A DNA stretch of 64,000 bases, taken from positions 114,407-178,406 of the forward strand of contig NW_005434605.1 of assembly GCF_000315625.1 (NCBI RefSeq), given 5' to 3'. This stretch comes from Guillardia theta CCMP2712. Lineage: Eukaryota; Protista; Cryptophyta. Shown here piece after piece: positions 1 to 64,000 of the stretch. The notes under the pieces were generated by a model. The model searched no databases and was not told the origin of the DNA. It saw only the letters and a list, made by a program, of their open reading frames with translations. The position numbers and the translations under genes are program-made. Each line of letters opens with the position of its first letter. Within the stretch, counting starts at the first letter, position 1.

Positions 1-2317
1 GCTGCCAGCGCCAGACAGCCATCTTGTGCCCTCAGATCAAGGGGAAGTAGAGCTCACGGTCGGTTACAGCGCTGAGCTCGGGAGCAGTGAGCACGTGGTA
101 GCATTCTACTCGGTTGAGATTTGGTTTGGGGATGCGCGGTTAGAAGCAGCGAGAGATACAAGAGAGAACGGATGGGAGTTGACAGAGCAGCTGTTGAGAG
201 GAGAGATCATCGATCGACATAAGATCAAGGCAAGGCCTGGCTGCTACGAGCTGAGGGTCGTTTTGAGTTGTACGTATGCGTTGCCAGACGAGGACGCAGA
301 CGAGACGTCGCATGTGGAGGAGATGATGAGGGAAGTGTGCATTGAAGGGGAGGAGCCTGAGGGGGAGGGCTGGGAAGGATCGCTCTCGCCCAAGGTGAAG
401 CTGTTCTGTCAGGACATGGCGTGTAAGTGTGAGCTGGACGACACTTGCCGCGATGACGACTACGAATGTGAAAGCCCGACCTTTCCGGACATGCTGCAAT
501 ACACGGAAGATGCGATGATCAACACGAACAGGTACTTGAGAGGAGACTTCTCTTTCGACCAGGTGGAGCATGCGTTCGACATGAAGGTGTTTGTGTTGAG
601 CCTTCCTGGGAAAGAACAAAAGCGACGACACATGGAAGGCTTGCTGAAGGCAGCAGGCTTCAGGAATGTGAGCTTTCCGGCACTCACCCTCAAAGAGGAG
701 ATCGATGTAGAAGCGTTGATCAGCTCTGGGTGGGTAACGCGGGAGGGGGTGGAGCTCATGTCGATCACGCCATGGACGATGCATGGTGCGCTGAAGCCGT
801 ACATCGCTCGGGCGATGGACAACCTCCGGGTGTTGGAAGAAGGTCTATCAAGCGGGGCAGAGCTGATCGGAGTGTTCGAGGACGACCTGATGGTGCATGA
901 CGACCTCCCGTCTCTCAACTTGCGGATCAAAAGAGCGCTGGAGGAGCTCCCGGCCTCGGCAGACCTGCTGTACCTGGAGTACTGCTTCGAGAAATGCAGC
1001 TCACACTGCTCGGAGCCAGGGCTCGCTCACATCAGCCGGGCACATCGGCCTCGATGTACAGGAGCGATAGTGTTCACTGCTCAGGGGGCGAGGAAGGTCC
1101 TGCACCTGTGCAAGCCCGTGTTTGCTGCTGTGGACAACATGCTTCCGATGTTGATCGAGCGGGGGCACCTGGAGGCGTACCTGCTGAGGAGACCAGGTTT
1201 CTTTCAGGTGAGGGGGGAAGGGTGCTATGCTAGCGTGACTGTATTGACGGACTTGTTGTGACGCAGGACGCTTTCTGGGGCTCAGATGTCGATCGACAGA
1301 CTCGATTTCCTCACAATCCGAGGCAGCACGCTCCGATTGCCCCAGTCTGCGAGGAAGATTGGTTCAGGCATTCCAGGTTCTCAAGTATGTACAAGTTTTA
1401 CGTGGCGTCAGTGGTAGGGAACATGACATCAGACAACTCGTACGTCGACAGTGTGTATGGGAGCGTGGATGCGGCAGTCTCAACTTGCATGCGACAGGCT
1501 GAGGGGGACGTGGTCCTGTTACCGAGAAGCTCGTATCACGTCTTCCACTCCATTCCGTCTTGCTCGCTGATGGTGGATCAGCCTCAATGTCTGCTGTCCC
1601 ACGTCGCCGACTTGGCTCCTCGAGTCGAAGTGTTTTGCGATGATCCTGTCCTGGACGGCAGGATTTCGGGGGTTTGCTCAGTTGCTGAGAGCCATGAGCG
1701 GTTCATGTTTTCGATGTGCGAGGATGCGGAAGGAACGGCTCTGATTCTTTCTCCGAGCAATGACTGCTATCGGTCACGCTCTTGTCACTTTTCTCTGCTC
1801 TCGCAGGACGTGGAAGCGGACTATCGAGCTCGGATGAGCCTGCATCGAGAGTTGAGTATCATGGTGTTCGATGACCTCGAGCGAGAGCGGCGAGAGGTGT
1901 GCTACTTGCTTTACGGGGAAGCGCTCACAGGAGAGCACCTCGAGTACCTGCGGACAAGGCTTGCGGCCGATGAGTCAGGGGGGAGGCTGAAGCAAGGCAT
2001 CGTGAAGCTTGTGTACTCGAGGCAGCTAGAAGGAGAGGGCGTCGCCGGGTGGTCGGATGTGATGGAAGCTCCGGCTGCGCTGAGCGTGTCGTATCTGCGC
2101 TGGCATCTGCTTGAAAGCGCGTTACGGCGCTTTCAGTACCCGATGGTGGAGTTTGGAAGGTTTCGCTTCTGCCACTACGACACTTTGTTGTCAGGGGCAT
2201 GCGTAGAGGAGGAGGAGGGAGGGAGGGAGGGGAGGCTGGGAGGGAGATGGGCGTCAGACCGAGGGACCTTGACGCTGAGGGTGGGGGAAGTGAAGGAGGC
2301 GCTGTCGTTTTTGAATG
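1..2317 (+). repeat. Left arm of a long inverted repeat (partner 13631-15950)
   Basis: Position 1 pairs with 15950 as reverse complement. Near-identity continues to ~2317/13631, with one 3-nt indel and two divergent patches. The arm probably extends upstream of the window. Confidence 0.97.
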
Positions 2318-2328
2318 GACTGGGGTAA
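1..2328 (+). CDS. Glycosyltransferase family 25-like protein, copy A (5'-truncated by the window edge; intron 1208-1266)
   Basis: ORFs 26-1261 and 1258-2328 join in frame (PGFFQ|DAFWGSD) across a 59-nt GT...CAG intron. GT25-type motifs are VFVLSLPGKEQKRRHM, VFEDD, LLYLEYC and CTGAIVFTAQGARKVL...AVDNML. Confidence 0.8.
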
Positions 2329-2470
2329 ACAGGCGTGAAAGCTTCAGAACTTCCGCATTCGCCGTGTTGCAGATCTGAGGAGAGGTGGCTTTCCAAGGGT
2401 TTGCGATGCATCAACGCTATATTCTTTGCAGGCAGTTCGTTGCCCACCGTTCATTATACTCTCGTTCCGA

Positions 2471-3818
2471 TCATGTTGCTGTCCTCTCGCCCATGAGTAG
2501 AAGTTGCTTCTCTCTCATGAGCAAAGACTGAATTTTCGTGTTCCATTCCTATTGTGACGTCACAAACACCTAACAACATGCCGTTAACCTCAGGAGACAG
2601 CGGGCTGGAGCCTGGGCTGTTCACGACGGCAACATCCCTGCACCGAACAAGGTCAGTCTAAACTTCACGGAGCATTTTCGATCGACTTGTTGTCGAAACA
2701 ATCATCCACAAGAGCCTGGACATCAAGTTTGGTAAGTCATCGCTAAGGGAAGGCCATCGGGACACACTTGCTTCAAGGTCAGGGCAGCCGCCAAGTCACT
2801 TGTCTGCGACAGGATCAGAGACAGACTGTTGTCATGGCTCCCAACCTCTCCATCTGCGATGTCTCCCGGAAGCAACTCTAACGACTGGTATTCCATCTCA
2901 TCAAACATCTCCTGCACGATTGTTTCATCTCCAACAAGCTTGTGCCTTCGATTGGACCTCATTCATTCCACCGAAGGGACCCTTCAAGTAGCAATGAAAT
3001 TTAGCCCGGATGATCGAAGTCTGTATCGACAGATCTCTGCCTGCCTCACAGACAATCTCCTCCCCTTGCCGTATGGCGTCCAAGGCGCCAAAGAAGTTCA
3101 AGACCCTACAATCACGAATGTCACATCACGTCCTCCCAGGACTCCAAGATGGGCACCAGAACAAAATATTTGCGTCCAACTTGGGTAGTTTGGAAAGCTT
3201 TCGTTTAGCTCCAAGAGCACTCAGGAAGACCAGTTTCCTCAATCTTGAACCGCAACCATTCACCACATTTCGAACCATCTTCACGTTGACATCCTGCGGG
3301 CTCTTGCCGAGAACCCAGTCCAGCGAGGGAAAACAAGACGTGTATTCCGAGATGACGATGAGCTCTGAGCTCTGAAGAACAGTATCGAGATTGACCAGAC
3401 GATTGTCTCCAGTGGATGTAACTTGAAGTACTTTCAACTCGTTTCGAGTTTGCGCAAGGTTACCTACGAAACACCTTGCCGCGGGATTACCCGCATGACA
3501 AACTGCATCAGAATACTTATCAAAGCAGAGATTGACAGAGAGATTTTGCTCCTTCAGAAGTTCAGCTGCCAACCTTTTGCCCACTGACGTAGAGGCTCCG
3601 ATGACGGTGACTGTCTCCTTCATGATTGGGCTGCTACATCGCGCTGGTTGCAAGGGGATCCTTTGGAGAGGAAGAGGACGGTAAGGAATGAAGGCACTCA
3701 AAGCAGCATGGTATGTTGAGGAGGTAGAGGAGGAGGTAACAGATCGCTCAGCCGCCATCACTGTCGCACACATGAGCAACATGCGGCTGCTGGTCAACCA
3801 TGGAGCTTGCCCGAGCAT
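2471..3818 (-). CDS. NAD(P)-binding Rossmann-fold protein (NmrA/atypical SDR-like), probably plastid-targeted; multi-exon
   Basis: The leader carries ...AALSAFIP..., resembling the AF motif of complex-plastid presequences. It is followed by VTVIGASTSVGKRLA (degenerate glycine-rich loop), KLVFLSALG and spliced WVLNFFGALDAIRQGEE. The last exon EWNTKIQSLL...TAT* ends at 2471. The 3' exons were assembled by eye. Confidence 0.65.
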
Positions 3819-3857
3819 GTCCGATTCCTCTAAATGAGAAAAAGATGAATTGAAATC

Positions 3858-3875
3858 TTTACTCAAAGTTAAGTT
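3858..3875 (-). promoter_or_regulatory. Recurring intergenic element AACTTAACTTTGAGTAAA
   Basis: Exact 18-nt match to the copies at 13392-13409 and 62938-62955. It lies 40 nt upstream of the ATG at 3818 and next to a CCGG island. Confidence 0.55.
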
Positions 3876-4006
3876 CAATCGGGGGCGGGCGGGCCCGGGG
3901 CCGGGCCCAAAAGTCACCGGGCAAGGCCCTGTCCCCGGCTCTATCCTCGGATGAACTTGACTATTCCCAACTTTGCGTAAAGGGTGGAATTCCCAGCTAG
4001 ACTAGT

Positions 4007-7000
4007 TCAGGTCAAACTAAGTTTACTCAGAATGTTCTCTGCCTCCTCCTTTGATCCAACATGTGTGAAATCTCGTAACTGCTCTAATGCGTTGCTCCTT
4101 TTCAGCCGTTCCTCCAGAACTTCAGCTGCCTTGGTGTCTCCCACGTCACGCAAGAAGCTGAGGTACGTCTCGATCGTCGCGGCATGGTGCGGGTTCATGC
4201 TGAGGATATACTGGTACACAACCTCTGCACCCTCCGGCTGCTTCGTGGCATGAAGGTGATGGCCGAGCTCAAGCCAGAGGCTGATGTTGCGCGGGTGACG
4301 TTGGATGGCCCTGATGAGAACTTGTCGGGTCTGATCTGCAGACAACCGTGACAGCTTCTGACTGTTTGACAGCCTCAGGCTCTTCTTCTCCTCCTCCTGC
4401 GCTGCCCGGCGGCTCCGTCGCTCCCTCCTTCGCCAGGCTTCATCTTCTTCTGGATCCGATGCTCTTGTCCCCCGCATGAACATCACCGGCTGGATCGACT
4501 CGAAGGAGTGCAGAGCCTCGGTGCTCGCCTGAGAGCTCCGCACGGGCCTTGTCAGACTGTTGTGAAGGCTGCTCTGAGAACTGACCTCTGCCCCCTCCAG
4601 CTGCTGAACATTCGTTCCGTCCATCGCTCCATCCCGCTGGTCGGCACAGGCTGGAGCAGGAGAAGGCTCGCGTGCAAGAGAAGGTCGCTCGTCTGTTCTT
4701 GATGGGGCTCGATCTCGTTGTTGGAGGAAGCCCAAGGTAGCCTGAGCAGACGCATGCTGCTTGTCCTGACCGTCGGACACCCACTTCATGACCTTGCTCT
4801 CTAGCTGAGACGAGTCGCTCTGGCCAGCTGACTTGGTTGTCTCCCGAGGCTCCATGGGTTCTGACTTGGTTGTCGCCCGAGGCTCCATGGGTTCGAGGAG
4901 CGAAGGCCGTCGTGCTCGTATGCTAACGGCTGAAGAAGTTCTCCTGAGGAGCGCGCCTGAAGAAGGCTTGTCCCTCCGCGCTAGGTTCTTCCAGGAGTCG
5001 AAACAGCGGGAAAGACCCTGATTGATCCACCTCGCGAGGATCCGCATGCGGTACCTCTGATCTGCTGCTAGAAACCTCCTCACTCGCAGCGAGTTCCTCT
5101 TCCAGGTCAAGTAGACAGTCTCCAGCTTGTCGTACGACAACTTCGACGTGACCAGCCCTTTCCCTGTCTTTGCGGGTTTGGCCGTGACCTCCTTGAGGTT
5201 GATTATCAAAACGGCGATCAGGAGGTTGTAGATGACAAACTGAGATAAGAAGATGAAAGCTGGAGTGTACAGCATCGCCCACATGCTCCCGCAGTTGGAC
5301 CTGCAGGGCGTCTCGAAGCTGGGATCCTCCCCGACGCTGCAGTCCACCAACCTCAAGCTCTGCAGGTAGTTGAGCTCATCGGCGGAGGTGCAGCCGGGGA
5401 GGAAGGAGCGGGCTATGAGCAGATAGTGATCTCTGTCCACCTCCGAGCTCGACTGGTTCCATCGCTGTAGCACTAGAGCTGCCTGATCGAGCGACCCAGG
5501 AGTTCGAGGAAAGTCGCTGTGCATGATGTTGGCATGGTCCATCAGGGTCGCCCACCCGTCGCCGCTGAAGATGCGGGTGAGGGTGAGGAAAGCGTCTTCG
5601 AGGGACGAGAAGCATGAGAACTCGCCGAAGACAGCGTCATCCGACGCTAGCAAGCAGCGGACAGCTCGAAGACGGGAGGTGACATCATCAAAGTTTGCCC
5701 TCCGCTGCGACTCGTCGCACATGTCCCCGAACAAGACGAGCCCGATGACGCCGAAGGAGAGGAAGAAGATGACGAGGAGCGAAGAGATGTAGAAGAACGC
5801 GGGGAGAGAAGAGATGAAAGTCTGGAAGATAGTGAGAATCCCCCCCAGGAACCGGAAAGCCTTTATTGCCCGGAGAGTTTTGAAGATCTTGAAGATCCGG
5901 ACCATGCGGATGACGGTGGGGTCTATGAGAATGATGCCGTTGAACGTGATCTCTGAGAACGATCCCACCACGACCACGAAGTCGAGGATGAGCCAGTAGT
6001 CTTGGAAGAACTTCCTCGGCCGCATCACGAACATCCGAATCAGCGTCTCGATGGTGAACACGAAAGTGAAGAAGAGGTTTGTCCTCGACGTCAGAACGTC
6101 TTGAAAGCTAGACTGCTTGTAAGTCTCGAACCCCATGCAGCAGATGTTGAGAAGGATCATGACGCAGACAAAGACATCGAACGCCATCTTGACGATCATC
6201 CTCTCCAGGAAGAACTTCAATGCTCGCATGGCTGAGTTGCAACCGATGAACAGGTCATGAATGCGAAATCCGTGCTGGTCAACAAAGAGCTGATCCTCAA
6301 GGTTGTGCTGGACGTTATGGGAAGAGGAGGAGGAGGAGGAGGAGGAGGAAGAAGATGATGACGACGATTGTTGAGTATTTTCGTCCTTGATTACCTCCAG
6401 GTTGATCTCATGGAGATGAATCTTGGCGTTGTTGTTCAACTGGTCGAAGACAGAAGCAAGCTGAGAGTCGTCGGCCGAGGTCAAGTACACGTCGTACTTC
6501 TTCTTGTGCTGATATGACAAGTCCGAGCCCACAACGCCACCTCCAGCAGAGCGCGAAGTCGAGCTGGGAACGACTGACCGGACCAGAACAACGAAAGGGG
6601 ACATGTTGTGGGTCCTCTGACCCTCCATGGCCTCGAACTCCCGGAAGTGGATCAAGTCAATGTCGGCGCTATGAAGGAAGATGATGTGGCTGACCAGCAG
6701 TGCCTCCTGCTCCTGCTCCAGCAGGAAGACGAGGGACGCCCAGGTTACCGCGGTTCTCAGCTTCCACTTCCCTTCCTCAGGCGTGAAGGCAGCCACCCTT
6801 CCGACCTCTTGGAGGCGGGACGATGAGCTCGAGATGTTGGAAGTTTGCATCTTTTCAACGAGCGACTTGACGTCTTGGAAGCTCTTAACATTCCTGCACA
6901 TCCAAACCCACTGCTGCAGAGTCCTATCATACGCCTCCTTCTCGCGGTCGTCGTCGGGTGGCAGAGCTGGTAGTTGACTCCTGGATGGCTTGTTGTTCAT

Positions 7001-10000
7001 CTCCACACTCTGCCAGAGTGCCTTCCTCCCTTCTTCGTCCTCCTCCGAGAACTTGGAGCGCAAGAGAGCAAGCTCGTACGCGTTGATCAGGATGGCGGTG
7101 AAGATGGGCATGACGAGATACTTGCCCATCAAGACGATGACAACCTGCAGAGAAGCGTCAGAGAAGATGAGATGAAGGAGGGAGGGAGGGAGAGAGGGAG
7201 AGAGGGAGGGAGGGAGGGAGGGAGGGAGGGAGGGAGGGAGGGAGGGAGGGAGGGAGGGCTCACGAAGAAAAGAGCGTTGGCAGGGTTCTTGTCTCTGTAC
7301 GGCCCTGTGCTGTAGCCGGTCTTGTCAATCCCCGCAAACATGTGGTTGTACCAGTTAGACCCGGTCGAGATCGTCACCACAGACACCAGCGACTGTCCGA
7401 TCCAGTCGAAACTCGTCGGTAGTCTCCTCCATACTCGCTCTTCCCCCGCTGCATCTGCTCCCTTGCAATCTTGCTCGGCGAATACTTGGTTGTCGCTGCA
7501 CGAGTTGAGCTGACCCATGAAGAGCTGAAGGCCGAGGAGCGAGAAAATGAAGGAGAGGAGCCCAGAGAGGAAGATGGCGGCTGCGATGCTCTTGTAGCTC
7601 GTGAAGATCGTGTCGATCATCCTCTTCAGCCCTCTCACCTTGGCGACGAACCTCAGGGGGCGCATGGCCTTGGTGACCCTGAGCAACCGCAGGGCAGGGG
7701 AGTTGGAGGAGGAGGAGGAGGAGGAGAGATAGGAGAGGATCTTGAAGCTCTCCTCGACCATGGAGGCGGCAACGACGAGGAAGTCGAGACGGTTGTAGGA
7801 GACCTTGATGTACTCAACGAAGTTCATCCCGAGGACCTTGAGCACGAACTCGAGGATGAAGACGAAGTTGAGCATCGAGGTGAACGTGTTGAGGGTGACA
7901 GCCTCCGCCTTTGTCATGTTCGGGCGGTCAAGGAGGATGCAGACGCAGGAGAGGAGGACACAGAAGATCAGAAACTTCTCCACCTTGGGGTTGAACACGA
8001 TCCTGCAAGACAGGATGCGGACAGGATGGAGAGGAGGGAGGAGCCCGAGGGAGTAGCCCGTCTGATAGCCATATTTGAGCCCCTCCTTCCTTGCGTATAC
8101 CTCCTCTTTGAGCCTCTTCAGCGGCAGGATGCTGATCCTGTAATAAGCTCTGTTCTTTTCATCCTTCTCCTCATCCTCCTCCAGCATTCTGATCTTCCTC
8201 GCTATCCCATCCTCCACGATCTGCAGAGTGTTTGACACGTGTATCCCCAACTCCCTGCTCCCCATCCCCTCCCTGATGAACATCTCCTGCTCCGTCTCCT
8301 TCATCTTCGCCAGCGCACGGCGGATCGAGTTGACGTCGTCTTGGCCCTCCCCCTCGTACCTCCTCTTCGCCTCTCTCGCGCTCTTACTCACGAGTAGCAG
8401 GTCGTGCGCCCGCTGCTCCTGCCTCCTCCTGTTCTCCTCGATAGTATGCTGGAGGATCATCCTGGACTCCTGAAAGAGTTTCCACTGGGAAGCATCTTCC
8501 CTCCTCCTCGTTGTCCGTTTCAGCCTGAGGAAGAAGTCAGGGCGGCGGGAGCGAAAGGAGGCAAGAGCAAGGGACGAGGGAGGAGAGCGGTTCACCCTTT
8601 CAGCTTGTTCTGCAGCTGGTTCAGCTCTTCCATTCTCTTGCTCATCAACTTCTTTCTATGCTCTCTCTTCATGTACTTCACCCGAAACTCATTCAGAATC
8701 TTTTCCTTCTCCTTCTTCAGCTGCTCCTCCCCTTCCTGCAGAGAGATCAATCGGGAAAAATGAGAAGCTTAGGCGTCCTACTCTTGTTTCTTGCTCCTCC
8801 CATCCCCCAACCCCTCGTTCTCTCCTATTCCTACTCTTCATGCAGCCCCCGCCCTATGTCCCCTGGCCGCAGTCCCCCTCTTCTCTCCCCCTTCTCCTTC
8901 CCTTCCTACTCATCCCCCTCTCTTCCTACTCATCCCCCTCCTCGTACCCTCCTCCAACGCGTCTGCCCTCCAGCTCCTCCCCTTTCCTCTCGTCCTTCTT
9001 GTCCTCTCCCAATCTTCCACCCCTCCTTCTCGCTCCCTGTCCTTCCTGTCCTCCCTGCCCTTCCCGCTACTGTATCCTTTGCTTCACACCTCGCTGAATC
9101 CGATGATGACGATGGTGATGGCGATGGAGCCGAGAAGGTACTTGCCGAGGAAGATGGCGAAGAAGAAGAAGAAGGAGGAGGACTGCAAGCTTGATGCGCG
9201 GACGGCGACAGAGTAGATGGAGGTCCATCCCTCCACCAGGAAGATCTGGACGGAAGACAGCATGCTGTTCCACAGCACTGCAAAGTTGCTTCGGGGGAGC
9301 ACCGAGACTATCTGGGGACGGTCGGTAATCGGGTTCGAACTCGCGAGGTCCGTGCGGAGGACAGGCGCACTTCCCTTCCTGCTGAAGGTCGACCAGACCT
9401 CGACGACCCAGGGGTTTCTCAGCTTGTCAAATGTGACATTGACAACCACGGCTGGGAGCCCGACGACTTGCTGAAAGGTCTCCGTTCGCGAGCTGAGCCA
9501 GACCTTGGCCCCCATGAACAAGTTCGCCTTCTCTTCCGCGGCCTCCTGCATGGTGGAGCCGAAGAGCGCCTGGCCCAGGAGGGCGAACATGAGACAGAAG
9601 AGGAAGTAGATAGCAAAGACGTTGGCGATGGAGAGGACCAACTTGACCAGGATCCGGATCTGCTCCTGGATGATGCGCAGGTTGCGAAAGACGCGGACCA
9701 GTCGCAGCAGGCGCAGAGCTCGGAGGGAGGTGATGCCCGAGCCGCTGCCCTCGCACGCCACCATGCTCGAGGCCGCGCGCATGCAGCGAACGCTGGAGAG
9801 GATGACTTCGATCTCAGCAGAGGAGATAACAACCAAGGTCAAGTCAAAGAGGTTCATGGGGTCCGAGAAGTAGAGTCGCGGCCCCAGCCCGACGAGCTTC
9901 ACGAAGAGCTCCCACAGAAAGACTGCGATGAAGGCGATGTTGGCGTACTGCACCCACAAATGAAACGTGAGGTGTTTCTGATCTCCTTCCTCCCCAGCTC

Positions 10001-13000
10001 CCCACAGCTGCCCCACCATGCTCTGCCTCGCGTGCTCCATGGCCATGCTGACGGTGTTGAGCGAGACTACAGTCGTCACGATGAGCTCGAGGGCCTGCGA
10101 GCGAGCGAACGCGGCCCAGAGGTCAACGCAGAGCCAAAAGAACTTGGCAACCCTCCGGATGGACTTGAGCAGGAGGGTGAGAGCCTGGGCCTTGCTGTCC
10201 GACGAGACGCGGAGGTTCCAGTAGGGAAAGAAGCGCTTTCCATCCCCGTCGATCTCGAAGCGGAACATCGGGTCGACCGGAGGAGGAGGAGGAGGTGCGA
10301 GGTCGATCGCCGGCACGTGAGTTTCCATCCGCTTCATCTTCCTGAGCTGCGCGAACTCGAGCGAACATCTCACCATCGCGTTGTCGTCGGCGAACTTTGA
10401 GATGAGCTGGTCCCAGTGAAAGAAAGCCTTGAGCATGCCCGGCTTGGAAAAGTGAAGGATCACCCGCCGCTGCAGCCACTTCATCTTCGCCGCTCCGTTC
10501 TGCCGCCATCTGGACTGCATGTGAGCCTTGATCCTGATGGTGTGATACTGCGTCCAGTGCCGCCAAGTGTTGAACATCTTGGCAACTACCACATGCTTCC
10601 AGTGCGCTATGACCCAGGACGCCAGGCGCTGCAGCTTCTTCCTCTTCACCCGCTGGAACTGTCGGGAGAGGACGGCGAGGAAAATGTTCATCAAGAAGAT
10701 GGGGAAGGTGAAGAGTTGGATGATGAAGAAGACGGCAGCAGCAGGGTTCGAAGTCTGCATGAAGAGATACATCTGCGAATTCCAGTCTACGTCTGCAAAC
10801 AAAGGAGAGAGGAAAGGCGAGAGGGGAAGACGGGGGATGATAGTTGGAGAGATAAGGTGGGACAAGACAGGAGGACAACCAGAGGAGAAAACAAGTGGAC
10901 GGAGAGAGAGACAGGAGAGGAGAAAGAAGAGAACGAGGATGGAGAAAGTGAACGAACAAGGAGTGGAGGAAAAGCATCAGGGACCCATCGCAACAGAACA
11001 ACAAGTCGTTACTTGTTATGCTCCTTGCTACCAGAAGGAGAGCGGATCCGATCCCATCGGGGTGTGAATAATCCGGGTTTTCTCCGCTAGGAACGCACTG
11101 GTAACCAGGAGGGCAGTCTCCGTCTGCACGACAGAACGACTGCAGGTCAATGGCACTGCTGCTGGTGACGCTGGACAAGAGCTTGCCGCTGGTCGTGCTG
11201 AAGCATCGGAGCTGAAGGCACCCCCCGAAGAGCTGGACAAGGCAGATGGCGAAGACGATGGTGACGGCGAAGATGAGGAAGAGGGCGCTGAAAATCTTGT
11301 CGGAGGAGCTTGAGAGAGTTACCATGATCGTCTGCCAGGTGACGTCAGCGATGGGTCAGGTGCAAGAAGAAAAAAGGTCAACGTGGCTGACCTTCATCTC
11401 CGGGAGCCTCCGTATGCCTCGGAGGACTCTGAGGGCTCGGAGTGTACGAAGACTTTTGAGATTGTTGGCAGCTAAGGACGAAGTGATCTCAACGATACCC
11501 AGGACGCCCAGGATCAGGTCAAGGACGTTGAGTGAGTTTCTCAGGTATGAGGTGCTGTGCATGATGAAGCCGAAGGCAATGATGTTGAGAACAACATCAA
11601 GAGCGAAGAAGATTGAGACAACGATGGTGGAGATTGAGGACAAGACTGAGGTGGAGGTGGCCGTGTTGTTCAAGTCTGGAACATCCAGCGGGTCGTCGAT
11701 GACGGTGATTGCGATTGAGAGCAGGACGAAAAGGATGAGAACGGCCCTGTACTCTCTCCTCTCGATGATCCAGATGCATGACAGGCGGATCACGTTTTTG
11801 ATGTTCATTCCTGCAAGCAACACGTCAGCAATCATCTCATCCCCTCCTTGTCTATTCTCTCACCAAGGACGCCATGAGTGGCGTACACGTTTGGGTCAGG
11901 CCAGGGCTGGGAGCAAGTTCAGCTCTCACTTTCACCGCCGCATCTCGTTACCTCCAGCTCGACATGGTCATTCACTTCAGCTGCCTGCCAACCTCTCATG
12001 AGACGCACGGAATAATGGCCGTCAGATGTGATCGCGTGGCTCCCAGCTCGCCGCGGTATCAACCGCATACAAGTCTCCGCCCAGAAGCTCCTCGCCCGCC
12101 AGAACCCCAGCACGACGTACGTCCCGATGGGACTGCAGGAAGTCAGCACGTCAGGCAGGTGGGAACAATGTACTCACCCTCGCACTTTGGCGAGCTGCAG
12201 CTCAGCAGCCTGTCCTTGAACTTCCTCCTCGTTGATCGACACCAAGACGTCTCCTACTTGCACCCGTCGACTCTTCCAAGCTGAGCTGGACCTCAGCACA
12301 GCCGCAACACGGAGCTCCATGACTCCGGACAAGCTAATGGTACTGGTGCATGCAGTCATGCGAGGCGGCGAGCGCCCACAGTCATACACACCTCCTAAGG
12401 ACGAACGACTGGAAGATGATTCCGACGTCTCCCACCTCCACTTGCGGGTCGTCGATCTCGAACTCTTTGAAGGTTTGGGAGTCGAAGTCAAACCTGAAGG
12501 ACTTCGCTGCTCTCTCCACTGTTTCCCTCACCGACGGATCGACCTTCTGATGGGCCTGCTCCACGTTAGGACCCCACCCCTTACACCGCACGATTTCTCA
12601 CCAGGTACTGATGGGAGAGACTCAACTTGGCTGCGTGTATCGATTGTTTATATTTAGGATCGATCAGGGACGGTAGGCCAGGTCGATACACAATCGCTGA
12701 GTTGCCCGGCAGGTTTGAAGGGAGAGCTTGAACGATTGAGGGGTTTGAGAGCGCGTGACCCTCTTCTTGGAGCAGAGGAGACGCATCAGTCTTCTCCTTC
12801 TCTTCCTTGTTCGTCTTTGGTCTTGAAGGATCCTCCAAAGACCCAGCGGTCCATGAAACAACTGGGTAGAACCCAAAGGGCCTGGCCCGGGGGTTGTCAT
12901 TCCTGGGGCCATACGTCCTCTTGTGACTGGTACGAAGATACTCGTCACCAGCCTCAAAGGACTTCTCTGAGATCGCCAGACCCGACAGGGGAGTGAAGGC

Positions 13001-13069
13001 GGCTGCTGGGCGGGTGCCGAACCGCTCATTCAATTCCTGCTTTGACTTGCGGGAGTTCGCCGAGTGCAT
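4007..13069 (-). CDS. Four-domain voltage-gated cation channel alpha subunit (Cav/Nav-like) with N-terminal PDZ and C-terminal TPR; multi-exon, 5' end uncertain (may reach ~13300)
   Basis: Four S4 segments: KSLRTLRALRVLRGIRR, SLRALRLLRLVRVFR, ALRLLRVTKAMRPLR and IRMVRIFKIFKTLRAIK. Four pore loops and S6 segments (e.g. FLMNIFLAVL, VIYNLLIAVL). Exons link through GT-AG introns such as 10793-11012 and the (GGGA)n intron near 7146-7261. Confidence 0.9.
4828..4893 (-). repeat. 33-bp coding tandem duplication (EPMEPRATTKS / EPMEPRETTKS) in the channel C-terminal tail
   Basis: Two adjacent 33-nt units with one mismatch. Confidence 0.9.
7176..7258 (+). repeat. (GGGA)n microsatellite in a channel intron
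   Basis: Directly visible. Confidence 0.95.
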
Positions 13070-13111
13070 GTCGAATCAGGCGGGCTCTCAGGAGGGAGCG
13101 GGGCAAGGGAG

Positions 13112-13260
13112 GGAGAAGAGGAGAGGAGAGGAAGGGGAGGGAGGAGAGGAGAGGAGAGGAAGGGAGGGAGGAGAGGAGAGGAGAGGAAGGGAGGGAAGAG
13201 AGGAGAGGAGAGGAAGGGAGGAAGGTGAGGTGAAGAGAGGAGGAGAAAGGAGGAGGGGAG
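13112..13260 (+). repeat. Purine-rich GAGGA/GGGA tandem repeat, probably intronic or in the 5' region of the channel gene
   Basis: Repeated GAGGAGAGGAGAGGAGAGGAAGGGAGG-type units. Confidence 0.85.
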
Positions 13261-13387
13261 AGATTCACAGTCACATCCTGCTCCACGACAGCTGCGCACA
13301 TCACTATCGCGTTGATAGTTTGATGGCTTTTTGTTTTTTTTTGGTCAAAAGGGTCCCGACCGGTCGGCGTCTGACTGTGACTGATTT

Positions 13388-13409
13388 TTTTAACTTAACT
13401 TTGAGTAAA
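13388..13409 (+). promoter_or_regulatory. Recurring intergenic element TTTTAACTTAACTTTGAGTAAA
   Basis: 22/22 identical to 62934-62955. Upstream of the channel gene. Confidence 0.55.
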
Positions 13410-13619
13410 GAGTCAGTTGCCTTCAGGGCTTCACTGAGTAGTGACACAACAGGCATCTACCATCAACACGACAGATTTGAGCGCAACGTGAACCATTTCA
13501 CCTTGTTACACCTCGTATGAATCAGTAGAGGGGTGCTGAGGAGTGCTCCAGAACTTCTCACTGTGAAATCGTTTGAAGTTCCTTCATACAAGACTTCAAT
13601 CTGATCATGAAAAAACTCC

Positions 13620-16438
13620 TCATAATCGTTCATTGAAAAACGACAGCGCCTCCTTCACTTCCCCCACCCTCAGCGTCAAGGTCCCTCGGTCTGACGCCCA
13701 TCTCCCCCCCAGCCTCTCCTCCCTTCCTCCCTCCTCCTCCTCTACGCATGCCCCTGACAACAAAGTGTCGTAGTGGCAGAAGCGAAACCTTCCAAACTCC
13801 ACCATCGGGTACCGAAAGCGTCGTAACGCGCTTTCAAGCAGATGCCAGCGCAGATACGACACGCTCAGCGCAGCCGGAGCTTCCATCACATCCGACCAAC
13901 CGGCGACGCCCTCTCCTTCTAGTTGCCTCGAGTACACAAGCTTCACGATGCCTTGCTTCAGCCTCCCCCCTGACTCATCGGCCGCAAGCCTTGTCCGCAG
14001 GTACTCGAGGTGCTCTCCTGTGAGCGCTTCCCCGTACAGCAAGTAGCACACCTCCCGCCGCTCTCGCTCGAGGTCATCGAACACCATGATACTCAACTCT
14101 CGATGCAGGCTCATCCGAGCTCGATAGTCCGCTTCCACGTCCTGCGAGAGCAGAGAAAAGTGACAAGAGCGTGACCGATAGCAGTCATTGCTCGGAGAAA
14201 GAATCAGAGCCGTTCCTTCCGCATCCTCGCACATCGAAAACATGAACCGCTCATGGCTCTCCCCCAGAAAACAAACCCCCGGAATGCTGCCATCAAGTAA
14301 GGGTTCGTCGCAAACGAGGTTGATTGCAGAATGCATCTCAGCACTCTTGTGGGACAGCAGACATTGAGGCTGATCCACCATCAGCGAGCAAGGCGGAATG
14401 GAGTGGAAGACGTGATACGAGCTTCTCGGTAACAGGACCACGTCCCCCTCAGCCTGTCGCATGCAAGTTGAGACTGCCGCATCCACGCTCCCATACACAC
14501 TGTCGACGTACGAGTTGTCTGATGTCATGTTCCCTACCACTGACGCCACGTAAAACTTGTACATACTTGAGAATTCAGACCGACGATACCAATCTTCCTC
14601 GCAGACTGGGGCAATCGGAGCGTGCTGCTTCGGATTGTGAGGAAATCGAGTCTGTCGATCGACATCTGAGCCCCAGAAAGCGTCCTGCGTCACAACAAGT
14701 CCGTCAAGACAGTCACGCTAGCATAGCACCCTTCCCCCCTCACCTGAAAGAAACCTGGTCTCCTCAGCAGGTACGCCTCCAGGTGCCCCCGCTCGATCAA
14801 CATCGGCAACATGTTGTCCACAGCAGCAAACACGGGCTTGCACAGGTGCAGGACCTTCCTCGCCCCCTGAGCAGTGAACACTATCGCTCCTGTACATCGA
14901 GGCCGATGTGCCCGGCTGATGTGAGCGAGCCCTGGCTCCGAGCAGTGTGAGCTGCATTTCTCGAAGCAGTACTCCAGGTACAGCAGGTCTGCCGAGGCCG
15001 GGAGCTCCTCCAGCGCTCTTTTGATCCGCAAGTTGAGAGACGGGAGGTAGTCATGCACCATCAGGTCGTCCTCGAACACTCCGATCAGCTCTGCCCCGCT
15101 TGATAGACCTTCTTCCAACACCCGGAGGTTGTCCATCGCCCGAGCGATGTACGGCTTCAGCGCACCATGCATCGTCCATGGCGTGATCGACATGAGCTCC
15201 ACCCCCTCCCGCGTTACCCACCCAGAGCTGATCAACGCTTCTACATCGATCTCCTCTTTGAGGGTGAGTGCCGGAAAGCTCACATTCCTGAAGCCTGCTG
15301 CCTTCAGCAAGCCTTCCATGTGTCGTCGCTTTTGTTCTTTCCCAGGAAGGCTCAACACAAACACCTTCATGTCGAACGCATGCTCCACCTGGTCGAAAGA
15401 GAAGTCTCCTCTCAAGTACCTGTTCGTGTTGATCATCGCATCTTCCGTGTATTGCAGCATGTCCGGAAAGGTCGGGCTTTCACATTCGTAGTCGTCATCT
15501 CGGCAAGTGTCGTCCAGCTCACACTTACACGCCATGTCCTGACAGAACAGCTTCACCTTGGGCGAGAGCGATCCTTCCCAGCCCTCCCCCTCAGGCTCCC
15601 CCCCTTCAATGCACACTTCCCTCATCATCTCCTCCACATGCGACGTCTCGTCTGCGTCCTCGTCTGGCAACGCATACGTACAACTCAAAACGACCCTCAG
15701 CTCGTAGCAGCCAGGCCTTGGCTTGATCTTATGTCGATCGATGATCTCTCCTCTCAACAGCTGCTCTGTCAACTCCCATCCGTTCTCTCTTGTATCTCTC
15801 GCTGCTTCTAACCGCGCATCCCCAAACCAAATCTCAACCGAGTAGAATGCTACCACATGCTCACTGCTCCCGAGCTCAGCGCTGTAACCGACCGTGAGCT
15901 CTACTTCTCCTTGATCTGAGGGCACAAGATGGCTGTCTGGCGCTGGCAGCTTGAGGCTGAGCTTAGCCCCATACACCACTTCCATCTCATGCCACACCAC
16001 CAGCCTCCCGCCCGATACTGAAGCTCTCGCCTCGTGCTCCAGGTATGTACCGAACCACAAGTGCCCTTGCGTGAGATTGATTGCATTCATCTTGCACGCG
16101 TACGCTCCATCGCCTGACCGCTCGCAGTGCCTGCACATGTCGTGAGCATTGCTCGCAGGGCTCCCGGCCCCCTGCACTGCATCCTCCATGCTAGGTTCCC
16201 GGCTTGTCGTGTACAGGCGATACACCCAACCCTCACAATGAGGCTCATCGTCTGAGCTCAGGTGGAGACGAAACGGAACCTCAGCAGAGGTGACCGATCT
16301 CTTCAAGACGAGAAGATGCGAAGGCCAGCGAACATCTATGACTGGAGCTCTGCTGCCATCTGTTGAAAGCGCGGAGGCGAGGACAACAAACGAGCACAGC
16401 GCGATGTTGAAGAAGATGGTTCTGACTACAGCCAGCAT
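13620..16438 (-). CDS. Glycosyltransferase family 25-like protein, copy B (complete, ~919 aa, signal peptide; intron 14685-14743)
   Basis: Hydrophobic N-terminus MLAVVRTIFFNIALCSFVVLASA, with the same GT25 motifs and intron as copy A. Confidence 0.82.
13631..15950 (-). repeat. Right arm of the long inverted repeat (partner 1-2317)
   Basis: Reverse-complement near-identity to 1-2317. Confidence 0.97.
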
Positions 16439-16453
16439 GTTCCATCACAAGGT

Positions 16454-19064
16454 CTAAGTGTACCAGCCACGAGCATGGCTGCTGCATGCTTCTGGTAGCG
16501 GTAGGGAACCGCCACGCAGCCGCTGCGGGGTTTGCAGCCTACTACCATGCAGGATCCTAGCAAGGCATGACATGGCCGATTTACGCCCGCATCCCCGCTC
16601 GTCTCCAGTGAAAGCACGGGGGTGGAACTCCTCTTTTACCGGTATTAGGACGGGTACTTTTTCAATCCTTGAAAACTCTGCAGTGTTCATGTGCATTATT
16701 CCAGATCGAGTTCGAATTGTCACTTGGGACAAGTCAGGTCCATCATATTGGTTCATATTTAGCAAATTGCATTCTCTCTCTACTTCCTGTGCAGTAATGG
16801 CTGGTTCAAAGTCGAATACGCATGAAATGTATGATGCGATCTCTGAGCATATCTGTGATATGCTCAGCTTCTGTGCAACTTGTTTGATAGCCTTCACCTC
16901 CATTATGAATGTGCTTGGATTGTTCACGTAGTAATTCCTGTATATGCAAGAAAACTCGCCGTCAAAGGACCAGACATTGAAAATAATTCCACGCTCGTGA
17001 GCCTCCTTTGTGACGGCTTCCAATATTCGAAGACCTTCAGAGGCACTTAAACTTTTGGTTGAAAAACCAATGTACATGGGGACAGGGGGTGTGCTCGCAC
17101 ATCCATCTTGTGCAACCACACTGATGGCATCTTCAGCCAGTTCAGCAACTGTATGCTTGTAAAATTTCTCATTGTACTGGTACAACTCGTTTTGAAGTTC
17201 TGATTCGTTGACAGGCAGATCGCCATTCGCCATTCCCTCCAGTTTTCCTATCAATCGAGGAATTTCTACATCCATCTGTTCACAGCCTTCAATTACTGTC
17301 TTCAGGTAACGTTGATGTGGTGTGAACCTGACATCCTCTGGAGATTCGCCTCCGGTTCTATGCTTGGCAACAAATGCATTTCGAACCTTCTTGTATGCTT
17401 GCTCTATATGACTCTTCCTCTGATGCACACTCTGTTGATCGGATCTCAACATGCCAACCAGCTGTTCGCTGATATAGTTTTCTGTCTTTCCTGTCAAACA
17501 AAACTTTTCCTTGCGATCTTGAAGCAGGTCAATTCGCTGAGCCAAGTCAGGTTCATGACTTGTTATACCCCCCAGATCTGCTTCACATTCCTCAAACACA
17601 GAACAAAATCCTGCATTTATCATTGTTTTGTCGATCGCACAACAATTCACTCCAGTCTGACAATGCTCAGGATTCATTCGACGGAATTCATCCATCATAA
17701 ATGTGCACACTCTGGACCTATCATTACCATGCAGTTTCATGAGATGCCTATCTCGTTTCTGAAGAGTGGATGTGGATGGCAGAGGTAAGTTGTGTAACAT
17801 CTGGTCCGTATCAAAAGTTCCAGTATTTTTGTTGCCCGGCCCTGTGAGCAAGCGATATAGACCTGAGGTGCCGACATTCCGTATTGATTCAGCGAAACTC
17901 ATGACTGGCTCAGAGTATCGCATGCCTCTAGTGTCCTTTGTTCGAAAGCCTTGTCGTATCCAGTCGCTCACTATGAATGGCATGATGGGGTGTTTGCTCT
18001 TCATGCCATCCCCTTCCTGACTGGCGAACATTACGACATCTGAAACTATGTCGGGAAGCTCAGCAGAACGGAGGTTATCCATCGCCCTTTCAACATGGCA
18101 GATGGTGAGAAAGCACTTGGCAGTAGGACTTTCGTCATTGGATTCTTCAAGAGACTCTTGCTCTTCAAGAATGCTTCGTATGAAATCACGTCTATCCTCC
18201 AATGGCATTGACTTGAAGTTCTCGCACATTGTATGTGCGAGGAGAGCGAATGCTGTTTTGATATTGCTGTTCTGGTCTTGGCTAATATGTTCAGGCCTTA
18301 CATACCTGCATGGTGGCATGTCAGTACTCTGGTGCATTCCAGCTCGCTGGTTACCTTGAGTGATAATCGTGTATTTGCTATTGTAGCTCGTCAACAGTGT
18401 CATAGTGCGAAGTGGCCCAATGTCTGATTTTCTTACACAATGCCTTTTGCTTTTGCCGATGATTCTTTACTTGACTTCGAAGCTTTTGCGCGTCTATGTG
18501 CAGCTGGAATTGATCATGATGCATTTTGGCATCTGCTCCTTGTTGAAACGAGGTGAAGTAATGAAGGAAACAATTTTTGAAGCCCTCTGCATTCTGTCCA
18601 AAGAGGTCACCTAGAAGCGTCAACTTTGCTCGTACATGAGAAGTGTTGATGGTATGCTGGCTCAGCTTGAGATAACTAGCCGCTACTTGTAGCAAGCTAT
18701 CATCCGCGTCGCTTATCTTCAACGTTGCGTGCCCGATGTTTTGCAGAAAATGTAACAATTTCAGCACCAATGCGTCAGTGAACACTGCATAATCCTGTAC
18801 AGTTTTCAAGTCGATGTCTTTGAAAGCCCGTCGACAACGTGAACAAGCTTTGATGCAGTGTTGAGGGATCGTCCGAATACTGTTCGTACTGTATCTCGTC
18901 TTACAAATAGGGCATTCCTCTCTGTCTGCTGTCGTCTTGCTCATGGCAAGGATGCAGTGCAGATTGCCCGCCAAAATTCGGATTTGAATTTCTCCCCATG
19001 GCGCGTCATAGATCTTGCATCGTTGCCTTATACCCCCTGCATGACCACCGCCCTCGATGTGCAT
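16454..19064 (-). mobile_element. Decayed DNA-transposon transposase gene (P-element/THAP9-like DDE), with a premature stop and a 3' truncation
   Basis: More AT-rich than the flanks. N-terminal CxxC...CxxC (CPIC/CSRC). The motifs RGMRYSEPVMSF, LYRLL and LPLPSTSTLQ resemble the P/THAP9 pre-catalytic region. Candidate catalytic aspartates are CAIDKTMI (17630-17632) and WSFDGE (16961-16963). The two ORFs join via a 49-nt intron (18306-18354), leaving an in-frame TAG at 18378-18380. No third acidic residue or TIRs were recognised. Confidence 0.62.
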
Positions 19065-19720
19065 CGCGGTCGATGGGAGGGGTATTTAACTGAAAATTAG
19101 TACCAGGTATGGGCTAGAGGCAGTGGTTGGCCCGCGGATGAGATCGAATATCGTAGTTCCACCCCCGTGAGTGAAAGAAGCTGGTTTTACTGCTGGTTTT
19201 AGATATTCGCCGGACAGGAGCCGGCAATGCGACCCCAAGTTTTGATTCCAAGAATAGCCACAAATTCAAGCTATGATGGTCCTAGGAATGCTCTTAAATA
19301 TCTCGTCCTCTGACTCGTAGTACTCTACCCACGTTACGTCCTGAGCTAGGTCCTAGGAACTTTCATAGCAAGGGGGTGCTAGCATCTGAGGTTGGAGGGG
19401 GGAGGGGGGAGGTTCATCCGAGTCCCCACATTATATAAAAGTTACCGGCTGACTGGCCGGGTAGGGTAGGGGTGTTTGCTTGAAGTAAGTCACGATGCGG
19501 AAACGTAGGGGTAGTTGGAAACTTTTGGCATTTGAGGGGGTGGGGTGTTGTTAAACAGTGACCCCCCGAATCTTTGACCCCACCCCGCGATGTCGAAGTG
19601 CAATGTAGTCTTGAAGTACCCCTACCTGTGACCAAAAATACCCCTAGAATGATACGACGTGATATCAGAGCGAGGACCCCCACCCCTTCTCAGCCGTTGA
19701 CTTCTTCCGCCAGTGGCGCC

Positions 19721-20350
19721 ATGAAGGAAAGCTCAGTTGTACGAGCATGGGAAGGGATGCCGCCGCCGCCCCCCACGCTAGCGAAAAGATGCGCACGAAG
19801 ACTAGAACATTGCAGACAGAAGGAAGCGAACAAGAAGCTTATCCGTGAGCTCATGCTCAAGTACGACGCCGATAAATCTGGGGGGATCGGATATGATGAA
19901 CTCAAGGAGTACCTGGTAGACTTGTCAATGGGTGCTGAACCGACAAGGAGTGACATCAGGTGGGTTATCCAGACGGTAATGGATCAGGATGACAGTAGGA
20001 AGCTTGACGAGGAAGCATTTTCAACTGTTCAGCTCAAACCCTCTCAAATTGCATTGGCCGGACAGACCTGGATGGCCTTTCGGGAAACGGAGGAAGAGAT
20101 CAGTCAAGTTTTCACGAAGTATGATGCTAACAAGGATGGTAAAATATCCAAGGACGAGTTGAAAAATGTTTTGATGGAGTTGAATGAAGGGATCGCCCCT
20201 TTGCCTGCAGAAGTCGACTTCGTGATGGATTCAGCTGACGTGCTAGGTGATCAGTCTTTGGGAAAGGGCGAGTTCATGTATGCTATATCCATTTGGTACA
20301 CCTTGGAAGAGGCAAAAGTGACTCAAAGCGAATGTTGCACAATACTATGA
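19721..20350 (+). CDS. Calmodulin-like EF-hand protein with C-terminal CaaX box; intronless
   Basis: Canonical loops DADKSGGIGYDE and DANKDGKISKDE plus two degenerate loops. Ends ...SECCTIL*. The first ATG in the ORF with a plausible context is at 19721. Confidence 0.88.
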   Translation: MKESSVVRAWEGMPPPPPTLAKRCARRLEHCRQKEANKKLIRELMLKYDADKSGGIGYDELKEYLVDLSMGAEPTRSDIRWVIQTVMDQDDSRKLDEEAFSTVQLKPSQIALAGQTWMAFRETEEEISQVFTKYDANKDGKISKDELKNVLMELNEGIAPLPAEVDFVMDSADVLGDQSLGKGEFMYAISIWYTLEEAKVTQSECCTIL

Positions 20351-20647
20351 GGCATTCCACAAGGACTGCATTAGTGGACTCTATGTTCTGGTGAGATCGT
20401 TTCGAAGTGTGAAACGTGCTTGTAGATAATATGTAAGGATCTGTTGGATTATAAATAATATCTATCTTTAAATTCCAATTTCTCATCTTTCCAATCTTCA
20501 CAATTTCACCTCCTTTCGAACTGCCTGTTGTCCTGCAATGACCGAGATGAGTTGTGATACACTTTATATGTACAAAATTCAACAAAAAATCTGCAAAACA
20601 TGCTGTCTGCCATCAGTTCGCAAGACTGTCCTTCAACATAGTTTGAA

Positions 20648-22107
20648 CTAAGCAGCTGCAGCAAGAGCTATACTCTGAGGAAGCGGATGCATCTGCATGT
20701 CGCCCATCAAAACCCTTGTGAGGAAATCTTCAGCCTCGGCCAACTTTGACACTCCCTTCAAAAACGCTGCAAATTTCTTTTTCTTGCTCAGAATCGCAAC
20801 GATTTTCGGCGGTTTTGCTGGTAAACTGCATTGTTCGTCATGGTTGTCGCGGGAATTATCGCCGTGCTCGATCTCTCCTTCTCCCTGAACACGCTGACCC
20901 GGAGTCTCTGTTTCAGATGGGGCGTTGGTCCATTGCGCAGGATCTTTGGGACCTGACTTCTGTGCGTTGCACCTTGGATCGTCGTGCACAGCAAAATAAT
21001 GAGCAACTTTCGGAAACTGATTTGAGTCGAGCCAATAGAAAGCTACCTGCAGCTTTTTTGTTGTCTTGCCCTTCACAATATTCTCTGCTAGTTGACCGAA
21101 AAGCTTGACATGCGGCCCCCCCTCAACTTGATTCTTATTCCGACGTCCTACCATTTCATCCTTCTGGAACATGAGGACACATACTCCCCGGAATTCGAGG
21201 CAGGCTTGTAGGTGGCTCTCCTGCTGAATCTTGGTGATGAGATTCTTCCCGCTTATTTTTGTCTCCTGCTTCTTCTCGCGCTTTGAAGTTGATCGAATAG
21301 CAATGAGAAGGGCCTTCTCAATGAACTCTGCCTCTGGTTTTCCTTGAAATCGTCTCAAAGCCGATGGTTCTCCCCGCGTGCTGAAGAAGATGGTTGGCAA
21401 CTTCTTGACTTTGTACTTCTTCATGAGTACATGGTTAGCCTGTGCAGCAGGAGAATCGGGACATATGACGTGACCCAGCTTGGCTCCTTTCAGCTCCTCC
21501 ATGTTCTTGAATTTGGCTATCGCACTGACCAATGAGTGTCCATCAGTAGCAAATATTAGTAGAACAGCTTTCTTCTTCTCTACAGCATCTGAAAGGAACG
21601 CCTTGATATTGCCCGATGAAACACTTTCCAAGGGGCTCTTCGGCTGAGGCCTCTGCTGCTGTCCTCCTCCAAAGCCGAACGGATTCCCACCTCCAAATGG
21701 GTTCCCCCCTCCCTGGTGAAAGTGCTGCTGCTGCTGCTGCTGCTGCTGTGCTTCTTGAGGGTTGTCAAACCCTGTCTGATCGTAGTACCTCCGCTTTTCA
21801 GGATCACTGAGTGTTTCATATGCCTTATTGACAACCATGAAGTACTTGGTTGCCTTCTTGCAGGCTGCACTCTCTTGACTTTTCTTGCATGCTGGAGATT
21901 TGTCGGGATGATGCTGGAAAATTCAAAGATGAGAAAGGAAGCCAGTTTCAAAGCACTGAAGTTTACCTTTAGAGCAAGCTTGTGATAAGCTTTCTTGATC
22001 TCCCTTTCGGTTGCATCCTTGCCTACTCCAAGAGTTTTGTAATGATCGGCCAAAGCTATGTAGCATAAGCAACTAAGCAGGACCAGGATTGACCAGACAC
22101 TTGTCAT
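20648..22107 (-). CDS. Secretory-pathway DnaJ (J-domain) protein with thioredoxin-like folds; intron 21914-21966
   Basis: Signal peptide MTSVWSILVLLSCLCYIALA. J-domain DHYKTLGV...AYHKLALK|HHPDK...AYETLSDPEKRRYYD, where splicing restores HPD. G/F-rich linker, then Trx-like segments (KYKVKKLPTIFF; FYWLDSNQFP). Confidence 0.9.
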
Positions 22108-22557
22108 GACTTATTCTCGTCTAAGCTCCAGCGTAATACAACCCTCCGCGCTAGTTTCCCCTTCGAGGGAGATAGGGAGAGATGCGTGCGTCCTGCAACA
22201 GGGTATATTAGGTGAAAGGATCCAAGGGGTGGGAGGAGGAGGATGTGGGCTGAAGGACCTAGTGGAGTGATTCAGAAACAGAAGCCAGCCACTGCAATGC
22301 TTTTAGGCCATAGAAGATCCCAGCTATGTTCCCTGCTCTCTTCCCTGCTGTGTTCCCTGCTCTCTCCCCTGCTCTACTTCCTGCTTCCCACCATTCCAAC
22401 TCGTTCGCTGCCACGACTCTTTCTATGGTTTCCTGTTATTAACCGTTACAAATTACCATTGCTTTTCAAACGATTTTGTAACGTCGGGGGGATATGTTGT
22501 GAAACGTTCCGTTGGGTAACGGAAGATAACGTCTGATTCGTATTGGCGGGGAAAGCG

Positions 22558-23608
22558 ATGGCGGAAGAGCTCAGGAAAGAGATGAGCGACGCGATGGCGC
22601 GAGTGAACATGTGGGCGTCGACGAAGGAGAAGGAGCTCAACAACATAAAGATTGAGCACACGAGCTTCCTCGACACTCAGAATGGTATGTCCCCCTCGTA
22701 GACACGATGTGTTTAGATGTCTCGGAGTGTGTCGAAGGGAGTGGGAGGAGGACGAGCTTTCTTGGAGGTGGGAGAGAGCGATATCCAGTGGAATGCTGAA
22801 CTCTTTGTATTGTCAAAAGATTCTATGAACCTGTTTATCCACATTATGCCGATTTACATTTCATGCTATTTTCAAATATGACAGCATCAAACAACATGCG
22901 CTGATATATCACTGAACATCAGACCTTACACAACGACTGAAGCAAAGAGAGCGCGAAGCCAAGAATAAGATGGAAAAGCTGATGCAAGGTTTGATATACC
23001 TTATGAAAGTTGAATCGATCTAACCAGAATTTTACCAGAGATCAACAAGCATCAGGAAGGGATCCGATCGTTGAAAGTTCAGAACGATTCCTTGAAGGGA
23101 AAGTCTGAGGAGCTTCCATCTGAACTCAAGTCTCTGCAAGAAGAGCTCGAGATGGAGAAGGAGAACTACAAGACCATCCTGAACGGTGATGCTTCTCTTA
23201 CGTAGGCACTTGCTTCCTGACCCGATTGGTTCAGACCTCGACAGCCAGGACAGTTCCATGAGGAGGAAGAAGCATGCGCTTGAGATGGGGCACGAGCTCT
23301 ACGAGACGAGATTGGGCCTCAAGTTCGACAAGACGAATGATGGAAGCCTTGTCTTCAAGATGCGAAACATCGACCCCTCCTTCCCCTCCAGGGAATTCTC
23401 CTTCTCGATCAGAGTCGAAGAGGATGAGAAGTATCACGGTAAGGGTGGGCGCGCGTGAAGGCTGCCGTTGACATCCCTGACAGTCATGCACTGCAACCCT
23501 GAGATCGATGGGCTGGACCAGCTGGTTGCGGTCTTGAACGACACCAACTCCCTCTCGCATTTTGTTCGTTCGGTCCGTCAGAGCTGGAGGCAGCCTTACG
23601 CGAAGTAA
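22558..23608 (+). CDS. SPC25: Kinetochore Ndc80-complex subunit Spc25; multi-exon
   Basis: N-terminal coiled coil followed by YETRLGLKF...LVFKMRNIDPSFPSREFSFSIRV...Y|VMHCNPEIDGLDQLVAVLNDTNSLSHFVRSVRQSW, which is the Spc25 RWD-domain pattern. Confidence 0.88.
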
Positions 23609-23762
23609 GCGGTTGAATGTGAAGAGCATCGTGTAATCTATGGGAGAGAATTCCGTTTTAATGAAAGGAGGATCGACAGAACATTGACATGAACTACTTG
23701 AATAAACCATACAAGGCAAAGTACAGTTCGAAGGTGAGTGTGTAAGGATGTTGTCTGATTTA

Positions 23763-26700
23763 CTAGGCGAAGTTGAGGACAGCTTCGCCCCGATTGCCAA
23801 GAACATACCTGAAGAGTGTGAGAAGGAGGAGGGGGGGGAGGAGAAGGCACCTTTCCACGTACTTGTAGATCTGATCCTCTTCCTTGTGCGCGTGTAGGAA
23901 GGCTACGTAACGAGTCAGACTTCGCTTTCCCTGTCCCAGCCTGCCGTCTTCTCCTCTCCTCTTTGCTGTGCTCCTCCTTCTCTCCCATCTCCTCTTACTC
24001 CCCAGCTCACCCACCTGAGAACGATGCGACGGTTGCCTGCTCTACAAAAGCTATGCTCGAGTTCAGTATTTCAGAGTCCTTGAGCTGGGAAGAGAGCGAT
24101 TGGTAGGCGAAGCCGAGGTTCCTCGGCAGGTCGGAGTTGAAGCTTCGGCCTCTCAGTGCTCGACGAAGGTTCTCGAAGCGCTCGATGGCTGCGAGGAGGG
24201 GACGATGCGTGCTGTCCCTGCTGAGAGTTACAAGGGAGGAGGGGAGGGGAGGGGAGGAGAGGACCCGTGCTGCTTGCTCGAGGCCTTAAACAGGAAGAAG
24301 CCCTCCGACAGCAGAGACGTCCAGACGGACTTGAGGACAGCCTTTTCCCAGCTGTCTTCCAGGAAAGCAACGGAGACCGTGGCAGACCCTCGTCTCGCCT
24401 CCTCATAGTCCAACAGCTCGCCTGCTGCCTTCCTTGCCCGGACTGACCGGAGGGAGAGAAGGAGCCGCATGAGGGTGTTGGAGCGGATGGAGGGGACCGC
24501 AGCGCCAACTCGCAGCAGCTCAGCCAGGAACTTTCCCTTGTACAGAGCCGCCAGGCTTGTCCGATGCACTTCCTGCCAGGAGCAGCGGCCCTGCTTCTCC
24601 TCTCTCTGTCCTCCCTCACCCCCCTCGCAGGGCCAACCGAAGGGAAGGATCCTCTTCATGAGGCCGTAGGGGAGCGCCTGTACGCAGCCTGCTCCTCCTC
24701 TTCAGCCACGACACGCCGGAAAATCTCCAACACCTGGTCGATCTGCGACGCAAAGATCCTTGAGACCTGAAAGGTCAGGGAAGGCGAAGACTTGCTGACG
24801 TGGCGAAGTGGAAAAAGTGAAGCTGAGACATGGAAAAATCAGCGAGTAAACATCACAAAACACTGCAGATCCCAACCTCAATGCGTCCGCTAATGAGAGT
24901 TTTCCGGAAATTCCAGGTGGACAAGCGAAGCGCGACCGGTTTGACTGGCAGAGTTCATCGACGTACCTGCAACGAATCCATCTTCATTTCCCAATCAAAC
25001 ATGTAACATCCACAACCAGCTCGCAGACAACATACTCGGCTCGATGATGGACAAGTCTTCGCGCAGTCCCACGACAGCCTGCAGGTACCTCGCAACGTAC
25101 ATCTGACTGTCTCCCTGACAAACAACTTCGTGATCACTTGCGGGGCGCAAGTACATGGCCATCACTGATGCTCACGTGGACGAAGATGACGGAGAGCAGA
25201 GGCGCTGAATTCATGGCGCTTTCAACGTATCGCCTGACGAAGTCCAGGCTCGACCTGTCGACCTGAGGCCAAACGGCCCAGCACTTGCAGCAGATGACTG
25301 CCAAAGAAAGGACGGTAGACAGGATCAGCAGCATGTGATCGTTAATTTTCGTTGTCCTTGACATGCGGGGACTGACGATGCTGATGAAAGTGAAAAGGCG
25401 ATACGTGGTAAAGCTCATGAGGAAGTAACTACTCATTAAGGCCTGAGGGTTGGAAGGGGAAGGAGAGAGAGCACAGGGTCAGTCACATGCACAAAATCTT
25501 CACTGCGTGATGACCTGGGGCCAAAACCGCCGTAGGATGTACCGTGACGTAGAATCTTGACAATCAGTGTTGGCAAGATACAGAAAGATTGTGACGTGAG
25601 CAAAGAGAGATGAAATGACTACCAGCCCAACGATCTGAAAGGATTGCAAGCCTGCAGTCTTGTACCCTCCCGTCCACAGGAAAAACGCCCCCCACAGCGT
25701 TGCAAAGATCCCAAGATAGCTCGTCGACTCGCTGAGGTCGTGAAGGAAGAGGTGGAGACGGCAAAAATATCCGCTCGAGGTCCTCTGGAGGTCAAGGTCA
25801 AGGACATGCACAAGAAAAGCAGCTAGGTAGACACGGTTATCACATTAGGCACAAGCTGGAATGTGCCGTATTCTCGTCGAAAAAGATGACGGAAAAACCC
25901 TACAGGTGTTGAGACTTCTCGCCCACCCTGGACATCACAGTTTCAGTCAGGACTGTTGCTTGTGTTTGCTGAACTTGCTACCCAGGATCTCCATGGGGAA
26001 TTTGCCGAAGCCCAAGGCAAGTATAGATAAGGCAGCAGTCCAAACAAGAACCCACAAGTTGACAGCAGGAGTCTTGACGTCCATCCCTCCCCCCAAAACC
26101 TTGCAGTGCATCATGATGAGGTGTGATGGAAGGACTGGAACATCGAAAACCTCCGCGAGCAAAACACCCCGATGATAGCCGGAAGTGAAAGGAGTACCTA
26201 CAAACTTGTGAGCTCCTGCCCCCCCTGCCTCTTCTCATGAGCCTGACAGATGTATGCTGGTTACTTGCTCCTAGACCGCACGCAAACGCCCCGACGAGCA
26301 GAAACAAGTTGGAACCTCTCCTGGATGAATCTGCTCCCGCGAGTGTAACCGTTCAACATGAGATAGAGCGTGATACCATAGAATCGAACAAGAGAGTACA
26401 GGATACATGAACACACAAGGTTGTTCAAGGAGAACACCTGAGTCAGCTTCAACAAACATCCATTCTCTTGTTGCATGAAACAAGACTTACCTCCGCATGC
26501 GTGTACGCATGCCATACATGCTCATTGGTGGAAAACGCCATCGCGCCCACAAAGGCAGGAAGCATCACACGCAGAGCAAACTGCCCCGGTGCTTGTTTCG
26601 AGTTTGATTGGGAGAGTTCATGCTGGTAGGCCATCTTCAGCCAGCACGCGAGGGTCATGTACATTATCCCTCCTGTCAAGGACCCAAGACCCGCCGACAG

Positions 26701-26952
26701 CAGGTTTACTCTGTACGCCACATCCCAGCCCGTCGGCTCGAGCAGCTGAATGGTGGCTGCCGCCGCTAAAGTGTACAAGGGATAACCAGGAGGATGCGGC
26801 ACCGCGAGGTGGAAGGCTGCGGTGACAAGCTCGCCAGCGTCTCCTCCTGCAACGGTGGGATAGACCGTCCGGGTGAAGACGAAGAGAAGAAGCAGGGAGG
26901 CGAGCAAGGGCATGACGAGGCCCTCGCTATCATACTTGAGCCTACCAGCCAT
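23763..26952 (-). CDS. TMEM260: TMEM260/DUF2723 multi-pass membrane protein (GT-C type O-mannosyltransferase family); multi-exon
   Basis: Signature TVYPTVAGGDAGELVTAAFHLAVPHPPGYPLYTL...AYRVNLLSA. Later exons give AE|VFSLNN, LGASNQHTSV and RAD(YGT)-like segments with many transmembrane helices. The 3' end is tentative. Confidence 0.85.
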
Positions 26953-27262
26953 CCCTGCTGAAGGATGCCCGGCCTACTCGCCCTCACTCCCTCCTAACTT
27001 TGAACTTCCATGGGAGCATTTTATCTTTGAAAGCACTTGTCATTTTGTTTTTCGCTGCACCCGCTCTTTCAAAACCTGACGGTTTCAGTGAAAATGGCAC
27101 CCGGACCACCGAGTGGCCGGGCCGGGCCCCGGTTGATACCCGGAGTCTCGGAGTGCCACTGTACGGCCCGGGCCGAGTTGGGACCGTGACAGAGGATGCA
27201 ACCGTGCCAGCGCAGAGGAAAATAACGGTTGTGTAACCGTGGGTTCGAAAATTTGAGGGGAG

Positions 27263-28818
27263 ATGGCGACGTGCGCAATCTGCCTGGAAGCGGAGGGGGA
27301 GGGGGAAGAAGTGAGGGAGGGAGAGGAGAGGAGAGGTGAGGACGAGAAGGAGTATGCTTCCATCAACTGCTGCTCTCACAGATTCTGCTACGACTGCATT
27401 GTGGGCTGGGCACGTAGGAGGAAAACCTGTCCAGTTTGTCGAGCCAGCTTTTCCTCCATCACTGTTACGAGCAAGCATACTCAAGAGACCCGGACGCTTT
27501 CCGTCTTCGATGCTCTCATGGAGAAATATGGTGGATTGCACAGTGACGACGATGAAGATGATGAGGAAGAGATGTTCGATGGGTATGATGATGATTCAGA
27601 GGCCAGCCTATTTTCCCCTTGCCTTTCGGCTTCTTCCACCATATGTATCCCATGCTCGGCTACGATACAGACGACAGCTTCGTGGTCACAGATGAAGACC
27701 TCGACGACGAGTTGGAAGAAGACAGTGAGTATGAAGATGAAGACTCGGAAGCCGAAATCGGTGGGTTCGTCCCGCCACCGCAACAGTTGGAGGTGTTGTC
27801 GGCGATAATGGAGCAACAACGAAGGAGACGAGCGATGCAAGACCTTGAGCAAAGGATCCAGAGCATTCGGGAGCGAACAATGGCCTCGACTGGCAACGTT
27901 CAACAGAACAACTCGAATGCTTCGCAACCCAATGGGTGGGGCTCGAGGTCGAACCCTATCTGCATCGACGAACCGAGTCAAGAAGGAGCCTCTGCTGCAA
28001 ATCTGTGAGTTACCTTTGTTTATTTTCCTTACCATCTATATGACTCCCATCTTAGGCAAAAAGAGGGCAGGGCTGGGGCTGACCATCGTGGTAACTCGAC
28101 TTCCCGAACGCAAAACCAAGTTACCGCCGGAGCTGAATCCCAGAGGAAGCGCAAAGCTCAAGCCTCAGAGGAGATGACGAGCACCTCTTCATCATCGCTG
28201 TTGAACAACAAGCGTATGAAACAGACTCCTTTGGATTCAGAGGCGCAAACGAACACTTCGAACACATCTGAGCAACGGAGCAAGTTTTTCTCCTCGAGGA
28301 ACACAAACCGGGGCTCCAAATCATCTCAAATTGTTGCGGATGAGCCTGTACATGAAGATTACTTCGCTATGTGATATGCCGTTTCTGCGCCGATCCTGAT
28401 ACGTTGACGCGTGTTTCTTAGGGATGAAGAAGATGACGAAGAACAATGCAATTGCATCAATTGCACGATTACGAGGAAGCCAGAAACCGGTTTGTCTGGC
28501 AACAGGATTTTTGAGAATCAGTCAAACGCCTCTAACAGCAATCAGCAACCTACAACTCAGAGGAAGCGCAAGGCTCCGAGTACTGAATCCACCACCACAA
28601 GGAGGGTGACAAGACGGCAAGGCAACACAACAGCAAAGAATGACAAAAACCCAACCAACGGTTCCATGCTCTCAACTGGTAATGTGTCCAAAGGGGAACC
28701 TGTCAAAGTTGAAGATTCAAGTCATTGCAATCTGGGCGATAGAGGCGATGAAGCTACATCCTCAAGCACATCTCGCAAGGTACCGAGTTACGTTTCAAGA
28801 CGGACCAACCCCATTTAG
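27263..28818 (+). CDS. RING-finger (C3HC4) protein, putative E3 ligase; multi-exon
   Basis: CAICL...CSHRFCYDCIVGWARRRKTCPVCR, followed by acidic and low-complexity exons. Confidence 0.8.
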
Positions 28819-28944
28819 ACCCACAGTTTACAAGATCAATAGCGAATTTAAATGCTTCAGCACATCTATCATTCCCTGTTGGCAAAGTATGCAAGACACA
28901 AATGAAAGTACTGTAGGTCTTGTTCTGAGATCTACAAATAAAAA

Positions 28945-30360
28945 TTATTGTTGAGCTGGAGGTTGAGCAACATCCGAGGTCCATAATCTGCCAGATTGTC
29001 AGGGGTAAGCCTGGTGGAGAAGCATCCTTACGTGAGATTGTCTCGGAGTAGTTGCATGATAAGTGTCGCATCCTTGTAGGATTCCTCACTCAATGAATCC
29101 AGATCCGTTATGGCGTCATCAAAAGCCTGGAATGCATTGAACACAACACAGCGCAAAGAAACGGAGGACAGCATACTTGTTTCGCAAGCGCACATGCTTG
29201 CTCTGGCAGGCCAAGAATTTCGTAATAGAAAACAGAGAAGTTGAGAGCCAATCCCAACCTAAACAAGAAAGTTAATTGCACCGGAGGAACAGACGAAACC
29301 CCCAAACCGGATGGGATGTGTAGTGGCAAGATGCTCTACAGCGATGTCTTGAGCGGCGCTGTAAGCTTTTAGAGCAGCATCCGATGCTGCCTTCCTCATG
29401 TCCGCAGAAGCCACTTCTGCAAGATACCTAGTTCGAAAGGACTTAAGCGAGGTGAGAAGGATGCACATGCATGAATACCTCCAGTAGTCACCATGCATCT
29501 TGAGATAAAAGACCTTGACAACCAGTTGTCAGCATTGCAAGCAGACTATGTAATAGGGCAAGTAGAGAAGTTGAGAAGCATACTTTGGGTTCGTCCTCCT
29601 TGGCAGACGGAATGAGAAATTTGTCGAGAAGGGAAATGATATCACGACAAACATCGGACAGCTCTCCCTCAACTTTTGCGAGGTACTCGCGGATCAGCGC
29701 TAATTTCTCCTCATCTGTATAACAGCCCCATGAGACGGATACATTCCGGAACCAAGAGCAATCAAGAACACAACAGCACAAACACACAGGGACAAGCTCT
29801 CACCTGTTTCTTTTTGCTCGATGGATGAAATGATTTTCCAACTGTTCAACAAGGTTAATCTTTGAAGGACTTGGAGGGGAGCAAGAAAGTTGCTGCACTC
29901 AGATTTGTGGGCATCACCTTGCACGACGAGTTCCGACGACATTCTTGTACGCCACAGAGAGTAGGCTTCGTTCCTCAACGGTCAGGTCTACCCCCATCTT
30001 GGCAATGGATCTTGTGGCCTTCACCATCTCATCATATCGTTCTGCCTGTTCTGCAATCTTTGCCATGTAAACCTTCGAATCACTGAAATGAAATCAATGA
30101 GCTCGAAAAGTGAAACTGAGACAAAGCGATTTTCACCGGCTCAAATTCTCATATTGCTGGTCGGCCGCAGGATCTTCACCATCGACGCCACCTCTGAGCC
30201 TCAAAGCAAAAACTTTCGCTGCTAGCGATGTAGACCGGGAGGGCCTGCTTTGAAGAAGCTTGGTTGGGAATGGAGAGGAAAGCGATGACGAGGAAGCCAC
30301 GGTCAAAATCTCCAATGCGACCATCAGCAAAATGATCGTGGTCCCACTTCTCAGAAGCAT
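28945..30360 (-). CDS. 14-3-3 protein with an N-terminal signal peptide and a leader ending in LRLRGG; multi-exon
   Basis: Exons give [47 protein letters not shown]|RYLAEV, THPI|[16 protein letters not shown] and [20 protein letters not shown]|LWTSD. Exon 1 is [23 protein letters not shown]...[13 protein letters not shown]. Confidence 0.95.
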
Positions 30361-30669
30361 GATGGAAAGTGTCCGATAAAATATGAGATCACACAGACGA
30401 TCAGAGAGATTTTCTCCCTCTCAGTGTCAGATTGTTTAGGTAGATAGGGGAAGGGCGAACTACAGGCACCCACTCCGCCTTCTTTCTCCTCGGAACAAGA
30501 GTGCAATACAAGAAAGCTCCTGGACAAGAGAGACGGTCCGAGAAGAGATATTCTCTTTTCTCCTTGGAACTGCGATTCTTTTGATGGTTCTTGACCTCTT
30601 CTCCTCCTTCTTTTTCTAACTTCTCTTCCTTGTCTTACGCTTTCATCTGCATTCCGCGCCGCTGCTGCT

Positions 30670-31085
30670 TGACCACCCACCCCCTATTTGTCTCCGTCAT
30701 ACACCCTCACCCTGTCCAAACCAAAAGACTACCCTACCCGACAGGTATGTTGGTCCCACCACACCCCAACTTTGCATACCCACCCCCTCGAACAAATCTC
30801 TTCAAGGTCTTGTCCTACCAGAGTTTCACACCCCCTACCTACCTTTTAAGGTATACCCCTTTCTAAATCCTCCATACCCCACCCCTACCGGATCTACTCG
30901 AATTCACTACCCTTCCCATTTGGCAAATATTGGCACCCCCCCGGTCTGTCTTTGACCCCACTTTGACCAAAGACTACCCCTCCAGATGTCATCAAACACT
31001 TATGATTTCGATACACCCCTCAATTACCCCACCCTATCATCGAACACATCTGGTGTACCCCCACCCCCTGGATTGCGACCTCCTT
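30670..31085 (-). other. Strand-skewed ACCC-rich (GGGT on minus strand) non-tandem intergenic tract
   Basis: Dense ACCC/ACCCC words with no credible ORF. Upstream of the 14-3-3 gene. Confidence 0.7.
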
Positions 31086-31897
31086 CCGAAAAATGAAGAA
31101 GATAAAAATGATTCGAGCGGAATCATCGAGAAGAAAACGAGAGGAAATGCTGAGGAAAAGAGATGAACAGGTCAACGTGAGAAAGGGTCAGGGAGAGGAA
31201 GATCGAGAGCTAGAGTTTCAAGAGGGGGAGACAGGAAGCTATGAGTGAAATTGACAGAAAAGTTTTTTTCAGGCAGGCTGCAGGATGTTGGTAATGGCAA
31301 CAGTCGAAAGGGGGTTGAAGGAGAGAAAGACAGAAAACGAAATCGAATAAATGAAAATGAGAGGGTGAGATGCGAACATGACAAGAGAACATACAGGAAT
31401 TCTGCAGGACAGGATACGACAGGTACGAAGAGAGGAATCCGGCAATAATAATCGAGAAAAGAAATAGTGAGGAGGACAGCAAGGGAACATGAAGAGAGTG
31501 AAGGCATGATTCTCATCGATATAGCAGAAGCGAGTCAGTTACTTGTGAGGAGGAATGATCTAGAACCGTTAAAATCGATCAAACATCTGTACAGCGAACA
31601 ACCGTCGCAATACATTCTGGTGCTGCCTTTCCCCATACGACGAACCTGCTGCTCAGCATCACACAATGACATTTTGCTCCATGCATGGAAACAACGGTCA
31701 CTGATAGAAACAACTGGCCAGTGACTGTTGTCAACACCTTGCCTGAGCATCTCGTCACTTTATTTGTTTTGCTTGCTTGTGCTGCTGAATCAGAGTGAAG
31801 GCAGACAACGTGTGCTGAAGTTGAGAGCTTACTCTCGCATACGTCTCCCTGAATGTTCATTTACCTCTTACAATGACCCTTTCATTGTGTTCCAGAA

Positions 31898-32030
31898 CAT
31901 CTAGTTGAACAATGTTGTATTCGAGCGAGCTACTTGAACATCGCATTTACTCAAAATTAAGTTTTGAACCATGTTGTATTCTAGAAGATCTACTTGAACC
32001 ATGTTGCATGATAGCAGATCTAGTTGACTA
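31898..32030 (+). repeat. Degenerate ~30-bp minisatellite (ATCTASTTGAACCATGTTGTATT...) containing a variant of the AACTTAAC element
   Basis: About four degenerate units. 31946-31963 is the reverse complement of AACTTAATTTTGAGTAAA, one mismatch from the recurring element. Confidence 0.75.
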
Positions 32031-32521
32031 CTCTCCAATAAAAGCTGCTCGCTCACGTCGCTCGGCCGGGCCGAATTCCGATGATTCTTAAAATAGTTCG
32101 TACTCACCGTTGAACACCCAGGCGGGTGCCGCATCTTGTGCCAGGCCTCCGAGGCTCGGCGCCATCGCCTGTCACATACCTGCTTGGGGCCCTTGATGCC
32201 CCATAGCCCTGCCCACAGCAAGCAGGCGCGCATAGCCCTGGCAGCGCATCTGCAGCGCAATGATAGCCAGCAGCTACTGCGGCCAGCAGTGCGGCCCGGC
32301 CCAGAGTGCCTGCCAGAGTGCGCTGCAGAGCTGGCTGCAGAGTGCGGTCAGGCTGCCAGCCGGGGTTGGCCCGCCGACAAGTTCCGACTTGAGTGGGCGG
32401 CCAGTCATGTCAAATTGAACGGCGATGGAGCTGGACCGAGGGGCTGGTAGGGGGAGGGAGGAGAGAGGAAGGAAGCAGCAGGATCGAGCAGAGGATTGGG
32501 TTAGGACGTGCTGAACCCTTG

Positions 32522-35500
32522 ATGTTGCAACGGAGCAAGTCATTGAACGTGAATCCAACCAGCTTGCTGCATGTCGAGAAGGACCAGATTCTCGAGTTCA
32601 AGGTCTGTGAAGTATGTTGATGACTGCGGGTGACGGTCGGAGGCAGGCGCTGTTGAGGACATGCCTCTGCGAGCTCGAGGCCGACCTGAAGAGGCTCGTC
32701 GAAGCAGGCACAAGTGACAAGGGTTTCTTGGGACTGACTCTCACAGGAACCAAAGTCACTACAGTAATCTCCGGATCCCCGGCCGCTCAACCTGTGACGG
32801 GAAGTCCTCTCCGACCAGGAGACGACCTCTTGAGAGTCAATGGCGTCTCTTTCAAGGCCGAGAGGAGCTCAGCGATGATCTCCAAGGCCGTCAGGAATTC
32901 TTTAGACGACAACCATGGCACGCTGCGCATAGAGTGCAGAAGAAAAAGTTCCCTCACCGTGGATACCGTCGTCTGCTGCCTAGCTGCTTCTAGCTCCCCG
33001 CTCTCTTCTGCCTGCCATGCGCTCACTGCCGCTGTGTTGGAGACGATGAACCCCTCAAATGCGAACAGAGCCCCTGCTCCAGCAGTCGCCGAGCAGATCC
33101 AGCAGCTGGCCAAGCACCTCCTGTCCTTGTCGACATCTCATGAGGAGGAGATCCGCCGGACCATCGACAAGTCGACTTCTTGCCTGGCTCACCTCCTCGA
33201 GCTGGTGGAGGACTTCGAGCTCAAGGCATGCAAACCAGCGCTGGTGAGCCATCATCGTGTGTTGTTCGTTTGCTCCACAGTGCTTCCTTGACACCAGACC
33301 TTGCAGAAGTGTAACGGCAAAGATGAGGATCATGACGGCCCAGCGTCGGAGGAGGTACTGAGCTTGCTCAAGTGCGTGTGAGTTGTTGCTGATCGAGATG
33401 GGAAGCAGGAGAATGCGGGGGAGAGCGCAAAGGCGATGCGAGAGAGTCAAGCGCTTGTCAAGGAGCTGCAGGAGAGGCTGAAAGTCTCGGAGATGAAGCT
33501 CAAGGAGATGAAGCAGTCGAACGAAAGCAAGTTGAAGAAGGAACAGCTGAGGCTTGAGCAGCTCAAGATGGAGTTGCAAAGGGAGTTTGATGAGAAGCTA
33601 ATGAACAGACTCCGTGAGGACGAGGAAGCGTTAGAGCGATGCAAGCAGGAGTACATGTGCAAGGTCCGCGATGATCTTTCAGAGCTGAGTCGTCGGAACA
33701 AGTCCGGTCTGCAGGAATTGAATCAGAAGGCACAGGAGCTTGAGGGTTGCATCAGGAATTTCAGCATCGACGTACAATCCTCTGTACGTTCAGCGAATCA
33801 AGAACTGGACATTGTGCGTTGTCAAGTGCGAGAGAGTATGAAGACAAAGTCTTGGTATCTAAAGCAATGGACCTCAAGTTTGAAGACAAGTAAACATATT
33901 TCTTCAATGCTATTGAGGTCTCGACACAAGGTTTGTTTGGCTTCCTTCCTCAAATGGAGAGGTGCGTGTACATACATCAAGACCGTGCTTGACATGGCAA
34001 ATTTCGTGGGTAGCAACATGATTGGGCTATCAAGAATGCAGCAAGATATTCTTGTCTACCTCTTCTGTGATTTGAATCGTGCCCAATCTTTGAAAAGGAG
34101 AACTTTCAGCGTTGAGGAGATTCTCAGGCGATGGAAAGATTTGATAAGAAGGACAAGTTATGTTGACAAGCTGGACGTCATCTTTCGTAGGAACATCTCC
34201 CGCCGCATTCTTGACATGTGGACTAGAGGACGGATGCTGAGATCAGACCACAGGCTTCGCGTCAAGATATCAAAGAAGTTGTGTCGTACCGGTCACCTGC
34301 GGATCAGCAACATGCTCTTCGCTGCTTGGTCTCGATTTGTCAAGATGGCCTCTTTCTTTTTTCACAAGACATCTCAAAGGATCTGCCAGAAGTTTTTCAA
34401 GTCCTGGAGCTCTCTGACAAGGATGAAAGTCAAATTGTTTTCCAACACAAACGTCAAGATGTTGAAGAGATGCTTCATGTCAAGTTACAGCTTCTTCCAG
34501 AGGTGGAAGTTGATTTTCTCGCTGAAAGGAAAGAAGAGCTTGTCGTTGAAGTTGAAAGAGAAAACGAGCTTGAAGAAACTACAAAGTATGATGTTGCAGT
34601 GGGCAAAGAGGGTAAGGACAATGACAGCTTGCAAAGCTCTTGCAAATTCAAGAGAGATGAGATTCACAAGTTTGTGCCTGCGGAGCTGGTCGAAAACCAG
34701 CAACACGGAGAGTAGGAGGAAGTTGAGTTGGATGCGATCACAAGCAAGACTGAGTGATCAGGTTTGCAAGAAGGTCATCTTTGCCTGGAAGGTCGACATG
34801 TTTGTGAGGAAGAAAGATGAAAAGCACATCATATTCTTGCTCTCTCGCAGACAATGTTGGTTGTTGAAACAAACTCTGCGCAGATGGGCGAGATACTGTG
34901 AGATGATGACTGAAGTGTACAGCAAGATCACGGTGAAGTCAGAGATGGGCATTTCTTTCTCTCTGTCTTGTTTCCTCTCCTGGAGATTCTTCACCCTCCA
35001 ACAGCGCAGCGTTTCATTCAAACTCCGGCAGATAGACAGGGTCAAATCGTTGAAGGCATTTCACACTGTTTTTGACCGATGGAGGATTTGTTGTTTCTCA
35101 TCGAGAATGGCCTTGAGGCACATGAAGGCATTCTTTACACTCTGGAAAATTTTCTTCAGGTCACGAGCAAGAACGAACGATTTCCTTGCTTTCATCTCCT
35201 CGCAGAGCAGGCAGAATTTCCTGCACAATGTGCTCATTTGTTGGAGATGGTTTGCAGATCATGGAAACAAGGGCGAAGACGTGTGTTGTGCGATGATGAG
35301 ACGACAGTCGAAGCTATCAATCATGCAGTCATTCAGCAGATGGAAGAAGGCGGCTCTTGTGGTATCATACCATCTGTCTGAGATGAACATCAACAAAACG
35401 AACCACCAGACAATCAAGAAATGTTTCTCCCTCTGGTCGGAAGAGATCGCCAGAAAGAAGCACAACCTTCGTATCTTTCAACACCAGAGGCAGAGGCAGG

Positions 35501-36864
35501 CAAGCTCGAAGTCCTTCTGGCGATGGCTCTCGTGCTATCGGGACTTGTCCTACCGCACAGAAAGGTCCGAGCTCTTCTCTGCTTCCCTCCTCAATCGCCG
35601 ACGGCTGAGCTCTTACTTGACTTGGAGGGAGCGGACCAGGCGGAAGATCTCGCTGCGTCGGCTGATGCTTGTCCTGCAATCGAGACTGTCCCGTCGGAGG
35701 AAGGAAGAAGCGTTAGAGGCGTTCTTGGAAAGTTCCCGTCGACTTACAAACCTTCTTGACAACATCCAGCGCCTCCTGGAGAAAGCTCTGCGTCATTGGA
35801 GGTCCAAGGCAAGGTTTGCCTTCAGGCTGGAATTCTCCTCTTTGCATTCAAACTTACAGCAAGAAGGTTTCAAGTTGGTACGAAGATCGCGGCGGTACGT
35901 CACTCTGGAAGACGATTCAGTCGCTATCGTCGTTCCTTTGTCGGTTCGTCCCAAACTCTTGGGGGGAGGTGACGAGGAGACTATCTTTCTCTTCCTCTGC
36001 TTCCATCACTGGAGCACGGCGATATCCAGGGACGACCTCCTTCCTTCCACAAGAGCCCTCGTCACCTCCCGGTCTCGTCGCTGCTCGCGCCTCTCCTTCC
36101 TGACATGGCGTTATACTGTTTCTCGTCGACGAAGACAGGAGGGCGGGACGAGCATATGGAGGAGGAGAGTGCTGGTAGCGGCGCTCGTGCGGTGGAAGAC
36201 CTTTGCTCGCGCCAGGCATCACGACAGGAGGATCCTAAGGAACCTTGAGCGTCGGCGAGAACTCTTCCTCCTCTCCTCCTTCCTGGACGATTGGAGCACA
36301 GCTCTTGCGCTGAGGGAGAAGGGAGACTCTGCAAGGAGGAGGAGGCAGAGTCTTGCTGATCGCGTGCTGGCCCTGTACGAGCAGGAGGATCAGGTGTGGA
36401 TGGAGCGACTCTTTGAGCGATGGCGATTTCAATGGCTGCGGGCGAAGACGACGTCGGCGCCGCCCCCTCTTCCCTCCCCACCACCTTGCATCCATCCCAC
36501 CTCAAAGGATCAGCAGTGGCAGTGCTTGCTCGAGCTCTTCGTCCCCTTCACACATGTTCGCTCCTACCGCAAGATCTCTTTCAACCTCTGGAGGCACGCG
36601 CGACCTATGCCGGCGGCCTGTGTATGGACCCGACTCCTCCTTTTCCTCCTCTACAAGCACAGGGATCACCGTACCTCCTCGGTGCTTGCAGCATGGCAGG
36701 AGGAGTCGGAGAAGAAGGTCAGGAGGTTGAAGGGGGAGGAGCTCCTCCGGCAGCGCTTGCAGGAGAGAAGGATGGTCCTGATCCTAGTGACTTGGCGTTT
36801 CTGCGTCTACAGAGAGAGAGGAGGAGCGAGCGGAAGAGGAGCGAGCGGGAGGTTGTCGTTGTAA
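32522..36864 (+). CDS. Large PDZ + coiled-coil + Sfi1-like (Trp-repeat) protein; multi-exon
   Basis: PDZ-like GFLGLTLTGTKVTTVISGSPAA...LRPGDDLLRVNGV, then a coiled coil, then a 3.4-kb exon with many F/L-x-x-W-K/R motifs (SFLKWR, LFAAWS, FFKSWS, FFQRWK, IFAWK, VFDRWR) typical of centrin-binding Sfi1-like proteins. Confidence 0.75.
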
Positions 36865-37325
36865 CTCAGTGTAGATGAACTTTCATGATATGATCTAAGT
36901 TCACCTTTGACTCTGCTGTCTTCCGAAGCCTCCAACCGTTTCCGAGTCACAATGACCGCCGGCGTATACCCAGTCGGGCTCCGGGCCCCGGGTCAGCGAG
37001 AAGCTGCACTGCGGCAGTGCGCCGGGCTGGCCGAGCGCCTTCCGAAGCCAAGTTTGGGCCTCAGTGCACTTGGAAGGAACTTCAGAACTTCGGAACTTCA
37101 AACTTTCAACTTTTTAAAGTTCAAAAACACTCGGATCATGAACCCCGGCCAATTCATGGCGATCGGACGGTTGGGCAGGGATAGCGATGGAGGCGGAGGA
37201 AGAGACAAGGTGGAGGGGGCGAGAGGAGGTTCCTTGCACTTGTACATGCTCGAGGGAGAGATGCTGGCTCTTCGAAAGCTGTAACCCTCCATCCCCCGCT
37301 TCTCTCACGCCCCACCTCCTTAGCA

Positions 37326-39130
37326 ATGGGACCGATGGATCAAGATCCAATGGCCCTGGTTTCCAACAGCGAGCGCCTCAGGAATCAAGTGTTGGAGATG
37401 AGAAGCAGCGAATTCGACGTCGGAATGCTCGACAAGTCGTTCAGACGTGCGTACGAGCTCGCACCGACTGCCATCCCAGTGAGCAGGAAGAAGAAGAAGA
37501 AGGGCCTGCTCAGCATCTACAACACCGAGGAGGAGCCCGACGATATGTCGAGCCGTTTGCCTTTCATCGAGGAGTCTCAGAAGAAGGAGATGGATGCAAG
37601 GCAGCAGCAAAAGCTCGAGGCTCGCCAATGGGGGAACGAGTTTGTGATCTGGAGGGACGATTTCGACCCGGGCTCCAACGAAACTCTGAGGGAAACGTTC
37701 GTGTCGAGGGCGAAGAACACGTACATGGACGTCAAGAAGCGATCGAACAACTTCAAGGACCACATTGTAGACAACGGAATGTTGCGACCTGAGTACAACG
37801 AAGTGCGGGCAAAGACCTTCGAGAAGGTTATGCTGGCCAGGAATCTCCAGTACGACGATATCAAGAAGAAGTCGGAGAGGAGGGTGGAGAAGACCATGGC
37901 AGACGCGGGCCATCGCACTTGCACTCCATCCCGACGGAGGACCGGGAGAGCAGAAGGCTCTACCCTCGCTCCCCAGACTTCCAAGGAGAGGGGCGAGAGG
38001 GGGGGCATGGTGTCGATTCGTCCAAAGGAGGTGAAGAAGTCGCAGAACTGGAAGGCAACCCCCAACTTCAAGCATTCAGCCCTGCTGGTCAAGCATGAGA
38101 GGCGTCGCTCCTTGGAAGGGATCCTCAAGCCCAGCGGCAGCCTGACGAGGATGGGCACGAAGCCGGTCTCCCCGGTTTCAAGGATACCCAGCGAGTTGTC
38201 GACGTCCCCCCAGAGCTATGAGGCCATGTACGAGGAGGAAGACTTCGTGCTGCATGCTCCGACGCCCGAGGTGGTGGTGGATGTGCTCGAGAGCTTCAAG
38301 GGGAAGCGGAAGGAGATCGTCGAGAAGGGTATGAAGGCCCAGCAAGACCTCAGCTCGTCCCGGGCTGAGGTGGACGCTGAAATCCAACGGCTCAAGTCGA
38401 TAGAGTCTGTGAAGAAAGTGAGCAAGAGGGAGAAGGTGAAGCAGCTCACTCAGAGCATGAGGCAACCAAGTCCCACCCCTAAGGAGAGCGCCGAGAGCTC
38501 CGACGAGCTCAGGACGCCAAGGGGGCCTCCTCTCCTCCGAGAGCCGGTCTATGCGGAAATGACGGAGGAGAATGACGGCTCGCTGCTGACCAAAGGCAAG
38601 ACTTTGCGCCGCCCAGAAAGGGAGATCTCGATCTACGTCGGGGAGGAGGAGGATCAGCCCGAGCAGGGGTCGGAGGGGTCGGAGGAAGGGAGCAGGGTCA
38701 GGACCGAGGAGGAAGAGAGGAGCCTGGCGGTCCTTAGGAAGTTCTACCCCAACAATCACATCCCAGCAGCTAAGAGCAGCAAGCCGCTGTTTCCTTTTTC
38801 TGCTGATGGGGAGGGAGGAGGAGGGGGGAAGCTAGAGCCGGCCCTCAGCCCGCGCATGCTGACGAAGAGCACTTTGGATTCGTTGCCTCTTCGCGTGCCG
38901 GATGGGTACATGACAACGATGATGGCGGAGCAAGAGGTCGAAGATGAAATCGAGCAGATGCAGGAAACGTTCTATGAGAAAGACGCGAGGTAAGAAGACG
39001 TCGATGATTGAATGATGGAATCTCGATGGCTCGCATTGCAACTGAGCAGTGTGAACGAGAATCCTTGAAGGATTTCGATTCGGATTTGATGTAGATGATG
39101 ATGTTGAGGATTTTCGTTCATCGTTGTTTC

Positions 39131-39175
<45 letters not shown>

Positions 39176-40672
39176 CGGGGGGGGAAGAGGAGGAGGAGAA
39201 TATTGACGAGAAGGATCGCAGTTGGCTTCAAAATGACAATCAAGCACTGCGGGCAAGCATTGAGAGCACCTTGAAAACTCAGATTGATCTTTCTCGCGCT
39301 GGCGCTTCTTTTATGTCATCCAGCACGGATGGTTTGAACCAAAAGTTGCTTGCTGACAACAACGACGAAGATGATGACGAAGACCTTGGTTTGGACTCAG
39401 GCAATGGAAATCCTCCTCCTCCTCCTCCTCCTCCTCCTCCTCCTTTCATCTCTCTCCCTCCCTTTCCATTCTCCCCTTTCCTTTCTTCCTTCTCCGCCGT
39501 TCGGATTTGAGCTCACTCACTGCCTTGCAGGTCCGATTCTCTACAGGACAAGAGTTCCGAAAGCAGAAGATGCTCGTGCACATTCTGATGTAGCAGGGAA
39601 GCAAGACAAGGAGGACGATGTCAAAGTGGAGGAGGTGAGGGAGGACAAGCGCAGGAACGAGGAGGAAGCAGAGCGGAACGATGACGCAAAAGGGCAGGAC
39701 GACAGGTTGGACAGAGAGGGAGCGGGTGGCGACAAAGACGATGTTATGCTCCATGCGACGCGCGACGTCCTTGCAGAGGGAGAGGAAGGAGAAGCACAGG
39801 TGAGAACAGGAAAGGCTGAATGATGTCTGACAGAAGTGAACTTGACAGAGGGAGGGGAAAGACATCGGGTTCAACGATCCACTTGCGGAGCGAATGGTGC
39901 AGGTGAAGTTGAGCAGGAGCAGGAGCAGGAGCAGGAACAGGAGCAGGAGCAGGAGCAGGAGGCGCTGTGGTTGCTGGCTCATGACAGACTGCGGGCAGAT
40001 CTGGGAGAAGTTGGAGATGACGAGCATCGAGCGACTTGAGATGATCATCAAGTACGCGGAAGTGGAGTATGCGCTGGTGCTGGAGGAAGCTCTGCAGGCC
40101 TGGGAAGAGGTCCGCTCCCTCCGCTCCCTCCGCTCCCTCCGCTCCCCTCCCTCGCTCCCCTCCCTTCGCTACCCTCTCTCCTTCTCATCCTTCCTCTCAT
40201 TACCTCTGCTCTCCTTCCTCTTCCTGATCCTCTTTCTTCCAGTGCGCCGACGCGATCTTGGAGAGGGAGAGGGCTCTCAACCGCCTCCACCCCCAGCAGG
40301 GCGAGGTGAGAAGGAGGACACGAACTTGCAGCCTTTTACGTTTGACGCCTCGTGATCCGCAGCTGGGAAAGGAGGACGTCAAGGAGGAGATCACGAGACT
40401 AAACGAACAGGTTCTTCCACCTCCCCCTTCCCAGCTGGGGTTGTGCTGGCCGTGTAACTTGGTTCCAGTGCCAGAAGAGTATCGACCTCCTGCTGGCTAA
40501 GTTCGGGGACATCCCTTCCTACAGGTGCGGCGCTCGTACTTGATGACCCGGGCCTGCTGACGGATGCGAGGGTAGAGGCGAGAAGTACATCACCCAGCTG
40601 GACTCTTCCACCTTGGCACCCTCAGGCGAGGTGAAGGCGGAAAGGCCGAGGGCAGTCACGTTGTCAGACTAG
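37326..40672 (+). CDS. Coiled-coil protein with a CCDC87-like C-terminal region; multi-exon, start uncertain
   Basis: A long first exon (555 codons open). The C-terminal exons QIWEKLEMTSIERLEMIIKYA...LEEALQAWEE|CADAILERE and FGDIPSYR|GEKY resemble my recollection of the CCDC87 C-terminus. Stop at 40670-40672. Confidence 0.6.
39131..39174 (+). repeat. (ATG)n microsatellite
   Basis: Directly visible. Confidence 0.95.
39911..39960 (+). repeat. (GCAGGA)n microsatellite, intronic
   Basis: Directly visible. Confidence 0.95.
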
Positions 40673-40709
40673 ATGCCGTTGTAACATTTTTGCTGTAATA
40701 CTACTACTA

Positions 40710-40852
40710 CGTGTATATTACTACGGTGATTTTTGACTTAACCGTGTATGTTACTACGGTGATGTTTAACTTAACCGTGTATATTACTACGGTGATTTTT
40801 TGACTTAACTATGTATATTGCTACAGTGATTTTTAACTTAACCGTATATTAC
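40710..40852 (+). repeat. 33-bp minisatellite x4.3 (CGTGTATATTACTACGGTGATTTTTRACTTAAC) with an internal hairpin
   Basis: Units at 40710, 40743, 40776, 40810 and a partial unit at 40843. ACCGT...ACGGT inverted repeats span the unit junctions. Confidence 0.93.
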
Positions 40853-41335
40853 TCTATAAAGTGCGCAAGGACAGCAAACATTCGCATATGAATTGGAGTG
40901 TTGAAAAAAGCTGCCCTGTACTGCGCCTTCAAAAGAATGGCGCCAGGAGCAGCCTCCTGGAAGCCCTCGTTGTAGATCATCCCTCCTTCATCTCCATCCT
41001 TCTTCATCTCCATCCTCCTTCATCTCCATCCTTCTTCATCTCCATCCTTCTTCATCTCCATCCTTCTTCATCTCCATCCTCCTTCATCTCCATTCTCCTC
41101 TTCCCTCTCCCCGTTCCCCTCCTCCTCCTTCTCCTCCACCTCCTTAACCTCTTCCATCCTCCTCCCTCCTCCTCCTCCACCTCCTCATCATCACAACCCT
41201 CAGCACCAGCATCAGCACCTGCCATCTACACCATAGTTTGAGATACCCATTCTTCACCTTGACCGCTTCCTCCTGTGATGAGAATTTCACGTTGCCTTGC
41301 ATTTCGAATATTTCTTGCGACTCTTTGTCTAACAG

Positions 41336-44300
41336 GACTTCATCTCTGATGGGACCTATCTGTAGAGCGTTGTCCATCCTCTGGTTGAGCCATGGCTGTT
41401 TGTCTCCAAAAGTTGTCCTCACTACACCTGGTATCACTTTCTCCATTCTGCCACGTCATGTTGCACTGAGACCTGACCTCGAAGGCTGCTGGCATGGGAG
41501 ACGTAGCGACTGTGATGAAGGTAGCGCCTGACGTCCACGAGTTTCCTCCCACCTGACAAGTGTTCAGTTCCTCAAGAACGAGAAGACAGAGTTCGTCGGA
41601 GGGAAGAAAGGTAGAGCGTGTGCGGGCAGGAGAGGACTCGTCTGATTGTTGCTGGCCAGTCATGGTCTTCCACCTCGATCCCACCGGAATGTCGGCATTG
41701 TCCCTGGCAGCACAGAGTGGTCACTTTGAAGTGAGGAGGAGGAGGAGGAGGAGGAGGAGGAGGAGGAGGAGGAGGTGGTGGTGGTGGTGGTGGTGGTGGA
41801 GGAGGAGGAGGAGGAGGAGGAGGAAAACGAGGAGAGGATCTATGCTGATGATGAAGAACAGGTTGTCGATCTCCTGTTGCGAGTGAAAGTCCCTGCGAGC
41901 AGTCAGGCTGACGTCAACGGTCGCTCCAAAGCTGGTGGGGAGGAGGAGGAGGAGAGGGCAGGCGGCTGTCCCGTCTCACGAGCTTGTCAGGCGTCACGGC
42001 CCTCATGCTCGCCGCGCAGAACGGGCATGTCAACATCGTACGAACGCTGCTGGAGCACAAGGCGGACCCCCAGCTCAAGAGCGAGGCAGGGGACACAGCC
42101 CTCCACTACGCCACCCGCAACCCGGACACGCACACGAGGAGCGAGATCTTCTCCTTCATCCAGGACGCAGGGGGAGACGCCTCTTTGCCCAACGCACAGG
42201 GTCTGAGCGCGAGCGACCTGCTGAGAAGAGGAGCGGAGGTGATCGCTGCACCCTCCCCCTTTCTCCCTCCTCTTTCCTCATGATCTGCGCAGTCGTCCGG
42301 AGGGACAGGAGCAGCGCAGGTGACCCAGGGGGAGCGGGCGACCAGCCACGTGATGCAGATGTTGCAATGGAAGAGGCGACTGAAAACTGTGCTGGCAGGG
42401 GGGAGGGGAGACGCAGGAGGGATTGGAAGGGCAGAAGGAGACCACGGCGAAAGGGGAGGAGAAGGACGAGGGAAAGAAGAAATGCAAGGACGTGCAAGAG
42501 GCATACTGGGACGCGTACGGCCGACGTGTCCATCCAGAGACTATCGCGAGAGGTGAAGAAGTTTGTTGAACTCTGCGGACCCGCCTCCCTCTGCTCTGAA
42601 CGATTCTGACAGAGTTAGCGAGACACCGGAAGGACAGAAGGAGAGAAGCGGCGAGGAGAAAGTGACCACTCCCGCCATATCTCTGATCCCCTACTTTCTC
42701 TTGCTCCTCCTCCCTCTCCCTCCTAGTCTCTGAGATGCTGAAAGATTGTTTGACAGGAAGGAGCAGCAGCTGGAGCAAGCCTACATCGCGATAACAGGGG
42801 ACGAGAAGGAACGCAGGGAGGGAGGAGGGGAGCGTCTGTGACACAAGCCCTTCAGGGATTCAGCGGATTCAGAAAAGTTGGAGAGAGGACCAAGTTTGGG
42901 GAGGAGGAGATCAAAGAGAAGGTGAGAAGTTTGACCGGACAAGAGGACGATGAGAATTCCGAGGCCAAACGAGTCGGAGAACATGGAAGGGAAGGGCAGA
43001 AGGAAGGAAGGAAGAAAAGTGGGAGGAGAAGGAGGAGAGCGGGGAGGAGGAGGAGGAGGAGGAACAGGAGGAGGAGGAGGAGGAGGAGGAGGATAGTGCT
43101 GGAGTATCGGATTGGAGAACAATCTTACTCAAATTGCAGCTTTGCAGCATGGGTTTCTCTGAGGAGCAGGCAGCAAAGGCGGCTAAAGGTGAGAGCACAA
43201 AGGTGGATCCGGGGGGGGGAGGGGGAGGAGGAGGGAGGAGGAGGAAAAGGAGGAGGAGGAGGAGGAGGATGGGACATGTTTGATTGCCGAGTTGTGTTTC
43301 CGTGGAGTGAACTCATTCCGTGTATCAGAAAATACTTCTTTGGAGGATGCGATCGAATGGATTATCTCAAGTGGGGGCGTCGAGGAGGAGGAGCAGGAGG
43401 AGGTGGAAGAAAACGAGGTGCAGGAGCTGCAGGAACAGATCAAGGAGTGGAGCATGCAGGTAGAGGATTTCGCTGCTCCCCTTCCCCCGACCTTTGACTC
43501 TGTTCCCGAGCAGCAGGATGCTGCGGGAGAAAGGCAGGATGGGAGCGATATGCTCGAACGGTGACTGCAATTCACTACTCCTTTCTTGCAGCACTACCTT
43601 CTCGCCTTGCTCCTCCACTGCCTCTTTCCTTTCACCATCCTCTGCTCCACTTCCCTCCTCCCCTTCAACCCCCCCAACCTCCACCGAGCTCCCTCCCGTC
43701 TCCTCTTCATTGGGCTCACCCTGCCACCAGGTTTTTCTCCGCGGCAGCCTCTGGAGCCTCCGCAGGGCAAGAGATTCTCCGCTTCCTCCAGGTCGATCGC
43801 TGACCCTCCCCCTCCCCCTCCCCCTCCCGCTCCCCCTCTTCTCTTCTCTCCGTTCCTCTCCCCTTCCCCATCTTTTCCCTTCTGCCTCCGCTGACTTCCA
43901 TCAAGAGTCAGATGTCTCGACCAGCAAACTTCGCCACCGACACGCAAATTTCTTCTACCGACTACAGAGAGCGCGAGCTCCAGGCCTTCGACTTCCACTC
44001 CCTCCAGCAGTCGGTAGGGCGAGCAGGGAGGGAAGGAAGGAGGCGGAGGGAGGGAGGGGAGGGGAGGGGAGGGGAGGGGAGGGGAGGGGAGGGGAGGGAG
44101 GGAGGGAGGGAGGAGAAAGAGGGTTTGTGGGTAGGTGGGTGGAGGGGGGGGCTCACGGTGAGCAGGACGGGACTATCGAGCACTTTGAGCCACAGCAGAG
44201 GCGAAAGGGGATGGAGCTGGAGGATGGCGATTTGCACTTAGAGGGCAACATAGAGGTGAGAGATGCTTTGAAGGGGAGGAGGAGGGGAGGAGGCTGGATC

Positions 44301-44789
44301 TTAAGAGTGCTGACGGGTGAGCGTACAGGGTTGGGATCAGTTCCATGCCAACGAGAAGTTGTTTGGCACAGCAACAACTTACAAGGAAGAAATTTATACG
44401 AGCAAGCTAGACAGGTCGAGATTGACCGAGGAGCAGATCCGAAGAGCTGAGGTAGTAGAACAAAAACCTCCTCTTCCTCCTTCTCCATATGTTCCTCCTC
44501 CTCCTCCTCCTCCTCCTCCTCTTCCATATATTCCTCCTCCTCCTCCTCCATATGTTCCTCCTCCTCCTCCTCCTCTTCCATATATTCCTCCTCCTCTTCC
44601 ATGTATTCTGTTGTTCTTGTGTGTGTTCTCTTCTCTCATTTCCCTGGTAGCTGCTGGCAAAGGAGATTGAAAAAGAGCGCGATGGGTCGGCAGCTGTTGA
44701 ACAGGAAGCTGTCGGAGACGACGATACCTGGGCAACGGACGTACATCGTTGAGGAGGAGCAAGAGGATGAGAATGAAGGCAAGGATTAG
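41336..44789 (+). CDS. Ankyrin-repeat + UBA + LsmAD (ataxin-2/Pbp1-like) protein; multi-exon, possible ATG at 40937
   Basis: ANK: SLHL|AAGMGDVATV, SALSLAAQSGHFE, TALMLAAQNGHVNIV, GDTALHYA. UBA: LCSMGFSEEQAAKAA...SLEDAIEWI. Pbp1/LsmAD: FATDTQIS...RERELQAF and GWDQFHANEKLFG..TTYKEEIYTSKLDRS...RRAE|LLAKEIE. Confidence 0.75.
41734..41823 (+). repeat. Compound (GAG)n(GTG)n(GAG)n microsatellite, intronic
   Basis: Directly visible. Confidence 0.95.
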
Positions 44790-45539
44790 AAGGACGAGGG
44801 ACGACGAGGATGGTAAATGCAGCAAGAGAAGAAGGAAATTTTCGTGTTTTGATTTTCCGATCCACTTCGAATTTATTTATATGAATTCATGGAATGCAAT
44901 CGTGCGAGACGATCTAATAACATACCTTACATCAAAGGCTCCCTCTCCTCAACCATCAAAATACAGTTTGATCCACGACGTCTCTTCATCTCTTTCATCT
45001 TCATCTCGTACATCTTCGTCTATGCTGTTTCTACACCCTCAACTGCCTGCTGGCTCTCCGGCCCATCGGATCACACAAGACGCTTCAGAACCCTGTGTTG
45101 CCACCATTCATCTTCGACCTCGTGCAGATGGGCTGACATGCCTCCGAATGTCTTGCGATTGTCGAGGCTGAGATGCGAGGATCGTACTTTGTCTACAAAT
45201 CATCACCACGACTCGATTCATCCCTTTCTCTCGCTCTGAGGGCCCAGGGAAGAAATTCGCCATTCGTTTGACAAGAAACAGAAATAATATTACAAGGCAG
45301 CAAGAAAAGGGCTTTCATCTCGACTTCACAGCCACTCTATTTGTGACTGTACCACAGCGAAACCGGAAGAAGAAGAAAAGTCACTTTCTTGCGGACATAT
45401 CCAAATGATCATCATCATCATCATCATCTCCATCATCACTTTCTCAAACACCATAGCCATCAAAATTCATCTTTGTCATCGTCTTATCAGTTTCTCCAAC
45501 AACAAACTTAACAACCTTGACATCATCATCATTGCAGAG

Positions 45540-46993
45540 CTATGAGCCCAAGGAGCCATCATGATAGAAAGAAAGCATGGCACGAAGCTCACCAGCATTC
45601 TTCGTCGCACACTGCATTCCATTCTCAATGGTCTGACAGAGGTTCGAGGTCTTTCTCTTCTTCGCATTCGATGCTTGCAAACTTGAGCAGTCCAGCGAGT
45701 TGACATTCACATTCACATCTTGTGTCTGGTCATAGGAAAACAGCAACTTCTCCTGAAGTTTCTCCTCCACATTCACAGTATGCAAGATTGGCTTCGGCGA
45801 TTCTTCCTTGACCACTGCGACAACACCATCAACGACTGCAAGAGCGGATGAAATCTTCAGCATGAACCTGTTGCATTTGGTTTACTGCCAGGTGTAACCT
45901 TCCCTCCCTTTGTTTCACTCGCTTCTTTCTTTGGATCACCCGTGCTCTGTCAATACCAGCGTAAGGGGCAGACGTGAACACACAAGTCAACAGTCACCTT
46001 GCAGGCTTTGCTTTCCTTGCTTGTCCCTTGTCCTCCCGATCTTCAGCAGAATGTCAGAAGGTCACCAAGAAGAAAGCATTCCTGCTTTCAGGAACAAACT
46101 GAGGGAGACAAGCATAGACACAAAGGCAGCAAAGGGAACGAAGAGAGAAATGAGCAAGAACGCAAAGGGGCAAGAAAAAGTTCTCAGGGCGTGATGAAAT
46201 TGGGGCTGACAGAGAAATTCTGATTATGATCGTCATGAGAGATTATGTGCAGTGACAGGCAGGGTATGTTCCGCTACTATCATAGACATTTTCCTCCTGC
46301 TCCTCACCCGTCCGACTTCCGTTTTGGCGAGTGGTCGCCGCTGCCTGAGGAAGTGCGAGACAGTTGGAGCAGGAGCTCAGCAGCATACACGCGCTCATCG
46401 TAGCTCTTCTCCTTCGCTGCCCCTTCTGAGTCCCCCTTGCCCCTGCAGCCATCCTCCCCCTTGCCCTCCTGCCCCTTGTCGGGCAAACCGGTAGACCTGT
46501 TTGCTGCCTCATCGGCCTCCGCTGGCGAGTGTCCCGAGGGTTTGCCAGGAGCAGAGGACGAGACCTTTCTCTTGAGCCCGAACTTCTTCTTCAGGTTGTC
46601 CTGGACGTCACTTGGGAGCAGACCAGGAGCGTAAGAGCGCAACTTGCCCTTCCTGTCCAGGTCCATCCAAATATTGAAGTAGCCGCATTGACTGCAGACG
46701 GCCCAACGAGCATCTACACCGCAGGCTTCCTTGTAGCATCGCACGAGCGCTTCCTCCTTGGATTGTCCAACCCTCACTTCCGCAACGCGGCAGAAGCGCT
46801 TGTCTTCCCTAAACATGCCATGAACTTCCGTCACCTTATAGTCGTCCACACGTCGTTCCTTGACGCCTCTCCAAGGAAGGACGAAGTCTGCGAAAGACTT
46901 TCCATTGCTAGTCTCTGTCAGGGGCACGAGGCGCACGCGAGCGGCGCGCGAGTCGGAGGAGCATTTCTTGCAGTAGCGCTCGTCGTCGGGCAT
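45540..46993 (-). CDS. Hypothetical protein with CxxC...CxxC zinc-ribbon-like motifs; multi-exon, 3' end not resolved
   Basis: Open exon MPDDERYCKKC...VCSQCGY, a basic NLS-like KKKFGLKRK and AAELLLQLS. A downstream open frame at 45540-45863 is probably another exon. Confidence 0.5.
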
Positions 46994-47029
46994 GGCGGTC
47001 GGGGAGCCGAGCGCGAGATGGGGGAGGGG

Positions 47030-47910
47030 CAGATGGGGTGGGGCACCATCAAGGTAGGTGGGGGTACCTGAAACTGGGTGGTATCTAGGTAATTGGAGGG
47101 GGTATTCAGGGACAAACGTCTTCATCTAGAGGGTGGGGGTCAGGATGTGATCATCTCAAGATGGGTGGGTCATGTTGAAGTTTAGGGGTACTCAAGGTCT
47201 GTTGGGGTGAGGTGGGTGGGGTCAATGGCACTATTAAAAATGGGGTCCGATGGAAGAAAAGGAGGGGTGGTAACCAATGTGATTAGGGTCCTTTAATTGT
47301 ATACCAGGAATTCAAAAAAAATGAGGGTAGGGTACTATCAAAAACTGGGTGGGGGTGTGCAGAATTACATCAAAAAGGGTAGTTGGACTCTATAAAGAGC
47401 AGGGTAGGGTCTTGTCGATTTAGATAGGGTGGGGTTACGAGGGTGGGGGTTAGGTGAGAAAAGCATTCGATCATGTGGGTACGGTGGTAAGACAGTATAC
47501 GTTCGAGGGGTGCATAATGAGGGTGATTTGATGGGGGGTGGGGTACGGGGTGTGCTACGCCTTGGAGTGGGAGAGTTCCGAGGGTGGGGTGAATGTGTAC
47601 ACAGGGTGGGTATCACGAAACTGGAGGAGGGGTAGTAGGATCATGGGTGAACGGAGAACCCACAGATCAATCTGGATCAGGGGGTGAATAATGAAAGGGT
47701 GGCAGGGACATTAAAAGGGTGGGTGGGTATGTTGAGGGGTGTTTTGAAATTAGATGTCGGAGGCATGGGTGGGGTAGGGGTGGATGGGTTTAGTTCAACA
47801 GGGGTGGTCGATACCACGGGGTGAGGGGTAGGTAGAAAGCGGAAAGGTGAACAGAAGGGTAGGGAGTAGGGAAGGGGTGGGTATGGGGGGAGGTCAGGGG
47901 GTGGGATTTG
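47030..47910 (+). other. Strand-skewed GGGT-rich non-tandem intergenic tract (~0.9 kb)
   Basis: Dozens of GGGT/GGGGT words and very few C runs. Followed by a CCGG island at 47937-48140. Confidence 0.8.
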
Positions 47911-48328
47911 TTAAGGAGCGGGGATGTGGTCCTTTTCCGGGGGCCGGCGTCCCGGTGCTCCCGGATCGGGGTGACTCTGAGACTCGCTGAGCGGCCCGTA
48001 CAGTGATCGCTGGGCCGGGCGGAAACCGTTGAACAGTGCGCGGCATCATCGGATCCGGGCGAGCCTTGGCGGCGGCCCCCGGGGGCGACTGGCCGGTGCG
48101 CGGCCGGCCCGGCTCAGGCTCGCCGGGGGCCGGGACCCGGTACTATGACTGAGCCTGGTTCACGAACTTCGGAACGCCTATGCGGGATACACTGAGTACA
48201 GTAGTACTAGCCTCAGGGCCCACGCCCGGCGGGGCAGTACGATCAGACTCCATCTAGTAGTCAAATGATACAGAAACGGATATATTACCATGAGTCCGTG
48301 ATAACCGCTCCGGGGAAGACGGCTACTG

Positions 48329-50074
48329 CTACTTGCTAGGCTCAACAGGTTTGGGGCTCGAGCAAGCCTCAGGGGAGTCATCCTCTCCTAGCAACACCTT
48401 GATAACGAACACGGTGATCGGGACTGCAAGGAAAAGAGCTCCAATGCCAAAGACATGCTCCGTCACATACAGTGCAATCAAAACTCTGCAAGGAAGTCAA
48501 AAATTTGTTCCCCTGACCTGGACTCACTTACAGGAGGGGGTGGAGCTTCAGTTTTGAACTGTAGATCTGAGGATTCAAGAAATATGCCTCGATGGCATGA
48601 ACTATCAATACCATCAGGATCACCTAAGCATGTCTGGTCACGGTCCACCTGTTGCTGCCTCAAACAACTCACCTGGAACATTTTGAAAACACCGGATTCA
48701 GACAAGGCAACCATGCCCATCGGTAATGTTGAAAGAATTACTCCTGCAAGCTGAACACAAAAATGAGTGCAGGCAAGGAAAGGCGAGTGAAGCCTACTGG
48801 GATAAACGAGCAAACAAACACGAGGATGGAAAAGAATGGTGCCCCGGGCAGATCCAAAAGCAATAATCCAGCAGTCGTGAGCATCGTGTTCCACAGTGCG
48901 ATGAGAAGTTGAGCCTCGAGACTTTTCCCAATCAGACGGCCAAACAAACTATCGAAATGCAATTAGAATTAAAAATTGTCAAATTCAACCCTCACCACAC
49001 TCGTGGAGCGATTTCATTGTAAGCGAATGAAACTATACTCTTCTCCTGGCCCAAACGTTGCACGCCACGTTGGATGCGTGCCTTATCAAATATGCAGATG
49101 AAAGAAAAAAATAACGAAACAAGAACTTGCATCAGCCATGTGCTGCTGCTCCTCAGGATTTTGTTAAAAACTGGCAAGAGTGCCAGAACATATCCCTTCA
49201 GGCTCTGTTGCAGCTGTAGGGTGAGAATCGGGGCGGAGCCCTCGGCGAGCTTTAAGGACTGGATAGCAGCCTTTGAGGGTTCTCCATAGACGGAGGTCAG
49301 GAGAACTTCAATGCGCATGGTGACGTCAGGCCCCAAGATGGAGTGGATACTGTTTGCAAGCTCCACATAGGGGTTGTCCGAGAGGAGCAGCTGCTTCAGG
49401 TACCTCCAAGACGTGATGATTTGAGGCACTGTGAAGAACGTTGCAAAAAAGATCGCGTTGATGATGACGACGATGTAAAGGACGGACAGCATTTGCCTGG
49501 AAATGTGAGGAAGCTTAATGCCGAACCGGCTAATCGCAAACTTCCTAATAGAGTCCGACTGCCTCTCCCACAGCGCAACCACCGAGTTTCCAACGAAGGA
49601 GAAGATGAATGTTCCCATGATGACCCCATAGAATGATCTTGCAAGATAACATGCGATGCCGAAAGCCAGCCAGGACAAGAGGCGCATCGCCATCTCATCG
49701 CTGGCAAGCTGCTCCAGCCACCTTGAGGGCTGGCTGTCATCAACCACGGAAGTGCTTTCTGACTCCAATAGTGTTACTCTCCTTGTTCGGCTTCTGCTAG
49801 CTGGAAGAACATCAAATCTTTTCCTGGATCCCGTAGAAAGCTTGCTGAAGCTGTTGATCTGCCCAGGATCAAATGAAGAAAATGAAGAGGAGCACCGAAC
49901 CGTACATGAGTTCGATGCTGAACCTCTCCTCCAACATGATGCAGGCTTGTGAGACCATGGTGCTTTTACAAATGCAGCATGCTGAAGGCCATGAGCTGGC
50001 GAGATCATGAACAAGGGGCCGGCGATCGTAACGACAACAATCGTGCTGATTGAGAGGATCCTTGGAATGGGCAT
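48329..50074 (-). CDS. AI-2E (PerM/UPF0118) family transporter, probably plastid-targeted; multi-exon
   Basis: Signal-like MPIPRILSISTIVVVTIAG...HAAFV plus a Ser/Arg-rich transit-like stretch. Family-type segments are GKSLEAQLLIALWNTMLT, FVCSFIPV(A)GVILSTLP and EHVFGIGALFLAVPITVF. Stop at 48329-48331. Confidence 0.82.
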
Positions 50075-50254
50075 CGTAAAGAGAAATGAAGCAGCACAAG
50101 CAATGCACAGCAGAGAATGAAGGCCAGGGAGACGAAGGTCCCAAAGAGCTACGAGGAATAGGCAGCTCGAGAGGCTGCATGGAAGGGCGCGCAGGGCGGC
50201 AGCACCTGCCAGCAGGGGCCTGCCATTGCGACGCGACAATAACGGACCCTTCGA

Positions 50255-50870
50255 AGGGGTGGGGTGGCAAAGATGCAGGGTTAAGGTGATGGAGGAAGAA
50301 ATCCGAATGGGTGGGGGTGAATTGAACATTGTCTTTCATGGGGTACAAACACTAGATTTAGGGTGGTAGGGTATAGACCACAGGGGGTAGTGACAGATGG
50401 GATGGTTTGACAAGGGAGGGTTTCCATCGATTTACCTAGGGTAGGGTCAGGGGTAGGGTGATCGGTCCAGGGTAGAGCGGGGAAGGTGGTGTGCAGTGCT
50501 GACTACCGGTACATAAATCTGAATTCTCATGTACAATTCTGTGGTGGGTCATCAGGAGGTATAGGGTCTCCGGAGGAAATGAATCAGGTAAAGGTGTTTT
50601 CTACCAAATGGATTGACCTAATCTATTTTGAAAATTAATCGACCATTTCTGATAAATTTCAAATTATCAGCATACATCTTTGAAAACGAAGAGGCTCTAA
50701 TGCAAGTGGTACCCCCTACCATGAAAGAATCCAAAGTACCCTCTCATATACTGTTACATAGAAGGTATGGATGTGGTAGGGTGATAATATAGAGGGGGTG
50801 GGGGTGGCAGCTCACAAGGGGAATTGAGGCCGATGGATCCATGGAGGGAGGAGGGAACTTGGGGAGGTGA
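50255..50870 (+). other. GGGT-rich intergenic tract with an embedded AT-rich patch, between divergent genes
   Basis: Same word usage as 47030-47910. Confidence 0.7.
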
Positions 50871-51160
50871 AGGAGGGAGAAGAAGGAGAAGGGGAGAGAG
50901 TGAGAAAGCGAATGCAAGGGAGGAACAAGGCATGGAGAAGTCAGCCGAAGGAATGGGTCCTTCGAAACGTCATCTCTCATCAGGGAACGAGTAGAAAAGC
51001 CCAGGAAAAGATTTCATCTCTGTACGAACGAACAAGACAGGTTCAACAAGTTGTGATTGATTTGGGAGAGGCGCAGCGAAATTGAAAACAAACCACAAGT
51101 ATTGCGCTACGATCTTGAGTCTTCAATCGAAGACACTACAAAAGGCGTAAACTTCGGAAG

Positions 51161-52415
51161 ATGGGAATAGGAATGGACTCGATCGTACAGGCTGCTTCTG
51201 CGGGGGCAGGTACGACTTCAACCTGAGCTTCAAGAAGAATCATCATAGCTGACACTTACTTCTCCTTTGCTCTCTCCCTACCTCTCTCCAGCCTCCGCGG
51301 TCACGACGTTAGTGTTATATCCTCTTGATGTGGTGAAAACAAGGTAGAAACACAAAATTCCTCGGGAAAGTCTTCCACGTCCCTATTCACGATGACGTCA
51401 GATTGAACGCCGGAGCTGATGAAGATGGGGTCGCGTATAAGGGAGCCGGTGACGTGATACGGAAGCAACTGAAGAAGAAAGGATTGAGAGGGTTCTACAA
51501 GGGTATCCAGGTGGTCGTGCTTGCCCTTCGGACCTACCCTCCTCACCCTCGCTCCCTCAGGTCAAGCTGATTCAAGACGTGGTCAGGAGCGTGTCTTTCT
51601 TCTACGTCTTTGCCGTCTTGAAGGGCTTCTACTCGAAGCAGTTCGGCAGGATCGGGCTACGAGCGAACCTTCTGCTGGGATACCTCTCAGCAACCATGAA
51701 CCTCCTCCTAACCATGCCCATCGAGGTGGCGAACACGCGGCAGATGACAGGAGTGTCGAGCGGGGGATTCCTGGCCATCCTGGCTGAGCTCGTGCAGAAG
51801 AAGGGCTTCAGCGGGCTGTACACGGGCATCTTGACCAACTTCATCCTCTGCCTCAACCCCGCCATCAAGCACATGGTCTTCGATCAGGTTCCCTCTTCCT
51901 TCCAGCCCTCCTCCTCTCACATGTTACCCAAGGTGAAAGCGAGGATATTGAAGGGTAGACGCGCTCTGTCCGCCATGCAGTCTTTCTTTCTCGGGGCGGT
52001 AGCTACAGCCATCGCATCTACTGCTACATTTCCGGCTGCACGAGTTCGAGCGATCCTACAGTCGAGCAGCTTGACAGGTCTGTGTCTAGTTCTGCTTTCC
52101 CGCTTCCTTTGAATGGACTGCAGAGGTGAAAAGAGAGAAATGGATCGCCGTTCACATCCTGCGAGAGATCATTCGCAAAGATGGCTTCTCGTCCTTGTAC
52201 AAGGTGTTTCCAGCCTCGTCTGCTGCCCCTCTCGGCTAACAAGCCTCATCAGGGTCTAGGGCCGCAGCTCATGAAGGGCGTGCTGAGGTATAGAGGTGAA
52301 ATCTTTACTCGAACTAACAGGCCGCAACAGTTCGGCGTTGCTCCTTGCAACGAAGGAAAAGATTCACCATCAAGTAGACCAAGTCGTGAGGTGGGGATGG
52401 AACTTGTGGAAGTGA
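51161..52415 (+). CDS. Mitochondrial carrier family protein, peroxisomal adenine nucleotide/CoA carrier-like (PMP34/ANT1 type); multi-exon
   Basis: Carrier motifs YPLDVVKT|R, MPIEVANTRQ and FPAARVRAILQ. LCLNPAIKHMVFDQ and LLLATKEKI are typical of peroxisomal members. Confidence 0.85.
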
Positions 52416-52559
52416 CTCGCTGTGACATTCACCGTGAAGGGTGCTCCTTCTGGTCTTGCTCTTCTTTCTTGGCAAATCAAAACACAAGACCTTGCCGAGG
52501 GTTTCAGGCAAAATGTAAATATTTTCTCCGACATTGTCAAGCCTTGAACACGGGTCAAG

Positions 52560-53652
52560 ATGCTTTTGGGGTCCATCCTCCACCCTCCACCTTCTCGTCA
52601 GTTCTTGAACCAGTTCTGACAGAAGGAGAGAGAAGTCTGCCGATGCAACACCCTCTCTTTCCCTTCATCATGCCTGCCGTCCGCAGTCAGCGTTCACCAC
52701 CATATCGTCAGGGCCTCACAAGAGCTCCGTAGAGTTTCTTCCTGTCACATCGCTCCTGTATGTTCGGATTGCTGACCTGCCTACGACAACCGGAAGCTTC
52801 CATTGGACTCCTCCTGTCCAACTCCATCACGCCCCCAGCCGCAGGTTATCCTCCGCACCTGGTGCAGTGTACAATGTGCTCCTGTCTTGGGAGACCCCGA
52901 GCGTTGGCGAGGCAGTCGTTCCTCTCTTCACCGGGCTCGCAAAGGGCGGTGAGGAGGCTCCAGCCATCTGTCTTTCCCCTCAGCCGCTCGACAGCATAGG
53001 GGCCTCGAGGTCACCTTCGGGATGATCTTGAGACTCTTTCCTATGACGGGGTCGTGCAGTTCGTTCATGGTGTTCCTGTCAGGGTGGTGAAGTTCAGCTG
53101 GGAGGAAGCATGATGGAGGCGGAGACCGAGCCCCGGCGCATACCATGCACTCGGAGACTGTGACCGGAACAAGATCTTGCTCGGCGACAACCTCTGCAGG
53201 TGGTCCGTGGCCATAGCACCTGAGGCCACGTGCAGTGAGCGTCTGCCATATCGACGAGATGAAACCCTCCCCTACCTCGACTCTGCTGCGAGCTCGCGAT
53301 GGATCGGTTGAACCTGCTGTAAGTCGACTCGAATGGAAACACTGCAGGCATTTTTGAGCTGCAGGGATGGAGAGTTTCAAGTCACCGACATGCTGAAGCG
53401 AAAGATCAATCAGTCAAGTCACCTGCCCACTGAACCCTCTACAACAGAGTTTTCTTCGTGCACTGGCAGCCAAGCGTTCTCGTCCTGTCGTAGTCTCCCA
53501 TGGCTTGTAGGAGATCTATTTCCAACCTTGAAACGCTGCAGCTGTGGCCTTTCGTCATAGACTTCATCCCTCTTGACCCGGTCCTCTGTGTATGCTAGTG
53601 GAGACAGCACAGCCTTGGAGGGCTGGATGTAGTTCATCGCTTCGACTGTCAT
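52560..53652 (-). CDS. Hypothetical protein; multi-exon, structure unresolved
   Basis: ATG-initiated exon 53652-53430 ends at a GT donor, and several short GT-AG introns follow. No recognisable domain. Confidence 0.35.
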
Positions 53653-54129
53653 TCTAGACGATCTGGTCCCCCCCTCCTCCGGAATTTACAGAACCCTGAA
53701 GTTTGCTATAGGATGGTTGCCCTGCTGATCTGAATGGGACAACAGCACAGCCTGAATTTCCCGTAGTAGCTGTGTGAGGCTCGCCGCTAGGACGGTCCGA
53801 TCACTGTCGCCGCTTGCCAGCCGCTCCGAGGGTCAGTGCTGGGTCAGTACCGCTGCTACCGTAGTCCCTCGCCGCTCCTCCTCCAACTACTGAGTAAATG
53901 AGTCACGAGGACGTCGTGGATGCGGTCAAAGTTGTCATCTACTGGCGAGCGTGTAAGGTACTCTCAGTTGGAATTTACTGATATAAATATTGTTGATATA
54001 TTTGAAACTTTCAGTATAATTTTGAAATAATAGAGAATTTGGTGATTCTGTTTTGGAATTGTCCTGCGATTCTCTTCGATTTTGACATATATTGATAATT
54101 TCAGGACCAATCTGCATACGTATTCGGAA

Positions 54130-54600
54130 GGGTGGGGTGGTCGGAGCAGTAAGGGGGGGTGATCAGAGTGAGTGGAGGTTCCAGCCAGGGTTCATACGAT
54201 GCAAGCACCTGGGGTGGGGTCCTTTAAGTGGTCGTTAAAGGGGTGCTGGAATATTGTAAGCTCCATGGGGTGGTGTAAGGTGCTACAAATGCCCTAAGGA
54301 GACAGCTGAAAGGAGGGGGTAGTCAGAGAACATTGTCGTACATTTGCAGGGTGGGTGAAAGGAGTATGGGGTAGGGGTGGACTCGGGGGTATAGGTTGTA
54401 GGGGTTGGATTTGGGAAAAAGGGATTGCTTGGGGTTGGGGGTATCAAATGTTGGGTAGGGGTATAGAACTTTCAGGTAGATCCAGTTAAAATGGTGGGTA
54501 GTACGAAGGGAAGAGGAGGGGTTATATAGCAGAAAGGTGGGTAGGGGGTTGGTGATGACTTGGAGGTCGATTGGGTTTGGTTGGGTGGGGGCAGGCAGCC
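54130..54600 (+). other. GGGT-rich intergenic tract between divergent genes
   Basis: Same word usage as the other tracts. Confidence 0.75.
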
Positions 54601-55129
54601 AGGGATGAGCGCATGTGGCGACATGCGGGTTGACGAGGAGGAGATGCGAGGAGAAGAGGAGGAGAGGTGGAGAGAAGTACAAGCGACGGTGCAAGAGAGG
54701 TGAGGAGTAGGAAGAAGCGAGGAAGAAAGAGGAAGGGGAGGAGTTAGAGAGACAGTAGAGGTCAATGCAGCTGTGAAAGTAGTGGGAGACTGCTTTTGAG
54801 GTGGCAGGGTTGCGAGAGAGCTTCGAGATCTTTACCGGGACCATGCAGAAAGATCTGATATGTAGAGCTATCTTAGAGTCGCATGCGTAGGGCTCATGCC
54901 GCTTGCTGGGGGCGTTTGTTTGTGGATCAGATGATCCGTTTTGTTAGACGATGAACAATCCGGCTGTGCGAGAGATCTCATCCTTACAAGCAGGTGGAAT
55001 TGACTTGCAACTGGAAAAGCATCTGAAAGCTCTAATTGCTTCTTATTCTTTCATGAGCGGGTTCGCTTAGAGAGCACGGAGGCTATGTTTTATTAGGGTC
55101 CAGAGACCGTGGTTTGAAGTGAGCTGACC

Positions 55130-56756
55130 ATGAGCACTTCGGCCGCATCTTCGTCCTCTGTCAGTGGCTTGAGCCACAGCCAACCTGTCGAGCCTGTCAT
55201 CCCTGGATCAGCCAAGGCCCAGCGCTATCGACCGGATCTGCTGCAAGATCCCGAGAAAGCGAAGGACTCGACGGTTGTAGACGTGACGAAGAGGCTGGTA
55301 GCGGGGGGGATCGCAGGAGCATGGGCCAAGACGGCGATCGCTCCGCTTGACAGAACCAAGATCATCTTTCAGACGAGCGAGAAGAAGTTTTGTGCGAGGA
55401 ACGTCGTCATAGAGATGGTACTTCCTGTGTGGCAGGAAGGTTACAGATGCTGACGGTATGGCAAGGTCGAGATTGTGAAGAGAGAAGGGGTCAACGGGTT
55501 GTGGAGAGGGAACTGTGCTACAGTGATGCGGGTGTTTCCATATGCTGGGATTCAGTTCGCAGCATTTGACGTTTACAAGCATTTCTTGAGCAAAGGTATC
55601 AGCGCGTTGACCCCCTTTCGTCTCTCCTGCAGATCTGACCTCTCCCTCACAGACCCTGATAGCATGTCGGCGGCGCAGAGGCTGCTGGCGGGTTCGGCTG
55701 CTGGCGCGACTGCCGTTGCCGTCACGTACCCGCTGGATCTCATTCGAGCTCGACTAGCAGTGAGTTCTGTCGCCTGCTGCTTACATCAGCTGCGATGATT
55801 CAGTGCGGGATGTTTAAGTTGCTCACTTCTGCGACAGGTGAGGCGGACATGGGAGGGTTCTGTGGCAAGGAAGGTCTGGTGGCAAGCCATCACTGGAGGA
55901 CACGATAGAATAACCGTCAAGCAGCTGTAAGAAGTCTGCTGTGAAGACTGTGAGAGGGACCTGAGTTCGTTGGGACGGCAGATACCGAGGGTTGAGCCCG
56001 ACTTTGTTAGGCATCCTGCCATACGCAGGTGATGGAGGAGTCGTTGTGCAAGTCTCGACTGAAAGTTTCTCCTCCTGCTGCTGGGATATCTTGTAGGGAT
56101 CGCCTTCCTCACGAGAGATACCTTGAACCATCTTGCTTCCAAACACTACCACACCACCCCCCTGGAGACTCCGCTGAAAGCCAAGATGTTTGCTGGCGCG
56201 GTGAGAACACTGAGAGTTGCTTGTCTTGGTCCTTATTTCTTGACCTGAACCTTCCGGGCTGCAGGTGGCTGGTCTTGTTGCTCAATCTTCCACGTGAGGA
56301 TCGACGAGAGTGCTGTGTAGATCTGACCGGGTTTGTAGATACCCTCTCGACCTCGTTCGGAGAAGAATGCAGACGGAGGGATTTGTCGAGACTGTGCGAT
56401 TACTCTGGACTCTCCACTTCAATTGCTGTGACAAACTTGACAGGGACTGGATCACGTCAGGAGCTCGAGCGGTAGGGTCGCCACACCTTACTTCAAGTCA
56501 ATCTCTTTCACACTGCACTACATCTACAAGTGAGAGAGAGCATTGTAGTCTGCCGCTCCTTCTTATCTGTGTGACCTACAGGCAAGATGGCTTGAAGGGA
56601 TTGTTTAAGGGGTTGTCGATGAACTGGATCAAGGGCCCAGTTGCGTAAGTGAGCAAAGCAAACGCTCCTCCTCGCTCACTCTCCTCACTCAACAGGTTCA
56701 TGATCAGTTTCACGGTCTTCGACTACATGAAGATTTATTTCCGCATCGAGAGATGA
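55130..56756 (+). CDS. Mitochondrial carrier family protein, CoA transporter-like (SLC25A42/Leu5 type); multi-exon
   Basis: AGGIAGAWAKTAIAPLDRTKIIFQ, LWRGNCATVMRVFPYAGIQF, TYPLDLIRARLA, YPLDLVRRRMQ and GLFKGLSMNWIKGP. Confidence 0.9.
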
Positions 56757-56970
56757 TGAGGATGATGATGATGACGACGACGACGACGACGACGACGACG
56801 ATGGTGGTGGTGATGGTGAGGATGGATAAGGTCTCGCAACTTTGGCGCTGGCTAGATCAAGGGAGGTTACTGCTGGAGGGAGGAGAGGGTAGCGATGGCG
56901 TTGCAGCTTCAGTTGTCGCGGGGTAAGGAAGTTAACTTAGGTTTCTAAATGAACCATGTCGCTCTAGATC

Positions 56971-58975
56971 CTATGAGATGAGATGAAGAGAATCGAGCGC
57001 TTTCATGGCAGGAAAGCCGAAGGGGAAACGATCTTCCTCTCCTAACTCATGTTCTCCCCCTTCTACGAAATCCTTTCTTCTTCCCTTCCTGACCGATCCA
57101 CCTCCTTTGCCCCCCACTCCGCCCCCCCCCCCCACTATTCCCCCCGTCCTTATCATCTTGATCATATTTATAGTCATCATCGTTTCTCCTCCTGTTTCCC
57201 TCGTTCACTCATTTCCCTCCTCGGACTTCTGTTCTAATCAAATCTTCATAATCGTTATATACATTCAGTGGAGCTCAGGGTACTCGTTGGCCTGGCTGAC
57301 TTGGCAGTTGTTGAGGTACCCGAGGATCTGCCGAAACAATGAGATGTGGAGAGGCAGAACATGAGAGGAGGGAGAAGAGAAAGCAAGAAGACCAAGGGTT
57401 GAGGGAGGGAGGGAGCGAGGGAGGGAGGGAGGGAGAGGGAAGAGGGAGGGAAAGGGACAGGAAGCGGGGAGAGAGGGAAGGCAGCAGAGGAGGTTGCGAC
57501 TGGGAGGACCTTCGAGACATCGGACATGAAGGGGACTGTTGTCGTCTTGGAGTTTCCGATCATGAAGGTGACGAGCTCTTCCTGGTACCGCAGGATGCTG
57601 AGAGTAAAGCAGTCAGGTGACGAACCTCAGCTCTCCTCCTCCTTCTTCTTCCCTCCCTCCCTCCTCACCTTTCCCTCTCTCCCAATCTTTTCCTCTCCCT
57701 CTACCTTCCTGCTCCTCCCTCCTCCTCCCCTCTCCTCTCTCCTTCTCTTTCCCTCCTTGTTCCCTCTTCCTCCCTCTCCTGCGCTGCCCAGTCCTGCTCT
57801 GCTCTCTCCCCGGCTCTTCCTCACCATTCGGACAGCCGGCGGCAGTTCGGGGAGAGGATGGCACAGAGCGATTCTGCGGCTCTTGCTTGAAAGGAAAATG
57901 TCTCTGAGTCTTCTAGGATGCACTGACATGGCCAGTCAGGGTCGAGGAGGATGCGAATGAAAGTGGAAAGATGGTGAAGGAGGAGAAGGAAGAAGAGGAT
58001 AGGGGAAATGAGAACGAGGGCGGAGGAACGAGGAAGGAGGGAGAGAAAAAGAGGAAGGAGGGAGAGAAAAAGAGGAAGGAGGGAGAGAAAAAGAGGAAGG
58101 AGGGAGAGAAAAAGAGGAAGGAGGGAGGTGACAAATGCGGAGAAACACAACTGTCCTAACCTGAAGGAGAACGTCAACTAGCGCTTCATCTGCCATTCGC
58201 TCCTGGACAACAAACAAGTCAATCAATTTTTGGGACCCCCTTCTTGTCCCTGGCCCCTCCCTCTCCCTTCCTCCCTCCTCTCTGTCTTAATCTCTGTCCT
58301 GCCCTTCTCCCTAAATCCCACTAATTTTGCTGTTCTGCTCTCTTCTGCCCTCCCATCTCCAATTCCTCTTCCTCTCCCCCGGAACGAGCGGTACCTTGAA
58401 TGAGGCAGGGGCATCTTTCAGCCGGGCGATGAAGTTGTATGCCGCATCCTTCTCCGGGCCCTGGTTACAGTCACAACCCAAGGATATACAGAAGAGAGGT
58501 AAGAAGCATGAGGAACGGAGGAGAGAAGTGGAGGAGAGGAAAGGAGACATAGGGAGAAGGACGAAGAGGACGAGGACAAGGAGGACAAGGAGGAGAAAGA
58601 CGTACCTTGGTGCTGACAAGCATGCTGGTGACCATCTCTGGCAGTCCTTGGCTACTCACTCGGATTAGCAGGGGAGGAAGAAGTCCCTTGACCCTACCAG
58701 GTGAAGTCGGCGAGCATGTGACCGGCGTCTTCGATGACAGCGAGCGAGGAGAGGACACGGAGCAGAGTGATCTTGATGGGGAAGGTTGGATCGGAGAGCA
58801 CGAGCTTGTTGAGCTCAAGGAAGAGATCTCTAGGGATCATGATGCTCATAGTCCCATGCTGCAGCTGCGTGTGGAAAGCTCTCATTCCAGGTACAAGATT
58901 TCCCCTCCCCTGCTGCTACTGCTGCTGTGGCTCTTTGCTACTCCTACTCTTACTTGTTCTCCTCTTTCATCCTGG

Positions 58976-59057
<82 letters not shown>

Positions 59058-61477
59058 CTTTCCCCCTGATCTTTCTCGTCCTCGTCCTCGTCCTCTTGCC
59101 TCCTCCTCTCACCTCACGGATGGCGAACGCTGTCTTCTCGATGATCTGAAGGACCATCATCTGGATGTCGAACCTGTAGAGAGGATGAGACTCTTCGACA
59201 CTGTCAAGCAGGAGAAAGCTCTCACTGCTTGAAGGCGCTCAGGCAGCTTGCCAGCGCGTCCCAGTACTGTGTGCACTTGGCCGCGATGAAGGCGAGAGGA
59301 GGGACAAACGAGAAGTTTCGGAGGATGTTGAGAGCCTTGTACGTGTAGTCCTCGCAGGACTCCTGCGACACTGGATCACCAGGAGGGGAGGAGAAAGAGG
59401 ACGAAGACGATGAGAGGGAGAGACGTAGGGAAGCAAGGAGGAGCAGGAGGAAGAGGAGGAGAAGCGGCGGTGCTTGCATCAGCAGCACATCACATTGATG
59501 ACTCACCACCTCTCCCCATCGGTTGCATGCGACCGCCAGCAGCTCGGGTTGTCTCGCCAGCCGGTAGAGAAAGCGAGCAAGAGCGCAGCAGATCCCCTCT
59601 GACAGCTCCACGTGCGGCTCACAGCCGTTCGCTGCCTCCCAGGAGTTGAGGGAGAGGACGCCGAGGGCCCACAGCAGTTCGTCCTGTAAGCCGCTCTCAA
59701 GCGCCCGACAGATTCTCTTCCCCCTCGCGATCGGGTTGTCAGGGTCGCTCGATCCCTTGCAGCGATCCAAGAAGGGCTTGCTGCTCGCGTTGGCGAACCC
59801 TGACAGCCCGGCCCGCCCCTGAGTCTCCTCGCCGACCCTGGCAAGGAGCGAGTGACCCTCCTCCACGCGCTTGCGGGCCTCTGAGATCCCCTTCGCCATC
59901 TTGCGAGGGAGGGGGGCAGAGAAAAGCTCCTCCCTCACGTCCCCGATCTCAATGCCGTGAATGTCGTGGATCTCGAAGGCATAGAGGTGGCGCAGGTAGA
60001 GCTTGCGGAGCTCTGCGAAGATTTGATAGTCCGGCTTGAGGCCCAGGAGCTTGCAAACTTCGTGCCATATCCTCTGCCTCACCACCGCCTCCAGCCCTCC
60101 GCTCTTCCTTATCACGTGGTACAGGTCGAACAGCTCAATCTCCTTGTCCTGTACCTTGACCGTCAAAACTCTCAGCCCCTGCGGCGAATGCTTGTTGAGA
60201 AACTCCTGATACTTTTCTCTCCATTTTTTCTGACACAAGCAGAGTCAGAGCAGGGAGAGCACGAGGAGGAGGGACGAAGATGCTGTCGAGGGTGAAGCAG
60301 ACGGAGTTTTCCTTACCTTGGTTTGAGCGTCCACGTTCCACTTCTGAAATTTCTGCTGGTCAGCGAAGCTGACAGAGAGGTTTCTAGACGCGAGCTCCTC
60401 GTGGTGTAGGAGACCGTCTTTCACAACGAGACCAACTTTGCTGATCTCCTTCAAGACTCCATTCTCAAATATCGTGAACGAGTCCTGCGACTCGGCGCCG
60501 CTCGGCTGCAAAGTCCGGGGATCGACTTTGTCATCGATCTGCATCGCATCTCCTTCCTGCCTGGCTGTCGCCTCGGTCGACCTTCCCTTCTTGGCCTTAT
60601 CCAAAGTTCCTCGCCGAGGGCTGCCGACCTCCTTGCCCGATCTCAACTTCTCATACATCTCAAGCTTGTCGAGCCCTGACTCGAAGAAAATCTTCCTGAC
60701 AGCCGTGCAGAAGCCAAGAGAAGCTATCGTTCCACTCCTCCCCTCGCCTGTAGAGTGAGAAGATTTTTGTGAAAGGAGCTGATCAGCAACGATGCGCCAA
60801 GAGTGCAACTGGGAGGAGACAAGGTGAGGAAGCCAACGTGACAAGCCAACGATACCTTCGATGATCCTCCATGCTCCTTCACGGCTTGATAGATGTCATA
60901 CAGAGTGACCTGCTTGTCATCTAGTACAAATGTCGGCATTCCCAGGGCATGCTGATTCGATTGGGTATCAAACTGCTCGAAGCAAAACGTTACCCGCCCT
61001 CCAAGCACGAATACACAGTACAATGCTTCTCTTCTCGCTGGGCACACAGTGCTTCCAGTCCGACAGGAATTTCTTGATTTCCCCATTCGTCTGGTTACAC
61101 GTAGCCTCCTTGCTCTGCGCATGAAGCTTGCGTCATGACATCGAGAGGGCAGCAGGTGCATCAACACAATCATCCTACCCCTTCACTGTCCTCCCAATTA
61201 TCGTCCCCCTTGATGCCCCCGCTGTATCCGAAGCTGGTCTTGACTGAACCCACGGATGAGAAGGATACCAGAAATGTGAGAGGGTATCTCACCTTTCTTA
61301 ATGTCCAGATTGAACTCCTTGCCCTTCTGGAATGAGAATCGAGAGGGCTCGCCAGAAACTAGCAGGATGCTTGGTGGATGTGGGAGGAGGAGGAGGAGGA
61401 GGAGGAGGAGGATTCCACTTGGCGATTCGACGAGCACGAATGATCTGTTGGTTCTCGGAGACCTGCAAGACCATCAT
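56971..61477 (-). CDS. ARID-domain SWI/SNF subunit-like protein (ARID1/ARID2 type) with two ARID domains; multi-exon, ends tentative
   Basis: ARID-a: VLDDKQVTLYDIYQAVKEHGG...SWRIVA. ARID-b: VQDKEIELFDLYHVIRKSGGLEAV...WHEVCKLLGL...LRKLYLRHLYAFE. These are followed by RALESGLQDELLWAL and ALNILRNFSF, armadillo-region motifs of ARID1/2. Confidence 0.8.
58030..58127 (+). repeat. 21-bp tandem repeat x4.7 (GAGGAAGGAGGGAGAGAAAAA), intronic
   Basis: Four perfect units plus a partial unit. Confidence 0.95.
58976..59056 (+). repeat. (TCCTGC)n microsatellite, intronic
   Basis: Directly visible. Confidence 0.95.
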
Positions 61478-62933
61478 CCTTGAGGAGACCAGGAGGACGG
61501 CAGGAGCGGGCGAGGTCAGGAGGGGCTTCGCGCCATGCTCCTGGGAGCTTCGTCGAGGATGGGGTATGAGGGGGGAAGAGGGTACGAAACACATCAGAGT
61601 TTGACGACGGCCGGGCCCGGCCCGGGCCGGGCCCCGGGCCGAGGGTCCGGGCAACAGATTATGACATACTATAAATGGCTCCAGATGGCAGACTTGGATC
61701 AACTCAGGAACTTGTAATGGTTTTCTCCTGATGACCAAAAACTTATGAAAATACAGTTGAGAAAATGTTGTTTACGATCAACGCAACAGAATCCAAATTC
61801 AAAATGGTTTCACCATTCACCAAGAACTCTCGTCAAAGACTCGGACAATCATGCTACGGACAAAAATCCTTCTCTCAGAGACCATGGAGTCAAGGAGTAC
61901 CTGTGCCTGTTCAAGACGTAAGCAGGTCAGATTTCCGAGTTCATTGCGCCGCTGGGTATCATGTGCAGGGGCCAAAGACGGTTATTAATGAGATCACAGA
62001 GTCAAGAGAAGTTTTTCAAGGCTGATCCGAGCCGACGAGCTGGCAGAGTTGCCTACGTCATGAGTACACAGAGCTGTAGGCAACACGGTAAACTGATTGG
62101 CTGGAACTAGCCGAGCGTGTGGTGATAACAGTGTTAGTGACCAGACCTTGGATGAAGTAGAGACCGTGAAGAATGTGCACATCCAAAGTCACGCTTGGAT
62201 TGACTTCGTCACGAAAGGGAGCAGCTTTGCCCGGGAGGTCGCGTCGAATTGAAGCGAAGTGGTTCGAAGAAATTCAGACAAGCTGAATATGGTGAAGGGA
62301 GATGACGGAACATACACAACGTTGTCAAGATTCAGCCGAAATGTTTCGAACCATATGAAAAGTGGTTTGAGACATCTCCGTTATGCATAAGCTGAATGCA
62401 TGATCGTACATTTGTCAAGAGGGAACCTTATTCACAGCCCGGATAGATGGTGATCCGCCAGGTACCAGAGAAACCGTTGAACCGCAAAGCGTCAGCATGA
62501 AGAAGACCATCCGTACCTGCCGTGAAGGGAAGAAAGGCCTTCGGAAGTTGATGGGTGGCATAACTTTAGCGATGATCCGAAATCTTCTCAGCGTTGGGCG
62601 GGGCCGGAGAGCGAATGCACTGGCCGAAAGGCCGACCGAGAACGGTGGCAGCCCATTCCCGGAGGTGTGGGTGGAAGGGCCAGGGAGCCAAAGGTCGCCC
62701 ATGATGTGTCGGTTGGTGGGGCCATGCTGAGGGACGAGCGTCGGAGGGTCCGGGGAGTCACGGAGTCCCGGCCGGGCGGGTGTGTCGCAGTCCCTGCTGA
62801 TGCGACATCTGTCGTCACCGTATGACGACAATTGGCCATACGAGAGACACTGCTTCTCGCCGATGGTTCTAGAGCTGTAGCACAAGGATCACACTGAGGT
62901 GGGAGGCAGCCTGGCCGGTTCGTCGTACTTCAG

Positions 62934-62955
62934 TTTTAACTTAACTTTGAGTAAA
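62934..62955 (+). promoter_or_regulatory. Recurring intergenic element TTTTAACTTAACTTTGAGTAAA
   Basis: 22/22 identical to 13388-13409. Confidence 0.55.
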
Positions 62956-63570
62956 TGCTGTTTAGTTGGGGATGAGAGGGGACGAGGGCTATTCCAACGG
63001 AAACTTCTACCACCCACCTTACCCCTCCCAACTTTGGAAAGTTAAGGGGTAGGAGAAACAATTCCCATCGAGTTCATTACCCCTTATTTTGATATGTAAT
63101 ACATTGTTATTTCAGTGGTGGGTGATACTACCCCACCCATGAATGACTCCTCAGGGTGTTGATCACCCACCCTCCCATATTGCGCGTGTCAAAGGAACTG
63201 AAGCCCCATGCCCAAACTTCATGGCGGCGCCTCCTCCTTTTCCGTTCTCCTCCCCTGCTCACTGTCGTCTCCGTTGTGCTCCTCGCACTTGCACTCCATC
63301 TGATGTCATCTGATGTCCTCCTATCCTTTCTCAGTGCCGCAGTGCCCAGTCTCGCTGTAGCCTCTTGATGCTCCGAGTCTGATCGTCTCTTCCTCCCTCC
63401 CTCTCTTGCCACAGCTGTCCTCTCATCCTTTCTCCCTGCTTTCTTCACAAGGCTGCACTGCGTGATAAGACGAAACGTTTTCTCTGCGTTTCGTTTATCG
63501 CTTCCATGCTTGTGTTTCTCCTCTCTGCACATCGCTGATGACTTTTTGCCTTTCAGTTGGGTTGACCGCC

Positions 63571-64000
63571 ATGTCGACAACCTCCTTTCAGCCGCATAGC
63601 GCAGCCAACACTCTGGCAGCAAACCCCAACCATCTCGGAGCAGGGGGACATTTCCGCAGCGACTACAAGAAGTCGCATGCCTTCGATTACAGGCACGGGG
63701 CTCCCTTCGAGCGCGACCGCAACGCTCGCTCACCGTCTCGCTCCTCTCCTGACGTCTCCATGAGGCTCGTCGCTCCGAAGCCTCCGGTCACAATCAGGGG
63801 AATGAGCGCCTATGGAAACATCCTTGCCGATGGTTTGGATGACGCGGTGTCGGACGATGGCCGATCCTTCCGAGGAATAGATGGTCGAGACAGCTCCATG
63901 TCCATGGTGTCAGACTACACGCTGAGCTACGGTCTGGAGGCACTCGACAACGACAAGCTGGTCAAGAACGACGACGGAAGGTTCGTCCCTGCCTTCGTTG
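63571..64000 (+). CDS. Hypothetical protein, 3'-truncated by the window edge
   Basis: Open frame from GCCATG at 63571 (MSTTSFQPHS...) to the end of the window, with coding-like codon usage. Confidence 0.6.
   Translation, partial: MSTTSFQPHSAANTLAANPNHLGAGGHFRSDYKKSHAFDYRHGAPFERDRNARSPSRSSPDVSMRLVAPKPPVTIRGMSAYGNILADGLDDAVSDDGRSFRGIDGRDSSMSMVSDYTLSYGLEALDNDKLVKNDDGRFVPAFV

Follow-up and report, generated by a model that had tools for sequence, protein, structure and literature searches.

In four-domain channels, EEEE or EEDD filter rings confer high-affinity Ca2+ binding, and the loss of a single Glu from EEEE strongly reduces Ca2+ affinity. A Lys in the ring, as in DEKA or EEKE, confers Na+ preference, and non-conducting Cav1.1 variants act in excitation-contraction coupling. 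To our knowledge, no channel of this family with a hydrophobic Val at its constriction has been characterised. In the HFS/HFS+1 framework (Spafford, PMC10120453), a Gly at the HFS+1 position of DII is tied to Ca2+ selectivity if the ring is acidic. Pozdnyakov, Matantseva & Skarlato (2018, Sci Rep 8:3539; PMC5824947) have analysed the filter motifs of all 277 sequences in their survey and found a great variety in protists; they also describe the AID for Cav-beta as exclusive to the HVA Cav clade.

The gene described here lies in the window, i.e. the whole stretch of 64,000 nucleotides of Guillardia theta DNA that was analysed. It is Guillt10 (XP_005827163.1) of the 2018 survey, because its S4, pre-IQ and IQ strings match Tables S2 and S3 of that paper exactly: the DI, DIII and DIV S4 strings are contained in the open frames of the window, and pre-IQ TLGFLQQRDRA and IQ IQPVMFMRGTR also have exact matches there. 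Besides these tabulated S4 and IQ motifs, Table S3 gives the Guillt10 inactivation gate as 'Not identified' and its docking site as T/Q/Y, while the survey's text treats Lys-, Arg- or His-containing filters only, leaving the Guillt10 ring confined to a figure. Neither the survey's text nor these tables mention the long loop of DIV, the PDZ-like N-terminus and TPR-like C-terminus of Guillt10, or its orthologues presented here. A literature search on the accession and on Guillardia channel work gave nothing further than this survey. Being annotated in RefSeq and included in a published survey that reports wide filter diversity in protists, the gene is not a discovery. What is added here is that an intron-free orthologue proves the DI splice, that neutral DI and DIII residues are conserved and the DI +1 Asp is not, and that there is a conserved accessory architecture.

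Gene structure and the DI splice junction

The minus strand of the window (on which all features below lie) carries an intact multi-exon channel gene with four Pfam Ion_trans repeats at about 12597-4007. This approximate span (4007..12597) is given by stop-free stretches and Pfam matches, and an intron-free orthologous locus from a marine metagenome (L001) is colinear with it over 12561-3995. The stop codon is a TGA at 4009-4007; the 5′ end is not fixed, an ATG near 13067 being a possible start. The gene is single-copy in the Guillardia theta genome, its nearest paralogue reaching 32% identity in DIV. Single exons or single open frames served as queries in our searches, and the four repeats were read piece by piece. 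The five coding pieces, DI to DIV in order, gave Ion_trans E-values of 1e-16, 2e-7, 1.5e-40, 9e-35 and 5e-36, low enough that chance is not an issue for the channel assignment. These exon pieces lie on the same strand, are colinear with the single orthologous locus, and hold four tandem six-transmembrane repeats in one gene.

The first piece is an exon with DI S1-S4 (11392..11859; E 1.1e-16 before rounding), inside which lies DI S4 (11407-11457, seven Lys/Arg). It is followed, at the transition from DI S4 to the S4-S5 linker, by a 60-nt GT..AG intron with an in-frame TGA (11332..11391), a site that L001 crosses uninterrupted (LSELK-TFVV versus LPEMK-TIMV in Guillardia). The next exon (11013..11331; E 2e-7) encodes S5 and the upstream half of the pore loop of DI. 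Beyond the DI pore-loop intron (10793..11012), an exon at 9090..10792 (3′ end approximate; E 1.5e-40) encodes DI S6 (10665-10727), the I-II linker and the entire DII, with its S4 at 9675-9725 and its S6 at 9096-9161. One or more exons at 7264..8655 (5′ end approximate; E 9e-35) cover the last part of the II-III linker, then DIII from S1 to the pore loop, with S4 at 7639-7692. A 119-nt GT..AG intron with CCCT repeats (7145..7263) separates the DIII pore loop from DIII S6. The last exon (4010..7144; E 4.7e-36 before rounding), a single 1105-codon open frame colinear with P0001-P0004, then comprises DIII S6 (7076-7144), a III-IV linker of ~300 aa with a poly-Ser run at 6320-6367, DIV with its S4 (5852-5911) and S6 (5195-5257), and a C-terminal tail of ~380 aa.

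The DI filter is split by a CT-rich GT..AG intron of 220 nt (GTAACG...TTTGCAG). The upstream exon terminates in ...ARSIT plus the first base of an Asn codon at 11013, and the downstream exon begins with the rest of that codon, followed by V-D-W-N-S-Q; after splicing, the filter codons at 10782..10792 thus comprise the last two Asn bases, Val, Asp (+1) and Trp. When L001 was aligned across this junction, its residues 562 and 564 were found to flank the intron. Since exactly one residue lies between the exons in L001, the splice model (SIT-N-V-D-W, intron 11012-10793) put forward by an earlier, sequence-only reading of this DNA is supported, and the junction is fixed by the alignment. A micro-exon within 10793-11012 was rejected, as L001 allows just one bridging residue; so were an alternative donor (CTG|GTAGCA), which gives an immediate stop once spliced, and an alternative acceptor six bases downstream, which would shorten the invariant T-x-x-x-W spacing by two residues.

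It could be argued that drift produced the odd ring in a gene that is in decay or silent, or that the DI reading is the artefact of a wrong splice model. RNA data indeed gave no support for expression: a raw RNA run (X7) has 2 reads across 6 kb and no joints, and two contigs labelled 'RNA?' (X1, X2) also lack joints and are unspliced through the 60-nt intron, so that they may be DNA. In addition, a DNA contig, from a run that bears a different organism code, carries a one-base deletion at 11221 in the DI exon; its depth there, however, is 2.9, which is error-prone. Against decay, all exons are open, including the 1105-codon frame, and the S4 segments are intact, with 6-9 Arg/Lys in each of the four repeats, mostly at every third position; the earlier impression of strongly charged sensors in a gene that does not look decayed is thus borne out. 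The artefact variant is countered by L001, in which a single residue bridges the DI junction, and by the broken T-x-x-x-W spacing with the downstream acceptor. We therefore regard decay, silence or a splicing artefact as very improbable.

The pore ring and accessory segments

By translation of the minus strand, the four pore loops read TNVDW (DI), LVEGW (DII, 9225..9239), TGSNW (DIII, 7351..7365) and SGDGW (DIV, 5552..5566), and in every repeat a re-entrant P-loop with the T/S-x-[filter]-x-W signature is present. The pore ring is Val (DI, 10790-10788)/Glu (DII, 9233-9231)/Ser (DIII, 7359-7357)/Asp (DIV, 5560-5558), not four acidic residues; the sequence-only reading had claimed this V/E/S/D ring, and the loops lie exactly where it had placed them. 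The filter register comes from aligning the loops to solved or canonical Cav channels with HMMER and BLASTP. The DI Val was aligned to the Cav Glu via L001, whose Val (TMVGW) lies opposite the Cav1.3 DI Glu; the DII Glu lies opposite the Cav1.2 filter Glu and the DIII Ser opposite the Cav1.3 DIII Glu. By BLASTP to P0006, a Cav-like protein with a canonical EEEE ring, the DIV Asp falls on its DIV Glu. The DIV S5-S6 piece, used on its own as a query against the PDB, returned no match. The +3 positions after the filter are N/T/Y/A, i.e. there is no acidic outer ring, and none of the four P-loops contains a Lys.

In DIV, the pore loop is followed, ahead of S6, by an unusually long loop (~90 aa; 5287..5551) with invariant cysteines (in LPGC, VDC, TPC and CGS), which has no counterpart in the alignment with P0006 and is presumably extracellular. 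The S6 segments of DII and DIII are without the usual Asn, which might alter gating. In the III-IV linker we found neither a Nav-type inactivation motif nor, by Pfam, a PH domain; L001/P0003, by contrast, have two PH domains (87 bits in L001). Both ends of the protein resemble interaction modules. The N-terminal PDZ-like segment (12201..12320) scores 18.5 bits with PF00595, below the cut-off of 23.2, and its counterpart in L001 scores 22.7 bits against the same cut-off. The C-terminal TPR-like repeat (4190..4336) scores 22.5 bits with TPR_19, below the Pfam cut-off of 25, and the homologous segment of L001 (tblastn match 4393-3995) reaches 36.4 bits with TPR_17, above its cut-off of 24.4. The presence of these PDZ-like and TPR-like segments suggests anchoring or regulation by partner proteins, not fast inactivation of the Nav style.

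By analogy with the Cav1.1 variants, such modules could also belong to a pore that is nearly or entirely non-conducting, the protein sensing membrane voltage or serving as a scaffold, with signalling through its PDZ-like and TPR-like modules and, in relatives, PH modules. The hydrophobic Val at the constriction and the DII and DIII S6 segments lacking Asn would fit this idea, as would the conservation of large cytoplasmic modules (PDZ-like and TPR modules shared by Guillardia and L001, two PH domains in the latter). However, the T-x-x-x-W scaffold of the P-loops, the DII Glu and the DIV Asp are strictly kept in relatives of about 40% identity, suggesting that selection maintains a functional pore, and the residues found in DI (V/V/S) and DIII (S/S/A) all have small side chains that would leave the pathway open. 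A non-conducting role thus appears improbable, and we assume conduction through the Val-bearing constriction in what follows.

Orthologues and paralogues

The relatives at hand comprise a Hanusia phi protein (P0012), 82% identical over the DIII exon (7264..8655) with the DIII Ser retained, and metagenomic orthologues that are about 41-46% identical and share the same architecture from the PDZ-like to the TPR end; this shared architecture and these identities further argue against decay. The Hanusia sequence continues into the DIII intron and may be unspliced. L001 has a V/E/A/D ring, and in L016 a Ser in DI and a Glu in DII are readable. With Guillardia counted in, the filter residues are V/V/S in DI and S/S/A in DIII, and GDGW of DIV is invariant in five of five sequences. 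Neither of the two findings that the sequence-only reading had set against itself, a micro-exon or orthologues with canonical filters, was encountered; the relatives' DI and DIII residues are neutral.

Guillardia, Hanusia, L001, L015 and L016 thus share neutral DI and DIII residues, a DII Glu and a DIV Asp in a small sample (DI from three loci, DIII from three, DIV from five), together with the Cys-bearing long loop after the DIV filter, the PDZ-like N-terminus and the TPR-like C-terminus. On balance, we favour the view that they form a lineage-specific clade of cryptophytes and unidentified marine eukaryotes. Profiling metagenome contigs with the DIV alignment gave only L014, a short unrelated locus with a canonical E, and an ESM Atlas feature search gave nothing but generic Ion_trans clusters with scores <0.9.

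The DI +1 Asp had been proposed to substitute for the missing acidic residue. This is not supported, since the two orthologues whose DI loop can be read both have a Gly there (TMVGW in L001, TLSGW in L016). In Guillardia alone, the Asp could contribute a third negative charge. The +1 position also bears on the possibility that Guillt10 is still Ca2+-selective or Ca2+-preferring, its DII Glu, DIV Asp, DI +1 Asp and backbone carbonyls forming a Ca2+ site; it would then be a divergent Cav that admits Ca2+ upon depolarisation, e.g. for flagellar responses or those of the ejectisomes. HVA Cav channels are indeed the nearest in sequence among solved channels, the DII HFS+1 residue is Gly (a sign of Ca2+ selectivity in the scheme of PMC10120453, given an acidic ring), and Guillardia does have the Asp at +1 in DI. 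Yet the ring holds only two carboxylates, when a single Glu loss from EEEE is already costly, the acidic outer ring is absent, and the Gly in L001 and L016 means that the +1 Asp is not part of a conserved mechanism. We consider Ca2+ selectivity rather unlikely.

Non-canonical rings are also found in at least six other channels of the Guillardia theta genome, including E/A/D/D (C25, which is P0005, and C133), E/T/D/D (C52), E/S/D/E (C72), S/E/D/Q (C42) and one with an Arg in DIII (C55). Odd pore rings are thus the rule among the channels of this species. The paralogues differ from Guillt10, with a DIV identity of about 32-36% at most; most have acidic DI and DIII residues and EF-hands in the II-III linker, in contrast to the neutral DI and DIII of Guillt10, and none has a Val in its ring. 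Several do share with Guillt10 a long loop after the DIV filter. The description of an uncharacterised selectivity type is therefore right in that the V/E/S/D ring is non-canonical, and overstated as a discovery, given the 2018 survey and these paralogues.

Predicted permeation and comparison with known channels

From its sequence, Guillt10 is somewhat more probably than otherwise a voltage-gated four-domain cation channel (FVCC) of weak selectivity, belonging to the lineage-specific clade. Depolarisation would move the S4 segments and open a pore with just two carboxylates at the constriction and without an acidic outer ring; Ca2+ would bind far more weakly than in an EEEE or EEDD ring, and there would be no Lys of the kind that gives Nav and NALCN channels their Na+ preference. 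The two-carboxylate ring, the missing outer acidic ring and the missing Lys make a weakly selective voltage-gated cation conductance the most likely outcome, one predicted to be permeable to monovalent ions with some Ca2+ permeation or block.

More tentatively, and with the odds against it, the two-carboxylate ring with its hydrophobic or small residues in DI (V/V/S) and DIII (S/S/A), a disulfide-rich dome following the DIV filter and the PDZ-like, TPR and (in part of the members) PH modules may define an undescribed conserved subfamily with a novel mode of permeation, for example a Val/Ser-lined voltage-gated conductance that is non-selective or passes K+/Na+. If so, the channel could connect channelrhodopsin receptor potentials to cryptophyte motility. 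A natural, evolutionarily maintained channel with two acidic filter residues and a constriction Val is a data point in its own right, and offers a ready-made test of how far the HFS ring sets Ca2+/Na+ selectivity.

Among described systems, the HVA Cav channels (Cav1/Cav2; PDB 7uhf, 5gjv, 8hlp) are the top-scoring solved relatives for DI, DII and DIII. The best PDB matches are L-type Cav channels, with an E-value of 1e-34 for DIII versus only 5e-8 for NALCN, which is absent from the DI and DII structure match lists; by sequence, Guillt10 stands closer to HVA Cav channels than to NALCN. It shares with the HVA channels the four domains, charged S4 segments, T-x-[filter]-x-W P-loops and a cysteine-bearing DI turret, and differs in its V/E/S/D filter (EEEE in HVA, EEDD in LVA channels), a III-IV linker about six times longer, the ~90-aa insertion after the DIV pore loop and the additional PDZ-like and TPR-like modules. 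NALCN and fungal Cch1 likewise have four domains and a ring other than EEEE, and they conduct cations with weak selectivity, as predicted for Guillt10; however, NALCN has a ring Lys (EEKE/EKEE) and reduced S4 charge, whereas Guillt10 has no Lys and fully charged S4 segments. Nav channels have a ring Lys (DEKA/DKEA) and a hydrophobic IFM-type gate in a short III-IV linker; Guillt10, whose linker is long, has neither. The likeness to animal Nav1 (DEKA) lies in an asymmetric ring of two acidic and two non-acidic positions, with a net charge of -2 in Guillt10 and -1 in DEKA, the non-acidic positions being DI and DIII in Guillt10 and DIII and DIV in Nav1.

Gene structure and the DI splice junction

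The channel gene lies on the minus strand and has a multi-exon eukaryotic structure, from about 12597 to 4007 as delimited by stop-free stretches and Pfam matches, and the Pfam matches place four Ion_trans repeats (DI to DIV) in order along it. An S1-S4 exon (11859-11392, Ion_trans E 1.1e-16) and an S5 to P-loop exon (11331-11013, E 2e-7) of DI are followed by a stretch from 10792 to about 9090 (E 1.5e-40) that holds the DI S6 and the complete DII, by DIII (about 8655-7264, E 9e-35) and by a single 1105-codon frame (7144-4010, E 4.7e-36) in which a long linker separates the DIII S6 from DIV and an extended tail follows, all on the minus strand. Each of the four S4 segments carries 6-9 Arg/Lys residues, mostly at every third position, in agreement with the strong charge noticed in the sequence-only reading. 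The usual S6 Asn, read from the open frames, is kept in DI and DIV and substituted in DII and DIII. The genome holds one copy of the gene, the closest paralogue being 32% identical in DIV.

The first two DI exons flank a CT-rich GT..AG intron of 60 nt (11391-11332, minus strand), in frame with both and containing a single TGA that mimics an in-frame stop within DI unless an orthologue is consulted. A 119-nt CT-rich intron (7263-7145, minus strand) is of the same kind as the DI pore-loop intron, and CCCT-type repeats occur in both (7145-7263 and 10793-11012, minus strand); read placement passed over 7168-7266 and 7692-7734 as repeats. Low-depth (3-5x) contigs from a 2011 run filed under another organism code carry one-base deletions relative to the window at 11221, within the DI S5 to P-loop exon, and at 8787, both probably low-depth assembly errors. 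Immediately downstream of the gene, a 291-codon open frame (3129-4001, minus strand) with a Rossmann-like IGASTSVGK motif is possibly an NmrA/SDR-like neighbour; a 292-codon open frame (13623-14498) lies upstream.

At the DI pore loop, the upstream exon terminates with A-R-S-I-T and a single further base at 11013, the intron (11012-10793, 220 bases) starts with GTAACG and ends with TTTGCAG, and the downstream exon supplies the rest of an Asn codon followed by V-D-W-N-S-Q. The SIT-N-V-D-W read earlier is therefore the exact product of canonical GT..AG splicing. An alternative donor yields a stop, and an alternative acceptor six bases downstream disrupts the T-x-x-x-W spacing. The junction can be compared with L001, a 17-kb Tara Oceans contig whose orthologue is colinear with the entire gene and whose DI, from S1 to S6, is one unbroken open frame. 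Its residues up to 562 match the exon ending at 11014 and those from 564 match the exon starting at 10790, so that the split Asn codon accounts for a single residue; the sequence at the site is S-S-V-T-M-V-G-W. Since exactly one residue lies between the flanking exons, the micro-exon that had been considered within 11012-10793 is unnecessary. The single raw RNA run placed 2 reads over 6 kb and reported no splice joints, and possible-RNA contigs cross the 60-nt intron unspliced; beside the colinear orthologue, a silent or mis-modelled gene is nevertheless very improbable.

The filter ring and its conservation

Direct minus-strand translation gives LVEGW at 9225-9239 (DII), TGSNW at 7351-7365 (DIII) and SGDGW at 5552-5566 (DIV), as first read. 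For the register, with the exons searched one at a time, HMMER aligned the L001 DI loop (vtmvgw) with itmegw of Cav1.3, the window's DII loop (flvegw) with itmegw and ltgedw of Cav1.2, and its DIII loop (istgsnw) with vstfegw of Cav1.3 DIII, while BLASTP aligned RIFSGDGW of DIV with RSATGEAW of P0006, a canonical EEEE Cav-like protein. By this register the filter ring is V/E/S/D, which upholds the original assignment. From DI to DIV, position +1 reads D/G/N/G and position +3, in the outer ring, reads N/T/Y/A; an acidic outer ring is therefore absent.

The L001 ring is V/E/A/D. L016, another Tara contig, whose protein P0011 shares 55% identity with L001 in DI, has TLSGW in DI and LLEGW in DII, and the Hanusia phi protein P0012 (EukProt), 82% identical over DIII, retains STGSNW; its sequence continues into the 119-nt intron position and may be an unspliced transcript. 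In DIV, G-D-G-W is invariant in all five sequences. With V, V and S in DI (gene, L001, L016) and S, S and A in DIII (gene, Hanusia phi, L001), the neutral residues are conserved features, and canonical filters were not what these relatives carried. The exact ring is kept in part: L001 preserves V/E and the final D, but has Ala in DIII, and L016 has Ser in DI. The proposal that the DI +1 Asp substitutes for the missing acidic residue finds no support as a family feature, because Gly occupies +1 in both other DI sequences. Altogether, the comparisons show that selection has maintained a four-repeat channel whose voltage sensors are intact and whose ring is V/E/S/D.

Pore loops were also read, against three reference proteins, at seven paralogous loci in the same genome. 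The rings are E/A/D/D in C25 (P0005 itself) and C133, E/T/D/D in C52, E/S/D/E in C72, ?/?/D/D in C33 and S/E/D/Q in G000:C42 (about 204900-208700), where the DIV loop is without Trp. G000:C55 (about 30400-33900) has Arg in DIII and is probably the Arg-containing Guillardia filter of the 2018 survey. From these readings, non-canonical rings are the norm among Guillardia channels, and the V/E/S/D channel is distinguished among them only by its hydrophobic Val and just two carboxylates.

The window's S4 strings match entry 180, Guillt10 of Guillardia theta (XP_005827163.1), in the supplement of PMC5824947, and the pre-IQ (TLGFLQQRDRA...) and IQ (IQPVMFMRGTR) strings listed there lie in the last exon at 4706-4738 and 4463-4495. 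Pozdnyakov et al. 2018 analysed the inactivation gate and the filter, S4 and IQ motifs for all 277 sequences, with the filter letters set out in Fig. 3, the Guillt10 gate given as 'Not identified' and its docking site as T/Q/Y (PMC5824947). A literature search for XP_005827163.1 found the accession named in no other paper. The original observation stands and its interpretation holds in part, but not the novelty of an 'uncharacterised selectivity type': both the gene and the phenomenon in general have been published before, and novelty is low.

Accessory segments

A PDZ-like segment upstream of DI (12201-12320, minus strand) scores 18.5 bits here and 22.7 bits in L001, both below the Pfam cut-off of 23.2 bits. 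A TPR-like repeat near the C-terminus (4190-4336, minus strand) scores 22.5 bits, also below cut-off, and the L001 C-terminal TPR_17 scores 36.4 bits, above it; both segments are conserved in position in L001. The tail also contains a tandem 11-aa repeat (EPMEPRaTTKS x2; 4829-4894, minus strand). The PDZ-like and TPR-like segments would suit a non-conducting sensor or scaffold, which we consider quite unlikely beside the conserved pore loops.

Between the DIV filter and S6, an insertion of ~90 residues (5287-5551, minus strand), also present in L001, has invariant Cys in LPGC, VDC, TPC and CGS in 5/5 DIV sequences and may form a disulfide-bonded extracellular cap. Paralogues P0005 and P0008 have similar long loops after the DIV filter. 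The III-IV linker, the site of the inactivation gate in Nav channels, has a run of 16 Ser codons (6320-6367, minus strand). In L001 (6616-10224) and in the metagenomic orthologues P0001-P0004, Pfam recognises a clear pair of PH domains within this linker (87 bits); it finds none in the Guillardia linker.

Predicted pore properties and comparison with known channels

High-affinity Ca2+ sites arise from EEEE/EEDD rings, and Na+ preference from Lys. Judged from superfamily knowledge and the HFS/HFS+1 framework (PMC10120453), the pore would most likely discriminate weakly among cations and bind Ca2+ with low affinity, since it has two carboxylates and lacks both Lys and an acidic outer ring. Those two carboxylates could still leave it Ca2+-preferring, an unlikely outcome, though the least so of the alternatives to a weakly discriminating pore. 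Opening would be controlled by depolarisation, and inactivation, if present, would differ from the hinged-lid mode of Nav channels.

The gene lacks the acidic ring that defines Cav channels, the Lys and IFM gate that define Nav, and the Lys and weak S4 that define NALCN. It nevertheless has the features by which the four-domain superfamily is defined, and its closest solved relatives by sequence are the L-type Cav channels, NALCN being far more distant.
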